From an uncultured Planctomycetales bacterium (GTDB taxonomy: Bacteria; Omnitrophota; Gorgyraeia; Gygaellales; Profunditerraquicolaceae), in NCBI GenBank assembly GCA_964487475.1, contig CAZAPM010000001.1, forward strand, positions 12,374-76,373: DNA of 64,000 nucleotides, given 5' to 3'. The notes below the pieces were generated by a model, which was given only the letters and a program-made list of their open reading frames with translations, was not told the DNA's origin and made no database searches. Shown here one piece after another: positions 1 to 64,000 of the stretch (positions are counted from its first letter, which is position 1; the number at the start of each line of letters is the position of its first letter). Both the position numbers and the translations under genes were made by a program.

Positions 1-13
1 TAAGGAGAGTACC

Positions 14-397
14 ATGGCGTGGTTCGGCCTGTTCCGCAAAAAAGAAGCGCCTGTGCAGAAGTCCTTCCAGGAGCGGCGTCTGATACCCCGGTGGCCGGTG
101 AAGGCGTCGGTGCAGGTCCGCGGGGTCGACGGGGGAGCGATATTCGAGTGCGACCTGCTGGACATCAACATGAAAGGATTTGCCGTCTGTTTCAAGGGGA
201 AGTACCCTCCGGAGCTGACCACGGTCACCCTGGTGATCAACGGCCATCATTTCAGCGTCGAGATCACTCCGGTGTGGCACCAGCAGCGCTCCGGGGCGGA
301 TTGCTACGGATTCAAGTTCACCCGTTTACGGGAGGCGGACAGGGAAAGGCTTTATCATATGATGCGGGAGGAGTTCCCCCATGTCTTCAAGCCGTGA
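14..397 (+). CDS. PilZ domain-containing protein (c-di-GMP receptor-like)
   Basis: RRxxxR-like motif (QERRLIPRW) followed by a D-x-S/N-x-x-G-like motif (DINMKGFAV), typical PilZ arrangement. AAGGAG RBS precedes the ATG at 14. Confidence 0.6.
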   Translation: MAWFGLFRKKEAPVQKSFQERRLIPRWPVKASVQVRGVDGGAIFECDLLDINMKGFAVCFKGKYPPELTTVTLVINGHHFSVEITPVWHQQRSGADCYGFKFTRLREADRERLYHMMREEFPHVFKP

Positions 398-416
398 CGG
401 GGCTGCGAATTCCTTT

Positions 417-444
417 GATTTTTTTCTTGCCGGAGTTATAATAC
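417..444 (+). promoter_or_regulatory. sigma70-like promoter (TTGATT-16 bp-TATAAT) upstream of lipoprotein gene
   Basis: -35 TTGATT, 16-bp spacer and a perfect TATAAT -10, then AAGGAGG RBS before the ATG at 470. Confidence 0.4.
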
Positions 445-469
445 AATAACGAAACGAAAGGAGGCAGGT

Positions 470-784
470 ATGAGAATTGCAGCATTGTTGGCAGTAGTGG
501 CGGTGGCAGCGGTCGGGTTGGTGGGGTGTGCGACACCTTATCCGTACGGTGCATTGTACACCGAGATCGGCGCTCCTGCGGCGGTCGGCGACGGCGGAAT
601 GTCCTATTCCAAGGTCGGCGTAGCCGAATCGACTTCAATCCTCGGATTGGTGGCGACGGGTGATGCCAGTATCAAGGCGGCAATGGCCAATGGCGGGATC
701 AATAAGGTCAAATACGTGGATTATAAAGCCAAGAATATCCTTGGCGTGTACGGCACGTATACCACCACGGTGTATGGCGACTAG
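470..784 (+). CDS. small lipoprotein, TRL-like family candidate
   Basis: Signal peptide with lipobox LVGC. Gly/Thr-rich ~100-aa body (GDASIKAAMANGGINKV..YTTTVYG) resembling TRL-like lipoproteins. Confidence 0.5.
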   Translation: MRIAALLAVVAVAAVGLVGCATPYPYGALYTEIGAPAAVGDGGMSYSKVGVAESTSILGLVATGDASIKAAMANGGINKVKYVDYKAKNILGVYGTYTTTVYGD

Positions 785-801
785 CACGTAATGAACAACG
801 G

Positions 802-832
802 GGGGCCAACGGAAACGTTGGCCCCTTTTTTT
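802..832 (+). terminator. rho-independent terminator
   Basis: GGGGCCAACG-GAAA-CGTTGGCCCC perfect 10-bp stem with GAAA tetraloop, followed by TTTTTTT. Confidence 0.75.
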
Positions 833-843
833 CGGAGGTTTTT

Positions 844-2031
844 GTGACGGTCGAAACGATCAGCAGTAAGGTGGTCCCGGGTTCCAGCGGAGCAGGTCCG
901 GCCGCGCATCAGGTCCCGGATTCCATTTCCATCGCCAGCAGTTTCCATGATATCCTGGTGTTCGCCCGCAGCCGCAAGGTCACGGACATCCATATTTCGG
1001 CGAACAACGCGTTGGTCTTTCGCCAGTGCGGGAAACTGGTCCCTCAGGGGGAGGAAAGGTTCGACGAGGCGGGAGTCTGGCGGCTGATCGAGTCGTTCAC
1101 CACGCCCGCGCAGCAGGAGGAGCTCAAATCCCGGGGCGACCTGGAGTTCGTGTATGTGATCGAGGGGTACGGCCGGTTCCGCCTGACCCTGATGAAGAAG
1201 CGCGACAGCTGGGATGTCTCCGTCCGTTTGATCGCGCAGGTACTGCCGGCGTTCGAAGACACCGGAATGCCTGAGTCCTGCCGTAAGCTTACCCATTGGG
1301 CGCAGGGTCTGGTACTGGTGACCGGGCCGTTGGGCTGCGGGAAGACCACGACCATGTCGGTGCTGGCGGAGCTCATCAACCGCAGCGAAAAACTGCATAT
1401 CATCACCATCGAAAACCCCATTGAGGTCGTGTTCACCCCGGCCTCCTGCCAGATCTCGCAGCGCGAGGTGCTCTCGCATACCCTTTCCCAGGAGAACGCG
1501 CTGCGGGCGGCGCTGCGCGAAGACCCGGACGTGATCATTGTCAGCGAGTTGCGGGATTTCAGCGCCATCCAGCTGGCGGTGACCGCGGCGGAAACAGGCC
1601 ATTTGGTGCTGGGCACGATGAACACCAAGGACGTGACCCAGACGATCTTGAGGCTGATCAATTCCTTCCCTCCCGAAGAGCGTTCGATCATGCAGAATAT
1701 GATCTCGGAGTCGCTGCGCGGGGTCATCTGCCAGCAGATGATACCCACCAGTGACGGAAAAGGGGTGGTGCCGGCGTATGAAGTGCTCATCGGAACGCAT
1801 GCGGTCTCCAACATCATCCGCAAGGGGGCGTTCGAACACCTGACCACCGCCCTGGCCACGGGAGATGCGCTGGGGATGATGACCATGGATACTTCTTTGA
1901 TGCGATTGTTCAAAAAAGGCCTGATCTCCTGGGATGAAGCGTACGGCCGCAGCGTGAACAAGCGCGAGTTCGAATCAGTGAAGCCGGATGCATCGGGATC
2001 CGGGGGAAGGGTAGCGCATGCCGAATCTTGA
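844..2031 (+). CDS. pilT: type IV pilus retraction ATPase, PilT family (paralog 1)
   Basis: GTG start after a GGAGG RBS. Walker A GPLGCGKTTT. PilT-type N-terminal SDIHI block and C-terminal GMMTMDTSLMRLFKKGLIS motif. Confidence 0.8.
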   Translation: MTVETISSKVVPGSSGAGPAAHQVPDSISIASSFHDILVFARSRKVTDIHISANNALVFRQCGKLVPQGEERFDEAGVWRLIESFTTPAQQEELKSRGDLEFVYVIEGYGRFRLTLMKKRDSWDVSVRLIAQVLPAFEDTGMPESCRKLTHWAQGLVLVTGPLGCGKTTTMSVLAELINRSEKLHIITIENPIEVVFTPASCQISQREVLSHTLSQENALRAALREDPDVIIVSELRDFSAIQLAVTAAETGHLVLGTMNTKDVTQTILRLINSFPPEERSIMQNMISESLRGVICQQMIPTSDGKGVVPAYEVLIGTHAVSNIIRKGAFEHLTTALATGDALGMMTMDTSLMRLFKKGLISWDEAYGRSVNKREFESVKPDASGSGGRVAHAES

Positions 2032-3103
2032 CGCGCTTCTGGCGGAGGTCGTTTCCCGTAACGGGTCGGATCTGCACCTGGCACAGGGGCAGCGCCCGAA
2101 GATCAGGATCCACGGCAGTCTTTCTCCGGTGGAATCGCACGCGGCGGTGCTCACCCAGGAAAGTTTGGCCCGGGACCTGCCCGAATTGTGCAGCCCTCAG
2201 GTGTGGGAAAAATTCAACCGGACCGGGGACGCGGATTTCGCGTATCAGCTCAAGGACGGTACGCGCTTCCGGTGCAATTTCTTCCGCCACTTTTACGGGT
2301 ACGGCGCGGTATTCCGCATGATCCCTTCCCGTGTCCTGACGTTGGAAGACCTGAAGGTCCCGCAGGTGATCAAACACATCATCCAGGCCAAGGCCGGGAT
2401 GATCCTGGTGACCGGCCCGACCGGCAGCGGCAAGTCCTCCACCCAGGCGGCGATCATCCATTACATCAACCAGAACTGGCATAAGAAGATCGTGACGATC
2501 GAAGAGCCGGTGGAGTTCTTCCATCAGAACCTCAAAAGCCTGGTCGTGCACCGGGAAGTGGGCCTGGATACGCCTACGTTCGCCCAGGGGCTGCGGGGGA
2601 TATTGAAGAGCGACGTGGATATCGTGCTGGTAGGAGAGATGCGCGACCGGGAGACCATCGAACTGGCGCTGACCGCCGCGGAAATGGGGATGCTGGTATT
2701 CGGCACGCTGCACACCAACTCCGCCGCCAAGAGCGTGGACCGTATCATCGACAGTTTCCCTCCCAACAAGAAGAACCAGATCAAGGAAGTCCTGGCGAAT
2801 ACCTTACAGGCGGTGGTCTCGCAGCAACTTCTGGTGAGCAAGACCGGGGATTACCGCGTGGTCGCCTGCGAGATCCTTATCCGTACTTCCGGGATGCCCT
2901 CGATCATCCGTGCCGGAGAGGTGTACAAGCTTAACGACGAGATCGAACGCAACAAGGGGATCGGGATGATCTCGATGGACAGCTCGCTGATGAACCTGAT
3001 CGAAGCCGGGCATATCACCCGGCAGGCGGCGTACATGAAAGCGCTCGACAAGCATCTTTTCGAAGAGGGGAAACAACCCTCGCCCCCCGAAGAATATGCG
3101 TAA
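2018..3103 (+). CDS. pilT: type IV pilus retraction ATPase, PilT/PilU family (paralog 2)
   Basis: Walker A GPTGSGKSST. Further PilT blocks SDLHL.., IVTIEEPVEF and GMISMDSSLMNLIEAGHIT. Overlaps the upstream paralog by 14 nt. Confidence 0.8.
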   Translation: MPNLDALLAEVVSRNGSDLHLAQGQRPKIRIHGSLSPVESHAAVLTQESLARDLPELCSPQVWEKFNRTGDADFAYQLKDGTRFRCNFFRHFYGYGAVFRMIPSRVLTLEDLKVPQVIKHIIQAKAGMILVTGPTGSGKSSTQAAIIHYINQNWHKKIVTIEEPVEFFHQNLKSLVVHREVGLDTPTFAQGLRGILKSDVDIVLVGEMRDRETIELALTAAEMGMLVFGTLHTNSAAKSVDRIIDSFPPNKKNQIKEVLANTLQAVVSQQLLVSKTGDYRVVACEILIRTSGMPSIIRAGEVYKLNDEIERNKGIGMISMDSSLMNLIEAGHITRQAAYMKALDKHLFEEGKQPSPPEEYA

Positions 3104-4238
3104 GGTCACGCAGGCGTCATTTGTGCCTCTTATGGCGCAGGCTGCGGTATCTCCCCGTCTGAGGGTCACCCATACCTTTCATACCGCGGACGCGGATCCT
3201 CTGCAGCGGCTGCTCAATGTCAGTCATCCCGGCACGTATGTGCGGCCGCATTGCCATCCCGATCCCCGCAAGGTCGAGGTCTTCGTGGTGCTCTCCGGCC
3301 GGGCGGCGGTGGTGGAGTTCTCTTCCCGGGGCGCGGTGCGTGATATTGCGGTGCTCGATCCCCGCGAGGGCAGCTATGCGGTTGAGATACTTCCCGGGGT
3401 ATGGCATAATTTTTTCTGCCTGGAGGAGGGTACGGTTTTCTTCGAGGCGAAACCAGGCCCGTATCTTCCCGCAGCCGATAAACGGTTCCCTTCCTGGGCA
3501 CCGGCGGAAGGCACGGCTGCCGGCGTGCGTTACCTGCGTATGCTGCAGCGGAGGGCGGGCATGCCGGAGCACCGTCGTAATGAGATCTCCGGGCTTCAGG
3601 CACGAACGCTCGATGCGCGCGCCAGAGACCTTCTGGGGCTGCCGGCGCTGCTGTTGATGGAGAATGCCGGCCGGGCTCTTGCGGAGACCGCGCTGCGGTA
3701 TCTTCCCTCCGGAAAGAAGGTTGCCGTGGTCTGCGGCCGCGGGAACAACGGCGGGGATGGATTGGCGGCTGCCCGGCATCTTTTTTCCCGGGGGGTTTTG
3801 CCGCAGGTGTTCCTTTGCCGGGATAAGGAGTTGACCCCGGAGGCCAGGGTCAATTTTGATGCCTTGAAAGCTTTGGGTGTTGCCGTGCATTCCCTGGAGA
3901 AGTCGGCGCCCGGCCGGTTGCGCCGGATGCTTTCCTCCGCCTCTGTGATCGTGGATGCGCTTTATGGAGTGGGGCTGAAGGGGGGGATCCGCGGGCAGGG
4001 GCTTAAGGCAGTGGATGCCATCAATCAGGCAAAGGCGACAGTGATCTCCGCGGATGTGCCGTCCGGATATGACGCTTCCGCGGGCAGGCCGTTAGGCCGT
4101 TGCGTCAGGGCGACGGTGACCGTGACTTTCGCCGCCGCAAAAAAAGGGATGCGTTCCGCAGAGGGCCGCCGCTGGTGCGGGCTCCTGGAAGTGGAGCCGC
4201 TGGGTGTTGCCTGGGACGTCATCCGGAACGGACGCTGA
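3096..4238 (+). CDS. fusion protein: N-terminal cupin (WbuC-like) domain + C-terminal YjeF_N NAD(P)H-hydrate epimerase domain
   Basis: The N-terminus carries a cupin signature (PHCH...VFVVLSG...PGVWHNF). The C-terminus carries LLMENAGRA...VVCGRGNNGGDGLAAARHL...DALYGVGL, the hallmark of YjeF_N/Nnr epimerase. It is a single uninterrupted frame. Confidence 0.6.
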   Translation: MRKVTQASFVPLMAQAAVSPRLRVTHTFHTADADPLQRLLNVSHPGTYVRPHCHPDPRKVEVFVVLSGRAAVVEFSSRGAVRDIAVLDPREGSYAVEILPGVWHNFFCLEEGTVFFEAKPGPYLPAADKRFPSWAPAEGTAAGVRYLRMLQRRAGMPEHRRNEISGLQARTLDARARDLLGLPALLLMENAGRALAETALRYLPSGKKVAVVCGRGNNGGDGLAAARHLFSRGVLPQVFLCRDKELTPEARVNFDALKALGVAVHSLEKSAPGRLRRMLSSASVIVDALYGVGLKGGIRGQGLKAVDAINQAKATVISADVPSGYDASAGRPLGRCVRATVTVTFAAAKKGMRSAEGRRWCGLLEVEPLGVAWDVIRNGR

Positions 4239-5395
4239 TGAGGGCGAGCGTTCGGGCGGGGATCCTTTTGGTACTCTGCGTGCTGCTGGCCTGGTTTTTT
4301 CTCGGCACGGCTCTTGGCGCGCTGCTGGTGGTGCGTTCCTTCGCAGAGTGGGGCACCGGGGTGGTTCTGATCTCTCCGGGAGAGGCGAAAGGGAATCTGG
4401 CCGGGGGAGTGGTCTTTACCGGGGTCAAAGCGCTGGTCCGCATACCCGGAGTAGAGGGGTATCGCGCGATCGAGGCGCAGGAGTGTAAGGTCGAGCCTTT
4501 CTCGGTATTCCGTCCATTGCCCAGGATATCGGTCCGCAACGCCAGGGTATTCATTACCGGGATCCAGCCGGTGTATTGCGCGGGGACGTTCCAGGGCGGT
4601 GAATTCCGCGGCACGGTGTTCAGTGATACTCTGGAGCTTGGGGAGATCGCCGGACTTTACGAGCCTTTGCACCGGGAATTCGGTATCCGCGGCACGGTGA
4701 AAGGGCTCGATCTGGAAGTGTATGCCCGCGGCAGTATGTTGCGCATCCGCGGGGTATTCCTGGTGGAGGATGCTTCGTTCAGGAATTTTTCGGTGGTTTC
4801 GGTCCCGTGCACGGTGTCGCTTGAGGGCAGGATGGATGCGGCGCCGCCGCAGTGGAGAGGGGAACTGGCGTACCGGGGCGGCACGCTCCTGGCTGCGAGG
4901 ACCTCTATCGAACTGGTACACGGAGCGGTGATTTTCGACGGCGATATCGGGAAACCTTCCCTGGCGCTCAAAGGATCGGCGGTTGTCGAAGGAGTGAAGA
5001 TCTCCCTGTTCCTGCGGGGCACGCTGGATGCCCCGGAACTGGCGGTATATTCCGATCCAACGTATTCGCGCGAGCACGTGCTACTGATGCTGGTTACGGG
5101 CAAGAGCTGGCAGCAGGCGCCGCGTCCTCCGGGGCAGCCGGGGAGGCAGTTGGACCTGGTCAAGGATTTCGTGGATTATCTGTTCCTGGGAGGCAACGCC
5201 GCAAAACTTACCGAATGGTTCGGGATCAAGGATATTTCCGTGCAGTATGACGGCCAGAGACAGGGGATCGCGGTGCGTAAGGATATCCTTCCCGGTACCG
5301 ATGTCACGGTCGGGGTTTCCCGTTCCGGGTCATCCGTGTCCGCGGAGCAGTCCTCCGAGAATAAGTATGAACTAAAGATCAAAAAACAGTTTTAA
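4238..5395 (+). CDS. membrane-anchored TamB-like (DUF490 C-terminal domain) protein, short form
   Basis: Start trimmed to the ATG that overlaps the upstream stop (ATGA). N-terminal TM helix (GILLVLCVLLAWFFLG). The C-terminal SREHVLLMLVTGKSW block and ...YELKIKKQF end resemble the TamB DUF490 tail. Confidence 0.4.
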   Translation: MRASVRAGILLVLCVLLAWFFLGTALGALLVVRSFAEWGTGVVLISPGEAKGNLAGGVVFTGVKALVRIPGVEGYRAIEAQECKVEPFSVFRPLPRISVRNARVFITGIQPVYCAGTFQGGEFRGTVFSDTLELGEIAGLYEPLHREFGIRGTVKGLDLEVYARGSMLRIRGVFLVEDASFRNFSVVSVPCTVSLEGRMDAAPPQWRGELAYRGGTLLAARTSIELVHGAVIFDGDIGKPSLALKGSAVVEGVKISLFLRGTLDAPELAVYSDPTYSREHVLLMLVTGKSWQQAPRPPGQPGRQLDLVKDFVDYLFLGGNAAKLTEWFGIKDISVQYDGQRQGIAVRKDILPGTDVTVGVSRSGSSVSAEQSSENKYELKIKKQF

Positions 5396-5407
5396 GAGAG
5401 GAGCGCT

Positions 5408-5731
5408 ATGGGTTTTGATGAGCTGAGGAATACCCTTAAAGAAGTGGTCACCGAAACGATCCGCATGGATTGCGATAACCTTTACGAGGCCGTGGTGGCG
5501 AAAGAACATCTGTCGCCGCTTACACAGAGGCTGCAGCGTTTTTTCGGGGCTCCGGCCTGGCCTTCCAAAGTCGCGTTATCCGCCGCGGTACAGGAAGCGA
5601 TCCGTTCCTACGGGGGAGTAATGCCCGGGCAGACGCTGTATTTTTTGCAGCGTGAGGGGAATACCTTCTTCGCCATGCTTTGGCCGTGGCAGGACGGTCA
5701 GCGCACGACCCTCAAGGTGGTGCGGCAATGA
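5408..5731 (+). CDS. hypothetical protein
   Basis: AGAGGAG RBS before the ATG. Coding-like codon usage. No recognisable family. Confidence 0.4.
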   Translation: MGFDELRNTLKEVVTETIRMDCDNLYEAVVAKEHLSPLTQRLQRFFGAPAWPSKVALSAAVQEAIRSYGGVMPGQTLYFLQREGNTFFAMLWPWQDGQRTTLKVVRQ

Positions 5732-6177
5732 AATATTCCTCCGGGTCTGTCGGCAGGGTGTTCGTGGTGAAGTTCGACGACCACGACGTGCTCCTGGACA
5801 GTCTTAAGGCGTTAGCGCGCAAGGAACGTCTCCGTTGCGCCACCTTCCTCTTCATCGGAGCGCTGCGTAAGGGGGTGATGGCCGCGGGTCCCAGGAAGCC
5901 GGTGATCCCTCCTTCGCCCAATATGCGTTCCTTCAAGGACGGTTGGGAAGTGCTGGGAGTGGGTACTCTTTTTCCCGGCAAGGACGGGCCGCAGCTGCAT
6001 GTGCACGGCTCCATGGGCAAGGCCCGCGCGGTGATGACCGGGTGCGTGCGCGGCGCGTCTTCGGTGTTCCTGGTGGTGGAAGCGGTGGTCTTCGAGCTCA
6101 AAGGCGTCAAAGCCCGCAAGGAGATCGATCCTGCCACGGGGCTGAACCTGCTTAAGATCATTTCAGGAGGGGAGTAA
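5728..6177 (+). CDS. PPC/DUF296 domain-containing protein
   Basis: Start trimmed to the ATG overlapping the upstream stop. GRVFVVKFDDHDVLLDSLKAL...LHVHGSMG...VFLVVEAVVFEL matches the PPC (DUF296) fold pattern. Confidence 0.5.
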   Translation: MKYSSGSVGRVFVVKFDDHDVLLDSLKALARKERLRCATFLFIGALRKGVMAAGPRKPVIPPSPNMRSFKDGWEVLGVGTLFPGKDGPQLHVHGSMGKARAVMTGCVRGASSVFLVVEAVVFELKGVKARKEIDPATGLNLLKIISGGE

Positions 6178-6404
6178 TGGATAAGGTGCGTGTGGTATTG
6201 CTTCTGGCGATGGTAGGGCTCCTGGCGGCGTCTTTTGTCCGGCTCGGGGAGATCAGCGTTGCATTGACGCAGTTGCGGCAATCGCAGGCGATACCGGATC
6301 CTTCGATGGGAGCGCTGCAGGCTTCCAACAGGCTTTTAAGCGAGGAGATCGTCGCGCTGCGCCAGCAGCTGGCGGCCCTGGCGGCAAAGTTCGACAGAAA
6401 ATAA
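6177..6404 (+). CDS. small membrane/coiled-coil protein, hypothetical
   Basis: TAATG overlap with the upstream gene. N-terminal TM helix followed by a coiled-coil-like tail. Confidence 0.4.
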   Translation: MDKVRVVLLLAMVGLLAASFVRLGEISVALTQLRQSQAIPDPSMGALQASNRLLSEEIVALRQQLAALAAKFDRK

Positions 6405-6466
6405 ACCCCGGCTGCCCTTGAAAAGGGTCCGTCCGTAGGGTATATTTTTTATGACAAGATTACCTG

Positions 6467-6517
6467 CCACGGAACGAAGGCACTGTGCGGTATGGCCTTT
6501 GGTTCGTGGTTTTTTTT
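6467..6517 (+). terminator. terminator/attenuator-like hairpin plus T8
   Basis: Imperfect 14-bp stem (CCACGGAACGAAGG / CCTTTGGTTCGTGG) followed by TTTTTTTT. It sits between the small gene and the downstream PilZ gene. Confidence 0.4.
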
Positions 6518-6560
6518 GTGACGTTCCTTAGCCCAATGCCACGGGAAAGGAGCAAGCCAG

Positions 6561-6950
6561 ATGCATCTAAGGTACTGCGGCCCCGATCGGAGGCGCTTCC
6601 AGCGTCTTAACGTCAACCTTTCAGTGTTTTTCAAGATCCTTACCCCCTTGGACGTGCGGCAGGCGTACGGGGAAAGGGAGCGCGAAGCTTCGATGCTCGA
6701 TATCTCGGGAGCGGGGTGCGCGCTGATGACTTCGTGCGATATCCCCAGGTTCAGCATCATTTCCCTGCGTTTCTACGTGTTCAAGACCGATTCCCGCGGT
6801 ATGGTGAGCTTTTCCGATCCCGTGGAAGTGGTGGCGGAAGTGCGTTCGGTAGTGCCCTTGGATAACGGGGAGTACCGCATCGGCGTATGCTTCCAGGAGA
6901 TCAAGCAATCCAACCAGACCCTGGTCGAGGAGTTCATTACCGCCAACTGA
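6561..6950 (+). CDS. PilZ domain-containing protein
   Basis: RRRFQR (RxxxR) motif and DISGAGCAL (DxSxxG) motif. Confidence 0.65.
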   Translation: MHLRYCGPDRRRFQRLNVNLSVFFKILTPLDVRQAYGEREREASMLDISGAGCALMTSCDIPRFSIISLRFYVFKTDSRGMVSFSDPVEVVAEVRSVVPLDNGEYRIGVCFQEIKQSNQTLVEEFITAN

Positions 6951-6970
6951 TCCGCCCTAAAAACAAAAAA

Positions 6971-6988
6971 CCCCGAACATGTTCGGGG
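6971..6988. terminator. palindromic hairpin flanked by an A-run and T-rich tail (possible bidirectional terminator)
   Basis: CCCCGAACATGTTCGGGG perfect palindrome, preceded by AAACAAAAAA and followed by TAATTTGT. Confidence 0.4.
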
Positions 6989-7129
6989 TAATTTGTAGGT
7001 GATAGGCCTGGAAGCTCTCGCTATCCCTCAGCAACCTCCTGTTGTCGGTCACGTATCACTATCACTCACGCCTTCTTATCAAAATATGCCATACGGCGGT
7101 ACGCTTTTCAAGGGCTGCCGGAAAAATAT

Positions 7130-7160
7130 TGCAGCCGGTATTTGGGCGTGGTATGATATC
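7130..7160 (+). promoter_or_regulatory. sigma70 promoter with extended -10 (TTGCAG-17-TGgTATGAT) for rubrerythrin
   Basis: TTGCAG -35, 17-bp spacer and a TG-extended -10 TATGAT, about 35 nt upstream of the AAGGAGG RBS and ATG. Approximate coordinates. Confidence 0.45.
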
Positions 7161-7193
7161 TTCCTCGTTGAGGATCGAACATAAGGAGGGCAT

Positions 7194-7775
7194 ATGACCG
7201 TTAAATCGCTGAAGGGGTCCCGGACCGAAAAGAATCTGCTGGCTGCGTTCGCCGGGGAATCGCAGGCCCGTAACCGTTACACCTATTTTGCCAGCGCCGC
7301 CCGCAAGGAGGGGTTTGAGCAGATCGCAAATATTTTCACCGAGACCGCGGAGAACGAGAAGGAGCATGCCAAGATATTCTTCAAGCATCTGGAGGGCGGG
7401 GAGGTGGAGATCACGGCCATGTATCCCGCGGGGATGATCAAGGACACCTGTTCCAACCTCGAGGCGGCTGCCGCAGGGGAGAAACTCGAGTGGACCTCGC
7501 TTTACCAGGATTTCGCCAAGATCGCCAAAGAGGAAGGGTTTGCCGACGTGGCCCGTTCCTTCGAGCAGGTGGCCAAGGTGGAGAAATTCCACGAGGCCCG
7601 TTACCGCAAGCTTATCGAGAACGTATCCGGCGCGAAGGTGTTCCGGAAACCCGGCGCGGTCAAATGGCATTGTATTAACTGCGGGTATGTCAGCGAAGGG
7701 GCGGATGCGCCCGCCGCGTGCCCCGCCTGCAAGCACCCGCAGTCCTTCTTCGAGGTGTTGGCGGAGAATTTCTAA
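7194..7775 (+). CDS. rbr: rubrerythrin
   Basis: Ferritin-like di-iron domain (EKNLLAAFAGESQARNRYTYFA...ENEKEHAKIFF...EARY) plus a C-terminal rubredoxin-like CINCGY...CPACKHP. Confidence 0.9.
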   Translation: MTVKSLKGSRTEKNLLAAFAGESQARNRYTYFASAARKEGFEQIANIFTETAENEKEHAKIFFKHLEGGEVEITAMYPAGMIKDTCSNLEAAAAGEKLEWTSLYQDFAKIAKEEGFADVARSFEQVAKVEKFHEARYRKLIENVSGAKVFRKPGAVKWHCINCGYVSEGADAPAACPACKHPQSFFEVLAENF

Positions 7776-7795
7776 AGAACGGATGAGGATACGGC

Positions 7796-7840
7796 AAGGC
7801 TAAGGCAGCCGCAGCTGCGGCGCCTTAGCCTTTTCTTTTA
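7796..7840 (+). terminator. rho-independent terminator
   Basis: Long GC-rich hairpin AAGGCTAAGGCAGCCGCAG/CTGCGGCGCCTTAGCCTT with a 1-nt bulge, followed by TTTTCTTTT. Confidence 0.7.
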
Positions 7841-7842
7841 CC

Positions 7843-8814
7843 ATGCTTAAGATCGGGAGTTTAAAATTGCGCGTACCCCTTATCCTGGCTCCTATGGCCG
7901 GGGTAAGCGACCTGCCGTTTCGGCTGCTGAACCGGAGGTTCGGATGCTGTTTTGCCTTCACCGAGATGATCAATGTCCGTTCCCTGGGGCATAAGAGCCG
8001 CAAGACCGGGGAACTCCTCGCTACGGTCCCCGAGGACGCTCCGCTGGGCCTGCAGCTTTTGGCCGGGGAGGAGCAGTATCTCCTGAAGGCGATCGAAGTG
8101 GTGCAGCAGAAGTTCAAATTCGCGCTGATCGATTTCAATGCCGCCTGCCCCGCGAAGAAGGTGGTACGCCGCGGGGAAGGGGCAGCCCTGATGAAGGACC
8201 CTGCGCGGCTGGAACGGCTGGTCGGGATACTGGCGAAAAGTTTCAAGGTGCCGGTGACGGTGAAGATCCGTGCCGGGTGGGACCGGACGCATCTTAATGC
8301 CCCGGAAGTCGCCCGGCGGTGCGAGGATGCCGGGGTAAAAGCGGTCTTTGTGCACGGGCGGACCAAGCTCCAGGAGTACAGCGGCAAGGTGGATTATGAG
8401 GTGATCGCCCAGGTAAAAAAAGCGGTCAGGGTGCCGGTCATCGGGAGCGGGGACGTGCTTTCCCCGGAGCTGGCCGGGAAGATGCTGGATTCCACCGGGT
8501 GCGACGGAGTGCTGGTGGCCCGCGGCTCCTTCGGAAACCCCTGGATATTCTCCCAGACCGAGCATTATCTTGCGCATCGTTCCCTGCCGGAGCCTCCGGC
8601 GCACTCCGAGGTGCTGGCGGTGATGCGGGATCACCTGGATTCATGCATCGCGTTCTACGGGCCGAGGGTGGCGGTGACTATTTACCGGAAGTTCTTTGCC
8701 TGGTATACCAAGGGCATGCGCGGAGCCAGGCCTTTACGGGAAAAAGCCAATACGGTGCGCACGGCGGAGGGGCTGCGCGCGGTCATTGACGAATGCCGGG
8801 TGAGCCATATATAA
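7843..8814 (+). CDS. dus: tRNA-dihydrouridine synthase (DusB-like)
   Basis: LILAPMAGVSDLPFR..., FTEMI and the TIM-barrel Dus family pattern throughout. Confidence 0.85.
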   Translation: MLKIGSLKLRVPLILAPMAGVSDLPFRLLNRRFGCCFAFTEMINVRSLGHKSRKTGELLATVPEDAPLGLQLLAGEEQYLLKAIEVVQQKFKFALIDFNAACPAKKVVRRGEGAALMKDPARLERLVGILAKSFKVPVTVKIRAGWDRTHLNAPEVARRCEDAGVKAVFVHGRTKLQEYSGKVDYEVIAQVKKAVRVPVIGSGDVLSPELAGKMLDSTGCDGVLVARGSFGNPWIFSQTEHYLAHRSLPEPPAHSEVLAVMRDHLDSCIAFYGPRVAVTIYRKFFAWYTKGMRGARPLREKANTVRTAEGLRAVIDECRVSHI

Positions 8815-8821
8815 TAGAACC

Positions 8822-9916
8822 ATGGGATGTGTCGCGGTAACCGGAGTCGGGGTGGTAGCTTCTAACGCGATCGGCCGTGTCCGATACGGCGATGCGCTTA
8901 TTGCGGAAGAGAGCGGCATCAAGCCGGTCACCCTTTTCGATACCGCGTGTTTTAAAGCCAAGGCCGCCGGTGAGGTCAAGGATTTCGATCCCGCCTCTTT
9001 CCTGGGGCCTAAGGGGCTGCGCACGCTCGACCGCAGCACCAAGCTGCTCGCGGTCGCGGCCAAGCTGGCGCTCGAGGATGCCGGTATCATTATCACCGAT
9101 GAGAATTCCGCCGGCATGGGTATGGTCACGGGAACCACCATGGGCAGTATCCGCAGTATCAGCGAATTCGACCGGGAATCCCTGGTCGAGGGCCCCCAAT
9201 ACGTCAATCCCGCGTTGTTCCCCAACACCGTCATCAATTCCCCTTCCAGCCAGGTTTCCATAAGATTCCGCATCCGCGGGCTCAATACTACTATCTCTAC
9301 CGGGTTCACCGCCAGTGCGGATGCGGTCGGGTATGCGCTGGACGCGTTAGGCAACGGAAAGGCCAGGACCGTGCTGGCGGCCGGGGTGGAAGAGCTCTGT
9401 CCGGAGATATTCTGGGCGCTGGAAAAAACCCGTTTCTCAGCGGTGTTCGGGGAAGGAGCGTGTGTACTGGTGCTCGAGGATCCCCGGGATGCCGCGGCAG
9501 CGGGGCGGGTGCCGTTGGCCTATATCCGGGGATATGGCGCGGGGTTCGAACCTTACCGTACGGATAAGATCAAGGCGGGTGCGCCCGGACTGCGCCGCGC
9601 CATGCGGGCGGCGCTGGCGGCGGCAGGATGCGGCAGCGAAGATATCGATTGTATCGTGTCGGCGGCGAATTCCATCCGCGAAGCGGACCAGGCGGAAGCG
9701 GGCGCGATCCGGGAGGTCTTCGGCGAAAGCGCGCGCCAGGTGCCGGTGACCGCGTACAAATCCCTGATCGGAGAGTGTATGAGCGCCTGGGGAGCCCTCG
9801 GGATCGCCGCCGCGGTGGAGATGCTGCGCCGGGGCCAGAGGCGCAACATCCTGGTCAATGCGTTAGGCCCTACGGGGTGCAGCAGCAGCGTGATAGTGTC
9901 GGCGAAAGGAATCTAA
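8822..9916 (+). CDS. beta-ketoacyl synthase-like protein lacking catalytic Cys/His/His (chain-length-factor-like partner)
   Basis: KS fold from end to end. The active-site Cys is replaced (TISTGFTAS instead of T-A-C-x-x-G) and both catalytic His motifs are absent (SAANS and IGEC instead of HGTGT and GHxxGAAG). Confidence 0.7.
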   Translation: MGCVAVTGVGVVASNAIGRVRYGDALIAEESGIKPVTLFDTACFKAKAAGEVKDFDPASFLGPKGLRTLDRSTKLLAVAAKLALEDAGIIITDENSAGMGMVTGTTMGSIRSISEFDRESLVEGPQYVNPALFPNTVINSPSSQVSIRFRIRGLNTTISTGFTASADAVGYALDALGNGKARTVLAAGVEELCPEIFWALEKTRFSAVFGEGACVLVLEDPRDAAAAGRVPLAYIRGYGAGFEPYRTDKIKAGAPGLRRAMRAALAAAGCGSEDIDCIVSAANSIREADQAEAGAIREVFGESARQVPVTAYKSLIGECMSAWGALGIAAAVEMLRRGQRRNILVNALGPTGCSSSVIVSAKGI

Positions 9917-9918
9917 CC

Positions 9919-10668
9919 ATGGAATTTTCCGGGAAGCATGTGCTGGTCACGGGAGGCACGCGGGGGATCGGCCGGGCGATCGCGGTGATGTTCGCTTCCC
10001 AGGGAGCGAATGTCGCGTTCACCTACGCGCTCAGCACGGTGCAGGCGCAGGAGGTGCTGGAGGTGCTGTGCAGCCACGGGGTCAAAGCCCTGGCGATCCA
10101 GGCGGATGTCAGGGATTTTTCGGCATCGAAGGAGGCGATCGAGCGGGTCAAGGGCGAGTTCGGGGGGCTGGATATCCTGGTGAACAACGCCGGGGTCACC
10201 CGGGATAAGGCGTTGATGATGATGTCCCCGGAGGAGTGGGAAGAGGTCATGGATACCAACCTCCAGGGTACGTTCAATTTCTGCCGCAACGCCATCATCA
10301 CCTTCCTCAAGCAGAAGAGCGGGTGCATCATCAACCTGACTTCGGTCAGCGGGATGATCGGGATGTCCCGCCAGACCAATTATGCCGCCTCCAAGGCGGG
10401 GATCATCGGATTCACCCGTTCCCTGGCGCGGGAAGTGGGAGGGTACGGGATCCGGGTCAATGCCGTGGCTCCCGGGTTCGTGGAGACGGACATGGTCGCA
10501 CATCTTAAAGAGCAGTTCACCCAGGCGATGAAGCAGGCGATACCGCTGGGCCGTTTCGGGACTTCGGGCGAGGTGGCGGCCGTGGTGCGGTTCCTGGCAA
10601 GCGAAGAGGCACGGTTCATTACCGGCCAGACGCTGGTGGTCGACGGCGGATTGTCGCTGGCGCTGTAA
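9919..10668 (+). CDS. 3-oxoacyl-ACP reductase-like SDR (FabG paralog)
   Basis: Start trimmed to MEFSGKHVLVTGG, 2 nt after the upstream stop. TGGTRGIG Rossmann motif, NNAG, and the S...YxxxK triad (YAASKAG). Confidence 0.8.
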   Translation: MEFSGKHVLVTGGTRGIGRAIAVMFASQGANVAFTYALSTVQAQEVLEVLCSHGVKALAIQADVRDFSASKEAIERVKGEFGGLDILVNNAGVTRDKALMMMSPEEWEEVMDTNLQGTFNFCRNAIITFLKQKSGCIINLTSVSGMIGMSRQTNYAASKAGIIGFTRSLAREVGGYGIRVNAVAPGFVETDMVAHLKEQFTQAMKQAIPLGRFGTSGEVAAVVRFLASEEARFITGQTLVVDGGLSLAL

Positions 10669-10676
10669 AGGAGCGG

Positions 10677-11120
10677 ATGATGCACATCGACGAGATTCTT
10701 TCTATTCTGCCGCAACGTTACCCGTTCGTGATGATAGACCGGGTGCTGGAGTTGGAGCCGGGAGTAAGGATCCTCGCGGCCAAGAACGTGAGCACGAACG
10801 AGGATTATTTCCGGGGACATTTCCCGGAGCGGCCGGTGATGCCCGGAGTGCTGATGCTGGAGGCTTTGGCGCAGGCGTCCATCGTATTGTTCTACGCTTC
10901 CAAGCCGGGGGTGCAGAGTTCGCAGAGTCCGCAGACGCTGTATTATCTCGTATCGGTCAAGGTGCGGTTCCTGGCACCGGTGTTCCCCGGAGATCAGCTG
11001 TTGCTGGAGGTCAAGCCTTTGAAGATGGTTCCGGATGCGGGGATAGTGGAGGTTTCCGCAAGAGTAGGGGAGATCGAAGTGGCGCGTGGCGAGATGAGCT
11101 TTGCGGCGAGGCAGGGATAA
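10677..11120 (+). CDS. 3-hydroxyacyl-ACP dehydratase (FabZ-like)
   Basis: The hotdog-fold FabZ signature HFPERPVMPGVLMLEALAQ is present. Confidence 0.85.
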   Translation: MMHIDEILSILPQRYPFVMIDRVLELEPGVRILAAKNVSTNEDYFRGHFPERPVMPGVLMLEALAQASIVLFYASKPGVQSSQSPQTLYYLVSVKVRFLAPVFPGDQLLLEVKPLKMVPDAGIVEVSARVGEIEVARGEMSFAARQG

Positions 11121-12335
11121 ATGGAGCGCGTGCGGGTAGTGGTCAGCGGCATCGGGGTGGTTTCTTCCGTGGGCACCGGACGCGCAGCGTTCTGGGAGGC
11201 TTTGGAAAAGGGCGCGTGCGGCACGTCCCGCATCGAATCATTCGACACCTCCAATTTCCCCACCCATTTCGGAGGGGAGGTCAAGGATTTCTCCCCGCAG
11301 CGTTTCATCCCGAGGCAGCGGCTTTCCCGGATGGGCCGGGCCTCGCAGCTTTCCCTGGCTGCGGCGCACCTTGCGGCCGACGATGCCGGGGTATCGCGGG
11401 CCGCGCTGGATGCCGCCAACTGCGGGGTGTGCCTGGGCACGACCATGGGGGAATCCCAGGTGCTGGAGCGGCTCAATGAGATCTGGGTCAGCCGCGGCCA
11501 GGAGCACATGGAAAGCGGGATGATGCTGCAGTATCCCTGCAATATGCTGGCGGCGAACGTCGCGATCGGGTTCAAACTTAAAGGCCCGCATTTCGTGATC
11601 CCTACCGCCTGTGCCGCGGGGAACTATGCCATCGGATATGCCTTCGACAAGATCCGTTCGGGTGAGGCGGAGATGATGTTCGCCGGAGGGGCGGATGCGT
11701 TCTCCAAGATCGCGTTCGTGGGGTTCAACCGTCTGTATGCGGTCGCGCCGGAAAAGGTGCAGCCTTTTGACCGTAACCGGAAAGGCATGATGGTGGGGGA
11801 AGGGGCGGGTGTGCTCCTCCTGGAGTCGTGGGAGAGCTGCCGGAAACGCAAGCGCATTCCCTATGCCGAAGTGGCGGGATACGGGTTAAGTTGCGATGCG
11901 CATCATATGACCGCGCCGCAAAGCGACGGGATCGCCGCAGCGATCGAGAAAGCGATCGCGGAGTCGGGGGTGTCCAAGGATGAAGTGGGATACTTTAACG
12001 CGCATGGCACCGGCACTCCGGCCAACGATAAGGAAGAGTGCCTGGCGTTGCAGAAAGTGTTCGGCGAGAGGCTGGCATCCCTGCCGGTAAGCTCCATTAA
12101 ATCGATGCTGGGGCACACCATGGGAGCGGCATCCGCGATCGAGGCTATCGCCTGCTGTTTTGCCCTGACCGAAGGTCTGATCCCTCCCACGATCAATTTC
12201 GAGACTCCCGACCCGGAGTGTCCGATAGATTGCGTGCCAAATCACGCCCGAAAAGCGAGGGTGGAAGTGGCGGTGAACAGCTCCTCCGCCTTCGGCGGGA
12301 ACAATGCCTGTCTCGTCCTGAAAGCGGCCAGATAG
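11121..12335 (+). CDS. beta-ketoacyl-ACP synthase (KAS I/II-like, catalytically intact)
   Basis: Active-site Cys (PTACAAGNYAIG) and both His motifs (HGTGTPANDKEE, GHTMGAASAIEA). Begins 1 nt after the FabZ-like stop. Confidence 0.85.
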   Translation: MERVRVVVSGIGVVSSVGTGRAAFWEALEKGACGTSRIESFDTSNFPTHFGGEVKDFSPQRFIPRQRLSRMGRASQLSLAAAHLAADDAGVSRAALDAANCGVCLGTTMGESQVLERLNEIWVSRGQEHMESGMMLQYPCNMLAANVAIGFKLKGPHFVIPTACAAGNYAIGYAFDKIRSGEAEMMFAGGADAFSKIAFVGFNRLYAVAPEKVQPFDRNRKGMMVGEGAGVLLLESWESCRKRKRIPYAEVAGYGLSCDAHHMTAPQSDGIAAAIEKAIAESGVSKDEVGYFNAHGTGTPANDKEECLALQKVFGERLASLPVSSIKSMLGHTMGAASAIEAIACCFALTEGLIPPTINFETPDPECPIDCVPNHARKARVEVAVNSSSAFGGNNACLVLKAAR

Positions 12336-12339
12336 ATAT

Positions 12340-12368
12340 TGACATAACCTACGCTTTGGCCTATAGTT
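12340..12368 (+). promoter_or_regulatory. near-consensus sigma70 promoter (TTGACA-17-TATAGT)
   Basis: Perfect -35, 17-bp spacer and a TATAGT -10 in an AT-richer intergenic region upstream of the 12396 gene. Confidence 0.5.
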
Positions 12369-12395
12369 AAATACATACTGAGTCTGTCATCTCCG

Positions 12396-12977
12396 ATGAA
12401 GAAATTCCTGCGCGTGTGCATCCTGGCGGCTATAGGTGCTCTTCCCGCATGCGGTTGGGCCTGGGAAGGGAAACCGGCATCTTTGGAATCATGGGGAGTG
12501 CTTGCGGGGTTCGGTACGGCGTCCCTTCGGGAGCAGGGGGCATATCATACCGTGCCCCTTTCAGTCGACTTCGATTTTACCCTTAAGCCTTATCTGAAGG
12601 AGTTCGGTCTTTCCTGGCCGGGGATGGTGCAGATGCAGATCGAGCCGTACCTCGCACCGGTGATCGACCCGCATGCCGGGATCGAACTCGGCAATTATTT
12701 CTTTCTGAAGATCGGCCTTGTGCCCCAGACATGGAAATTCCAGCCTTATGTCAAGGCCGGGCCCGGTGTCTCCTATATGACGGTGCAGACCAGGGAGCAG
12801 GCAACGCAGTTCAATTTCATCGAAGCCGGCGCGGTCGGCGCGCACTTTTTTTTCCGGAAGAACCTGGGGTTGACCGTCGAATGCCGCGCGCGGCATCTTT
12901 CCAACTCCGGTATCGCGCATCCGAACAAAGGGATCAATTCCTATTACGGGATGCTGGGCGTCGCGTATCTGTTCTAA
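12396..12977 (+). CDS. outer-membrane beta-barrel protein, lipid A 3-O-deacylase (PagL)-like
   Basis: Signal peptide. Alternating beta-strand pattern ending in an aromatic residue (GVAYLF). HxSN motif (ARHLSNSG) resembling the PagL His/Ser catalytic pair. Confidence 0.5.
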   Translation: MKKFLRVCILAAIGALPACGWAWEGKPASLESWGVLAGFGTASLREQGAYHTVPLSVDFDFTLKPYLKEFGLSWPGMVQMQIEPYLAPVIDPHAGIELGNYFFLKIGLVPQTWKFQPYVKAGPGVSYMTVQTREQATQFNFIEAGAVGAHFFFRKNLGLTVECRARHLSNSGIAHPNKGINSYYGMLGVAYLF

Positions 12978-13018
12978 AGCGCGGGTGCCGTGCGACATAA
13001 TCAGGTGCAGTAGCGAGA

Positions 13019-16000
13019 ATGCCCTTACGTTATCCTTCCCTGAGAAGCCTGATCGTCCTGCTTTCGCTTTGCGCGTGCTGCCTCGGCATTCCCGTGTTCG
13101 TGAGCGCGGCGAACGATATCTTCGTGGCGGCGAATTCCACCTGGAAGTACGATGATACGGGTACGGACCGGGGCACGGCCTGGTTCAACGCCTCGTATGA
13201 TGATTCCGCCTGGCCTTCGGGCGCCGGACAGTTCGGGTACGGTGACGGAGGAGAAAGCACGCTTTTAGGGTATGGCCCCGACGCAAACAACAAATACCCC
13301 ACCTATTATTTCCGCAAGTCGTTCAACGTGGCCAATGCCGCCCTCTATTCTGACCTGATCTTCTCGTTGTTGAGGGATGACGGCGCGGTCGTCTATCTTA
13401 ACGGGGAAGAGATATACCGGGATAATATGCCGGGAGGGGCGGTGGGTTATTCTACCCTTGCTTCCTCTGCGGTCGCCGGCGCCGCCGAATCCACGTATTA
13501 CGTCTTTCCCTCCATCCCTACGAACCTGGTCTCCGGGACCAACGTGCTGGCAGTGGAGGTCCATCAGAACGTCGTTACCAGCAGCGACCTGAGTTTTGAT
13601 TTCAAGCTCGAGGGCACGCTCGGGGAGGTGAACGTGAGCGCGTATACCACCGGGACTCCGTCGCTGCCTCCGGCATCGATCACTCCCGGCAACGGCAGGG
13701 CCCTGGCGACCTTCCGCTTGACGGGAGCCGGCCCGCTGACCGGGATCATCGTTTCCGAATACGGGACCGTGGACGCGGATACGGATCTCACGTCGGTGAA
13801 GCTTTATTCCGATGACGGCGATGGGAACTGGGAACCGGCTTCGGATACCGTGCAGTTGGGCAGCACCACTTCGTTCTCTTCGCAAGCCGCATCCTTCAGC
13901 GGGTTTACGCTCATCGCCGGAAGCACGACGTACGTGCATGTGGTGGCGGATGTGCAGAATTCCGTAGCTGACGGCGAAACGGTCGGGCTGCGCATCGTCC
14001 AGGCCAGCGACGTGACGACGGCGTTCCCCGTGTCTGCGAGCTCCTGGCCGGTGTCGGCCGGCACTTCGCCGGTGCTGCTGGACGCGATCTCCCTGCAGTC
14101 GTATTCGGGAGGGACCCCGGCTATGCCGCCGGCCACCCTGCCGGCGAACGCCACCCGGCAGTGCCTGTCCACGTTCTATTTCAGCGGCGGGGGCAACCTC
14201 CTGGGGATGAACTTCACCGATTACGGGACCAGCAACGTGACCGCGGACCTTTCCAACGTCACGCTCTATCTGGATGACGGGGACGGGAACTGGGAATCGC
14301 TGCAGGATACCACGGTGCTCGGCGCGGCGACTTCGTTTAACGCAGCCGAGAAAGCGTTCTTTTCCGGGTTCAACGTCACTTTGCCAGAAGATGCCTATGT
14401 GCATGTGGTCGCCGATGTCGCACAGGATATCCTGAAGAACCAGACAGTCAATATCGGGATCAACGCGGCAGGGGATGTCATCGCGTCCGATGACATCGCC
14501 TCGGCATCCTGGCCGTTGCAGGCGGGTGCGTCCAGGTTGATGGGGATCTATCCCTACCTGCAGAACGTGACCACGTCCACCATCAACGTGCTGTGGATCA
14601 CGGACGATGCCTTGAACACCACGTTGGAGTACGGTCTTACCTCTTCGTACGGCACTACGGTTACCGACGCTTCTGGAGTGACGCTGCACAGCGTCAATCT
14701 TACCGGATTGCAGACGGACACCAAATATTACTATCGCGTAAGGTCGGGGGATATGGTCAGCCGGGCCGCTTCCTTCAAGACCGCGCCTGCTTCGACCAGC
14801 GGGTTCACTTTTCTGGCGTACGGGGACAGCCAGGGGACCGGCACGGGCTCCGGCTACAATACCCTGCACGAGTCGGTGGTCAACGCCACGCTGCCGTACG
14901 CGAACAATACCATCGTCCTGCGGATGGGGGACCAGGTCTTTGCGGAATCCATCGATGAGTGGGAGCCGAAGTTCTTCCTGCCGGGACGCAACCTTTACAG
15001 CAATAATACCGCGTACCCGGCGCGCGGCAACCATGAGGAGGGGGCGGCATTGCTGCAGCAGTACTTCGCGCCTCCGGCAGTGGGCGGGTCCGGCAGCGAG
15101 CGGTACTACTCCTTCAATTACGGCAATACGCACTTCGTCTGTCTGGATACCAATCAGGCGCATAATTCCGGCAGCGCGCAGTATACCTGGCTGGTATCCG
15201 ACCTCGATTCCGCGGCCGCCACGTCCGCTACCTGGATCGTGGTGTGGTTCCACCATCCCGGGTTATCCTCCTACCGGGAGGATGCCGTGGTCAAGAGCGA
15301 TCTCCTGCCCTTGTTCGAGAGCAAGGGAGTGGATATCGTGTTCAACGGGCACAACCATTTTTATGAACGTCATAATAAGGACGGGGTTTACCATGTGACG
15401 TGCGCGGGAGGCGGCAACACGCTTTATGCCACGGATGACTCCGCCACTACCGCGTACCGGGAGAATTACCGCAGTACCCTGCATTTCCTGAAAGTCGAGA
15501 CGGGCGCTTCCCAGATGCAGGTGACCGCGTACGATACGAGCGGCGCGGCATTCGATTCTTTCGTGGTGCCCCGGAGCACGACGGTCTCCGCATACGGCTC
15601 CGGCACTCCGGCGGCGCCGCCCGCCAGCGTCGCCGCGGGCTCGGCGGCCAACTGCCTGGGGACGTTCCTTTTCGGGTCCGGTGGGACAGTCTCTGCCGTC
15701 ACCCTGACCGAGTACGGTACCGCAAACGCCGCCGCCGACCTTTTGAACGTAAAACTTTTCCTCGATGACGGAGACGGGAACTGGGAACCGGCGCAGGATA
15801 CGACCCAGCTGGGCGCGACCACGGTGTTCGATGGTTCCTCCCAGGCTTCCTTTTCCGGATTTTCCCTGGCTGCCGGCCCGACATCGTACGTGCATGCGGT
15901 CGCGGACGTTTCCGCATCCATTTCTTCCGGTGTTACTATCGGCGTCGAATTGCTGCAGGCTTCCCATGTGACCTCTACCGCGACGGTCCAGGCTGCGGCC

Positions 16001-19000
16001 TGGCCGGTGCAGCTGGGTACGACCAGTCCTTCGGCCGGGACCATCGATACGCCTGCCGCCGCCAGCGTGGTGGGTCCTTCCCCCACCATCACCGGTACGG
16101 CTGCTGCCGGATCTGCCGTGACCCTGCAGGACGGAGGGGGCACTCCCCTTGGCAGTACCACTGCGGACGATAACGGGAATTTCCGCCTGGCGGTGACCGC
16201 TCCTTTAGGGGCGGGCGCCCGGACCCTGCGGCTTTTCGTGAACGGAGTGGAGAAGGCCTCCGTCAATGTCGTGGTCGATCTTTCCCCCGATGCTGACGAG
16301 CAGCCGGTGATCACTTCTCCGGCGGATGGTGACACGGTAAGGGGAAAGCGCCCGGTGATCTCCGGCATGGCGACGCCCGGCGCGCTGGTCACGCTGACCG
16401 CGCTGGACGTCAACGGCAACCTGACGACGATGGGCACTGCCACCGCCGATGCTTCCACCGGCGCGTTCGCCATCACTCCTTCAAGCGACGTGCCGGCAGG
16501 CGCGAACCAGCTGACAGTGACCTGCAACGGCGTCACCAGCACGGTCATCGACGTGATCTTTACCGATCCTTTCGGCGTGGTGTTCGATTCCCTGAGCAAC
16601 GCCCCCATTGCCGGCGCCCGGGTCACGATCTATTACGACAGCGATCCCGGGGCAGGCCGGACGTGGATCCAGGCGGTGCCGGGAGTGCATATCGCAGGCG
16701 GCGACCTTAACCCGCAGACCACCAATGCCGCCGGCCAGTACAGTTTCCTGACCATTGACGGCGATTTCTACATCAGCATCACCGCTCCCGGATATACGTA
16801 CCCTTCGGTGCGCACGTCATTCCCCGCCGGCCGCGTCATCGTCAACGGGTCCAAGGGAGAGATCTTTACCGTAGCCGGGGTGGTCATCGAGATGGACCAC
16901 CCCATGGACCCGGGAAGCGCGCTGCTTAAGGTGCGCAAGGACGCGAACAAGAAGGAAGCGCACGTCGGCGATATCGTCACCTATACGGTGGAGGTGGAGA
17001 ATCCCACCGCGTCCGCCGCCGCGGGAGTATATCTCGAGGACCGCATCCCTCCGGGGTTCAAGTACATCGGTGGCAAATCCTTGCTGGACGGGGCGCAGGC
17101 GCCTGATCCGCAGGGCACTTCTATCCTGACCTTTTCCGTAGGCACCGTGCCGGCGCTGTCCAAGCGCACGCTTAAATATCAGCTGGTCGTGGGCGCGGGG
17201 GTGAGCTTCGGGAAATACGAGAACCATGCCCACGCCAAGTACCTGGACGGCACCACTGTGTCCAACGTCGCGGATGAGACGGTCAAGGTCGTCCCTGACG
17301 CGCTTTTCGATATGGGCACGGTGATCGGCAAGGCGTTCTATGATACCGACGGTAACGGGATGCAGGATAAGGGCGAACCCGTCGCTCCCTATGCCCGCAT
17401 CGCCATGGAGGACGGCACGCTCATCACTGCCGACGCGGAAGGCAAGTTCCACGCGGCCGGCATACTTCCCGGCAGGCATGTGTTCAAGATCGACCCGGCC
17501 AGTCTTCCTCCCGGGACGGCAGCGCAGGAAGGCGCTCCGGTGATCGTGGATATCACCCCCGGGATCATGGCCAAAGTGAATTTCCCGCTGCAGGGAACAC
17601 CTGCGGGGGACCTGTGGCGCATCGACCGCGGGATCCCGAAGCCCCGCTTGAGCGTGGGGATCTACCAGGATGCCGTGGTGTACCGTAAAGGCGCTCCGGC
17701 TGAGCAGCATGTCTTCCGGGTGTTCACCAATTATCCCGCGTTCATCGAGCGCTGGCAGCTCGATATCCGCGATACGCACACCGGCGCGCTGGTCCGCAGG
17801 CTGGAGGGCCCGGGAGACGATTTGCAGCGGCCGCTCCCCTGGAACGGCCTGGATTCTTCCGGCAGGATGCTGCGCAGCGACAGGGAGTACACCTATCAGC
17901 TGGCGGTGTTCGGCGCATCGGGAGAGAGGGATGTGACCGGGGCCAAGGCCCTGCGGGTGATGGAGCAGGAAGGCCCGCAGACCGCCGATGCCCGGGTCGA
18001 CCTGGATTCCTTCATGGTCGAAGCGAAAAAACGCAAGGAGTACTTCTCCCGGGTCGCTTCCGCCAGCAGTCTTTCCGAGCAGCGCATCCCGCTTCCGGGC
18101 GAGGCCTTGACGGTCCGCGTTCCGCATGCGGCCGATGCGCAGGTGTACGTCGGCGGGTTCTCCGGCCGGGAGCTGACGCTGGAGGCTTCCGAGGGGGTGG
18201 CCGAGACCATCCTGCCCAAGGGTGTATACCAGGTCTCTTCCGGGGATGCGCAGCCGCAGGTGATAAGCGTGGGTGACGACCCCTTCTTCTTTGTGGCCAT
18301 GGGAGACGGGAAGGTCGGATATAATTTCAACCGCGGGCACGTGGAGCCCATCGAACGCAATGACGCCTACCAGAAAGGATTCTGGAAAGAGGGCCGGGTG
18401 GCGTACTACCTCAAGGGTAAGGTCAAGGGCAAGTACCTGATCACCTCCAGCCTGGATACGGCACGGCAGCAAAAGGAGCTTTTCAAGTCGCTCGACCCCA
18501 ACAAGTATTATCCCGTGTACGGAGACGCTTCGAGCACCAGTTACGCGGCGGCGGATACCCAGGGCCCGTTGTACCTGCTGGTGGAGTGGGATAAGTCCTC
18601 TGCGGTCTGGGGGAATTACCACACCCGGATCGACCGTACCGAGTTTGCGCGGTTCGACCGCACCCTCTACGGAGGGAAGGTCGATTACGAATCTACGGCC
18701 ACCACCAAATTCCAGGAGCCGGTGACCAGGGCGGTCGGGTTCCGGGCCACTGCCAAACAGCGCGCCGGCCACAACGAGTTCCTGGGCACCGGAGGTTCCT
18801 TGTATTATCTTAAGCACCGCGGAGTGATAGAGGGGTCGGATAAGGTGCGTATCGAAGTGCGCGATTCCGTGACCGGCCTGGCGGTTTCCAGCCGGCAGGC
18901 GGTGAGCGGCAGCGATTACCGCATCGATTATGCCCAGGGCCGGATCGTCTTCGAGAAGCCCGTGCAGATGCTGGCCGCTTCCAACGCCCTGATCTCTTCC

Positions 19001-21085
19001 CGGTTGTCGGCGGGGGATGCGGTGTACGTGGTGGCGGATTACGAGTATGAGACCAAGGACAAGTACGATCAGACCACGCACGGAGGAAGTCTCCAGCAGG
19101 CGCTGGGGGACCATCTGCAGGTGGGAGCGACCTATGTCAAGGAAGCGCAGCTGAACCGCAACTACGTATTGAAGGGAAGCGACGCCACCGTGCACCTGGG
19201 GGAGAGGAGCCGTATCACGGCGGAGTATGCGGAATCGGAATCGGAGGCGGCAGGGAATTTCGTTTCCACCGACGGAGGGTTGAGCTTCAGCGAGCTGGCG
19301 GTCGCCGACCGGGATAACGGCAGGGCCTACGGGATCAAAGGGTACGCCCAGGTGCTCGATACGCTGGGAGTGAGCGGGTATTATAAGCTGATCGAAAAGG
19401 GCTTTTCCTCGTCCGCGGTCCTGGCGCAGCAGGGCAAAGAACTTGCCGGTGCGGAAGCGGCCTGGGATATCGATCCCCGTACCCGCCTGCTCCTGCGCCA
19501 TGACGTGCAGAAGCTCAAGCCCGAAGCTAATCTTCAGGCGAAGGCGCAGGTGGGGGCCCAGGAGACTTCGACCAGTTCCGTGCAGGTCACCAGACAGGTG
19601 GATGCGCGGCTGAAGGTAAGCGCCGAAGCCCAGCATCAGGAGGTGGCGCAGCGCGATGCCTCGTATGAGTCCGAGACGAACAGGGAGGGCAGCGCCGCGG
19701 CGGTGCGGGCGGATTATAAGGTCACGGAGACCCTGGATGTGTTCCTCAAACAGCAGGAGCAGCTCAAGGGAAAAGCCGACCACCGAACCACGGTGGGAGC
19801 GCAAAAACAGGTCTCCCCGAATACCCGGGTGCGCGCGGCGCAGACGGTAGGTAACCGGGGTACCGCGTCAAGCGTCGGCACTACCTCCCGGATCAGGGAG
19901 GCGCTGGAAGTGTCCGCCGATTACGAGCACCAGCAGTACCGGGCAGGGGATATCCGGGATACGGCGTCGGTGGGCACCCGGCTCCAGGCCGATCCCCGCA
20001 CCGAAGTGCGCACCTCCTATGCGCTGGAGAGCTCCGCGCTGGAGGGGGACCTGCAATCCCTGACCGTGGGGTCGCGGCGCAAGGTCAACGACCGCATCGC
20101 GGTCAAGAGCGACCGCACCTTCTCCACCGGCCGCCACCGGACCGTCACTTCCTCGCTGTACGGGCTGGAGCGGGAACAGGACGGCCTCTTCCAGGAGGCG
20201 TCCTTCGAGACCCAGGAATCCTTCGGGAATACGGGAGAGTACCGCAGCAACATCGCTTCGGTCTCGGGGTCCCTCAGCGAGAAAGTCTCCGCCGGGGTGA
20301 GTTTTGAGAAGGGAAAGATCCAGAATCTTGACGGGAGCCAGCAGCAGCGGTATGCCGCTTCTACCGGCGTGACGTATCTGGAAAAGGACCCCCGGACCCA
20401 GGAGACGGATTTTAAGACGGCGCTGAAGGCGGAGGTGCGTCTGGACCGCGGGGATACCGATACCCGCCAGTATCTCGCGGGAGCGCATGTGGAAAAGAGG
20501 GTGACCAGGGACCATACCGTGTTCCTCAAATCCGAATACTCGACTTCCCGTAACACCACGGGGGATTATTCCCTGGCCCAGTATAAGGAGTTCGTGGCGG
20601 GGTTCAGTTACCGCCCGGTGGATTTCGACAGGTTCAATTTCCTGGGGAAATATACCTATCTAATCAACGACGGACACCTGGGCCAGGAGGATTACCGGGA
20701 CGTGCTCAAGGAAAGGGCGCAGGTCTGGGCCGGGGAAGCGGTGTATGACCTCACTCCGCAATGGCAGATCACGGAAAAGCTGGCGATCCGGCAGGCGCAG
20801 GAGATGGTCCGGGGGTTCGATTTCACCAAATCCACCACCTGGCTTATGGTGCACCGTTTGAGTTATACCGTGGCCAAGGTCTGGCGGTTCGGGATCGAGT
20901 ACCGCCGGCTTTCCCAGGACCAGGCGGACGATTGCCGGCAGGGGATCCTGGCCGAGATCGCCCGCAAGATCGACAAATGCATCGAGATGGGGATTGGGTA
21001 CAACTTCACCGATTTCAACGATGACCTCGCCCACCTGGATTATACCAGCCAGGGACCCTTTGTGCGCGTGACCGGAGGCTTCTAA
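13019..21085 (+). CDS. giant secreted multidomain surface protein (2688 aa): jelly-roll N-domain, 3x ~145-aa Ig-like repeats, purple-acid-phosphatase-like metallophosphoesterase, DUF11, SdrD-B-like domain, C-terminal predicted beta-barrel
   Basis: The signal peptide is MPLRYPSLRSLIVLLSLCACCLGIPVFVSA. Metallophosphatase motifs GDSQG, GDQV, GNHE and GHNHFYER are present. A DUF11-like segment reads HVGDIVTYTVEVEN and an SdrD-B-like segment reads FYDTDGNGMQDKGEP. The C-terminal ~900 aa has an amphipathic Y/R/D/T-rich pattern and ends in an aromatic residue (TGGF). Confidence 0.7.
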   Translation: MPLRYPSLRSLIVLLSLCACCLGIPVFVSAANDIFVAANSTWKYDDTGTDRGTAWFNASYDDSAWPSGAGQFGYGDGGESTLLGYGPDANNKYPTYYFRKSFNVANAALYSDLIFSLLRDDGAVVYLNGEEIYRDNMPGGAVGYSTLASSAVAGAAESTYYVFPSIPTNLVSGTNVLAVEVHQNVVTSSDLSFDFKLEGTLGEVNVSAYTTGTPSLPPASITPGNGRALATFRLTGAGPLTGIIVSEYGTVDADTDLTSVKLYSDDGDGNWEPASDTVQLGSTTSFSSQAASFSGFTLIAGSTTYVHVVADVQNSVADGETVGLRIVQASDVTTAFPVSASSWPVSAGTSPVLLDAISLQSYSGGTPAMPPATLPANATRQCLSTFYFSGGGNLLGMNFTDYGTSNVTADLSNVTLYLDDGDGNWESLQDTTVLGAATSFNAAEKAFFSGFNVTLPEDAYVHVVADVAQDILKNQTVNIGINAAGDVIASDDIASASWPLQAGASRLMGIYPYLQNVTTSTINVLWITDDALNTTLEYGLTSSYGTTVTDASGVTLHSVNLTGLQTDTKYYYRVRSGDMVSRAASFKTAPASTSGFTFLAYGDSQGTGTGSGYNTLHESVVNATLPYANNTIVLRMGDQVFAESIDEWEPKFFLPGRNLYSNNTAYPARGNHEEGAALLQQYFAPPAVGGSGSERYYSFNYGNTHFVCLDTNQAHNSGSAQYTWLVSDLDSAAATSATWIVVWFHHPGLSSYREDAVVKSDLLPLFESKGVDIVFNGHNHFYERHNKDGVYHVTCAGGGNTLYATDDSATTAYRENYRSTLHFLKVETGASQMQVTAYDTSGAAFDSFVVPRSTTVSAYGSGTPAAPPASVAAGSAANCLGTFLFGSGGTVSAVTLTEYGTANAAADLLNVKLFLDDGDGNWEPAQDTTQLGATTVFDGSSQASFSGFSLAAGPTSYVHAVADVSASISSGVTIGVELLQASHVTSTATVQAAAWPVQLGTTSPSAGTIDTPAAASVVGPSPTITGTAAAGSAVTLQDGGGTPLGSTTADDNGNFRLAVTAPLGAGARTLRLFVNGVEKASVNVVVDLSPDADEQPVITSPADGDTVRGKRPVISGMATPGALVTLTALDVNGNLTTMGTATADASTGAFAITPSSDVPAGANQLTVTCNGVTSTVIDVIFTDPFGVVFDSLSNAPIAGARVTIYYDSDPGAGRTWIQAVPGVHIAGGDLNPQTTNAAGQYSFLTIDGDFYISITAPGYTYPSVRTSFPAGRVIVNGSKGEIFTVAGVVIEMDHPMDPGSALLKVRKDANKKEAHVGDIVTYTVEVENPTASAAAGVYLEDRIPPGFKYIGGKSLLDGAQAPDPQGTSILTFSVGTVPALSKRTLKYQLVVGAGVSFGKYENHAHAKYLDGTTVSNVADETVKVVPDALFDMGTVIGKAFYDTDGNGMQDKGEPVAPYARIAMEDGTLITADAEGKFHAAGILPGRHVFKIDPASLPPGTAAQEGAPVIVDITPGIMAKVNFPLQGTPAGDLWRIDRGIPKPRLSVGIYQDAVVYRKGAPAEQHVFRVFTNYPAFIERWQLDIRDTHTGALVRRLEGPGDDLQRPLPWNGLDSSGRMLRSDREYTYQLAVFGASGERDVTGAKALRVMEQEGPQTADARVDLDSFMVEAKKRKEYFSRVASASSLSEQRIPLPGEALTVRVPHAADAQVYVGGFSGRELTLEASEGVAETILPKGVYQVSSGDAQPQVISVGDDPFFFVAMGDGKVGYNFNRGHVEPIERNDAYQKGFWKEGRVAYYLKGKVKGKYLITSSLDTARQQKELFKSLDPNKYYPVYGDASSTSYAAADTQGPLYLLVEWDKSSAVWGNYHTRIDRTEFARFDRTLYGGKVDYESTATTKFQEPVTRAVGFRATAKQRAGHNEFLGTGGSLYYLKHRGVIEGSDKVRIEVRDSVTGLAVSSRQAVSGSDYRIDYAQGRIVFEKPVQMLAASNALISSRLSAGDAVYVVADYEYETKDKYDQTTHGGSLQQALGDHLQVGATYVKEAQLNRNYVLKGSDATVHLGERSRITAEYAESESEAAGNFVSTDGGLSFSELAVADRDNGRAYGIKGYAQVLDTLGVSGYYKLIEKGFSSSAVLAQQGKELAGAEAAWDIDPRTRLLLRHDVQKLKPEANLQAKAQVGAQETSTSSVQVTRQVDARLKVSAEAQHQEVAQRDASYESETNREGSAAAVRADYKVTETLDVFLKQQEQLKGKADHRTTVGAQKQVSPNTRVRAAQTVGNRGTASSVGTTSRIREALEVSADYEHQQYRAGDIRDTASVGTRLQADPRTEVRTSYALESSALEGDLQSLTVGSRRKVNDRIAVKSDRTFSTGRHRTVTSSLYGLEREQDGLFQEASFETQESFGNTGEYRSNIASVSGSLSEKVSAGVSFEKGKIQNLDGSQQQRYAASTGVTYLEKDPRTQETDFKTALKAEVRLDRGDTDTRQYLAGAHVEKRVTRDHTVFLKSEYSTSRNTTGDYSLAQYKEFVAGFSYRPVDFDRFNFLGKYTYLINDGHLGQEDYRDVLKERAQVWAGEAVYDLTPQWQITEKLAIRQAQEMVRGFDFTKSTTWLMVHRLSYTVAKVWRFGIEYRRLSQDQADDCRQGILAEIARKIDKCIEMGIGYNFTDFNDDLAHLDYTSQGPFVRVTGGF
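13636..14070 (+). repeat. intragenic repeat unit 1 (~145 aa Ig-like module) of giant protein
   Basis: SAYTTGTPSLPP...LYSDDGDGNWEPASDT...YVHVVADV...SWPVSAGTS. Approximate boundaries. Confidence 0.5.
14098..14535 (+). repeat. intragenic repeat unit 2
   Basis: GGTPAMPPATLP...LYLDDGDGNWESLQDT...YVHVVADV...SWPLQAGAS. Diverged copy of unit 1. Confidence 0.5.
15587..16030 (+). repeat. intragenic repeat unit 3
   Basis: SAYGSGTPAAPP...LFLDDGDGNWEPAQDT...YVHAVADV...AWPVQLGTTS. Third diverged copy, located after the phosphatase domain. Confidence 0.5.
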
Positions 21086-21088
21086 CCG

Positions 21089-23200
21089 ATGGAGCCTTTG
21101 CTTTCCCGGCAGGTACAGTTCCTCAAAGGCATCGGCCCGAAACGGGCGCAGAGCCTGGCTGCCTGCGGAGTGCATACCGTAGAGGACCTGCTGTACTATT
21201 TCCCCCGCCGTTACGAAGACCGGGCGAATTGCGCCACTATCTCGAAACTGCAGGAGGGCCAGACGCAGACGGTCAAGGCGAAAGTGCTGGCCAGGGGATT
21301 GCGCCGGTCATTCCGCCGCCGCGCCTTTACCATCCTGGAAGTGGCGGTCGGCGACGATACGGGAAAGCTTTACTGCGTGTGGTTCAATCAGCCGTACCTG
21401 AAGGATTATTTCCTGCCCGGCACGACCGTGATGCTCTTCGGCCGGGTGGAAAGGTATTCCGGCCGCGTACAGATGAACGCGCCGGAGTTCGAGGTCATCG
21501 GCGCTCCGGACGAGGAGGAGGACGAGCCGGACGAATCCCTGCACGTCGGCAGGATCGTGCCGATCTATTCCCTGCCCGAGCATATCTCGCAGCGGGTGAT
21601 GCGCTCGCTGATCATGCGGGTACTGAATGAGCAGGGAAGCCGTATCGAGGAGTACCTTCCCCGAGAGGTGGTGGAACGAAGGGCGCTGGGGGGGCTGCAG
21701 GAGGCGCTGCGCAGCATCCATTTCCCGCAGGATGCGCGCGCGCAGGCCAGCGCCGTGCAGCGGCTTTCCTTTGACGAGTTCTTTTTCTTTCAGCTGCCGC
21801 TGGCGCTGCGTAAGCTTACCCTGCACCGTACCCCTGGTATCTCGCACAAGGTAGAGGGCGGGCTGTATAAGAGTTTCCTGGCGGGCCTGCCATTCGAGCT
21901 GACTTCGGGGCAGCGGGCAGTGCTCGACGAGATATCCCGCGATATGGCGCAGCCGCATCCCATGCAGAGGCTGCTCCAGGGGGATGTGGGCTCCGGCAAG
22001 ACCGTAGTGGCGGCCGCCGCCTGCTGTATCGCCGTGCAGGGAGGGTATCAGGCGGTGTTCATGGCGCCGACCGAGATCCTGGCGCGGCAGCATTTCAATA
22101 AGCTGCAGGAGCAGTTGCAGGGGGCCGCGTTCCGCGGCAAGCCGGTGGCGCTGCGGATGTATGCCGGGAGTTCCTCCGCAGCCGAGCGGCGCCAGGCGCT
22201 TGCGGAGATGAAGAGCGGCAAGGCGGATATCGTCATCGGCACGCACGCCCTTCTGGAGGAGGGGGTGGCGTTCAAGGACCTGGGGTTGGTGGTGATCGAC
22301 GAGCAGCATAAATTCGGCGTGGGGCAGCGGGCGCTCCTTCCGCAAAAGGGGGTCAATCCGGATGTGCTGATCATGACCGCGACCCCTATTCCCCGCACCC
22401 TGGCTATCACCCTGTACGGGGACCTGGAGATCTCCGTGATCAGGCATCTTCCTCCGGGAAGGCTGCCGGTGCAGACCAGGCACTGCACCAGCCGGCAGAT
22501 GTCCGCCGTCTACTCCGGGGCGAAGAAGCATCTGGCGCAGAGGCATCAGGTGTACGTGGTCTATCCCGTGATCGAGGAGTCTTTCGCCCTGGATATCGCC
22601 GGAGCCAAGAAGATGTTCGAGCAGCTCAAGGCCGGGCCGTTCAAGGAATACCGTATCGGGCTGATACACGGCCGCATGAAGCAGGAGGAGCAGGATGCGG
22701 CAATGGCGGAGTTCAAGGAGGGAGCGCTCGATGTCCTGGTCACTACCACGGTGCTGGAAGTGGGGATTGACGTGGCCAACGCAACCTGTATAATCATTGC
22801 GCATGCCGAGCGTTTCGGCCTCTCCCAGTTGCACCAGCTGCGGGGAAGGGTGGGCCGGGGCAGCGCGCCTTCGGAATGTTACCTGGTGTCCGATCCGGTC
22901 ACCCCGCAGGCCAAGGCCCGACTCGAGGCGATGGTGCGTTTTACGGACGGTTTCCTGATCGCGGAGGAGGACCTTAAGATCCGGGGTCCGGGTGAGTTCT
23001 TCGGCCGGCGGCAGCACGGGTTGAGCGAACTGAAGATCGCCAACCCCTTAAGCCAGCTGCATCTGCTGAAGGATGCGCGGGAAGAGGCGCTGCGGCTGCT
23101 TCAGGAGGATCCGCATTTGAGCGATGCCGGGAATGCCCGCATAAAGGAGAAATTGCTGGCAAGGTTCCCGGAGTACGAATCACTGGTGGTCGTGGGGTGA
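21089..23200 (+). CDS. recG: ATP-dependent DNA helicase RecG
   Basis: N-terminal wedge region LKGIGPKRA. Helicase motifs GDVGSGKT, DEQH(KFG), TATPIPRT and QLRGRVGRG. Confidence 0.9.
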   Translation: MEPLLSRQVQFLKGIGPKRAQSLAACGVHTVEDLLYYFPRRYEDRANCATISKLQEGQTQTVKAKVLARGLRRSFRRRAFTILEVAVGDDTGKLYCVWFNQPYLKDYFLPGTTVMLFGRVERYSGRVQMNAPEFEVIGAPDEEEDEPDESLHVGRIVPIYSLPEHISQRVMRSLIMRVLNEQGSRIEEYLPREVVERRALGGLQEALRSIHFPQDARAQASAVQRLSFDEFFFFQLPLALRKLTLHRTPGISHKVEGGLYKSFLAGLPFELTSGQRAVLDEISRDMAQPHPMQRLLQGDVGSGKTVVAAAACCIAVQGGYQAVFMAPTEILARQHFNKLQEQLQGAAFRGKPVALRMYAGSSSAAERRQALAEMKSGKADIVIGTHALLEEGVAFKDLGLVVIDEQHKFGVGQRALLPQKGVNPDVLIMTATPIPRTLAITLYGDLEISVIRHLPPGRLPVQTRHCTSRQMSAVYSGAKKHLAQRHQVYVVYPVIEESFALDIAGAKKMFEQLKAGPFKEYRIGLIHGRMKQEEQDAAMAEFKEGALDVLVTTTVLEVGIDVANATCIIIAHAERFGLSQLHQLRGRVGRGSAPSECYLVSDPVTPQAKARLEAMVRFTDGFLIAEEDLKIRGPGEFFGRRQHGLSELKIANPLSQLHLLKDAREEALRLLQEDPHLSDAGNARIKEKLLARFPEYESLVVVG

Positions 23201-23203
23201 GCG

Positions 23204-23788
23204 ATGCGCATTATTTCCGGTATATATAAAGGTAAAAAGTTCGATATGCCCAGCGGGATCAGGCCTACCCAGGATAAGGTCCGCAAGGCGTTTTTCGACA
23301 CGGTCCAGGATTGGGAGGGGGTATCCCTTCTGGAGCTTTACGCCGGTTCAGGGGCCATGGGGCTGGAGGCGGCATCCCGGGGCGCCAAAGAGGTGGTGAT
23401 GGTGGAGGCTGCCCGGGCTTCCCAGGAGGCGATCCGGGGCAATTTGGAGGCGCTTAAGGCATCCCGGTGCACGCTTTTGCCCTGGGAAGCGGAGCGGGCG
23501 GTCACCGCGTTTGCCAAGGAGGGAAGGACCTTCGATGTGGTGTTTTTCGACCCTCCGTACTATCAGGATCTGGCAAAAAAAACCTTGCAATTGCTGGGGG
23601 CTTATGTTATAGTACCGCACCATGGTTTGGTAGTTGCACAGCACCACAAGAAAGAGCCTCTCCCAGAAGCCCTGGGAGAGTTAACTTTATTTAGGCAATC
23701 TCGTTACGGGGATACGTTCCTTTCGTATTATCGCAGGCAGGGGGAGCAGGGAAATGTGCCAAAAAGCGATCTATCCGGGGACTTTTGA
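23204..23788 (+). CDS. rsmD: 16S rRNA (guanine966-N2)-methyltransferase RsmD
   Basis: GxRPTxDxVRxAxFn N-terminus, LELYAGSGAMGLEAASRGA SAM-binding motif, and the DPPY catalytic motif. Confidence 0.75.
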   Translation: MRIISGIYKGKKFDMPSGIRPTQDKVRKAFFDTVQDWEGVSLLELYAGSGAMGLEAASRGAKEVVMVEAARASQEAIRGNLEALKASRCTLLPWEAERAVTAFAKEGRTFDVVFFDPPYYQDLAKKTLQLLGAYVIVPHHGLVVAQHHKKEPLPEALGELTLFRQSRYGDTFLSYYRRQGEQGNVPKSDLSGDF

Positions 23789-24242
23789 TCCGGTTACGCT
23801 CGGCCACGTGGATATCATCCGCCGCGCCCGGGATATTTTCGGGGAAGTGACGGTTGCCGTGGCGCACAATCCGCATAAAAAGCCCCTTTTTTCGGTTCAG
23901 GAGCGGGTGGCGATGATCCGGGAAGCGACTGCGGATATCTCCGGGGTGGAGATCACTGATTTCGACGGCCTGGTGGTTGATTATGCCCGCAGGACCAAAG
24001 CCAAAGTGCTGATCCGCGGGTTGCGCATGCTTTCCGATTTCGAGTATGAGTTCCAGATGGCGCTGACCAACCGCAAGTTCTGCGGTGAGATCGAGACCAT
24101 CTTCCTGATGCCGCACGAATCCTACAGCTACATCTCGTCGAAGCTCTTGAAGGAAGCGGCGGCGTTGGGCGCGGACGTTTCGAGTTTCGTGCCGGCCAAC
24201 GTGGCGGATGCGCTGGCGCGCACGCTTAGGCTCAAGAAATAG
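23754..24242 (+). CDS. coaD: phosphopantetheine adenylyltransferase
   Basis: AIYPGTFDPVTLGHVDII (T/HxGH nucleotidyltransferase motif). Typical ~160-aa length. Confidence 0.9.
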   Translation: MCQKAIYPGTFDPVTLGHVDIIRRARDIFGEVTVAVAHNPHKKPLFSVQERVAMIREATADISGVEITDFDGLVVDYARRTKAKVLIRGLRMLSDFEYEFQMALTNRKFCGEIETIFLMPHESYSYISSKLLKEAAALGADVSSFVPANVADALARTLRLKK

Positions 24243-24247
24243 CACGC

Positions 24248-24658
24248 ATGAAGATCAGGATCGCCGCCATACCCCGCGAGGGGGCCCTGGCGCTTCGGGA
24301 AACGGTGGATGCGAAGTCCCTGGATGTGTTTACCGGCGCGTGCGGTTTGACCGGTCCGGTGCATATATACGGGGAAGCGGTGCTCATCACCAACGCGCTG
24401 ACCGTGGCGTTGCGCGTGGAGGGAACGCTCGCGTTCACCTGCGGGCGCTGCATAAAGGATTCCGAGATCGGTTTTTCGCAGGAGATGAGGCTCTCCTACA
24501 GCATAGAAGAGCATATGGTGGAAGTGGACCTCTCGGACGATATCCGCGAGGAGATCCTTCTGGCGTATCCCATGAACCCATTGTGCGATGATGCCTGCAA
24601 GGGCCTCTGTCCCAAATGCGGCAAGGATCTGAATAAGGAAAAGTGTAGTTGTAAGTAA
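24248..24658 (+). CDS. yceD: YceD/DUF177 family protein (large-subunit rRNA accumulation protein)
   Basis: C-terminal CxxCGxxLN...C motif. Conserved position immediately upstream of rpmF-plsX. Confidence 0.8.
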   Translation: MKIRIAAIPREGALALRETVDAKSLDVFTGACGLTGPVHIYGEAVLITNALTVALRVEGTLAFTCGRCIKDSEIGFSQEMRLSYSIEEHMVEVDLSDDIREEILLAYPMNPLCDDACKGLCPKCGKDLNKEKCSCK

Positions 24659-24767
24659 TAACGAATCACACCTGGTCTATATTTAGAAGGCTGGTGCTGC
24701 AGTAGCAGCACCCTTGCATATCCGATAAAGCAAGGGGTGTTTCACTTTCTGTGAAAGGAGAGTAGCC

Positions 24768-24971
24768 ATGCCATTACCAAAGAGACGACATTCGACGACC
24801 CGCGGCCGCAAGCGCCGTACCCATTGGACGCTGAAAGGCCCCGCGATCGAGCCGTGCCCTCAGTGCAAACAGCCCAAGATCCCCCATAACGTCTGCAAGA
24901 TCTGCGGATTTTACGGCGGGAAACAGGTGATCGAGATCAAAACCAAGGAAAAAAAGAAGAAATCCTCCTAA
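24768..24971 (+). CDS. rpmF: 50S ribosomal protein L32
   Basis: MPLPKRRHSTTRGRKRRTHW... with a CxxC...CxxC zinc ribbon. Confidence 0.9.
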   Translation: MPLPKRRHSTTRGRKRRTHWTLKGPAIEPCPQCKQPKIPHNVCKICGFYGGKQVIEIKTKEKKKKSS

Positions 24972-24986
24972 AGGCGAGCCCAACTC

Positions 24987-25988
24987 ATGAAGATCATTGT
25001 TGATGCCATGGGGGGCGATCATGCTCCCGAAGTGGTGATCGCAGGCGCGATCGATGCGGTCAATGAGTATAAGGTCCCGGTTACGCTGGTCGGCGATCAG
25101 GATACGGTAAAGGCGTTGCTGTCCAAGCACCAGTACCGGGGTGATCTGATAGACGTGGTGCATGCCTCGGAGGTGGTGGGGATGTCGGAACCCGCCTCCA
25201 CCAGCGTGCGCCGCAAGCGGAACTCCTCGATCGTGGTGGGTATGACCCTGGTCAAGGAGGGGAAAGGCGACGCCTTTTTCAGCGCCGGAAACACCGGCGC
25301 GGTGGTGGCGGCAGGCGTCCTCGGCCTGGGGCTGCTTCCGGGGATCGAGCGTCCCGGGATCGCGATCATGTGCCCCAATCTCAAGGGCGCTTCCCTGGTG
25401 ATCGATGTCGGGGCCAATATCGACCCCAAGCCTTCGCATTTCCTGCAGTACGGGATCATGGCCGATACGTATTGCCGGCAGATCCTCAACCGTTCCAATC
25501 CGACCGTCGGGATACTCAACATCGGCGAAGAGGAGGGCAAGGGCACCGGATTGATCAAGGAAGCCCGGGAGCTCCTGGAGAAGAGCGGTCTCAATTTCAT
25601 CGGCAACGTCGAAGCGAAAGAATTCTTCTCCGGGAAAAGCGACGTCATCATCTGCGACGGGTTCGTAGGTAACGTCGCGTTGAAGGTCTCGGAAAGCGCC
25701 ATCGAAGCCATGATGGTGTTCCTGAAGCGACATCTCTTAAGCAACCTCTGGGGCAAGATCGGCATCCTTTTCCTCAAGCCCAGCCTGAAAAAATTCAAAA
25801 AAGACCTCGACTACTCCGAGTTCGGAGGAGCTCCTCTCCTGGGGGTCAACGGCGTGGTGATCATCGGCCACGGCCGTTCCAACGCCTATGCCATCAAGAA
25901 CGCGATCCGGGTGGCCAAGGAGGAAGTCGAGCGTAAATGCAACGACAAGATCATCGAAGCAGTGTCCCGTATCCAGCCGGCGACCTGA
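24987..25988 (+). CDS. plsX: phosphate acyltransferase PlsX
   Basis: MKIIVDAMGGDHAP... typical PlsX N-terminus and length. Confidence 0.9.
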   Translation: MKIIVDAMGGDHAPEVVIAGAIDAVNEYKVPVTLVGDQDTVKALLSKHQYRGDLIDVVHASEVVGMSEPASTSVRRKRNSSIVVGMTLVKEGKGDAFFSAGNTGAVVAAGVLGLGLLPGIERPGIAIMCPNLKGASLVIDVGANIDPKPSHFLQYGIMADTYCRQILNRSNPTVGILNIGEEEGKGTGLIKEARELLEKSGLNFIGNVEAKEFFSGKSDVIICDGFVGNVALKVSESAIEAMMVFLKRHLLSNLWGKIGILFLKPSLKKFKKDLDYSEFGGAPLLGVNGVVIIGHGRSNAYAIKNAIRVAKEEVERKCNDKIIEAVSRIQPAT

Positions 25989-25996
25989 GATAACCC

Positions 25997-26974
25997 ATGA
26001 AAAAAGTCGGCATTATCGGAGTAGGGGAGTATCTCCCCAAAAAGGTCCTTACCAACGCGGATCTGGAAAAGATGGTCGAGACCTCGGACGAGTGGATCAC
26101 CACCCGTACCGGGATCAAGGAACGCCGGGTCGCGGCCAAGAACGAGGCGACTTCCGACCTCGCCGCGAAAGCGGCGCTGGACGCGCTGGCGCACGCCAAG
26201 GTCGATCCCAAGGACCTGGGGCTTTTGATCGTCGCTACCATCACTCCGGATATGCAGTTCCCTTCCACCGCCTGCCTGGTGCAGGATGCCATCGGCGCCA
26301 AGAAAGCCATTTGCTTCGACATCTCCGCCGCCTGTGCGGGATTCGTGTACGGGCTGACCATCGCGCAGCAGTTCATCGCCCGCGGCGACATGGGGTATGC
26401 GCTGGTGATCGGGGCGGAGAAACTCACCGCGATCACCGATTGGACCGACCGCAGCACCTGCGTGCTTTTCGGGGACGGTGCGGGAGCCGCGGTGCTGGGA
26501 GAGACCAAGTCCGGAGGGATACTTTCCAGTTATTTGGGAAGCGACGGAGGGATGCGCGAGCTGCTGATGGTGCCCGGTGGCGGTTCCCGTAATCCTGCCA
26601 GCGCCAAGACGGTCGAAGAGCGCCTGCATTTCATCAAGATGAGGGGCAACGAGCTTTTTAAGATCGCGGTCAACGCCATGGCGGATGCGGCCAAGCAGGC
26701 ACTGGCCCAGGCAGGCCTGACCTGCGAAGATGTCGACGTGGTGATCCCGCATCAGGCCAATGAGCGGATCATCTCCGCAGTGGCCAAGAAACTCGGGCTT
26801 CCTGACGAGAAGGTGTATCTCAATATCGCCAAGTACGGGAACATGTCTTCCGCGTCCGCCGCGACTGCGTTATGCGAAGCGGTCAAAGAGGGCCGCATCA
26901 AGAAGGGTGATGTGGTCCTGGTGGATACTTTCGGGGCGGGGCTGGTCTGGGGAGCGTGCGTGATAAAATGGTAG
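25997..26974 (+). CDS. fabH: 3-oxoacyl-ACP synthase III
   Basis: Active-site region AACAGF, the ...HQAN motif, and a GNMSSAS C-terminal block. Confidence 0.9.
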   Translation: MKKVGIIGVGEYLPKKVLTNADLEKMVETSDEWITTRTGIKERRVAAKNEATSDLAAKAALDALAHAKVDPKDLGLLIVATITPDMQFPSTACLVQDAIGAKKAICFDISAACAGFVYGLTIAQQFIARGDMGYALVIGAEKLTAITDWTDRSTCVLFGDGAGAAVLGETKSGGILSSYLGSDGGMRELLMVPGGGSRNPASAKTVEERLHFIKMRGNELFKIAVNAMADAAKQALAQAGLTCEDVDVVIPHQANERIISAVAKKLGLPDEKVYLNIAKYGNMSSASAATALCEAVKEGRIKKGDVVLVDTFGAGLVWGACVIKW

Positions 26975-27864
26975 GATTCCTTTTTGCCGGGCAGGGGAGC
27001 CAGTATGTGGGTATGGGAAAGGACCTCTACGATACCTTTCCCGAGAGCCGGCAGGTCTTTGAGCAAGCCGATAAAGCTCTGGGGTTTTCCCTTTCCTCCC
27101 TGATCTTCGCGGGTGATCCGCAGGTCCTCAAGCAGACGCTTAACTCCCAGCCGGCGATCCTGACGGTGAGCGTCGCGGCGTACGCGGCCTTCAAGGCGCG
27201 CAAGGCGGTCGTGCCGGCGTTCATGGCGGGATTGAGCCTGGGTGAGTATTCTGCGCTGGTTTCCGCAGGCGCCCTGACGGTGGAGGACGGGCTGCGGCTG
27301 GTGCGTAAGAGGGCGGAGATCATGGAACAGGCGGCGCGCAAGAGCCCCGGGACCATGGCCGCAGTGCTGGAACTGCCCCTGGATAAGCTCAGGGACTGCT
27401 GCGCCAGGTCCGGAGCCGAGATCGCCAACCTTAACGCTCCGGGGCAGGTGGTGATCTCCGGGACCAAGGAGGCGGTGCTCAAGGCCAAGGACCTTTGCAT
27501 GGAAGCCGGGGCCAAACGGGTGATCGAGCTCGAAGTCAGCGGCGGTTTCCATTCCTCCCTCATGTCCGGCGCATCGGTCGAGCTTCAGGAAGTACTGGCG
27601 GATACGGTGTTCTCAAATCCCGTGATCCCGGTGGTGGGCAATGTGACGGCCGCCCCCCAGCAGCAGGTTCCGGAGATCAGGGAAAACCTGGTCAAGCAGA
27701 TGTATTCTTCGGTGCGCTGGGAGGAGTCGGTCAGGTACATGACCGGCCAAGGGGTAACGGAATTTTACGAGTTCGGCCCGGGAAAAGTGCTTAAAGGCCT
27801 GATGCGCAGGATCGATCCGGCGGTCCCGGTCACCGTGATAGAAAAAGCGGAGGATATAAAATGA
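26956..27864 (+). CDS. fabD: malonyl-CoA:ACP transacylase
   Basis: FLFAGQGSQYVGMG and GLSLGEYSAL (active Ser). The start could instead be the internal ATG at 26968 (MVGFLF). Confidence 0.9.
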   Translation: MRDKMVGFLFAGQGSQYVGMGKDLYDTFPESRQVFEQADKALGFSLSSLIFAGDPQVLKQTLNSQPAILTVSVAAYAAFKARKAVVPAFMAGLSLGEYSALVSAGALTVEDGLRLVRKRAEIMEQAARKSPGTMAAVLELPLDKLRDCCARSGAEIANLNAPGQVVISGTKEAVLKAKDLCMEAGAKRVIELEVSGGFHSSLMSGASVELQEVLADTVFSNPVIPVVGNVTAAPQQQVPEIRENLVKQMYSSVRWEESVRYMTGQGVTEFYEFGPGKVLKGLMRRIDPAVPVTVIEKAEDIK

Positions 27865-28604
27865 GATTGGCGGGAAAAGTGGCGTTGGTTACCGGTTCTG
27901 CGCAGGGGATAGGCAGGGAGATCGCGCTGGCGTTCGCGAAGGAAGGGGCGGACCTGGTGATCAGTGACGTCAACCTGGAAAAGGCCTCCCAAACTGCCAG
28001 GGAAATCGAAGGAATGGGCAGGGGATCTTTAGCGTTACAGCTTGATGTCACTAAAGTTACGGATGTGGAGGCGGCGGTAAATAAAATCCTTGACAAATTT
28101 GGCAAGGTTGATATATTAGTTAACAATGCAGGGATCACCAAGGACGGTCTTTTGCTCCGGATGAGCGAAGGGGACTGGGATGCGGTGATCAACGTGAATC
28201 TGAAGGGGACGTTCAACTGCATCAAGGCTGCTTCCAAGGTGATGATCAAGCAGCGCAGCGGCAAGATCATCAGCATCGCTTCGATCATAGGCCTCATAGG
28301 TAATGCCGGTCAGGCAAACTATGCCGCTTCGAAAGCGGGTATCATCGCTCTTACCAAGACCACAGCAAAGGAACTGGCGAGCCGCAACATCAACGTCAAT
28401 GCGGTGGCCCCCGGATTCATCCAGACCGATATGACCGCCAAGCTCTCCGATGAGCTCAAAGCGAAGATGCTGGCGAATATCCCTCTGGGAACGCTCGGGT
28501 CGCCGGCAGACGTGGCGAACGCCTGCGTGTTCCTGGCATCAGAGGATGCGAAGTATATCACCGGGCAGACCATTACGGTCGACGGTGGTATGGTAATGTC
28601 TTAA
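27861..28604 (+). CDS. fabG: 3-oxoacyl-ACP reductase
   Basis: KVALVTGSAQGIG, NNAG, YAASKAG. Located in the canonical fab cluster. Confidence 0.9.
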   Translation: MRLAGKVALVTGSAQGIGREIALAFAKEGADLVISDVNLEKASQTAREIEGMGRGSLALQLDVTKVTDVEAAVNKILDKFGKVDILVNNAGITKDGLLLRMSEGDWDAVINVNLKGTFNCIKAASKVMIKQRSGKIISIASIIGLIGNAGQANYAASKAGIIALTKTTAKELASRNINVNAVAPGFIQTDMTAKLSDELKAKMLANIPLGTLGSPADVANACVFLASEDAKYITGQTITVDGGMVMS

Positions 28605-28622
28605 CCCTAAAGGAGGAAAAGA

Positions 28623-28859
28623 ATGGCAGTACAAGATAAGGTGAAGTCGATCATCGCGGAGCAGTTGGGCGTCAAGCCGGAAGAGGTCACCCCGGAAGCT
28701 TCTTTCATCGATGATCTGGGTGCGGATTCCCTGGATACGGTCGAGTTGGTCATGGCGCTGGAAGAGGAGTTCGGCATCGAGATACCTGATGAGGACGCCG
28801 AGAAGATCACGTCTGTCGGTGATGCCATCAAGTACATCGAGGAGAAATCCGGTAAATAA
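28623..28859 (+). CDS. acpP: acyl carrier protein
   Basis: [19 protein letters not shown] phosphopantetheine-attachment motif (DSL). Confidence 0.95.
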
Positions 28860-28891
28860 GCAGAGATAACGTCGTCTTAACATACATTCTA

Positions 28892-28928
28892 CCCCGCCGG
28901 CGCAGTTTTTGGCGGGGTAAATTTTATA
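28892..28928 (+). terminator. putative terminator hairpin after acpP
   Basis: CCCCGCC...GGCGGGG 7-bp stem with a T-rich loop and an A/T-rich tail. Weaker than the others. Confidence 0.35.
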
Positions 28929-28937
28929 GGTCAAGCC

Positions 28938-30185
28938 ATGCATGAGCATAGGGTAGTGGTGACGGGATTAGGGGTCATTTCTCCGGTGGGCAATGATCTG
29001 CCGACCTTCTGGGATTCCCTCAAGGAGGGTAAGTCCGGAGCGGGGCCTTGCACCACCTTCGACGTTTCGAAGTTCGACAGCCGGATCGCCTGCGAGGTCA
29101 AGGGGTTCAATCCGGAGTTGTACGGATTCACCAAGAAGGACCTGCACCGCACCGAAAAGTTCGTGCTCTATGCCATCGCGGCCAGCCAGCAGGCGATCAA
29201 GGATTCCGGCCTGGACCTGGAAAAGGAGGACCGGGAGCGCATGGGGGTCATCATCGGTTCGGGGATAGGTTCCCTGCGCATCATCGAGGATGAGTACGAG
29301 AAATACCTCAAGAGCGGCCCGGGAAGGATCACCCCTTTCCTTATCCCTATGCTTATCGTCAACGAAGCTGCCGGGCAGACTGCCATGCGCTTCGGATTGA
29401 AGGGGCCCAACTCCTGCGTCACCACCGCCTGTGCCTCCGGAAGCCATGCCATCGGGGATGCCATGCGCGTGATCCAGCGGGGAGAGGCGGACGTGATGGT
29501 GACCGGCGGCACGGAAAGCTGCATCACCCATTTGGGGATCGGCGGTTTCTGCGCGTTAAAAGCCCTTTCCACCAGGAATGACGATCCGGCCAAGGCCAGC
29601 CGGCCATTCGACGCACAGCGCGACGGTTTTGTCATGGCGGAAGGGTGCGGAGTGGTGGTGCTGGAAAGTTTGGAGCACGCCAAGAAACGCAACGCCCCGA
29701 TCTACGCGGAGCTGACCGGATTCGGCATGTCCTGCGATGCGTACCATATCACCGCGCCCGATCCGGAAGGCTACGGCGCGTCCCTGGCCATGAAATGGGC
29801 CCTGAAGGATGCCAAGGTCGATCCTTCGGCCGTTACCTATATTAATGCGCACGGGACATCGACCAAGCTCAATGATAAGATCGAGACCCTGGCGACCAAG
29901 AAGGCGCTGGGAGAAGCCGTCAAGAAAGTGATGATCTCCTCGACCAAGTCCATGACCGGGCATCTGCTGGGCGCGGCCGGCGGGGTGGAGTTCATCGTCT
30001 GCTGCCTGGCCACCAAGCACGATATCGTGCCTCCGACCATCAATCTCGAGCATCCCGACCCGGATTGCGACCTGGATTACGTGCCGAATACCGCGCGCCA
30101 GGTCAAGGTCGAGGTGTGCATGTCCAATTCCTTAGGGTTCGGCGGCCACAACGCCACCCTGGTGACCAAAAAATTCAAAGGATGA
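28938..30185 (+). CDS. fabF: 3-oxoacyl-ACP synthase II
   Basis: TTACASGSHAIGDA (active Cys), HGTSTKLND and GHLLGAAG. Confidence 0.9.
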   Translation: MHEHRVVVTGLGVISPVGNDLPTFWDSLKEGKSGAGPCTTFDVSKFDSRIACEVKGFNPELYGFTKKDLHRTEKFVLYAIAASQQAIKDSGLDLEKEDRERMGVIIGSGIGSLRIIEDEYEKYLKSGPGRITPFLIPMLIVNEAAGQTAMRFGLKGPNSCVTTACASGSHAIGDAMRVIQRGEADVMVTGGTESCITHLGIGGFCALKALSTRNDDPAKASRPFDAQRDGFVMAEGCGVVVLESLEHAKKRNAPIYAELTGFGMSCDAYHITAPDPEGYGASLAMKWALKDAKVDPSAVTYINAHGTSTKLNDKIETLATKKALGEAVKKVMISSTKSMTGHLLGAAGGVEFIVCCLATKHDIVPPTINLEHPDPDCDLDYVPNTARQVKVEVCMSNSLGFGGHNATLVTKKFKG

Positions 30186-30190
30186 TCTAG

Positions 30191-31450
30191 ATGGGATATA
30201 CGATCGCGGAAAAGATCCTGATGGCCCATGCGGGCAAGAAGGATATCGCGCCGGGCGCGTTCATCGAAGCTAAGGTGGACGTGGCGCTGGGCAACGATAT
30301 CACCGCGCCCCTGGCGATCTCGGAGTTCAAGAAGGCGGGATTCACCAGGGTGTTCGACCGCAAGAAAATAGTGCTGGTGCCGGACCATTTCGCTCCGGCC
30401 AAGGATCTTAAAAGCGCCAACCAGTGCAAGATCCTCGCGGATTTCGCGGCCGAGCAGAAAATCGTGAATTATTTCGAGGTAGGGTGCATGGGTATCGAGC
30501 ATGCCCTGCTCCCGGAGAAGAAGCTGGTGCTTCCGGGGGACCTGATCATCGGGGCGGATTCGCACACCTGCACCTACGGCGCGTTAGGGGCGTATTCCAC
30601 CGGAGTGGGATCGACCGACCTGGCCCGGGCGTTCGCGGACGGGAAATGCTGGTTCAAGGTGCCCGCCTCCATGAAGTTCGTGTTCAAAGGCGCGCGCGAT
30701 CCCTGGGTAGGGGGTAAAGACCTCATCCTGGCGGTGATCGGCCGCATCGGTGTAGACGGGGCGATCTATAAGTCCATGGAGTTCGCCGGTCCGGCGATCG
30801 AGAAACTGGGGATGGACGACCGCTTCGCCATGTCCAACATGGCCATAGAAGCCGGCGGCCGCGCCGGGATCATCGCCGCGGATAAGACCACGCTGGAGTA
30901 CGTCGATCCGGCGCCGCGCAAATATAAGGTGTACCAGAGCGATCCCGATGCCCGGTACGAGCAGGTCCTGGAGTTCGACCTCAAGGGTATGGAGCCTCAG
31001 GTGGCCTGTCCGCATCTTCCCAGCAACGTCAAGCCGGTGGGGGAGCTTTCCTCGATCCGGGTGGACCAGGTGGTGATAGGATCCTGCACCAACGGCCGTA
31101 TTTCCGACCTGCGCATCGCGGCGAAGCTGCTTAAGGGTAAAAAGGTCCCCGGAGGATTGCGTCTGATCGTTTTCCCCGGGACCCAGAAGATCTACCGGCA
31201 GGCGGTCAAGGAAGGGCTGGCGGATATTTTCGTGAGGGCCGGCGGGATCTTTTCCACTCCGACGTGCGGTCCCTGCCTGGGCGGGCATATGGGGATCCTG
31301 ACGGAAGGGGAGCGCTGTATCGCGACCACCAACCGGAATTTCATCGGCCGCATGGGCAGCCCGAAATCAGAGGTATATCTTTCCAGTCCCGCAGTCGCCG
31401 CCGCATCCGCAGTCACGGGCAGGATCACGCACCCTGCCGCGATACGCTAA
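30191..31450 (+). CDS. leuC: 3-isopropylmalate dehydratase large subunit (short, archaeal-type LeuC)
   Basis: Aconitase-family blocks VPDHF, GIEHA, GADSHT, GSCTNGR and PTCGPCLG. Its ~419-aa length is typical of the LeuC2/HACN large-subunit type. Confidence 0.85.
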
Positions 31451-31463
31451 GGAGACCATTCCC

Positions 31464-31970
31464 ATGATACTCAAAGGCAAGGTGCATAAATTTGCCGACG
31501 ATATAAATACCGACGATATCATCGCCGCCAAGTACCTGGTCACGACCGACGAGAAGGAGCTGGGCAGGAAGTGCATGGAAACGATCGCCCCGGAGTTCGT
31601 CTCGCAGGTGCAGCCGGGGGATATCATCGTGGCGGGCAAGAACTTCGGCTGCGGCTCCTCGCGGGAGCATGCGCCCCTGGCGATCAAGGGCTGCGGGATC
31701 TCCGCCGTGGTGGCCAAGAGTTTCGCCGGGATATTCTTCCGCAATGCCATCAATATCGGGCTGCCTTTTCTGGAGTCCGCGGATACCGATCAGTTCGATG
31801 CCGGGGACGAGGTGGAGATCGACCTTGCGGCGGGCGTCATCCGCAACAAGACCAAGGGGCGGGAATATAAAACACAGCCCTTTCCGGATTTTCTTCAGGA
31901 GATCGTCGCTGCCGGCGGCCTGATGAACCGGGTGAAGATTTCGCGTGCGGCGAAAGGAGCCAGGGAATGA
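31464..31970 (+). CDS. leuD: 3-isopropylmalate dehydratase small subunit
   Basis: DINTDDIIAAKYL and GKNFGCGSSREHAP, the aconitase C-terminal swivel domain. Confidence 0.85.
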   Translation: MILKGKVHKFADDINTDDIIAAKYLVTTDEKELGRKCMETIAPEFVSQVQPGDIIVAGKNFGCGSSREHAPLAIKGCGISAVVAKSFAGIFFRNAINIGLPFLESADTDQFDAGDEVEIDLAAGVIRNKTKGREYKTQPFPDFLQEIVAAGGLMNRVKISRAAKGARE

Positions 31971-32230
31971 TCAGAGTGGAAAAGGAAAAGCGCAAGGTCA
32001 CCGTGTTCTGCACCGACGGCACGCTCATCAGCGGGTTCGTGCACATCAACCCCGGAGAGCGGATCCTGGATTTTCTCAATGACGCCAAGGAGGAGTTCAT
32101 CGCGGTGACCAGCGCGGAGTTCCGCAATGTCCCCGAGATCCATTCCTTCAAGCTGGTCAACGAGTTCAAGAAGAAGAAGAGCATCGTGGTCCTCAACAAA
32201 TCCACGGTCAAGATGGTGGAAGAGATATAA
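31967..32230 (+). CDS. small conserved-looking hypothetical protein embedded in leu operon
   Basis: 87 aa. ATGA overlap with the leuD stop. Lys-rich ends. Predicted beta-rich core (VTVFCTDGTLISGFVHINPGERILDFLN). Confidence 0.4.
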   Translation: MIRVEKEKRKVTVFCTDGTLISGFVHINPGERILDFLNDAKEEFIAVTSAEFRNVPEIHSFKLVNEFKKKKSIVVLNKSTVKMVEEI

Positions 32231-32242
32231 TTACCGCGTGAG

Positions 32243-33298
32243 GTGGATATGTACAAGATCGCAGTGATCCCCGGCGACGGCACGGGCCCCGAGGTGGTGC
32301 GGGAAGGCCTGAAAGTGATGCAGGCCGCGTCGAAGAAGTTCGGGTTTGCCTACGAGACGACGACGTTCGATTTCGGGGGGGAGCGTTACCTTAAGACCGG
32401 CAAGACCCTGGAGGATGCCGATATCGCGAAGCTCAAGGGGTATCAGGCCATCTATCTCGGCGCCATAGGGCATCCGGACGTCAAGCCCGGGATACTGGAG
32501 CAGGGGATACTGCTCAAGCTCCGTTTTTCCCTGGACCAGTATATCAACCTCCGTCCGGTCAAGCTTTATAACGAGGCATTCTGCCCTTTGAAGGACAAGA
32601 AGCCCTCGGACATCGATTTCGTGGTGGTGCGCGAGAACTCCGAAGGCCTGTATAAGGGCCTGGGCGAGTTCCAGAAGAAGGGGACCGCCGACGAGGTCGC
32701 GATCCAGATCAGCCACAATACCCGCAAGGGCGTGGAGCGGTGCATCCGTTACGCCTTCGAGTTCACCCGCGCGCGCAACAAGCGCAAAAAGCTGACCCTC
32801 TGCGGCAAGACCAACGTGCTGACGTTCGCCTGGGACCTGTGGCAGCGCACCTTCAACGAGGTGGCCAAGGAATATCCGGACGTGACCACGGATTACGCGC
32901 ACGTGGACGCGACCACCATGTGGTTCGTGAAGAACCCGGAATGGTTCGACGTCATCGTCACCGATAACATGTTCGGGGATATCATCACCGACTTGGGCGC
33001 CATGATCCAGGGAGGCATGGGGATCGCCGCGGGAGGCAACATCAACCCGCAGGGTGTGTCCATGTTCGAACCGATCGGGGGAAGCGCCCCGAAGTACACC
33101 GGATTGAACGTCATCAATCCCCTGGCGGCGATCTGCGCCGGGGCGATGCTGCTCGATACCCTGGGGGAGAAGAAGGCCGCCGAGGCGATCGAGGGCGCGG
33201 TGATCGGTCTGGTGCAGACGAAATTCAAATCGCTGGCTGCCGGCAAGATGGGGTACTCCACCGAGCAGGTGGGGGACCTGGTGGCGGCCGCACTCTAA
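32243..33298 (+). CDS. leuB: 3-isopropylmalate dehydrogenase (isocitrate/isopropylmalate DH family, TtuC-like subtype)
   Basis: IAVIPGDGTGPEV, NLRP and GSAPKYTG...NP blocks. Operon context with leuCD. Confidence 0.8.
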   Translation: MDMYKIAVIPGDGTGPEVVREGLKVMQAASKKFGFAYETTTFDFGGERYLKTGKTLEDADIAKLKGYQAIYLGAIGHPDVKPGILEQGILLKLRFSLDQYINLRPVKLYNEAFCPLKDKKPSDIDFVVVRENSEGLYKGLGEFQKKGTADEVAIQISHNTRKGVERCIRYAFEFTRARNKRKKLTLCGKTNVLTFAWDLWQRTFNEVAKEYPDVTTDYAHVDATTMWFVKNPEWFDVIVTDNMFGDIITDLGAMIQGGMGIAAGGNINPQGVSMFEPIGGSAPKYTGLNVINPLAAICAGAMLLDTLGEKKAAEAIEGAVIGLVQTKFKSLAAGKMGYSTEQVGDLVAAAL

Positions 33299-33317
33299 GA
33301 TAAGGAAGGGGACTCAG

Positions 33318-34340
33318 ATGTCCAAGAAATACAATGTATGCGTGGTTGGCGCCGGGGTGGTGGGCGTAGAGATGCTGCGGGTATTGCGTCAGCGCAAGTT
33401 CCCCGTGAACGAGCTCAAGGTATTCGCGCGTTCCGCGCGGACCATGGAAGTGGACGGGCATTCCTATAAGGTGGAGCCTATCTCCGCGGAGGGCTTCTCC
33501 GGGATCGACATCGCGCTCTTCGCCGGTACCGAGGGTGAAAAGGGCGCGGCGGTGACCTTCGCCCCCGAGGCGGTCAAGCGCGGGGCGGTGGTGATCGATA
33601 ACGGCGCGGATTTCCGCATGGAACCCGATGTCCCGCTGGTCGTGCCCGAGGTCAACGGCGAAGATGTGAAGAAGCATAAGGGGATCATCGCCAACCCGAA
33701 CTGTTCCACTATCCAGATGGTGGTAGCGCTCTGGCCTATCCATAAGGCGGTGGGGATCAAGAAGATCGTGGTGACCACGCTGCAGGCGTCTTCCGGCGCA
33801 GGCAAGGGCGCGGTGGAGCAGCTGAAGGAAGAGATATCCCTGGTCGCGCAGGGGGGGTATGAGAACGTGCAGGTCAAGGCGCAGCACCAGTCCATGCCGC
33901 AGCAGCTGGCGTACAACGTGTTCCCGCAGATCGGGGGTTTCGTCGAGCTCGATTACACCAGCGAAGAGTGGAAGCTGGTCAAGGAAACCCATAAGATCAT
34001 GCATGACGATACCATCAGCGTTTCGGCGACCACCGTGCGCGTGCCGGTGCGTACCGGACACTCCGAGAGCATCTATATCGAGACCAGGAAACCCATCACT
34101 CCCGCCGAGGTGAGGAAATTGCTGGAAAAGGCTCCCGGCGTGGTGCTGGTGGACGATCCGGCGCAGGGCAAGTATCCCATGCCCAAGGATGTGGAAGGCA
34201 GGGACGAGACCTTCGTGGGCAGGATCCGCCAGGATGCGTTCGATACATGCGGCCTCTGGCTCTGGGTGGTGGCAGATAACCTGCGCAAGGGCGCCGCGAG
34301 CAATGCCGTGCAGATCGCGGAATGCCTAATATCCAAATAA
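33318..34340 (+). CDS. asd: aspartate-semialdehyde dehydrogenase
   Basis: VVGAGVVG Rossmann fold and the active-site region IANPNCSTIQ. Confidence 0.9.
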   Translation: MSKKYNVCVVGAGVVGVEMLRVLRQRKFPVNELKVFARSARTMEVDGHSYKVEPISAEGFSGIDIALFAGTEGEKGAAVTFAPEAVKRGAVVIDNGADFRMEPDVPLVVPEVNGEDVKKHKGIIANPNCSTIQMVVALWPIHKAVGIKKIVVTTLQASSGAGKGAVEQLKEEISLVAQGGYENVQVKAQHQSMPQQLAYNVFPQIGGFVELDYTSEEWKLVKETHKIMHDDTISVSATTVRVPVRTGHSESIYIETRKPITPAEVRKLLEKAPGVVLVDDPAQGKYPMPKDVEGRDETFVGRIRQDAFDTCGLWLWVVADNLRKGAASNAVQIAECLISK

Positions 34341-35107
34341 CCCTGGAGTACGAAGGGACCCGGTACGCCGGATGGCAGGCGCAGCGGGGGAAACTTTCGA
34401 GGAGCGACCGGACCGTCCAGCAGGTGGTGGAAAAGGCGCTGGCTGAGGTGCTGAAAGAGCCGGTCGACCTGATCGGCGCCAGCCGTACCGATGCCGGGGT
34501 GCATGCCCGGGGACAATCGGCGAACTTCTCGTACCGCGGAAACTTCCCTCCCGAAAAGCTGCAGGGCGCGCTCAATGCGCGTCTTCCCGAAGATATCGCC
34601 GTGACCGGCTGCCGTCAGGTGGGGGACGATTTTCACAGCCGTTACGCCGCAGCGGCAAAACAGTACCGTTACGAGGTGATCTGCCGCAAGGTGCGGCCGG
34701 TGCTGGAGCGTGACCGGGCGCACTGGTGCCCGCAGCCGCTGGATGTGCCGCTGATGCGCGCGGAAGCCTCGGTACTTGCGGGTCGGCATGATTTCAAGGC
34801 ATTTGAAGCGAGCGATGCGGCCCGCAGTGCTCGCCGCAGCAGTATCCGTACCGTGCGTTCGATCAGGGTATCCCGGCGCGGGGAGCGGGTGGCTCTCGAG
34901 ATCACGGGCAGCGGTTTTCTGCACCATATGGTGAGGAATATCGCCGGCACACTGCTGGATATCGGCCGGGGTAAGCTGCCGCCGGGGAGCATGCGCAAGA
35001 TCCTGGCTTCCCGCGACAGGAAGAAGGCAGGGCCGACCGCGCCGGCCTGCGGGTTGACCCTGGTCAAGGTGTTCTACAATTCGAAAAAACCCGTTGACAC
35101 GCAGTAG
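34322..35107 (+). CDS. truA: tRNA pseudouridine(38-40) synthase TruA
   Basis: EYEGTRYAGWQAQ and the catalytic-Asp region GASRTDAGVHARGQ. Confidence 0.9.
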   Translation: MPNIQITLEYEGTRYAGWQAQRGKLSRSDRTVQQVVEKALAEVLKEPVDLIGASRTDAGVHARGQSANFSYRGNFPPEKLQGALNARLPEDIAVTGCRQVGDDFHSRYAAAAKQYRYEVICRKVRPVLERDRAHWCPQPLDVPLMRAEASVLAGRHDFKAFEASDAARSARRSSIRTVRSIRVSRRGERVALEITGSGFLHHMVRNIAGTLLDIGRGKLPPGSMRKILASRDRKKAGPTAPACGLTLVKVFYNSKKPVDTQ

Positions 35108-35122
35108 AAGTATGGTATAATT
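35095..35122 (+). promoter_or_regulatory. consensus sigma70 promoter (TTGACA-16-TATAAT) for rplM-rpsI
   Basis: Perfect -35 and -10 hexamers with a TG dinucleotide immediately upstream of the -10. The -35 lies inside the last codons of truA. Confidence 0.55.
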
Positions 35123-35163
35123 CTTGCTCTATTTGTTAAACGCGTTAAAAGGTAAAGAGAACG

Positions 35164-35598
35164 ATGAAAAAGACATACGAAGCTAAAAAGAAGGATATTG
35201 TGCGTCAGTGGTATCTTTTTGACGCCAAGGATAAGATCTTAGGGCGATTGGCGACCAGGGTGGCGATGGTGCTGCGCGGCAAACACAAGCCGATGTTCAC
35301 TCCGTCCGTCGATACGGGGGATAATGTCATCGTGATCAATGCGTCCAAGGTCCGCGTGACCGGGCGCAAGATGAAGCAGAAGGTGTACCGGCGTTATTCC
35401 GGGTATCCGGGAGGGTTGCGCGAAGTGACCCTGGAGAACATGTTCTCGGATAAGCCTTCGACCGTGATCAGGCTGGCGGTACGCAGGATGCTCCCGGGCG
35501 GGCCGCTGGGACGCGACCTGATCAAGAAACTCAAGATCTACGAGGGCGATTCGCACCCGTTGCAGGTGAAGAATACTTTATCTTTGGAGGTTAAATAG
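35164..35598 (+). CDS. rplM: 50S ribosomal protein L13
   Basis: WYLFDAKDKILGRLAT...LRGKHKP. Confidence 0.95.
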   Translation: MKKTYEAKKKDIVRQWYLFDAKDKILGRLATRVAMVLRGKHKPMFTPSVDTGDNVIVINASKVRVTGRKMKQKVYRRYSGYPGGLREVTLENMFSDKPSTVIRLAVRRMLPGGPLGRDLIKKLKIYEGDSHPLQVKNTLSLEVK

Positions 35599-35602
35599 CG
35601 TT

Positions 35603-36004
35603 ATGGGCAATGCAGGCAAGGTCAAGTCAATGATCGTAGGCAGACGCAAGGAAGCGGTGGCCAGAGTCAAGCTCGTGCCGGGAACCGGCGGGTTTAGCGT
35701 CAACGGCAAGCCCTTCGACGTCTATTTCATCAGGGAAACGGACCGTATCATCAGCAAACAGCCGTTGACCCTGACCAATAACCTCACCAAATTCGATATC
35801 CGCGCGAACCTGCGCGGAGGCGGGCTGACCGGACAGGCAGGCGCGCTGCGCCACGCCATCTCCCGGGCCTTGATCGAGATCGACCCGGCGTTCAAGGAGC
35901 TTTTGCGCAAGAACGGCTATCTTACGCGTGATCCCCGCATGAAGGAGCGTAAGAAGTACGGACAGAAAGGCGCCCGCAAGCGTTTCCAGTGGACCAAGCG
36001 GTAA
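35603..36004 (+). CDS. rpsI: 30S ribosomal protein S9
   Basis: GRRKEAVARV... and the C-terminal KYGQKGARKRFQWTKR. Confidence 0.95.
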   Translation: MGNAGKVKSMIVGRRKEAVARVKLVPGTGGFSVNGKPFDVYFIRETDRIISKQPLTLTNNLTKFDIRANLRGGGLTGQAGALRHAISRALIEIDPAFKELLRKNGYLTRDPRMKERKKYGQKGARKRFQWTKR

Positions 36005-36025
36005 CGCGCAGGCGGCAGTATTCGA

Positions 36026-36060
36026 TCCCGCGGGGAGAAACCCCCGCGGGATTTTTTTTT
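36026..36060 (+). terminator. rho-independent terminator after rpsI
   Basis: TCCCGCGGGG-AGAAAC-CCCCGCGGGA 10-bp GC stem followed by T9. Confidence 0.8.
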
Positions 36061-36154
36061 GTCGTCGAGAAAAATCCTTGCAGGGACGGGGGATTTATGC
36101 TAATGTAAACCATACGTGGAGTGTCTTACCGACGAGCCGAGAGGAACGTACACC

Positions 36155-37180
36155 ATGATCAATGTCGGAATTATCGGAGCGACCGGGCATACCGGAGAGG
36201 AACTTATCGCGGTGCTGCTTAACCATCCCAAGGTTACGCTCACCGCGCTTTTTAATACCAGCGACGAGACGAAGGATATCGCGGAGTTCTTTCCGCGTTT
36301 CAAGGGCCGGATCTCCATGCCGTGCGGCAAGGTCGATCTCGATGCCCTGCAGGCACGCTGCGAATGCGTCTTTCTGGCGCTGCCGCATACCGTTTCCATG
36401 GAGTTCGCGCCCAAGCTGCTGAAGATGGGCAAGCGGGTGATCGACTTAAGCGCCGATTACCGCCTGGACGAGCCGGATGTCTACGAGCGCCATTACAAGA
36501 CCCCGCATAAGGATTCCGGTACGCTCAAGCATGCGGTGTACGGATTGCCGGAGATATACCGGGAGAATATCGCCTCCGCCAAGCTGGTGGCCAACCCCGG
36601 GTGCTATCCTACCTGCGCGCTTCTGGCGCTGGCTCCCCTGATGTCCATGGAGCTGGCTGATCCGAAGGAGCCGGTGATCATCGATGCGAAGTCCGGGGTC
36701 AGCGGCGCGGGCAAGAAGCTGGCCAAGGAGTTCCTTTTCGTCGAGGCGAACGAGGATTTTCGTGCGTATAAGGTCAATGCCCATCAGCATATGCCCGAGA
36801 TCGAGCAGATCTTAAGCCGCCTGGCCGGGGTCAAGTCCAAGATCATCTTCGTGCCTCATCTTTTGCCTTTGCAGCGCGGGATACTGGAGACCATCTACGT
36901 GAAGAAGGCGCCGGGCGCGGAGATGAAAGCGGATTCGGTCACCGCCCTGTACCGCAAGTTCTATAAGCAGGAACCGTTCGTGCGGGTAAGGGATACCCAT
37001 GATTACCCCCGGCTGAAGGATGTCGCCGGGACCAACTTCTGCGATATCAGCATCAAAGAGGAAGAGGGTCATTATATCGTGGTGGCTTGTATCGACAACC
37101 TTTTGAAAGGTGCTTCCGGACAGGCAGTGCAGAACATGAACATCATGTATCAGCTGCCCGAAACGGCCGGTCTGGCGTAA
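36155..37180 (+). CDS. argC: N-acetyl-gamma-glutamyl-phosphate reductase
   Basis: Start trimmed to MINVGIIGATGHTGEEL (GAGAGGA RBS upstream). The active-site Cys region NPGCYPT is present. Confidence 0.9.
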   Translation: MINVGIIGATGHTGEELIAVLLNHPKVTLTALFNTSDETKDIAEFFPRFKGRISMPCGKVDLDALQARCECVFLALPHTVSMEFAPKLLKMGKRVIDLSADYRLDEPDVYERHYKTPHKDSGTLKHAVYGLPEIYRENIASAKLVANPGCYPTCALLALAPLMSMELADPKEPVIIDAKSGVSGAGKKLAKEFLFVEANEDFRAYKVNAHQHMPEIEQILSRLAGVKSKIIFVPHLLPLQRGILETIYVKKAPGAEMKADSVTALYRKFYKQEPFVRVRDTHDYPRLKDVAGTNFCDISIKEEEGHYIVVACIDNLLKGASGQAVQNMNIMYQLPETAGLA

Positions 37181-37186
37181 TCTCCC

Positions 37187-38326
37187 ATGCATATCCTTAC
37201 CCGGGCAGTGCTCCCAAAAGGGTTCAAGGCGTTCGGCCTTTCCGCGGGCCTCAAGAAGAACGGGAAAGAGGACCTCGCGCTTTTCGTCTCCGAGGTCCCG
37301 GCAACGGCGTGCTGCCTGACCACCGTCAATACCATGGCGGCGGCGCCGGTCATCGTCTCCCGCGAGCATTGCCGCAAAGGGAATTTTCTCCGGGCGATCA
37401 TCGCCAACAGCGGCGGCGCCAATGCGTTCACCGGTGCGCCGGGGCTGCGGGACGCGCGGCAGATGTGCCGGGCGGCGGCGAAGCACCTAAGGGTCAAAGA
37501 ATCGCAGGTGCTGGTGGCTTCCACCGGGATCATCGGCAAGAGGCTGGACGTCTCCCTGGTGGAGAAGGCGCTGCCGGCGCTGGTCTCGAAGCTTTCCCCG
37601 AAAGGTATCGCGCAGGCCAGCCGGGCGATCCGTACCACGGATAAATTCGCCAAGGAAGCGACGGTCAAGGTCATGATCGGAGGCGTCCCCGTGACTGTCT
37701 GCGGGGTGGCCAAGGGCGCGGGGATGATCTCCCCGAAGATGGCGACCATGTTCGGGTTCGTGTTCACGGATGCGGCTATCGAAAAGGGAGCGCTTCGCCG
37801 GGCTTTGGTGCAGGCGGTGGCAGCATCCTTTAATTCCATCACCGTAGACGGCTGCATGAGCACCAATGATATCGCGGCGGTCTTCGCCAACGGAGCGGCC
37901 GGCAATGCCGTCATCTCCGGGGGCGCGCGCCTTAAGGAGTTCACCGCGGCGCTTTCGGCAGTCTGCCTGCGCCTGGCAAAACTGATGGTGCAGGACGGCG
38001 AGGGATCGACCAAGGTGGTGACGATACGGGTGACGCAGGCCCGCACGGCCGAAGAGGCCCGTACGGCGGCCCTGGCCATCGCCAATTCGCCCCTCTTCAA
38101 GTGCGCCATGTTCGCCTCCAGCCATAATATCCGGGGCAGGATGGTGGCGGCGATCGGCGCTGCCGGTATCCCCGTCAAAGAGCAGGCGCTGCGCATACGG
38201 TATACCGACCTGCGTAAACGGGATGTAGGGATCACGGTGGCGCTGGGGCGGGGAACGCGGGAAGCGGTGATCTATTCTTCAGACCTTTCCTACGAATATG
38301 TGAAGGTCAATGCCCAGTACAATTAG
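37187..38326 (+). CDS. argJ: bifunctional ornithine acetyltransferase / N-acetylglutamate synthase
   Basis: ArgJ family: autoproteolytic ATMFGF site region (PKMATMFGFVFTDA). Typical length. Confidence 0.9.
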   Translation: MHILTRAVLPKGFKAFGLSAGLKKNGKEDLALFVSEVPATACCLTTVNTMAAAPVIVSREHCRKGNFLRAIIANSGGANAFTGAPGLRDARQMCRAAAKHLRVKESQVLVASTGIIGKRLDVSLVEKALPALVSKLSPKGIAQASRAIRTTDKFAKEATVKVMIGGVPVTVCGVAKGAGMISPKMATMFGFVFTDAAIEKGALRRALVQAVAASFNSITVDGCMSTNDIAAVFANGAAGNAVISGGARLKEFTAALSAVCLRLAKLMVQDGEGSTKVVTIRVTQARTAEEARTAALAIANSPLFKCAMFASSHNIRGRMVAAIGAAGIPVKEQALRIRYTDLRKRDVGITVALGRGTREAVIYSSDLSYEYVKVNAQYN

Positions 38327-38347
38327 CGTTTCAGAGAGAGAGGCCGT

Positions 38348-39202
38348 ATGGATGATGCGATAAAAAAAGCGGAAGTGCTGATCGAGGCCCTTCCCTATAT
38401 CAAGAAGTTCCACCGCAAGGTGGTGGTCATCAAATACGGGGGAAGCATCCTCGGGGAAGAGAAGATCCGCAAGGGAGTGCTTGAGGATATCGTGTTCCTG
38501 AATTTCATGGGACTGCGCCCGGTGCTGGTGCACGGGGGAGGGCCCAATATCAGCGACCGCATGCGTTCCACGGGCAAGAAGAGCGAATTCGTGGACGGGA
38601 TACGCGTGACGGACGAAGCGACCTTGAAACTGGTGGAGGAGGAACTGCAGTCCTTGAACGCCATGATCGTCTCCGAGCTCAACGAGATGGGCGCGAGAGC
38701 GGTCGGCTTGAGCGGCAAGGACCGGACCATCGTGCAGGTGGAGAAGAAGAAGGCGAAAGTGGATTTAGGGTTGGTCGGCCAGGTGGTGGCCATCAACGCC
38801 AAGCCGATCTTCGACGAACTCGAGCATAACCGCATCCCGGTCATTTTGCCCATGGGGGTCTGCCGGGAAGGCAGGGCGTATAACGTCAACGCGGACGAAT
38901 CTGCCGCGAGCATCTCGGTGGCGCTGGGAGCGGAGAAGATGGTGCTGCTGACCAACGTCAAGGGGATCATGCGCAATCCCGAGGACCCGGGTTCTTTCAT
39001 CTCGACCCTGACCGTTGAAGAGGCCAAGGGGCTCATTCACAGCAACGTCGTGCAGCAGGGGATGATCCCCAAGGTCAAGGCGTGCATCGACGCGCTGGAG
39101 ATAGGGGTGAAGAAGACCCACATGATCGACGCGCGCACCCCGCACGGGCTGCTGCTGGAGATATTCACCGATCAGGGCGTAGGTACCGAAATAGTCCAAT
39201 AA
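38348..39202 (+). CDS. argB: acetylglutamate kinase
   Basis: VVVIKYGGS and VLVHGGGP amino-acid-kinase motifs. Confidence 0.9.
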   Translation: MDDAIKKAEVLIEALPYIKKFHRKVVVIKYGGSILGEEKIRKGVLEDIVFLNFMGLRPVLVHGGGPNISDRMRSTGKKSEFVDGIRVTDEATLKLVEEELQSLNAMIVSELNEMGARAVGLSGKDRTIVQVEKKKAKVDLGLVGQVVAINAKPIFDELEHNRIPVILPMGVCREGRAYNVNADESAASISVALGAEKMVLLTNVKGIMRNPEDPGSFISTLTVEEAKGLIHSNVVQQGMIPKVKACIDALEIGVKKTHMIDARTPHGLLLEIFTDQGVGTEIVQ

Positions 39203-39215
39203 GAAAAGGCATACC

Positions 39216-40397
39216 GTGACGATAGACGAAGTGTTCGCCAGTTACAAAGAGAATATCCTGCCGACGTACACGAAGGTCCCGCTGGTCTTTGTGAAGGGCA
39301 AGGGAAGCCGTCTTTGGGACCTCCGGCATAAGGAGTACCTCGATTTCTTCCCGGGCTGGGGGGTGGGGAATCTCGGCCACTGCCATCCGAAAGTGATGCA
39401 GGCGGTGCGCGAACAGGTCGGCTCCCTGATCTTCGTGCCGAATAATTATCATCATATCGCGCAGGCGAAGCTGGCCAAGGAGCTGATCGCGCAGTCTTTC
39501 CCGGGTAAGGTGTTCTTCTGCAATTCCGGCGCCGAGGCCAATGAAGGAGCGTTCAAGCTGGCGCGCAAGTTCGGACAGGGCCGTTTCGAGATCATCACCT
39601 TCGAGAACGCTTTCCACGGCCGTACGCTCGCGGCGTTGACCGCGACCGGCCAGAAGAAGTATATGGAAGGGTTCGGACCGTTCCCCGAGGGGTTCCGTCA
39701 GGCTAAGTTCAACGACCTGGATTCCGTAAGGGCGCTGGTCGGCGAGAACACGGTCGGGGTCATCCTGGAACTGGTGCAGGGGGAGGGCGGGATCAATATC
39801 GCGACCCCGGAGTTCGTGCAGGGGCTGCGGGAACTTTGCGACCGGAAGAAACTGCTCCTGATCGTGGACGAGGTGCAGACGGGGGTCGGCCGCACGGGAC
39901 GGATGTTCGCCTATCAGCATTACGGGATAGTCCCCGATGTCATGACCCTGGCCAAGGCGTTGGGCGGCGGGCTTCCTATCGGCTGTATGGTGGTGCGTAA
40001 GGAGATCTCCGAGGTGCTGCAGCCGGGGATGCATGCCTCAACGTTCGGCGGAGGCCCGGTGATCTGCCGGGCGGCGCTGGCGGTCCTGAAGGCGGCAAAA
40101 GAGGGGAAACTGGCTGCCGCGGCAAAGGAGAAGGGCGCATCGCTCATGCTGAAGCTGCAGGAGCTGGCCAAAGAATTCCCCGTGATCAAAGAGGTGCGCG
40201 GACTGGGGCTGATGATCGGGATCGAGCTTACCCTTCCCGGCAAGGATATCGTGGCCAAGTGCATGGAAAAGGGGCTTTTGATCAACTGCACCCATGATAC
40301 GGTGCTGCGGATCATGCCCTCGCTCCTGGTGACGGAGGCGGAGATGAACAAGGCGGTGCGCATTTTAAGGGACGTTTTTGTGCGATGCGCAAGATAA
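39216..40397 (+). CDS. argD: acetylornithine aminotransferase
   Basis: Class III aminotransferase: FCNSGAEANEGA and the LLIVDEVQTGVGRTG PLP-lysine region. Confidence 0.85.
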   Translation: MTIDEVFASYKENILPTYTKVPLVFVKGKGSRLWDLRHKEYLDFFPGWGVGNLGHCHPKVMQAVREQVGSLIFVPNNYHHIAQAKLAKELIAQSFPGKVFFCNSGAEANEGAFKLARKFGQGRFEIITFENAFHGRTLAALTATGQKKYMEGFGPFPEGFRQAKFNDLDSVRALVGENTVGVILELVQGEGGINIATPEFVQGLRELCDRKKLLLIVDEVQTGVGRTGRMFAYQHYGIVPDVMTLAKALGGGLPIGCMVVRKEISEVLQPGMHASTFGGGPVICRAALAVLKAAKEGKLAAAAKEKGASLMLKLQELAKEFPVIKEVRGLGLMIGIELTLPGKDIVAKCMEKGLLINCTHDTVLRIMPSLLVTEAEMNKAVRILRDVFVRCAR

Positions 40398-41113
40398 AAG
40401 GGATTATTTTGATATCAGCGTTTGCCGTCTCGTTGCAGTCCGCCTGTGCCCAGGACGTTCCGACCGCGGAGCGGGGCACACCGGTAAGAGTATTGGCAGA
40501 GAGTCAGGTGCGCACTTCTGGAATCGAGGAAAAGGGGGTATGGCGGTTTACCGGCGAACGCGAGTGGGGGGATTTCATTGCCGGGCATCCATTTTTGCTT
40601 AAGGATGAATCGGTGGTACCTGTGACGATGCAGGAGGACGTGGCAGCAAGGATGGAGGAGGTGCGGCGGGCAAATCTCGAAGAATCAGCCGCGTTGTTTG
40701 CCAAGCAGTATTCCTGTTCTCTTGAAGAGGCAAAATCGGCTTTGCTGGCCCGTTGGCAGAAAGATGAAGCGTGTCGCCGGGGGGATTGTCGTGTGGATTT
40801 CGGCGGTGAAATGGTGGTGGTGGTCGCGTTAGGACACACTCAGACACAGCGGTATGTGAGCAGGGTGATCGAAGATGAGGCATCGCTGAAAATCCTCGTT
40901 GATTACATCACGATGCAAAGTGTATCGAAAGGGGATCCCAAGGGTTTTGGTGCCGTTCAGGAAGAACAGCTTCCGCCTGTGGATCCCAGTACTCCCGCGG
41001 TGCTTCTGGTACTGCCCCGGTCGAGCAAGAGGATAGAAGGGTATGAGAATGTGCAGAACGGCCTTGGTCTGCCGCCGGTGTGGAAGAAATATTTCGAGTT
41101 GACCGGGGTGTGA
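40385..41113 (+). CDS. secreted hypothetical protein inserted between argD and argF
   Basis: Cleavable signal peptide (MRKIKGIILISAFAVSLQSACAQ). Visibly lower GC than the flanking genes. No recognisable domain. Confidence 0.5.
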   Translation: MRKIKGIILISAFAVSLQSACAQDVPTAERGTPVRVLAESQVRTSGIEEKGVWRFTGEREWGDFIAGHPFLLKDESVVPVTMQEDVAARMEEVRRANLEESAALFAKQYSCSLEEAKSALLARWQKDEACRRGDCRVDFGGEMVVVVALGHTQTQRYVSRVIEDEASLKILVDYITMQSVSKGDPKGFGAVQEEQLPPVDPSTPAVLLVLPRSSKRIEGYENVQNGLGLPPVWKKYFELTGV

Positions 41114-41127
41114 GAGTAGGGGATGCC

Positions 41128-42051
41128 ATGAAGAAAGACCTGATATCCGTAGGGATGTTGACCGGCGCCGAAGTGCGCGCGCTTTTTGCGTTGACCGACA
41201 AGCTCAAGCGTACCCCGAAATTGTTTGCGCGGGCGCTTGCCGGCAAGACCATCGCGTTGATCTTCCAGAAGCCTTCGAACCGCACCCGTGTTTCCTTTGA
41301 GGTGGGGATGACCCAGCTGGGAGGCGCGGCGATTTACCTAAGCCCGGCGGAGATAAACCTGGGCGTGCGCGAGTCCGTCAAGGACGTGGCGCGCACCCTT
41401 TCCCGGTATGTGGACGGGATCGTCATCCGCACCTTCGGCCACGGCAACGTGCTGGAGCTGGCGGAGCACGCTACCGTGCCGGTGATCAACGGTTTGTCGG
41501 ATTTCTCCCATCCCTGCCAGGCGCTGGCGGATGTCTATACCTTGCGCGAGAAGAGGGGAAGGCTCAAAGGTCTGACCTTAGCCTACGTGGGCGACGGCAA
41601 CAACGTGTGCAACTCGCTCCTGTATACCTGCGCCAAAGCCGGGGTGAATATCCGGGTGGCGACCCCGAAGGGGTTCGAGCCCGACGGAGGGGTGGTGGAG
41701 GCATCCATCGAGACCGCGCGGATGGCCGGCTCCCTGGTGGAGCTTTTCTATGATCCCCGGGAAGCGGTCAGGAACGCGGACGTGATCTATACGGACGTCT
41801 GGACCAGTATGGGGCAGGAGGCCGAGGCCAGGAAACGCCGCAGGATATTCGCAAAGTTCCAGGTGAACTCCTCGCTGCTTAACTTGGCCAGTAAGGACGT
41901 GATGGTGATGCACTGCCTTCCGGCGCATCGCGACGAAGAGATCACGGACGAAGTGATGGAAGGCCGCCACTCCGTGGTGTTCGACGAGGCGGAGAACCGG
42001 CTGCACGTACAGAAGGCCGTGCTGCTTACTTTACTTGGGGAGAAGAAATGA
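41128..42051 (+). CDS. argF: ornithine carbamoyltransferase
   Basis: Start trimmed to MKKDLISVGML. SNRTR carbamoyl-phosphate motif and HCLP ornithine-binding motif. Confidence 0.9.
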   Translation: MKKDLISVGMLTGAEVRALFALTDKLKRTPKLFARALAGKTIALIFQKPSNRTRVSFEVGMTQLGGAAIYLSPAEINLGVRESVKDVARTLSRYVDGIVIRTFGHGNVLELAEHATVPVINGLSDFSHPCQALADVYTLREKRGRLKGLTLAYVGDGNNVCNSLLYTCAKAGVNIRVATPKGFEPDGGVVEASIETARMAGSLVELFYDPREAVRNADVIYTDVWTSMGQEAEARKRRRIFAKFQVNSSLLNLASKDVMVMHCLPAHRDEEITDEVMEGRHSVVFDEAENRLHVQKAVLLTLLGEKK

Positions 42052-43229
42052 AAAAAGTGGTGTTGGCATATTCCGGAGGGCTGGATACCTCCTGCATCGT
42101 GCGGTGGCTCAAGGATAAAGGGTATGAGGTGGTCTGTTTCGTCGCCGATCTGGGCCAGGGGCTGGGCAAGGGCGAGGACCTGGAGAAGATCGAAGCGCGC
42201 GCCCTGGCCGCGGGAGCGGTCAAGGTCTATATCAAGGACGTGCAGGAAGAGTTCATCAGGGATTTCATCGTGCCGGCGATCAAATCGAACGCCATGTACG
42301 AGGGCAAGTACCCTCTCGCCACCGCCCTGGGCCGGCCTTTGATCGCAAAATACCTGGTGGATATCGCGCATCGCGAAAAAGCGACGGCAGTGGCGCACGG
42401 ATGCACGGGCAAGGGCAATGACCAGGTGCGGCTGGAGGTGACCGCGCAGATCCTAGATCCGAAACTCGAGATCATCGCTCCGGTCAGGGAGTGGGAGTTC
42501 AAGTCCCGCGAGGAGGAGATCGATTACTGCCTGGCGCACCGCATCCCGATCGACGTCACCAAGAAGAAGCCGTACAGTATCGACCGTAACATCTGGGGGA
42601 TCAGCATAGAATCGGGAGTGCTGGAGGACCTGATGAACGAGCCTCCCGAAGACTGTTATATGATCACGAAGAGCCCTCAGAACGCCCCGGCGACACCGAA
42701 GTACGTGGAGGTGTCCTTCGCCAAGGGCGTGCCTGTGGCGCTGGATGGAAAGAAGCTGGCCTTAAAGGACCTCATCGTCAGGCTCAATGCGCTGGCGGGA
42801 AACTGCGGGGTGGGCCGGATAGATATGGTGGAGAACAGGCTGGTCGGCATCAAATCGCGGGAGATCTACGAGGCTCCGGCAGCGACCGTGCTTCTGACGG
42901 CGCATAAGGAGCTGGAGGCGGTGGTGCTGGACCGGGAGCTGGCGCATTTCAAGGAGATGCTTTCCTTGCGGTACGCGGAGCTGGTGTACACCGGCCTGTG
43001 GTATTCGGAACTCAAGCGCAGCCTGGACGCGTTCATGGAGGCGACGCAGAAATATGTCAGCGGCACCGTCACCATGAAGCTGTGCCGGGGCGTATGCGTC
43101 GCCGCAAAGCGTTCCTCGCCGCACTCTCTGTACAAGCATGAATTGAGCACCTACGGCAAGGAGGATAAGTTCAACCAGAAGCTTGCCGAAGGATTTATCC
43201 GTTTGTGGGGTATGCCTTACCAGCGTTGA
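42048..43229 (+). CDS. argG: argininosuccinate synthase
   Basis: AYSGGLDTS (PP-loop) and GCTGKGNDQVR. Confidence 0.9.
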   Translation: MKKVVLAYSGGLDTSCIVRWLKDKGYEVVCFVADLGQGLGKGEDLEKIEARALAAGAVKVYIKDVQEEFIRDFIVPAIKSNAMYEGKYPLATALGRPLIAKYLVDIAHREKATAVAHGCTGKGNDQVRLEVTAQILDPKLEIIAPVREWEFKSREEEIDYCLAHRIPIDVTKKKPYSIDRNIWGISIESGVLEDLMNEPPEDCYMITKSPQNAPATPKYVEVSFAKGVPVALDGKKLALKDLIVRLNALAGNCGVGRIDMVENRLVGIKSREIYEAPAATVLLTAHKELEAVVLDRELAHFKEMLSLRYAELVYTGLWYSELKRSLDAFMEATQKYVSGTVTMKLCRGVCVAAKRSSPHSLYKHELSTYGKEDKFNQKLAEGFIRLWGMPYQR

Positions 43230-43240
43230 AAGAGGATGAG

Positions 43241-44599
43241 ATGAAAAAGAAATTATGGGGTGGCAGGTTCACCAAGCCGATCGATCCGATATTCGAAGCC
43301 TTCAGCCAGTCCGTGTACTTCGATCACACCCTGGCGGAGTTCGACTGCATCGGGTCCATCCTCCACGTACTGGTGCTGCGAAACGCGAAGTATCTGTCCT
43401 CTGCCGAAGCGTCCCGCCTGATCCAGGGGCTGGTGAAGGTGCACGGTAAAGCGGTCTCGGGGATGCTCTATCACGGGCAGGAAGCCGAGGATGTGCATAC
43501 CCTGATCCAGCAGGAGCTGGCCAAGAGCGCCGGATCCCTGGTCGCAAAGCTGCACACGGCACGTTCCCGTAACGACCAGGTGGTGCTGGCCACGAAACTT
43601 TATTGCCGTCACCAGACCGGAGGGATGCTGCTTTGCCTGGCGGACCTGATCGAAGCGTTCGACGCCGCCGCCGAGAAGTATCAGGGGCTGGTGCTTCCCG
43701 GGTTCACCCATATGCAGCACGCCCAGCCGGTGGAGGCGCAGGATTATTTCGGCGCTTACTCGGCCATGTTGCAGCGGGATTATGCCAAGCTCAAGGCGGT
43801 CCATGAATCCATCGAGTTGTCCTTCGGGTCGGGTGCGCTCGCCGGTACGCCCATCGCGGCGCAGCATTACCGGGTGACGTTGCCGGAGCCGGTGCGCAAG
43901 GCTTTGGGAGTGAAGGAGCGGATCTCCCTGGTCCCCGCGTCCAATGCGCTGGATACGGTGAGCAGCCGGGATTTCGTGCTGGACATCCTTTCGGCGCTGG
44001 CGGTCATGGGCATGCATTTTTCCCGCTTCGCCGAGGATATGATCATCTGGTCGAGCCAGGAGTTCTCCTTCGTCGAGCTTGACGATGCCTATTGCACGGG
44101 AAGTTCCCTGATGCCGCAGAAGAAGAATCCCGACGCGCTGGAGCTTATCCGGGGGTATGCGGGACGACTGCAGGGGAACCTGGTAAGCGTCTTGACCATG
44201 CTCAAGGGGCTGCCGCTTTCCTATAACCGGGATATGCAGCTGGATAAGGAGCCTCTGTTCGAATCCATGGAATCGAGCCTGGTGATGACGCGTATCCTGG
44301 CCGGAGTGGTGGGGTCCCTTTCCCTGCGCCGCGATACCATCGCCCGCGGCCTGGAAGATGAAGGGCTTTATGCCACCGACCTGGCGTATTTTCTGGTACA
44401 CAAGGGTGTGGCATTCTCACGGGCGCACGAGACCGTCGGACGGCTGTTCCGGTATGCGGCGGACAGGTCGCTGGCGGTGAAGGATATGGAAGAGAAGGTC
44501 CTGAAAACGTTCCATCCCTGCCTTACCCGGGAAGCGGTGTCCGGTATCTTCGATGCGGCCGCGTCGGTGAAGGCGAAGCGCTCTTTGCTGCGCAGGTAG
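43241..44599 (+). CDS. argH: argininosuccinate lyase
   Basis: Start trimmed to MKKKLWGGRF. Fumarate-lyase signature GSSLMPQKKNPD. Confidence 0.9.
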   Translation: MKKKLWGGRFTKPIDPIFEAFSQSVYFDHTLAEFDCIGSILHVLVLRNAKYLSSAEASRLIQGLVKVHGKAVSGMLYHGQEAEDVHTLIQQELAKSAGSLVAKLHTARSRNDQVVLATKLYCRHQTGGMLLCLADLIEAFDAAAEKYQGLVLPGFTHMQHAQPVEAQDYFGAYSAMLQRDYAKLKAVHESIELSFGSGALAGTPIAAQHYRVTLPEPVRKALGVKERISLVPASNALDTVSSRDFVLDILSALAVMGMHFSRFAEDMIIWSSQEFSFVELDDAYCTGSSLMPQKKNPDALELIRGYAGRLQGNLVSVLTMLKGLPLSYNRDMQLDKEPLFESMESSLVMTRILAGVVGSLSLRRDTIARGLEDEGLYATDLAYFLVHKGVAFSRAHETVGRLFRYAADRSLAVKDMEEKVLKTFHPCLTREAVSGIFDAAASVKAKRSLLRR

Positions 44600-44609
44600 G
44601 AGGAAGGAT

Positions 44610-45044
44610 ATGCGTAAGGCGTTCCTGGTCACGGTATTTTTTCTGACGGCTTGCAGCATTGCGGCGCAGGCGCAGGCGAAGTCGAAGCCCCGCGCTAAGA
44701 TGATCGATCTGAATAATGAAAGCCTGACGATCACCACGTATTATCCTTCTCCGGTGGGAAGTTACAACGAGCTTACGGCGAAGAAGTTTTCCCTGGGGTC
44801 CGCGGCGCTGCCTACGCGCAGCGGGGACCTGGTCCTGCAGCCGCAGGAGGGCGATCCGGCAAAGGATTGGCCGGCGGGAGTGGAGGGGCAGCTTTCGTAT
44901 TCGCAGGTATCCCGGTCGCTTTTTGTCTACGATGGAGGTAAGTGGGTGCCTTTTTCGTTCAATGAACCGGAGCATAAGGAAGTGATCCGGGAGCGCAGCG
45001 AGACCCATGTTCCCGGAGTAGTGCACCACGTACGCACACCATAG
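44610..45044 (+). CDS. secreted/lipoprotein-like hypothetical protein between argH and lysA
   Basis: Signal peptide with LTAC lipobox-like site. No recognisable domain. Confidence 0.45.
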   Translation: MRKAFLVTVFFLTACSIAAQAQAKSKPRAKMIDLNNESLTITTYYPSPVGSYNELTAKKFSLGSAALPTRSGDLVLQPQEGDPAKDWPAGVEGQLSYSQVSRSLFVYDGGKWVPFSFNEPEHKEVIRERSETHVPGVVHHVRTP

Positions 45045-45051
45045 AGGACCC

Positions 45052-46308
45052 ATGCACGATTTTTCGTATAAAAAAGGCAAGCTCTGTGTCGAGGATGTCA
45101 CGGTATCCGCGCTGGTCAGGGAATTCGGGACTCCGCTGTATGTGTACAGCTATGCCACGCTCCTGGGGCATTTCCTGAAACTGCAGCAGGCTTTCGCCGC
45201 GGTCTCGCCGCTTATCTGTTACTCGGTCAAGGCCAACTCCAATCTGGGGATACTCAACGCCCTGGTGGAAAAAGGGGCGGGGCTGGATATCGTCTCGGGA
45301 GGGGAGTTGTACCGGGCGCTCAAGGCCGGCTGTCCGGCGTCGCGCATCGTCTATGCCTCCGTCGGAAAGACCGATGCGGAGATCGAGGAAGCGATCCGGC
45401 GGGGGATACTGTTTTTCAACGTCGAGTCCCTTCCGGAGCTCGAACACATCAACCGTATCGCCGGCAGGCTGGGTAAGGTCACCCGCGCGGCGCTGCGCAT
45501 CAATCCCGACGTGGAAGCGAAGACCCATAAGTATATCACTACGGGCAAGCTCACCAACAAGTTCGGCATCGATCTGGAGCGGGCGGGCAGGATACTGCGC
45601 GCACAGCGGGATTTCGCCCATGTGCAGGTGTGCGGGATCCATATCCATATCGGCTCCCAGATCACCCAGAGCGCGCCCTTCGTGGCGGCGCTGACCAAGG
45701 TCAGCCGTTTTATCGAAGATCTGGTGCGGGCGGGGGTGCGGCTGGAGTATCTTAATATCGGCGGGGGCTTAGGTATCGTGTACCGGGACGAAAAGCCCCA
45801 GACGGCGGTGGTGTATGCCTCGCGTATCGTGCCGCTTTTGAAAAAGACCGGCCTGAAGATCATTATGGAGCCGGGAAGGTTCATCGTAGGCAACGCCGGC
45901 ATCCTGGTGACCCGGGTGCTGTACGTGAAACATACCCCGAAAAAGAAATTCATTATCGTGGACGGCGGGATGAACGATCTCATCCGGCCGGCACTCTACG
46001 AGGCGTACCATGAGATCCTGCCGGTGGAGGCGTCCCTCCAGCGGCGCAGGGAAAAAGCGGATATCGTCGGCCCCATCTGCGAAAGCGGTGACTACTTCGC
46101 CAAGGAGCGCCGGGTCGCCCGGGTGCGGGAGGGGGACCTTCTGGCCGTCATGAGCGCGGGCGCCTACGGTTTCAGTATGTCCTCGAATTATAATTCCCGC
46201 AGGCGGGCCGCGGAAGTGATGGTCAAGGGTAAGAGATGCTTCCTGTTGCGGGAGAGGGAGTCGTTCGGCGACCTTATCCGCAACGAACGCATCCCGAAGG
46301 TAGGATAG
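45052..46308 (+). CDS. lysA: diaminopimelate decarboxylase
   Basis: YSVKANSN (PLP Lys) and the alanine-racemase-like N-domain plus the C-terminal beta domain pattern. Confidence 0.9.
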   Translation: MHDFSYKKGKLCVEDVTVSALVREFGTPLYVYSYATLLGHFLKLQQAFAAVSPLICYSVKANSNLGILNALVEKGAGLDIVSGGELYRALKAGCPASRIVYASVGKTDAEIEEAIRRGILFFNVESLPELEHINRIAGRLGKVTRAALRINPDVEAKTHKYITTGKLTNKFGIDLERAGRILRAQRDFAHVQVCGIHIHIGSQITQSAPFVAALTKVSRFIEDLVRAGVRLEYLNIGGGLGIVYRDEKPQTAVVYASRIVPLLKKTGLKIIMEPGRFIVGNAGILVTRVLYVKHTPKKKFIIVDGGMNDLIRPALYEAYHEILPVEASLQRRREKADIVGPICESGDYFAKERRVARVREGDLLAVMSAGAYGFSMSSNYNSRRRAAEVMVKGKRCFLLRERESFGDLIRNERIPKVG

Positions 46309-46310
46309 GC

Positions 46311-47150
46311 ATGGGGAAAATGATTCCGTTCACCAAGATGGTCGGGTCCGGCAACGATTTCGTGGTCGTCGAAGGCGATGAGGTCCCCCGCGGATTCGAC
46401 GTGCATGCCTTTGCCAGGCAGGTATGCCCCCGCATGACGGGGATAGGGGCGGACGGAGTACTGCTTCTGGAGCGTACCAGAAAAGCCGACACCCGTATGC
46501 GCATCATCAATGCCGACGGTTCCGAGGCGGATATGTGCGGCAACGGCGCCCGCTGCGCGGTATATTATCTCACCCGGGTCCTGCCGTGCAAAAAAAACGC
46601 CTGGAAGGTGTCCCTGGAAACGAAGGCCGGGATCATCGAGGCGGCGGTGGCCGGGGACGTGGTCAGCATCAAGCTTACCCCGCCGCGCGGCCTGGCGCTG
46701 GATGTGCCTCTGGCGGTGCTCGGCCGGAAGATGCGGGTCAATTTCCTGAACACCGGAGTGCCGCATACCGTAATCTTCGTGGAAGGCCTGGATACGCTGG
46801 ATGTCGAAGCGCTCGGCCCGGCGATCCGTTATCATACACATTTCTCGCCGGCAGGCACGAACGTGAACTTCGTCGAGCCGTTAACCCGGAAAGCCATCGC
46901 GATCCGCACCTACGAGCGCGGGGTGGAGGGGGAGACGCTGGCCTGCGGCACGGGCAGCACCGCCTCGGCGCTGATCTTCGCGCTGGTCACCGGCGCCGAC
47001 AGTCCTGTTTCGGTGCACACCAGAAGCGGCGAGGTGCTGCGGGTATCTTTCGTCAGGGAAGGCAGCGCGTTGCATGAGGTATGGCTGGAAGGAAAAGCAC
47101 GGATCGTGTTCAAGGGAGAGGTTGCCTGTCTACAAGGGGGTAAACGATGA
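46311..47150 (+). CDS. dapF: diaminopimelate epimerase
   Basis: Start trimmed to MGKMIPFTKMVGSGNDF. The two catalytic Cys regions are GNGARC and ACGTGS. Confidence 0.9.
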   Translation: MGKMIPFTKMVGSGNDFVVVEGDEVPRGFDVHAFARQVCPRMTGIGADGVLLLERTRKADTRMRIINADGSEADMCGNGARCAVYYLTRVLPCKKNAWKVSLETKAGIIEAAVAGDVVSIKLTPPRGLALDVPLAVLGRKMRVNFLNTGVPHTVIFVEGLDTLDVEALGPAIRYHTHFSPAGTNVNFVEPLTRKAIAIRTYERGVEGETLACGTGSTASALIFALVTGADSPVSVHTRSGEVLRVSFVREGSALHEVWLEGKARIVFKGEVACLQGGKR

Positions 47151-47710
47151 TGGCGTGGATACTGCTGGCGATCGCGGCAGCCGGAGCGTTATGGCTGATC
47201 GGAGCGTATAACGGATTGGTGTCCCTGAAGAACCAGGTGGCGAACGGCTGGAAGCAGATCGACGTGCAGCTGAAGCGCCGCCATGACCTGATCCCTAACC
47301 TGGTGGAGACGGTCAAAGGCGCGATGGATTTCGAGCAGTCGACGCTCACCAAGGTGATCGAAGCGCGCAACAAGGCGATGTCGGCGACGTCCCTGACGGA
47401 TAAGGCGGCATCGGAGAGCATACTTACCGGCGCGCTGCGCCAGCTTTTCGCGCTGGTGGAGAGTTACCCCGCGCTCAAGGCGAACGAGAACGCGGTGAAA
47501 CTGCAGGAGGAGCTGGTCTCCACCGAGAACCGCATCGGTTTCGCCAGGCAGTTCTACAATGACATCGCCACCCGTTATAATATCGCGCAGGAGACCTTCC
47601 CGACGAATCTGATGGCGGCCCCGTTCGGTTTTTCCCGCGCGCAGCTCTTCGAGATCGCGGATGAAGGGGAGCGCCAGGTGCCCAAGGTCGATCTGAAGCT
47701 TACGAAATAA
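47147..47710 (+). CDS. lemA: LemA family protein
   Basis: N-terminal TM helix then the GYNGLVSLKNQVANGWKQIDVQLKRRHDLIPNLVETVK LemA consensus. ATGA overlap with dapF. Confidence 0.8.
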   Translation: MMAWILLAIAAAGALWLIGAYNGLVSLKNQVANGWKQIDVQLKRRHDLIPNLVETVKGAMDFEQSTLTKVIEARNKAMSATSLTDKAASESILTGALRQLFALVESYPALKANENAVKLQEELVSTENRIGFARQFYNDIATRYNIAQETFPTNLMAAPFGFSRAQLFEIADEGERQVPKVDLKLTK

Positions 47711-47740
47711 CCGGAGCGCGTCACCGTAATCATAAGGAGA

Positions 47741-48628
47741 ATGCCAGAGATGTTCAAAGGTTCGATCGTGGCGATTGTGACCCCGTTCAAGAACGGGAAA
47801 GTGGATGAGAGTAAGCTGCGTGAACTTATCGAGTTCCAGATCAAGAACGGGACCTCGGGTATCGTGCCTTGCGGTACCACCGGGGAATCCGCGACCCTTT
47901 CCTTCGCCGAGCACGAGCGGGTCATCGAAGTGACCATCGATCAGGTGAAGAAACGGGTGCCGGTGATCGCGGGCACCGGGTCCAACGCCACCGAAGAAGC
48001 GGTGATGCTGACCAAGCATGCCGCGCATATGGGCGCGGACGCCTCTTTGCAGGTGTCCCCGTACTATAACCGGCCCACGCAGCAGGGGCTCTTCGAGCAT
48101 TTCCGTGCCGTGGCCAAATCCGTGAACATCCCCATCATCCTTTACAATATCGCCTCCCGTACCGGGGTCAATATCGAGCCGGAGACCATCGCCAGGCTGG
48201 CGCAGGAATGCGGGAATATCGTCGCGGTCAAGGAAGCGTCGGGAAGCCTCGACCAGATGTCCCGGATCAAGCTGCTCTGCGGCCCGAAATTCGACCTGAT
48301 CTCCGGGGATGACAGCCTGACCCTGCCGCTGATGGCGATCGGCGGCACCGGGATCATCTCGGTGGTGGCCAATATCGTGCCGCATGACGTGGCGAGGATG
48401 TGCGCGGAGTTCGAAAAAGGCAACCTGAAAAAAGCCCAGGAACTGCACTTCAAGCTGCTTCCGCTGATCAAGGCGATGTTCATCGAGACGAACCCCGGAC
48501 CGGTCAAGACCGCCATGGGGATGCTGGGCCTCTGCGAGCCCGACCTGCGGCTGCCGATGGTGCCGGTGTCGGACGAGAATGCGGCTAAACTTAAAAAAGC
48601 CCTGAAAGAGTACGGGCTGTTGAAATAG
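47741..48628 (+). CDS. dapA: 4-hydroxy-tetrahydrodipicolinate synthase
   Basis: VAIVTPF...GIVPCGTTGES, and the Schiff-base Lys region within ...VAVKEASG. Confidence 0.9.
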   Translation: MPEMFKGSIVAIVTPFKNGKVDESKLRELIEFQIKNGTSGIVPCGTTGESATLSFAEHERVIEVTIDQVKKRVPVIAGTGSNATEEAVMLTKHAAHMGADASLQVSPYYNRPTQQGLFEHFRAVAKSVNIPIILYNIASRTGVNIEPETIARLAQECGNIVAVKEASGSLDQMSRIKLLCGPKFDLISGDDSLTLPLMAIGGTGIISVVANIVPHDVARMCAEFEKGNLKKAQELHFKLLPLIKAMFIETNPGPVKTAMGMLGLCEPDLRLPMVPVSDENAAKLKKALKEYGLLK

Positions 48629-48638
48629 CGGGGGAGCG

Positions 48639-49382
48639 ATGAGCGAGAATCCTTTCAAGGAGCAGAAAACCATCAAGATCGGCGTGATCGGCGCCTGCGG
48701 CAAAATGGGCCGCCGGATCATCGACCTGGCGTCGAACGACAGCGACCTGGAGGTCAATTTCGCCCTGGAGCAGAAGGGGACCCCGGCCATCGGACGGGAT
48801 GTCGGCCGGGTCAAGGTCTCCTCCAATCCGGACGGGATGATGCTCTGCGACGTGGTGATCGATTTCACCGTGCCGGAGTCATCCCTGGTGACGGTGGAGG
48901 CGGCGGCGCGGCATAAGAAACCGCTGGTGCTGGGCACCACCGGATTTACCGACGAGCAGGTGGCGAAGATCGAGCAGGCATCGCAGGTGATCCCTATCGT
49001 GTTCTCTCCCAACATGGCCATCGGGGTCAACGTGCTCTTCCGCGTGCTGGCGGATATCGCCCGTCAGCTCGGCCCGGAATATTCGGTCGAGCTGGTGGAA
49101 GCGCACCACAAGCAGAAGAAGGACGCTCCTTCCGGCACCGCCAAGAAGATGGCGCAGTGCATTACCGGGGCGACCGGAAGGCCCGTGCCCATGCATGCGG
49201 TGCGCCTGGGGGATATAGTCGGTGACCATACGGTCATCTTCTGCGGAAATTCGGAGCGCATCGAGGTCAAGCATCAGGCGCACACCCGCGACCTTTTCGC
49301 GGTGGGCGCGATCAAGGCTGCCCGGTGGGTCGTGCATAAGGCCGCCGGGTTGTATTCCATGCAGGACGTACTGGGAAAATAA
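48639..49382 (+). CDS. dapB: 4-hydroxy-tetrahydrodipicolinate reductase
   Basis: IKIGVIGACGKMGRRI Rossmann fold and EAHHKQKKDAPSGTA (the E-x-HH-x-x-K-x-D-APSGTA DapB signature). Confidence 0.9.
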   Translation: MSENPFKEQKTIKIGVIGACGKMGRRIIDLASNDSDLEVNFALEQKGTPAIGRDVGRVKVSSNPDGMMLCDVVIDFTVPESSLVTVEAAARHKKPLVLGTTGFTDEQVAKIEQASQVIPIVFSPNMAIGVNVLFRVLADIARQLGPEYSVELVEAHHKQKKDAPSGTAKKMAQCITGATGRPVPMHAVRLGDIVGDHTVIFCGNSERIEVKHQAHTRDLFAVGAIKAARWVVHKAAGLYSMQDVLGK

Positions 49383-49423
49383 CGCCCCCTTAAAGGGGCT
49401 CATTCATCAAGGAGCTTACAGGC

Positions 49424-50584
49424 ATGTACACGTTTTCAAAGAAGCTGCAGGCACTTCCTCCGTACCTTTTCCTCGAGATCGATAAAGCCAAACGCAAGGC
49501 GCGCGCCGAAGGCCGGGATATCATCGATCTCGGTATCGGCGATCCGGACCAGCCTACTCCGGCGCATGTGATCGAGGCGCTGGCCAAGGCTTCCCAGGAT
49601 CCGTCCACCCATAAATACGCGCTGGACCAGGGGATGCCAGTGCTGCGCCAGGCCATCGCCGGATGGTATCAGAAGCGTTTCGGGGTGCAGCTGCACACGG
49701 ACACCGAGGTGCTGCCTTTGATCGGGTCCAAGGAGGGGATCGCGCACCTGCCCCTGGCGTTCGTCGACCAGGGACAGTACACCCTGGTGCCGGACCCGTG
49801 TTATCCTCCGTATAAGGGGGGGACGATTCTCGCCGGCGGGAAACCCTATCTTTTGCCGCTGCGGGAGAAGAACGATTTCCTTCCCGACTTAGGAAAGATC
49901 CCGGCGCGCGTGCTCAAGAAAGCGCGGATCATATTCGTGAACTATCCCAATAACCCTACCGGACGCACCGCCGAGACGGCGTTCTATAAGGACCTGGTGG
50001 CCTTTGCCTCCAAATACGGATTGATCGTGGCTTCCGATCTGGCGTATTCGGAGATGTGTTACGACGGGTACCGTCCCGCGAGTTTCCTGGAGGTGCCGGG
50101 AGCCAGGGAGGTAGGCATCGAGTTCCATTCCCTTTCCAAGACCTATAATATGACCGGTTGGCGGGTGGGCTGGGCGTGCGGTAACGAAAAACTGGTGGCC
50201 GGCCTGGCCAAGGTGAAATCGAATGTGGATTCGGGGATCTTCTCCGCCATTCAGTTGGCCGGGGTCGCGGCGCTGGAAGGCCCTCAGGAGCATGTTTCCT
50301 CCATGTGCCGCATGTACCAGGAGAGGCGGGACGAACTGGTGCAGGGGCTGCGCGGCTTGGGCTGGAAGGTGACGGCGCCTAAAGCCACGTTCTATATCTG
50401 GTGCAAAGTGCCTGCGAGGATGGGCTCCATCGAGTTCGCGGCGAAGGTGCTGGAGCAAGCGAATATGGTGATCACTCCGGGTGTGGGTTTCGGGAAATAC
50501 GGGGAAGGGTATGTCCGCATGGCCCTTACCGTTTCCCGCGAGCGCATCCGGGAAGCGATCGGCCGTTTGCAGCGGATGGCATAA
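49424..50584 (+). CDS. class I/II PLP aminotransferase, probable LL-diaminopimelate aminotransferase (DapL-type)
   Basis: YLFLEIDKAKRKARAEGRDIIDLGIGDPD N-terminus, the SLSKTYNMTGWRVGW PLP-Lys region, and a position closing the dapF-dapA-dapB cluster. Confidence 0.55.
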   Translation: MYTFSKKLQALPPYLFLEIDKAKRKARAEGRDIIDLGIGDPDQPTPAHVIEALAKASQDPSTHKYALDQGMPVLRQAIAGWYQKRFGVQLHTDTEVLPLIGSKEGIAHLPLAFVDQGQYTLVPDPCYPPYKGGTILAGGKPYLLPLREKNDFLPDLGKIPARVLKKARIIFVNYPNNPTGRTAETAFYKDLVAFASKYGLIVASDLAYSEMCYDGYRPASFLEVPGAREVGIEFHSLSKTYNMTGWRVGWACGNEKLVAGLAKVKSNVDSGIFSAIQLAGVAALEGPQEHVSSMCRMYQERRDELVQGLRGLGWKVTAPKATFYIWCKVPARMGSIEFAAKVLEQANMVITPGVGFGKYGEGYVRMALTVSRERIREAIGRLQRMA

Positions 50585-50588
50585 GGAT

Positions 50589-50996
50589 ATGACGGTCTGT
50601 TACCTGGGGTTAGGTTCGAACCAGGGCGACAGGAAGCGCCTGATCCGCCGGGCGCTTGAAAATATCAACGCATTACCGGGGACGCGCGTGCTGAAAGTTT
50701 CCTCAATGATCGAGACCAGACCGGTGGGAGGCCCCCCAGGCCAGGGGCTTTATCTTAACGCCTGTGCCAAGGTCTCCACGTCCTTGTCTTGCCGTACCCT
50801 GCTTAATTCCCTCAAAAAGATCGAAAGAACGCTGGGCCGTATCCCGTGTTCCGTGCGCAACGCGCCGCGTCCGATCGATATCGATATACTTCTCTTCGGC
50901 GGGCTCACCCTGAAAAGCCGCCTCCTTACCATCCCTCATCCCCGGATGTTCTCCCGGGATTTCGTGCTGCGTCCGCTGCGGGAGGTCATATGGTGA
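50589..50996 (+). CDS. folK: 2-amino-4-hydroxy-6-hydroxymethyldihydropteridine pyrophosphokinase
   Basis: Start trimmed to MTVCYLGLGSNQGD. The GPRPIDIDILLFG motif is present. Confidence 0.8.
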   Translation: MTVCYLGLGSNQGDRKRLIRRALENINALPGTRVLKVSSMIETRPVGGPPGQGLYLNACAKVSTSLSCRTLLNSLKKIERTLGRIPCSVRNAPRPIDIDILLFGGLTLKSRLLTIPHPRMFSRDFVLRPLREVIW

Positions 50997-51832
50997 TCGT
51001 GCGCAGCGTCCCTCAGATGGCGGGGATCGGGCAGAGGCTGAAGCGGTCGGGCACGCGCGTGGGGTTCGTGCCGACCATGGGAGCGCTGCACGATGGGCAT
51101 GCCAGTTTGATACGCCGCAGCCTTAAGGAGATGGATAAGACCGTCGTAAGCATCTTTGTCAACCCGGCGCAATTCGCTCCGGGCGAGGACCTGGCCAAGT
51201 ACCCCCGGGTATTTCCGCAGGATGCGGCGCTTTGCCGGAAGCTGGGTGTCGAGTACCTTTTCTGTCCGACCGCGGAGGGGATGTATCCGCAAGGGTACGG
51301 TACGTTCCTGGAGGTAGAGGGGGTAAGCGCCGTCTTGTGCGGAAAATACCGTCCCGGTCATTTCCGCGGGGTAGCCACGGTGGTGGCGAAACTGTTCAAT
51401 ATCGTCGCGCCTGCCGCGGCGTACTTCGGCCGGAAGGATGCGCAACAGGCGTATATCGTGACGCAGGCGGCGCGGGACCTGAATTTCTCTTTATCGGTGC
51501 GCATCTGTCCGACGGTAAGGGAGGCGGACGGACTGGCGATGAGCTCCCGTAACCGGTATCTTTCCCCTCAGGAGCGGATCCGAGCGAGTGCGTTGTATCA
51601 GGCGCTGCGCCATGCAAAATATCTGGTCCGCGCGGGAGTGAGGGATGCCGCGACCGTAAAGAGGCAGATGTGCTCCCTGCTGCGCCGGGTTCCCGGTCTC
51701 AGGGTCCAGTATGCGCAGCTGGTCGATCCCCGGACATTCCTTCCCGTCAGGGATATCGATGCTCCCTGTCTGGCGCTGCTGGCGGCATACGTAGGCAAGA
51801 CCCGGTTGATCGACAATATGGAGATCGCATGA
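50990..51832 (+). CDS. panC: pantoate--beta-alanine ligase
   Basis: Start trimmed to MVIVRS. VGFVPTMGALHDGHASLI (HIGH-like motif) and the FGRKDAQQ region. Confidence 0.9.
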   Translation: MVIVRSVPQMAGIGQRLKRSGTRVGFVPTMGALHDGHASLIRRSLKEMDKTVVSIFVNPAQFAPGEDLAKYPRVFPQDAALCRKLGVEYLFCPTAEGMYPQGYGTFLEVEGVSAVLCGKYRPGHFRGVATVVAKLFNIVAPAAAYFGRKDAQQAYIVTQAARDLNFSLSVRICPTVREADGLAMSSRNRYLSPQERIRASALYQALRHAKYLVRAGVRDAATVKRQMCSLLRRVPGLRVQYAQLVDPRTFLPVRDIDAPCLALLAAYVGKTRLIDNMEIA

Positions 51833-52644
51833 AAACGCGGGTGGGAGTGGTCGGGTGCGGGGCGATCGGCAGTTCGCTGGCGATGCTGGTGGCCCGGAAA
51901 ATGCCCGGGATGCAGGTTTCCCGGGTATTCGACCTGGAAGCTTCCAAGTCCGTTACGCTTTCGCGCAGGCTTTGCGGGTCGGCGCGTCTGGCTGCGGGAA
52001 GCCTGGAGGCAGTGGTTTCCGCAAGCGATATCGTGGTCGAGGCGGCCTCCGCCCGCTGCAGCGCGGCGATCGCCCGATCGGCACTGCAGGCGGGAAAAAG
52101 CGTCCTGGTGATGAGCGTCGGAGGGATCCTTGCCGCCGCGCCCGGGCTGCAGAAACTGGCGCTGCGCACCGGAGGCAGGCTGCTGGTCCCCAGCGGCGCA
52201 GTGGCTGGTATCGATGCCCTGAAAGCCATGCGCTGGGTGAAGGTGTCCAAGGTCGTGCTTACCACGCGCAAGCCGGCGAAGGCGTTCGCGAATGTGCGGC
52301 TGCCTTCCGGGAAGACGGTGGATGCCGCCTCTATAGGGAAGGATACGGTGCTTTTTGAGGGGAGCGCCCGGGATGCCGTGCGGTATTTCCCCCAGAACAT
52401 CAACGTCGCGGCGGTGATCGCCCTGGCCGGGATCGGCGCCGGCCGCACCCGGGTGCGTATCGTGGCTTCCCCGGGGTTGAAGCGCAACGTGCATGAGGTG
52501 CAGGTGACGTCGGCTGCCGGCGTGCTCACCGCGGTGACGGAGAACGCGGTGCATCCGGATAATCCTAAGACGAGTTTTCTGGCCGTGCTTTCCGCGGCTG
52601 CGGCGCTGCAGGGGCATACGGCCCCGATGCGCGCCGGGTCGTGA
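51829..52644 (+). CDS. nadX: L-aspartate dehydrogenase family protein (NadX-like)
   Basis: Start trimmed to MKTRVGVVGCGAIG, with ATGA overlap onto the panC stop. Blocks VPSGAVAGIDAL, LFEGSARDAVRYFPQNINVAAV and NPKTSFLAVLSAAAAL parallel Thermotoga NadX. Confidence 0.75.
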   Translation: MKTRVGVVGCGAIGSSLAMLVARKMPGMQVSRVFDLEASKSVTLSRRLCGSARLAAGSLEAVVSASDIVVEAASARCSAAIARSALQAGKSVLVMSVGGILAAAPGLQKLALRTGGRLLVPSGAVAGIDALKAMRWVKVSKVVLTTRKPAKAFANVRLPSGKTVDAASIGKDTVLFEGSARDAVRYFPQNINVAAVIALAGIGAGRTRVRIVASPGLKRNVHEVQVTSAAGVLTAVTENAVHPDNPKTSFLAVLSAAAALQGHTAPMRAGS

Positions 52645-52689
52645 CGCAGTTGTATCAAAATCCAAAACAGGAAGGGGGTGAACAAAACT

Positions 52690-52932
52690 ATGGCAGAGAA
52701 GGTCGCAAAAGCGGGTATCAAGCGGGAGAAAGGGTACCTTTATTACCTTGACAAACAGGGTGATGTCTCTTGCGCGAAGATGGCCCGGGGCGATAAGAAG
52801 GGTGGCAGCCCCAAGAAATGCGTGAAGTTGGGCATCAAGCGTAAGGAAGGGTACCTCTATTTCATCGACAAGCAGGGTGATGTTTCCTGCGCCAAGATGA
52901 AGGTCGGCGGCAAAAAGAAGAAAAAGAGATAA
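52690..52932 (+). CDS. small Lys-rich protein built from a tandemly duplicated ~33-aa motif
   Basis: GGAAGGGGG RBS 10 nt upstream. The motif G-I-K-R-x-K-G-Y-L-Y-(Y/F)-(L/I)-D-K-Q-G-D-V-S-C-A-K-M occurs twice. Poly-Lys C-terminus. Confidence 0.45.
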   Translation: MAEKVAKAGIKREKGYLYYLDKQGDVSCAKMARGDKKGGSPKKCVKLGIKRKEGYLYFIDKQGDVSCAKMKVGGKKKKKR

Positions 52933-53016
52933 GCCGTCAGAGGTCGTGGCCCCTGCATGCATGAAGTGCGGTTGTGTGCAGGGGCCTACTTTTCGCGGTA
53001 TAACCGGAACAGGTGG

Positions 53017-54843
53017 ATGATGGAGCGCAGAACTTCCTGGTGGCTGGCAGCGGCGGGGTTTGCCGCGTACACGGTCTTATTCTCCTTCTTCTGCGCCCAG
53101 AAGTACCGTTCATTCTCATATCATGATTTCGACCTGGCCGTGCATGCGCAGGGGATGTGGAACCTGCTGCACGGGTCGCTGCATAATTCCATCTTAAGCA
53201 TCCCGTATCTGGGCAACCACATGCATCTGATCATGTTCTTTGCGCTGCCCGTGTACGCGCTGTGGACTTCGCCGGTGGCATTATTGTTCCTGCAGACCCT
53301 GGCGCTGGGTGCCGCGGTGTTCCCTTTGTGGGCGCTCGCGCGCAGAAGGCTCGATGCGGGATGGGCGGCAGTGATCGCAGTCGCATATCTCCTGTATCCC
53401 GCGGTCGGCTACGTGAACCTTTATGAGTTCCACCCGCCTGCGTTTGCCGCGTTCTTCCTGGCGGTGATGTGGTATTATTTCTCGGTGCGGCGTTTTCTTC
53501 CTTTCCTGGCCGCTGCGGTGCTGTCGATGCTCTGTCAGGAGAATGTCTTCCTGGCAGTGGGGATGTGCGGGCTGCTGGCCTGGAGGCAGAAAAGGAGCGC
53601 GCGATGGATCGTCGCTCCGATCGCCTGTGCCCTCGCGTACGCTGCGGGATCCCTGGCGCTGATGGGGACACTCAACGGCAACACCGTGCAGTATCAGTCG
53701 CTCTACGGGCATCTGGCGGCGAACCCCGGCTGGGTGATGCGGCCGCAGGTCTGGCAGTATCTCTTCACGCTATTCCTGCCGCTTTCTTTCCTGCCCGTGC
53801 TGGGCGCAGGGGCGCTGTTTCCGGCGCTGCCTTTCTTCCTCCAGCACGCGCTTTCCCGGCGCCCGCACGAACTGATGATCTCCTACCATTATACGGCGGA
53901 AATGCTGCCGTTCATTTTCGCCGCGGCGATAGAGGGGGTGGCATTCCTTCGCCGCCGCCAAAGTTCCGGGAAGTCGCAGCGTATCCTGCAGGGATCGGTG
54001 CTGCTGGTGGCGGCAGGGGCGAACCTGTTCCTTTACGGCCCGGGTGGTAAGTTCCTCGCGCCTCCCCGGGTTGACGCGCGCAGCGCCTATAAGGAAGCAT
54101 TGGTGCGCCTGGTCCCCGAACATTCGTCCGTGGTCGCCACCTTCGATTTCCTCTCCCATCTGGCGCACCGGAGAGAGCTTTACTCTTTTCACCACCAGGT
54201 CACCGGATTGCATACGCTTTCCGACAAGCCTTTTGAGCTTCCCGGTGATCTGGAGTACGCGCTGATCGATTTCGACGACCGTATCACCTTCCTGGGGTTC
54301 TATACTCCGCAGCGGCATGAGGTGCTGGCGAAGTTCTTCCTCGGGTACGATTGGCGGGTGCGGGAGTATCGGGACACCGTGGTGCTGCTTTCCCGCGATG
54401 TCAACGATCCGCCGCTTTCCGGCCTGGTGCGCAAGGGGCAGACGGACCCCGCGAAGTCCGCTGTTCCCGAAGCGACCGTGGGAAAGGGCGCCTTCGCGCT
54501 CGCCTTTGCCCGGGTGAGCCGGGGAGCCGGGGGAAAGGTGTGGGATGTCGCGCTGCGCTGGGAAAGCCTGCGGCCGGTGGATAAGGATTACATGATGTAT
54601 TTCGAAGAGTGCGATCTTACCGGGCAGGTGCAGGCCAGGACGTATTTTCCGGTCGCGTACCGGATCTTTCCCACGCACACCTGGAAACCCGGGGAGTTCG
54701 TGGAGCAGCGCGTGCGTTTTTCCGTCTCTTCGCCGGCTGCGGCGAGGCTGCGCATCGGGTTCTATGATTACAATGACGGAGCGCTCCTGCCCGTGGACGG
54801 GGTGCAGGATGAGCTCGGGCGTTTTGAGCTGAAAGGCGAGTAA
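53017..54843 (+). CDS. DUF2079 family polytopic membrane protein (putative GT-C-like glycosyltransferase) with a large C-terminal soluble domain
   Basis: Start trimmed to MMERRTSWW (AGGTGG RBS). It has about 10 TM helices. An SYHDFDLAVHAQ motif lies near the first loop, as in DUF2079 proteins. Confidence 0.55.
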   Translation: MMERRTSWWLAAAGFAAYTVLFSFFCAQKYRSFSYHDFDLAVHAQGMWNLLHGSLHNSILSIPYLGNHMHLIMFFALPVYALWTSPVALLFLQTLALGAAVFPLWALARRRLDAGWAAVIAVAYLLYPAVGYVNLYEFHPPAFAAFFLAVMWYYFSVRRFLPFLAAAVLSMLCQENVFLAVGMCGLLAWRQKRSARWIVAPIACALAYAAGSLALMGTLNGNTVQYQSLYGHLAANPGWVMRPQVWQYLFTLFLPLSFLPVLGAGALFPALPFFLQHALSRRPHELMISYHYTAEMLPFIFAAAIEGVAFLRRRQSSGKSQRILQGSVLLVAAGANLFLYGPGGKFLAPPRVDARSAYKEALVRLVPEHSSVVATFDFLSHLAHRRELYSFHHQVTGLHTLSDKPFELPGDLEYALIDFDDRITFLGFYTPQRHEVLAKFFLGYDWRVREYRDTVVLLSRDVNDPPLSGLVRKGQTDPAKSAVPEATVGKGAFALAFARVSRGAGGKVWDVALRWESLRPVDKDYMMYFEECDLTGQVQARTYFPVAYRIFPTHTWKPGEFVEQRVRFSVSSPAAARLRIGFYDYNDGALLPVDGVQDELGRFELKGE

Positions 54844-54847
54844 AGAC

Positions 54848-56533
54848 ATGCAACAGGTGCATTGCGATCTCTGCCAGTCGAGTTACTATTCCGTGGTATA
54901 CGAGATCCCCGGTCAAGGTTCCCTGGATACCGCGCCGGCGTATAAGATCACCCGGGATAAAGTGCCGGGGGTGGGGATGCGGCTGGTCAAGTGCCTTAAG
55001 TGCGGCTTAGTCTACATGAACCCGCAGGCCGCGCCGGAGGCGGTCGAAGGGATGTACCGGCAGATGCAGGATGACGAGTACCTGGCGGAGGAGCGGGGAA
55101 GAAGGCTCTCCGCCCGGCGGATCCTGAAAAAGATCGGCCGCGTCAGGAAAGGCGGCAGGCTGCTGGAAGTGGGGTGCGCCACCGGATTCCTCGTCGATGA
55201 AGCGGGAAAAGCGGGGTGGGAAGCGCAGGGGGTGGAGGTCTCTCCCTGGGCGGCGCAGTGGGCTCGGGAGAAGCTCGGACTGAAAGTCACGCCGGGCACG
55301 CTCGAGCAGGCGCGATTCCCTTCGAACTATTTCGATGCCGTGGTGATGGTGGATGTGATCGAGCATCTGTGCGCTCCCCGGCAGGCGCTCACGGAAGTGC
55401 GCAGGATACTCAAACCCGACGGCGTGCTGTGCCTCAGCGCTCCCGATATCGAAAGCCTGATGAGCCGCATCCTGCGGGCGCGCTGGTGGGGGATCCAGCA
55501 TTCGCACCTGTTCTATTTTTCGCGCGCCACCCTTTCCAAGATGCTCGATGCGGCGGGTTTCAAGCCGCTGCGTTTCGATTCCCATGCCCGGGTGTTCAGT
55601 GTATCCTACTGGGGTGCCCGCCTGAAGCAGTACAGCGAAGGGGTGTTCCGTATCTTCGATCTGTGCACCCGCCTGGCGGGAAGGAAGGGTTCCCTGCTGA
55701 CCCTCAATTTCCGGGACCAGCTCGACTGTGTGGCGGTCAAGAAGCGCAGCCTGGCGTATCTCGAATCGGATGAGGAGCGGCCGTTATCCCCCGGAGGGCA
55801 GAGAAAAGCCAAGGTGACGGTGGTACTGCCGGCGTACAATGCCGCGAGGACGCTGGAGCGCACGGTCGCGGATATCCCCCGGGATGTCGTGGACCGGATC
55901 ATCCTGGTCGACGATGCCAGCCGGGACTCGACCGTAGAGGTCGCCAGGAAACTGGGCCTGGACGTCTTCGTGCACGAGAGGAACAAAGGGTACGGAGGCA
56001 ATCAGAAGACCTGTTATGACCGGGCGCTTCAGGCGGGAGCGGATATCGTGGTCATGGTGCATCCGGATTACCAGTACGATCCCACCGCCATCCCGGACAT
56101 GGTCGCGCCGATACTGCGGGGGGACGCGGATGCGGTGTTCGGTTCGCGCATGATGAAGGGGGGAGCGCTGGAGGGGGGGATGCCTCTGTGGAAGCACAAC
56201 GTCAACATCCTGCTTTCCGCCCTGGAGAACGTGGTGCTGGGGACGTACCTGACGGAGTACCACAGCGGGTTCAGGGCCTACAGCGCGCGGTATCTCAAGG
56301 CGGTGAACTACCGGGCGAACTCCGACGGTTTCGTGTTCGATAACGAGATCATCGTGCAGGGACTGCTGCATTACATGAAGATCGAAGAGGTGCCGATCAA
56401 GACCAGGTATTTCTCCGAAGCTTCGACCATAAAACCTTTGGCCGCGGTCTGGTACGGGCTGGGTATCCTGGGAGTGCTATGCCGGTACCTTTTGCACGTC
56501 AAGGGGATCGTACGGGTTTCGCAGTTCGAATAA
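54848..56533 (+). CDS. fusion: Zn-ribbon + class I SAM methyltransferase domain / family-2 glycosyltransferase (DPM1-like polyprenyl-phosphate sugar synthase) domain
   Basis: N-terminus CDLC...CLKCG and [15 protein letters not shown] (methyltransferase motif I). C-terminus [16 protein letters not shown]...VDDASRDST...HPDYQYD (GT2 DxD region) with a terminal TM helix. Confidence 0.7.
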
Positions 56534-56545
56534 AGGGCAAACCTT

Positions 56546-59338
56546 ATGGATGAGATCATAATCAGGGGCGCGCGGGAACATAACCTTAAGAACATCGATC
56601 TGACCCTGCCGCGTAACAAGCTTATCGTGGTGACGGGGCTTTCCGGGTCGGGAAAGTCCAGCCTGGCGTTCGATACCATCTATGCCGAAGGCCAGCGCCG
56701 GTATGTGGAGAGCCTCTCCAGCTATGCCCGCCAGTTCCTGGAGCAGCTGCAAAAGCCCCAGGTGGAGCATATCGAAGGGCTTTCCCCGGCTATCGCCATC
56801 GAGCAGCGCGGGGCGGGAGGCAATCCCCGCTCGACCGTGGCCACCCAGACCGAGATATACGATTACTTAAGGCTGCTTTTCGCGCGCATCGGCAAGGTCT
56901 ACTGTTACCAGTGCGGCCGGCCCATAGCGCGGCAGAGCGCGCAGGAGATCGTCTCTCAGGTCCTGAGATTCCCGCAGCCCTGCCAGGTGATGATCCTGGC
57001 GCCTATGGTGCAGGGCAAGAAGGGGGAGTACCGGGATATCTTCTCCCAAATACAGAAAGCCGGGTTCGTGCGCGCCAGGATCGACGGGAAGGTGTGCACC
57101 GCGGAGGATGCCCCGAAGCTGGATAAATACAAGGTGCACACCATCGAGGTCGTGGTGGACCGGATCAGGGCGGAGGCGGGGCAGAAGCAGCGACTGACCG
57201 ATTCCGTGGAAACGGCCCTGAAGGTCGGCAAGGGGCATGCGGTGGTGGCGGTGGAAGGGGGCAAGGAACATCTCTTCAGCGAGGAGTATGCCTGTACCTC
57301 CTGCGGGATAAGTTATGCGGAAGTCGAGCCGCGCACCTTCTCCTTCAATTCTCCCTACGGCGCCTGCCCCGAATGCAACGGCCTGGGCACGAAGCTCGAG
57401 TTCGACGAGGCGCTGGTAGTGCCTGATGCGTCCCGTTCGATCAACGAAGGAGCGCTCGAGCCGTGGAGGCGGGGTGGCAAGGGGTATATCATGTACTACC
57501 GCTGGCTGCTGCGGGAACTGTCCCGGGAGATGGGGTTTTCCCTGGATGCGCCCTTTAAATCCTTTTCCAAGAAGACCCGCAAGTCCATCCTCTACGGTAC
57601 GGACGAGGTGGAGGTGGGGGATAAGCCTTTCGAGGGAGTGATACCCCATCTGGAGCGGCTATTCCGCCAGACGGAGAGCGATTACCTCAAGGAGGAGATC
57701 TCCAAGTATATGTCCACGCTTCCCTGCCCGGCGTGCGGGGGCGCCCGTTTGCGCAGGGAGAGCCTGGCGGTCAAGGTGCAGGGCAAGAACATCTCGGAAG
57801 TGACGCAGATGTCGATCAAGGACGCCGTGAGCTACTTTGCCGGACTGGAGCTTACGGAACGCGAACAGGCGATCGCCGCCCAGGCGCTCAAGGAGATCAC
57901 CCAGAAGCTGCGCTTCTGCGTCGACGTAGGGCTGGATTACCTCACTCTGGACCGCAAGAGCGCCACCCTCTCCGGGGGAGAGGCGCAGCGCATCAGGCTG
58001 GCCACCCAGGTCGGTTCCGGTCTGGTGGGAGTGCTCTACGTGCTCGACGAGCCAAGTATCGGGCTGCACCAGCGGGACAACGACAAGCTTATCGCCACGA
58101 TGCTGCGGCTGCGCGACCTGGGGAACACCATCATCGTGGTGGAGCATGACGAGTACACGATGCGCGCCGCGGATTATCTGGTGGACCTGGGCCCGGGCGC
58201 GGGAAGGCTGGGCGGGCATGTGGTGTGCGCCGGCCCGAGGGAGGAGTTCCTGCGCTGCAAGGATTCCCTGACCGCCCGTTACCTGCGGGGGGAGATCGTG
58301 CTGCCGGTCCCCGGACAGCGCCGGCCCTGGGAAGGCAGGCCCTGTCTCGAGGTCAAGGGCGCCAGGGCGCATAACCTGAAGGATATCGACGCGCGTTTTC
58401 CTTTGGGGACGTTCATCTGTGTGACCGGGGTCTCCGGGTCGGGAAAATCCACCCTGATCGACGATATCCTTTATAAGGCGCTGGCCCAGAAGCTGTACCA
58501 TTCCAAGGAACGGCCGGGCGCACATGCCCAGCTGAAAGGGGTGGAGCACATCGATAAGGTGATCGTGGTGGACCAGGCTCCCATCGGCCGCACTCCCCGT
58601 TCGAACCCCGCGACGTATACGGGAGTGTTCGCGCCCATCCGGGACCTTTTTTCCAAACTTCCCGAATCCCGGGCCAGAGGCTATAAACCGGGGCGTTTTT
58701 CCTTCAACGTGAAAGGCGGCCGCTGCGAGACGTGCATGGGCGACGGGATCAAGAAGATCGAGATGCACTTCCTGGCCGATGTTTACGTGAAATGCGATAT
58801 CTGCCGGGGGAGGCGCTTTAACGAGGCGACCTTGGAGGTTACCTACAAGGGTAAGTCCATCGCCGACGTGCTGGAGATGACGGTGGAGGAGGGGCTGGAC
58901 CTTTTTTCCAGCATCCCCCAGATCAGGCATACGCTTTCCTACCTGAACGACGTGGGTTTAGGGTATATCCAGATCGGCCAGGCCGCGACCACGCTTTCCG
59001 GAGGCGAGGCGCAGCGCATCAAGCTTTCCGCCGAGCTTTCCCGGCGCGCGACCGGAAGGACTCTCTATATCCTTGACGAGCCTACCACCGGGCTGCACTT
59101 CGCGGACGTGCAGAAGCTCATCGCCGTGCTGCAGCGCCTGGTGGATAAGCACAACACCGTGATCGTGGTCGAGCACAACCTGGAAGTCATCAAATCCGCG
59201 GATTACCTTCTGGACTTAGGCCCGGAGGGAGGGGACGCGGGGGGCAGGATCGTCGCCGCCGGAAGCCCCGAAGAAGTGGCGCAGGTGAAAGCCTCCTTTA
59301 CCGGCGCGTTCCTGCGAAACGTATTGAAGAAGCAATGA
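56546..59338 (+). CDS. uvrA: excinuclease ABC subunit A
   Basis: Two ABC modules ([20 protein letters not shown]; LSGGEAQR twice) and the CxxC zinc-finger insertions. Confidence 0.95.
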
Positions 59339-59360
59339 GTAAGTGGTATAGTACCTTTCT

Positions 59361-61847
59361 ATGAAACTTCAATCCATGCGAATTTTTCTTGCCGTTGCCG
59401 CGTTTTTTTCCGCTGTCGTTCTTTTCCCGGAGCCGCCTGTCGGCGCCCAATCCGTCTCCAAGGAACAAGAGATGCTCTTCGTGGCCCGCAAGGCCCTTGA
59501 CGACGGGTTTTACGACGTCAGTCTGGGGCTGTTGGACCGTTTCATCAAGACGTACCCTCAGTCCGCCCAGATCCCGGAGGCGCAGCTTTTGGTCGGCCAG
59601 TGCTATTTCCAGCAGAACCGTTACCTTGACGCGCTTGGCAAGTTCGAGGAGCTTTTGCGCAATCCCGGCGCCCGGGAGATCAAGGACGCGCTGCATTACT
59701 GGATCGCGGAAGTCCACTTCAAGGGGAATAATTTCGCCAAGGCCGCGGAGTACTACAAGAAGGTGATCGATGTCACCCCGCCTTCCGCATACCGTCTGGC
59801 AGCCTATTATTCCTTGGGGTGGTGCCTTTTACAGGAAGGCAAGTACCAGGAAGCCCTGAAATACTTCAAGACCGTGGAGGAGACCTATCCTAAGGAATCC
59901 CTGGCGAAGGACGCGGCGTTCAAGTCCATCGAGTGCCTTTATAACCTCAAGCAGTACCCGGCGCTCCAGGAGAAGGTCAGGTACTGCCTGAAGAAATTCA
60001 GCGACGATCCCTCCAAGCTCCCGTACCTTAATTACTACATGGCCGAGGCGTTCTACTACCAGAACAATTTCACCGAGGCCGCCGCCTGGTATGAGAAGGT
60101 GCTGGTGACCACCAGAGACGAAAAGATACTCTCGTTGTCCCGGATGGGGATGGGGTGGTCCTATCTGAAGCTGAAGCGTTATCCCGAGGCGCTTTCCGCC
60201 TTTTCCGCGGTCGTTCCGGACCATCTGGAACGCGCCAGCCGCGAAGTGCTGCTGCTGGGGAAAGCCACTCTGTTCGTGGAGCGCAAGGACTGGGAGCAGT
60301 CGGTCGCGGTGTATGAGGAGCTTTTGACCGTGGCGGCCGACCTGGAGGTGATCGTGCAGGCGTATCTGGGCCTGGCGGAATCCCAGTACAACCTTTCCCG
60401 TTATGCGCAGGCGATGGAAACGTACAAACGCGCCCTGGCCAAGGCGGAGGATAAGGTCTCGCAGGAGGTGCTGGATAAGCTGCATTACGGTCTGGCCTGG
60501 TCGTATCTGAAGGAGGGCGAGTTCAAGAGCGCCATAGAGGAGTTCCGCCGGATCGCGAAATCGAGCACGGATAAGATGGTCAAGGTGGCCGCGCTCTGCC
60601 AGATCGGGGATACCTACCAGGATTCTGCGGAGTATCAGAAGGCGATCCAGACGTATGACGGGATACTCAAGGAGTATCCCGATACCTTTTACAGCGATTA
60701 CGTGCAGTATCAGCTGGGGTTGAGCCTGCTCAAATCATCCCAGTATGACAGCGCGGTGGTCGCGTTCCAGAAGCTCAAAGCCGGTTTTCCGGACTCGAAA
60801 CTGGTGGATGATGCCACGTATGCGCTGGGCCTGGCGTATTTCCAGCGCGAGAACTATGCCGCCAGCCGCGAGGTGTTCTCCCAGTTCCAGCGGGAATTCA
60901 AGGACAGCCCTTTGCGGGCCCAGGCCACCTATCTGCTCGGAACGAGCTGGTTCAACCAGGGAAAATACGCGGAAGCGGTGGAGGTGTTCAAGGATGTGGT
61001 TCGTCTCTACGGGGATGACCAGGACCTGGTGCAGAAAGCGGAATACGAGATCGCGGATTGCTATTATCAGATGGGCAACGAGAAGGAAGCGATGACCAGG
61101 TTCAAGGCCCTGCGCACCAAGTACCCGGATTCCAGCCTGACCGCCGAGGTGATGTGGTGGCTGGGAGAGTATTATTTCCGGCATAAGGACCTGGTGCTGG
61201 CGCGCCGCTATTTCTCTTCCCTGATACAGGATTATTCCAAGAGCCCGCTGGTCACCGACGCTTATTTCGCGCTCGCCTCCATCGACGTGGAGGAGGATAA
61301 GCCCCGGGAGGCGATCGAAAAATTCAAGAAAGTGATGGCCCTGGGAAAGACCGACTTAGCCGGTACCGCGGCTATCTCCATCGCGGATGTGTACGCCAAG
61401 ATGGAACAGTACGGCCAGGCGCTCGACGCCCTGAAGGAGACGGTCGCGCGCAATGCCAATCTTGCGCCTTTCGTCTACCCGAAGATGGGGGATATCTACC
61501 GGACGCAGGCGCAGTTCGATGAAGCGCTGCATTGGTACCGCAAAGCGCTGGAGATCGTGCCGGTGCGGGAGACCAGCCGGATGCAGTTCAGGATAGGGGA
61601 GGTGCTGGAGCAGCAGCAGCGGTACGGACAGGCGATCGAGGAGTACCTGAAGGTGCCCTACCTTTTCTCCGAGACCAGCGAGTTGTCGGTCAAGGCGTAT
61701 CTGCGGGTGGCGTCCCTGTACGAGGAGCAGGAGAAGCTCAAGGATGCCGCGGCGGTGTACGCGAAACTCGCGGGAATGAACGTGGACGAGTCGAAATATG
61801 CGCGCGAGCGCATTGAATGGATCAATAACGTCATGCGCGGCCGGTAG
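59361..61847 (+). CDS. periplasmic tetratricopeptide-repeat protein (828 aa)
   Basis: Signal peptide. More than 15 TPR-like A/Y/L-rich 34-aa repeats throughout. Confidence 0.75.
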   Translation: MKLQSMRIFLAVAAFFSAVVLFPEPPVGAQSVSKEQEMLFVARKALDDGFYDVSLGLLDRFIKTYPQSAQIPEAQLLVGQCYFQQNRYLDALGKFEELLRNPGAREIKDALHYWIAEVHFKGNNFAKAAEYYKKVIDVTPPSAYRLAAYYSLGWCLLQEGKYQEALKYFKTVEETYPKESLAKDAAFKSIECLYNLKQYPALQEKVRYCLKKFSDDPSKLPYLNYYMAEAFYYQNNFTEAAAWYEKVLVTTRDEKILSLSRMGMGWSYLKLKRYPEALSAFSAVVPDHLERASREVLLLGKATLFVERKDWEQSVAVYEELLTVAADLEVIVQAYLGLAESQYNLSRYAQAMETYKRALAKAEDKVSQEVLDKLHYGLAWSYLKEGEFKSAIEEFRRIAKSSTDKMVKVAALCQIGDTYQDSAEYQKAIQTYDGILKEYPDTFYSDYVQYQLGLSLLKSSQYDSAVVAFQKLKAGFPDSKLVDDATYALGLAYFQRENYAASREVFSQFQREFKDSPLRAQATYLLGTSWFNQGKYAEAVEVFKDVVRLYGDDQDLVQKAEYEIADCYYQMGNEKEAMTRFKALRTKYPDSSLTAEVMWWLGEYYFRHKDLVLARRYFSSLIQDYSKSPLVTDAYFALASIDVEEDKPREAIEKFKKVMALGKTDLAGTAAISIADVYAKMEQYGQALDALKETVARNANLAPFVYPKMGDIYRTQAQFDEALHWYRKALEIVPVRETSRMQFRIGEVLEQQQRYGQAIEEYLKVPYLFSETSELSVKAYLRVASLYEEQEKLKDAAAVYAKLAGMNVDESKYARERIEWINNVMRGR

Positions 61848-61877
61848 GCCTGCGGGGCGGACATTTAAGGAGGAACC

Positions 61878-62510
61878 ATGGAACTGTATAAGATGAACTT
61901 CTGGCAGGTCTTCTTGGCGGGGGGGCCGGTGATGTGGCCCATTTTGCTCTGTTCGGTGTTCGCCCTGGCGATCATCATCGAGAGATTCCTTTACCTGCGC
62001 CGGGTCAAGGTCGGCACCGCGGAGTTCCTGCAGGGCATTCTGGACAAGATGAAGCGCCACCAGATCAAGGAAGCGCTGGAAGCCTGCGATGCCAACCCCA
62101 GCCCCATCGCCCATATCCTCAAGGGAGGTATCCTTAAGTACGACCGGCCGAAACCGCAGATCAAGGAAGCGATCGAGGATGCGTCCCTTTTCGAGATACC
62201 TAAGCTGGAGAAGCATCTGCCGGCGTTGGCAACCATCGCGCACATCTCGCCGTTATTGGGGCTTCTGGGAACGGTTACGGGTATGGTGCAGGCGTTCCAG
62301 GTGATCCAGGCCAAGTCCACCAGCCTGCATCCCGTGTCCCCGGGCGATCTGGCCGGAGGCATCTGGGAGGCGCTGCTGACCACGGTCGCCGGCCTGGTGG
62401 TCGCGATCCCCACCTTCGTCGCGTATAATTATCTGGTGCACCGGGTCAACAGCATCATCCTGGAGATGGAAAAAGCGGCCACCGAATTTGTCAACTTCCT
62501 GAGCGAGTAA
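61878..62510 (+). CDS. exbB: MotA/TolQ/ExbB proton-channel family protein
   Basis: Three TM helices and the conserved C-terminal block AEALLTTVAGLVVAIP. Confidence 0.85.
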   Translation: MELYKMNFWQVFLAGGPVMWPILLCSVFALAIIIERFLYLRRVKVGTAEFLQGILDKMKRHQIKEALEACDANPSPIAHILKGGILKYDRPKPQIKEAIEDASLFEIPKLEKHLPALATIAHISPLLGLLGTVTGMVQAFQVIQAKSTSLHPVSPGDLAGGIWEALLTTVAGLVVAIPTFVAYNYLVHRVNSIILEMEKAATEFVNFLSE

Positions 62511-62521
62511 GGGAGGGGACG

Positions 62522-62923
62522 ATGAGATTCAAGCGACATATGAAGATGGAGCACGGGTTAAAGCAGATCGACATCGCGCCTTTGATCGACGTGGTCTTTC
62601 AGCTGCTCATCTTTTTCATGCTCACCTCGAGTTTTGTGATCCAGCCGGGGATCACCGTCAATCTGCCTAAGGCCGTGACCAGCGAGATCGTCAAATTCGA
62701 CAACCTGGAGTTCGTAGTCTCCGCCGAGAATATCACCTATTTCGCCGGCAAGGTGGTGACCATGAAAGAGCTCAAAGAGATGCTCACGCAGGCAGCCAGG
62801 AATAAAAAATCGGTGTTGATCAAGTCTGACCGCCGGGCCTCCATGGGCAGGGTGGTGGAGATCTGGGATCTGGCGCGCGATACCGGTGTCGGTCAGGTGA
62901 GCATAGCGACGAACCAGGAATGA
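62522..62923 (+). CDS. exbD: ExbD/TolR family biopolymer transport protein
   Basis: INVTPLIDVxxxLLIFFM-type N-terminus (IDIAPLIDVVFQLLIFFML). Confidence 0.85.
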   Translation: MRFKRHMKMEHGLKQIDIAPLIDVVFQLLIFFMLTSSFVIQPGITVNLPKAVTSEIVKFDNLEFVVSAENITYFAGKVVTMKELKEMLTQAARNKKSVLIKSDRRASMGRVVEIWDLARDTGVGQVSIATNQE

Positions 62924-63570
62924 TCTCCCGGGGGTTTCGGTACGGCATCCTCGTGTCCTGTGCCTTCCACGGTATCACCGCCGCGCTTTTCACCTTCTCT
63001 TTCGGGCGGGTGCTGCCGGCCCCCTCGGTTACCGAAACGCACTTCCTCGGACAGTTGCTGAACAGCTGGGATATCGTTCCGGAGATGGCGGCGGCCACAG
63101 GCATGGTGCGGACCAGGGAGGGGGTGGATGCGCTGCTTCCCGCTGCCAAGTCCAGAGCCCGGGCGGTTCCGGAGCAGCTGCCTTTTGCAGCCCTTAAGCC
63201 CGGGAGGGCGGTCGTGATCGTTCCGGAGAAGGGATCCGCGGCATTCCATCAGGTCCCGTTCCCGGTACGCGTGGAGCCCGTGATCACCTTTTACCCCCAC
63301 TTAAGCCCCAACATCCTGCTTTATTTCAAGGACCGGCAGAACATACATATGGAGCTCGGATACATGATGGAGCTTCGGCAGGGACGTCCCAAGGTGCAGG
63401 TAAGAAGGAGGGTTTCTTCCGGGAACCTGGAGGCGGATCTTTTGAGTATGCGTTATATCGGCCGTTCTTTGATGCTGCATCAGGTGTATCTTGAGCCGTC
63501 CCACTGGTATCGCGCAAAGATCGATCTTGCGGTCGGTCGAGCCGGGGAGAAGGGGAATGCTGGTCATTGA
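62920..63570 (+). CDS. TonB C-terminal-domain-like membrane-anchored protein
   Basis: N-terminal TM anchor. The C-terminal block KVQVRRRVSSGNLEADLLSMRYI follows the TonB_C pattern (..V.V.V..SSG...LD.aA..A). No Pro-rich spacer. Confidence 0.5.
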   Translation: MISRGFRYGILVSCAFHGITAALFTFSFGRVLPAPSVTETHFLGQLLNSWDIVPEMAAATGMVRTREGVDALLPAAKSRARAVPEQLPFAALKPGRAVVIVPEKGSAAFHQVPFPVRVEPVITFYPHLSPNILLYFKDRQNIHMELGYMMELRQGRPKVQVRRRVSSGNLEADLLSMRYIGRSLMLHQVYLEPSHWYRAKIDLAVGRAGEKGNAGH

Positions 63571-63781
63571 TTTCGGGATGGCGGTTGCGATGGGGATGGC
63601 CGTGGCTCTGGCGGCCGTTGCCGTGGTGTGGGGGTTCTCCCGTACCCAAAAAGAAAAGGAGTCCTCCCTCGATCCCAAGCACATCCGGTATTGTGCAATA
63701 TGCACGTATTCCTACGTGAACACGCATGGCGAAGATATTACAACGTGTCCCCGTTGCGGCAGTTACAACAAAAGGTATTGA
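63557..63781 (+). CDS. small membrane protein with C-terminal CxxC...CxxC zinc ribbon, hypothetical
   Basis: Start chosen at MLVIDFG. It has a TM helix and a CAIC...CPRC ribbon. Its 3' half is AT-richer. Confidence 0.35.
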   Translation: MLVIDFGMAVAMGMAVALAAVAVVWGFSRTQKEKESSLDPKHIRYCAICTYSYVNTHGEDITTCPRCGSYNKRY

Positions 63782-63805
63782 CAGTGATGGGGTGTACACA
63801 TATAC
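63777..63805 (+). promoter_or_regulatory. textbook sigma70 promoter (TTGACA-17-TATACT)
   Basis: Perfect -35, 17-bp spacer, and a 5/6 match at the -10. AGGAGG RBS sits 5 nt before the ATG at 63823. Confidence 0.55.
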
Positions 63806-63822
63806 TATTCTTAGGAGGCTAC

Positions 63823-64000
63823 TATGATAACCGAGATCGGTATTGTTGCGGGTGAGATCTGGCACTATCTTGACGAGCATGGTGAAGTTGACCTGGCAAC
63901 ACTGGTTAAGGGTATTGATAAGTCTCAGGGTAACGTGTTGATGAGCCTTGGCTGGTTGGCGAGGGAGGGGCATGTGATCGTGCTTGAGGATGCCCAGAAT
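63823..64000 (+). CDS. small winged-helix (wHTH, DUF2582-like) protein, 3' truncated by the window end
   Basis: MITEIGIVAGEIWHYLDEHGEVDLATLVKGIDKSQGNVLMSLGWLAREGHVIVL. A/T-ending codons contrast with the GC3-rich host genes. Confidence 0.45.

Follow-up and report, generated by a model that had tools for sequence, protein, structure and literature searches.

To our knowledge, characterised GT-C enzymes use polyprenyl-phosphate sugars as donors. The SAM-dependent methylation of polyprenyl-linked glycans at the cytoplasmic face of the membrane has precedents in the Haloferax volcanii enzyme AglP and in WbdD, from E. coli O9a. AglP acts on dolichyl-phosphate glycans and WbdD on undecaprenyl-diphosphate glycans; both substrates are oligo- or polysaccharides, and neither enzyme is fused to a Dpm1-like synthase.

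Three-component periplasmic glycosylation (Mann & Whitfield 2016; Kelly et al. 2024, PMC11127046) combines a polyprenyl-phosphate glycosyltransferase of the GtrB type with a flippase of the GtrA type and an enzyme of the GT-C class. The GT136 enzyme ORF12 presents a GT-C layout with an extra beta-rich periplasmic C-terminal domain past TM11 (Kelly et al. 2024, PMC11127046). In the PpgS (Rv3631)/Rv3632/Rv3779 system of mycobacteria and corynebacteria, which concerns the GalN of arabinogalactan, the lipid-linked sugar is deacetylated between the step of the synthase and that of the membrane transferase on the outer side (PMC9671496).

The locus considered here consists of two genes on the forward strand of a 64-kb stretch of DNA (the window, i.e., the whole stretch that was analysed), which probably comes from an uncultivated member of the Omnitrophota, judging by the names of its best homologues. 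It resembles the three-component systems in that a membrane-anchored family 2 glycosyltransferase (GT2) adjoins a polytopic protein of predicted GT-C fold, and also in its proposed logic, by which a lipid-linked monosaccharide donor would be made inside and used outside. Unlike these systems, it draws its GT-C protein from the uncharacterised DUF2079 family, it has a SAM methyltransferase fused to the GT2, and the D-x-D-x-Q motif of the GT2 is replaced by H-x-D-x-Q. The pair also lies among housekeeping genes (dapA/B, panC, uvrA), not in an O-antigen or phage locus, and the local context therefore gives no hint of the acceptor. A further difference is the lack of a flippase gene in the locus. 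A search for one (GtrA, SMR-like or UPF0104) found none in the window, in which every ORF of 90-200 aa has fewer than three transmembrane (TM) segments and the DUF2079 protein is the sole polytopic protein.

When the locus is set against the lipid A aminoarabinose pathway (ArnC/ArnD/ArnE-F/ArnT), the part of the modifying enzyme would here fall to the methyltransferase domain of the GT2 fusion, and the GT2 itself has a weak similarity to ArnC (E 1.8e-3). The likeness to the PpgS system lies in the combination of a polyprenyl-phosphate-sugar synthase with a membrane transferase that acts outside, and PpgS is the second-best NCBIfam match of the GT2 (1e-17), whereas the score of 64 bits falls far below the cut-off of 370 and the methyltransferase occurs only here.

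On the computed basis of folds, motifs, predicted topology, and conserved gene linkage, we read the two genes, with a probability of roughly 60%, as a module for periplasmic glycosylation in which a polyprenyl-phosphate sugar is the donor of a GT-C enzyme. The scheme itself is well known, and the fused methyltransferase and the DUF2079 protein are a new variation on it.

The DUF2079 protein

Both of the open reading frames claimed by the first-pass annotation are present, and the first of them (53017 to 54843; 608 aa) does belong to the DUF2079 family, as PF09852 matches residues 30-395 at E 1e-42 (147.3 bits, with a cut-off of 28.2). An alternative in-frame ATG upstream, at 52957, would give a protein of 628 aa, and a start at 53017 or 53020 is favoured because the homologues align from approximately residue 2-20 of the 608-aa version. 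Two antisense ORFs (51598-52962 and 53770-54849) were rejected as GC-rich artefacts, given that they have no family matches and overlap well-supported genes.

The protein is a predicted GT-C-fold glycosyltransferase. Its polytopic nature had been correctly recognised, with a count of about 10 TM helices that is now revised to 11 and a C-terminal domain of 300 aa that is now reduced to approximately 268 aa (residues 341-608). In the AF2 model (pLDDT 93.7), the polytopic fold can be superimposed on those of solved GT-C enzymes, in agreement with the fold that had been anticipated, and the topology predicted by the positive-inside rule places the N terminus in the cytoplasm and the C terminus in the periplasm.

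As in GT-C enzymes, the loop that follows TM1, the first on the extracytoplasmic side, bears conserved acidic residues. Its motif YHDFDLAVH (residues 35-43; 53119 to 53145) is predicted to lie in the periplasm between TM1 and TM2. D39 is invariant in 59 sequences, while D37, F38, D39, L40, and A41 are all invariant among 21 closer ones. Together with H43, which is nearly invariant, D37 and D39 form a candidate catalytic or metal-binding acidic motif of the type that is typical of GT-C enzymes. The other invariant polar residues, i.e., E137/H139, Q174/E175/N176, S280/R282, and H291/Y292/E295 (53425 to 53901), which were taken from the invariant columns of the broad and closer alignments, are all predicted to lie in loops on the periplasmic side. 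The C-terminal periplasmic domain (residues 341-608; 54037 to 54840) is made up of an alpha/beta part with a conserved LYSFHH, followed by a beta-sandwich, and the protein thus resembles the GT136 enzyme ORF12 in having an extra beta-rich, periplasmic domain past TM11. From the adjoining DPMS-like GT2, we infer a polyprenyl-P(P) donor for this protein.

The DUF2079 family is large, with 7,955 clusters (at 50% identity) matching at E up to 1e-3, and none of the NCBIfam models matches the protein of the window. No source for the earlier proposal of DUF2079 as a GT-C was found in the searched literature library, in which the term DUF2079 is absent from the papers and PF09852 appears as a list entry only. 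Literature searches on GT-C enzymes, DUF families, and Omnitrophota returned nothing specific.

The fusion protein and its methyltransferase half

The second gene (54848 to 56533; 561 aa) was described as starting 5 nt later, and this holds, with the stop codon of the DUF2079 gene ending at 54843, a spacer of 4 nt, and the ATG at 54848. A scan for promoters and terminators yielded counts at or under the shuffle expectation. The protein is composed of a Zn ribbon, a class I SAM methyltransferase, a DPMS-like GT2, and a C-terminal TM helix, an architecture that had already been proposed and that is borne out by HMM matches and hydropathy. The prediction places its entire soluble part in the cytoplasm.

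On the other hand, the methyltransferase is no unusual embellishment, as had been supposed, given that the fusion is not rare. Homologues are found in more than 120 database clusters, nearly all of them full length, at 94-100% query coverage and with a 54-63% identity that is conserved across Omnitrophota, and the pair formed by a methyltransferase and a GT2 recurs in several phyla. ORFs so long, with such HMM scores and with homologues in the hundreds, lie far outside what chance would give.

The Zn ribbon contains C6, C9, C49, and C52 (54863 to 55003; TIGR02098, 22.9 bits against a cut-off of 20.9). Across 47 sequences, C9, C49, and C52 do not vary, and the conservation of C6 is 90% or higher. 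The Methyltransf_23 SAM-binding domain spans residues 87-240 (55106 to 55567; PF13489, 90.9 bits against 27, E 9.6e-26) and includes the SAM motif I LEVGCATG (55157-55189), with G109 and G113 invariant. The methyltransferase half is joined to the GT2 half by a linker (residues 305-320; 55760 to 55807) that is modelled with low confidence, with a pLDDT of approximately 50 at residues 311-320 and below 50 at residues 314-317.

Compared with the NDP-hexose C3-methyltransferases TcaB9/KijD1/MtmC, the methyltransferase half has only 18% identity, and it departs from the three-domain architecture of TcaB9, in that the sugar-nucleotide-binding C-terminal domain, which we take to be Pfam Methyltransf_14, is absent and a short segment plus the GT2 is found instead. 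Its distant stand-alone relatives are located in polysaccharide gene clusters, and the methyltransferases that are separate or reverse-fused bear TM helices of their own, which suggests that the substrate is bound to the membrane.

The similarity of the methyltransferase half is generic, however, in that its best PDB sequence matches are the uncharacterised methyltransferases 3cc8 and 3l8d, and that UbiG and the phosphoethanolamine and phosphatidylethanolamine N-methyltransferases match it too. These matches, together with the missing substrate-binding domain and the four loci in which a stand-alone methyltransferase, with no fused GT2, follows DUF2079, would also fit a reading in which the GT2 and the DUF2079 protein act as proposed, and the methyltransferase, instead of methylating the transferred sugar, modifies another substrate (a cofactor, a protein, the lipid carrier or the head group of a phospholipid) or has a regulatory or scaffolding role. 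We regard this reading as unlikely.

The glycosyltransferase half

The GT2 half (residues 322-520; 55811 to 56407) is a GT-A/GT2 catalytic domain of the Dpm1/DPMS type, which PF00535 matches over residues 324-484 (E 2.7e-21). Its best solved relative in sequence is the DPMS of Pyrococcus furiosus (5mlz; E 2.3e-12 over approximately 200 residues), with which it has in common VDDxSxDxT, GSRxxxGG, and SGF, plus the D and Q of DxDxQ. The corresponding stretches of the GT2 include the nucleotide motif DDASRDST (55910-55933, by alignment to 5mlz), GSRMMKGG (56141-56164), and EYHSGFRAY (56255-56281).

The segment VDDASRDST (residues 354-362) was mistaken for the DxD in the first-pass annotation, and it aligns with the nucleotide-binding VDDDSPDRT of the Pyrococcus DPMS. 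The true DxD position, which is DADLQ in DPMS, reads HPDYQ (residues 405-409; 56060-56074), with D407 and Q409 aligned to D91 and Q93 of DPMS. The GT2 does not, then, contain the canonical D-x-D(-x-Q), given that the first Asp is a His, and H-x-D-x-Q is present in 81 of the 81 family members examined. Owing to this substitution, the metal or donor chemistry of the enzyme may be different from that of DPMS.

The GT2 protein also differs from the Pyrococcus DPMS in having one TM helix instead of four, and an N-terminal methyltransferase module of 300 aa. The helix (residues ~527-551 by hydropathy and 530-551 in the model; 56426 to 56500) lies past the catalytic domain, as in the membrane-anchored enzymes of the Dpm1/DPMS/GtrB type, anchors the fusion to the membrane, and is conserved in the fusion family, including Y536 and G537. 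A single C-terminal TM anchor is also found in the yeast Dpm1.

The nearest relatives of the GT2, both in NCBIfam and among PDB sequences, are polyprenyl-phosphate sugar synthases and not polysaccharide synthases, in line with the initial assignment. In NCBIfam, AglJ (4e-24), PpgS, and the Dol-P-hexose transferase (2.8e-17) are placed far ahead of PgaC (2.9e-4), and in the PDB sequence search, DPMS is placed ahead of chondroitin synthase (1.9e-5). The scores are far under the curated cut-offs, i.e., 85.5 against 325 bits for AglJ (TIGR04182), 64.3 against 370 for PpgS (NF058614), and 62.4 against 375 for the Dol-P-hexose transferase (NF041391), and the GT2 is therefore an orthologue of none of the three.

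In the Foldseek comparison of the GT2 half, soluble GpgS enzymes are placed above the membrane polyprenyl-P transferases, with glucosyl-3-phosphoglycerate synthases as the best glycosyltransferase matches (E ~1e-11), and the NCBIfam model PRK13915 (GpgS) matches at 7.9e-11. If the GT2 were a GpgS-like enzyme with a soluble acceptor, it would produce a small glycoside (e.g., glucosylglycerate) for subsequent methylation, in a manner comparable to the initiation of the mycobacterial methylglucose polysaccharide, and its adjacency to DUF2079 would be meaningless. This is highly improbable, given that, at the sequence level, DPMS and AglJ match far better than GpgS (2.6e-3), that the conserved C-terminal helix is a membrane tether, that polytopic membrane neighbours are enriched, and that the DUF2079 linkage holds in 51 of the 58 informative loci.

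Conserved gene linkage

That the two genes are linked in function had been concluded from adjacency alone, and a neighbourhood that is conserved across lineages and rearrangements now backs this link. The linkage was counted in 79 metagenome loci of this DUF2079 subfamily, found with the closer alignment set. The direct downstream neighbour of DUF2079 is a methyltransferase and/or a GT2 in 35 of these loci, while 16 more have a GT2 no more than 3 kb away, and seven have room for one but none, which are the figures behind the overall linkage given above.

The pair formed by DUF2079 and the fusion is found between unrelated flanks, and the arrangement of its parts varies. For example, a fusion in the reverse order (GT2::MT) fills the slot between DUF2079 and uvrA in two loci (L101 and L113), and its GT2 is 40% and its methyltransferase 23% identical to those of the fusion in the window; judging by these sequences, MT::GT2 and GT2::MT are two independent fusions. 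The Rokubacteria have MT-GT2-DUF2079 as separate genes, and the Chloroflexota and Methylomirabilia have GT2-DUF2079. Of the five loci from Omnitrophota genomes whose upstream sequence is long enough, only two have the fusion next to DUF2079. Chance adjacency was rejected, as the linkage persists through different flanks and gene orders.

In the broader GT2 family, a polytopic membrane protein is encoded no more than 2.5 kb downstream in 50 of the 63 loci, as against 19/55 and 11/50 in the control intervals. The neighbours recognised by Pfam are PMT_2, PMT, GT87, YfhO, and PTPS_related, which, from the Pfam clan grouping, are presumably all of the GT-C type, or else the predicted flippase UPF0104.

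UPF0104 proteins are proposed phospholipid translocators and are found together with glycolipid synthases; one example is the GpgS/D/F system of Pseudomonas, which makes GlcN-phosphatidylglycerol. In the related Chloroflexota loci, a GT2 of the same family is adjoined and followed by a UPF0104/LPG_synthase_TM gene, not by a GT-C. This arrangement would be expected if the GT2 glycosylated a glycerolipid (phosphatidylglycerol, diacylglycerol) or some other non-polyprenyl lipid, with the methylated glycolipid as the end product, and if the DUF2079 protein acted otherwise or independently. However, the GpgS of the Pseudomonas system is a GT4 and not a DPMS-like GT2, the closest characterised relatives of the GT2 are all enzymes that act on polyprenyl or dolichyl phosphate, and the persistent pairing with GT-C-fold proteins fits a polyprenyl-P-sugar donor. 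We thus consider a glycerolipid acceptor to be quite unlikely.

Proposed mechanism

In the periplasmic glycosylation module preferred here, the GT2 of the tail-anchored fusion would move a monosaccharide from a nucleotide sugar to polyprenyl phosphate at the cytoplasmic face of the membrane. The TcaB9-like methyltransferase domain would methylate this sugar, more probably on the lipid-linked product than while it is still a nucleotide sugar, and in either case before export, because SAM is cytoplasmic. A flippase encoded outside the locus would then bring the (methyl-)sugar on its lipid to the outer leaflet. There the GT-C-fold DUF2079 enzyme, whose conserved polar residues (Asp, His, Glu, and Arg) are predicted to face the periplasm, would hand the sugar to an envelope acceptor, with LPS or some other glycan of the envelope as the foremost guess. 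The C-terminal periplasmic domain of the DUF2079 protein probably aids the binding of this acceptor.

A more specific version of the mechanism is put forward tentatively, as possible rather than probable. In this version, DUF2079 would be a distinct GT-C family of approximately 8,000 clusters, whose donor is a pre-methylated polyprenyl-phosphate O- or C-methyl-hexose, provided by a dedicated bifunctional methyltransferase/H-x-D-type synthase, in a conserved housekeeping modification of the envelope in Omnitrophota and several other phyla. The sugar might also be a heptose, which is considered because of a GmhB::GT2 fusion in one locus (L068). We know of no earlier description of a pre-methylated lipid-linked monosaccharide as a class of donor.

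Implications

If the reading as a glycosylation module is true, it would provide the first concrete, testable function for the large DUF2079 family, and the two genes are small enough for reconstitution in E. coli. The H-x-D-x-Q motif marks a widespread GT2 subfamily, which, across phyla, is the apparent donor-making partner of several families of GT-C enzymes. Should the methyltransferase act on a lipid-linked or nucleotide sugar, methylated sugars would reach extracytoplasmic glycans via a monosaccharide carrier. Finally, for the uncultivated phylum Omnitrophota, the pair points to a feature of the envelope that is conserved.

Two adjacent genes and their surroundings

The DUF2079 gene (53017-54843, + strand) encodes a protein of 608 aa and is followed, after a 4-nt spacer, by the fusion gene (54848-56533, + strand), whose 561-aa product combines an N-terminal zinc ribbon (CxxC...CxxC), a Methyltransf_23 domain (residues 87-240), a GT2 domain (residues 324-484) and a single C-terminal hydrophobic helix (residues ~527-551). 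An alternative in-frame ATG at 52957 would lengthen the DUF2079 protein by 20 residues; the shorter form is preferred, given that homologue alignments begin at about residue 2-20 of the 608-aa form. The nearest homologues are from Candidatus Omnitrophota MAGs.

The flanks are of the housekeeping type, i.e., dapA, dapB, an aminotransferase, panC, aspartate dehydrogenase and a small 84-aa ORF upstream, and uvrA (56546-59338), a TPR protein and exbB/tolQ downstream. As all of these are densely packed on a single strand, the adjacency of the pair within the window alone provides little information.

The 84-aa ORF (52678-52932, + strand), immediately 5' of the DUF2079 gene, has a Lys-rich tail and two copies of a unit of ~23 residues, GIKREKGYLYYLDKQGDVSCAKM and GIKRKEGYLYFIDKQGDVSCAKM, and yielded no Pfam or NCBIfam match; L165, another copy of the contig, likewise has a gene called at this site, of 80 aa. 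Elsewhere in the window, a giant ORF of 2,688 aa (13019-21085, + strand) with purple-acid-phosphatase/metallophosphatase, bacterial Ig-like and DUF11 domains presumably encodes a surface protein.

The DUF2079 protein

The protein matches Pfam DUF2079 over residues 30-395 (147 bits, E 1e-42), with no NCBIfam match and no sequence match in the PDB, and the family comprises 7,955 clusters (50% identity) at E <=1e-3, or 521 at E <=1e-30. Hydropathy, the model helices and the K/R distribution together indicate 11 TM helices and a cytoplasmic N terminus, which places the positive clusters 108-111, 157-159, 190-196 and 312-322 on the predicted cytoplasmic side, and all of the invariant polar residues on predicted periplasmic loops. 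These include the motif YHDFDLAVH immediately after TM1 (D37/D39 invariant, H43 nearly so), as well as H68, E137/H139, Q174/E175/N176, R282 and H291/Y292/E295. GT-C enzymes, the fold class of polytopic membrane glycosyltransferases, are recognised by an acidic active-site motif in their first outer loop, and the DUF2079 protein is predicted, from its model, to be one of them.

An HMM of its C-terminal periplasmic domain also matches the C-terminal parts of other GT2-adjacent polytopic proteins (L055:7810-10671, L063:8826-10865 and L063:11012-13072), one of which, PTPS_related-like, carries the domain in two copies, and this domain may thus be a module common to several GT-C families.

The GT2 half of the fusion

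The top NCBIfam matches of the GT2 domain are AglJ (4e-24), PpgS (1e-17) and the haloarchaeal Dol-P-hexose transferase (2.8e-17), all far under the equivalog cut-offs, while the polysaccharide synthases reach 1e-4 to 1e-7. Its best solved sequence relative is the Pyrococcus dolichyl-phosphate mannose synthase, DPMS (PDB 5mlz; 2.3e-12), with chondroitin synthase, ArnC and GpgS behind, so that the domain groups with the polyprenyl-phosphate-sugar synthases. That the sugar is instead placed on a glycerolipid acceptor is less likely. A GpgS-like reaction on a soluble acceptor would agree with Foldseek, in which soluble GpgS enzymes come first among the glycosyltransferase matches, but it is at odds with both the ranking by sequence and the conserved TM anchor, and is also the less likely reading.

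The first-pass annotation described both genes and their domains correctly, although the "DxD" that it placed at VDDASRDST was mislabelled, since in a residue-level alignment this segment corresponds to the nucleotide-binding VDDDSPDRT of DPMS. The true DxD position, DADLQ in DPMS, reads HPDYQ in the fusion (56060-56074), and the DPMS signatures GSRMMKGG and SGF are matched. DPMS, GtrB and ArnC carry D-x-D-x-Q here, whereas H-x-D-x-Q occurs in 81/81 examined sequences of the GT2 family (the window and 80 further loci), as HPD[YHFN]Q or HADNQ; a sister group has HGD[GA]Q. This could serve as a family signature, and the change of D to H could reflect a different metal or donor chemistry. By its sequence, the GT2 half is thus predicted to be of the Dpm1/DPMS type, with a metal motif that has changed.

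The methyltransferase half

The methyltransferase half resembles sugar methyltransferases, without the third, substrate-binding domain of TcaB9; beyond this, the matches by sequence are unspecific. More distant relatives that stand alone (29-37% identity) occur in polysaccharide gene clusters, alongside genes for GT2, GT4, Wzy_C, WecG and deacetylases. A substrate other than the sugar is less likely.

Linkage across genomes

Scanning metagenome contigs with the DUF2079 alignment gave 79 loci, and in 35 of these the direct downstream neighbour is a methyltransferase and/or GT2 gene: 21 clear single-ORF methyltransferase::GT2 fusions, 12 methyltransferase-first neighbours (truncated, split or, in 4 loci, stand-alone) and two GT2::methyltransferase fusions. 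A further 16 loci have a GT2 within 3 kb, seven with room have none and 21 are uninformative, which amounts to linkage in 51/58 informative loci. The pair also recurs among wholly unlike flanks (TonB receptor, PFK). These comparisons support a functional link between the two genes, and an adjacency devoid of mechanistic meaning is less likely.

In two metagenome loci (L101 and L113), a reverse-order GT2::methyltransferase fusion lies between DUF2079 and uvrA, so that these distantly related loci share the gene order of the window although the domain order of the middle gene differs. Their DUF2079 proteins are only 37% identical to that of the window, the GT2 domains 40% and the methyltransferases 23%. 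This fusion lacks the zinc ribbon and has a TM hairpin after the methyltransferase; in other loci, the same reverse fusion lies upstream of DUF2079, divergently oriented. The existence of two independent fusions in opposite orders argues for a substrate shared by the GT2 and the methyltransferase.

In four loci (L102:3658-6128, L103, L105 and L118), the gene after DUF2079 encodes a zinc-ribbon methyltransferase (~300 aa) that stands alone, without a fused GT2; in L102 it is followed in turn by a PMT_2 GT-C. Linkage of the methyltransferase to DUF2079 may therefore last without an adjacent GT2.

Seen from the other side, a genome scan recovered the GT2 outside the Omnitrophota fusion as a stand-alone gene of ~245 aa with a TM helix (54-64% identical), in Acidobacteriota, Chloroflexota, Aminicenantes, Rokubacteria, Paceibacterota and one Bathyarchaeia MAG. 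Of the 80 GT2 loci, 27 have a methyltransferase gene directly upstream and 9 a fused one, and DUF2079 adjoins the GT2 in Chloroflexota, Methylomirabilia and Rokubacteria. A polytopic membrane protein is found within 2.5 kb downstream in 50/63 loci, against 19/55 and 11/50 in control intervals. Those recognised by Pfam are either PMT_2, PMT, GT87, YfhO and PTPS_related, which we take from the clan grouping to be GT-C-type families, or UPF0104/LPG_synthase_TM, a predicted flippase. The GT2 thus appears to be a hub that makes donors for several families of GT-C enzymes, which is consistent with the position of the fusion beside DUF2079 in only 2/5 Omnitrophota genome loci with enough upstream sequence.

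In nine loci, mostly from Chloroflexota/Limnocylindrales (L027, L046, L051, which is a Spirochaetia MAG, L060, L061, L066, L067, L077 and L080), the stand-alone GT2 is directly followed by a UPF0104/LPG_synthase_TM protein (MprF-type predicted flippase) in place of a GT-C.

A putative lipid-linked glycosylation module

The interpretation of the pair as a lipid-linked glycosylation module, advanced in the first-pass annotation, is backed by the two tests proposed there, on the DUF2079 fold and the GT2 grouping, and by comparative genomics. The best-supported reading is that the putative module follows the known polyprenyl-phosphate-sugar/GT-C scheme of the three-component systems of Mann & Whitfield, ArnC/ArnT, PpgS/Rv3779 and Dpm1/PMT. 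The tail-anchored fusion protein would make a lipid-linked monosaccharide at the cytoplasmic face, and the methyltransferase would act ahead of export, given that SAM-dependent chemistry is cytoplasmic and GT-C transfer periplasmic. The DUF2079 protein would then pass the sugar to an acceptor. No flippase gene was found near the pair in the 64-kb window. The methyltransferases of the reverse fusions and of L068, a locus of Omnitrophica bacterium CG07_land_8_20_14_0_80_42_15, have TM helices of their own, which favours a lipid-linked sugar over a nucleotide sugar as the substrate. ArnD is a precedent for the editing of a lipid-linked sugar before flipping. Another is the deacetylase of the PpgS pathway (PMC9671496).

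One lead on the sugar and the acceptor comes from L068 (7461-11738), where the orthologue of the GT2, 55% identical, forms a fusion with a GmhB-type heptose-1,7-bisphosphate phosphatase (176.4 bits, just under the cut-off of 178), followed by the zinc-ribbon methyltransferase and a PMT_2 GT-C. The cluster also holds a GT9 heptosyltransferase::GT2 fusion, a GT4, an MGDG-synthase-like glycosyltransferase and two carbamoyltransferases, an LPS-core-like context. Being a single locus, it gives no more than a hint that the sugar may be heptose and the acceptor the LPS core.

The logic of such a pathway is well understood; what is new here is that the predicted GT-C enzyme belongs to an uncharacterised family and the GT2 to a distinctive subfamily, and that a methyltransferase is recurrently fused to the latter.
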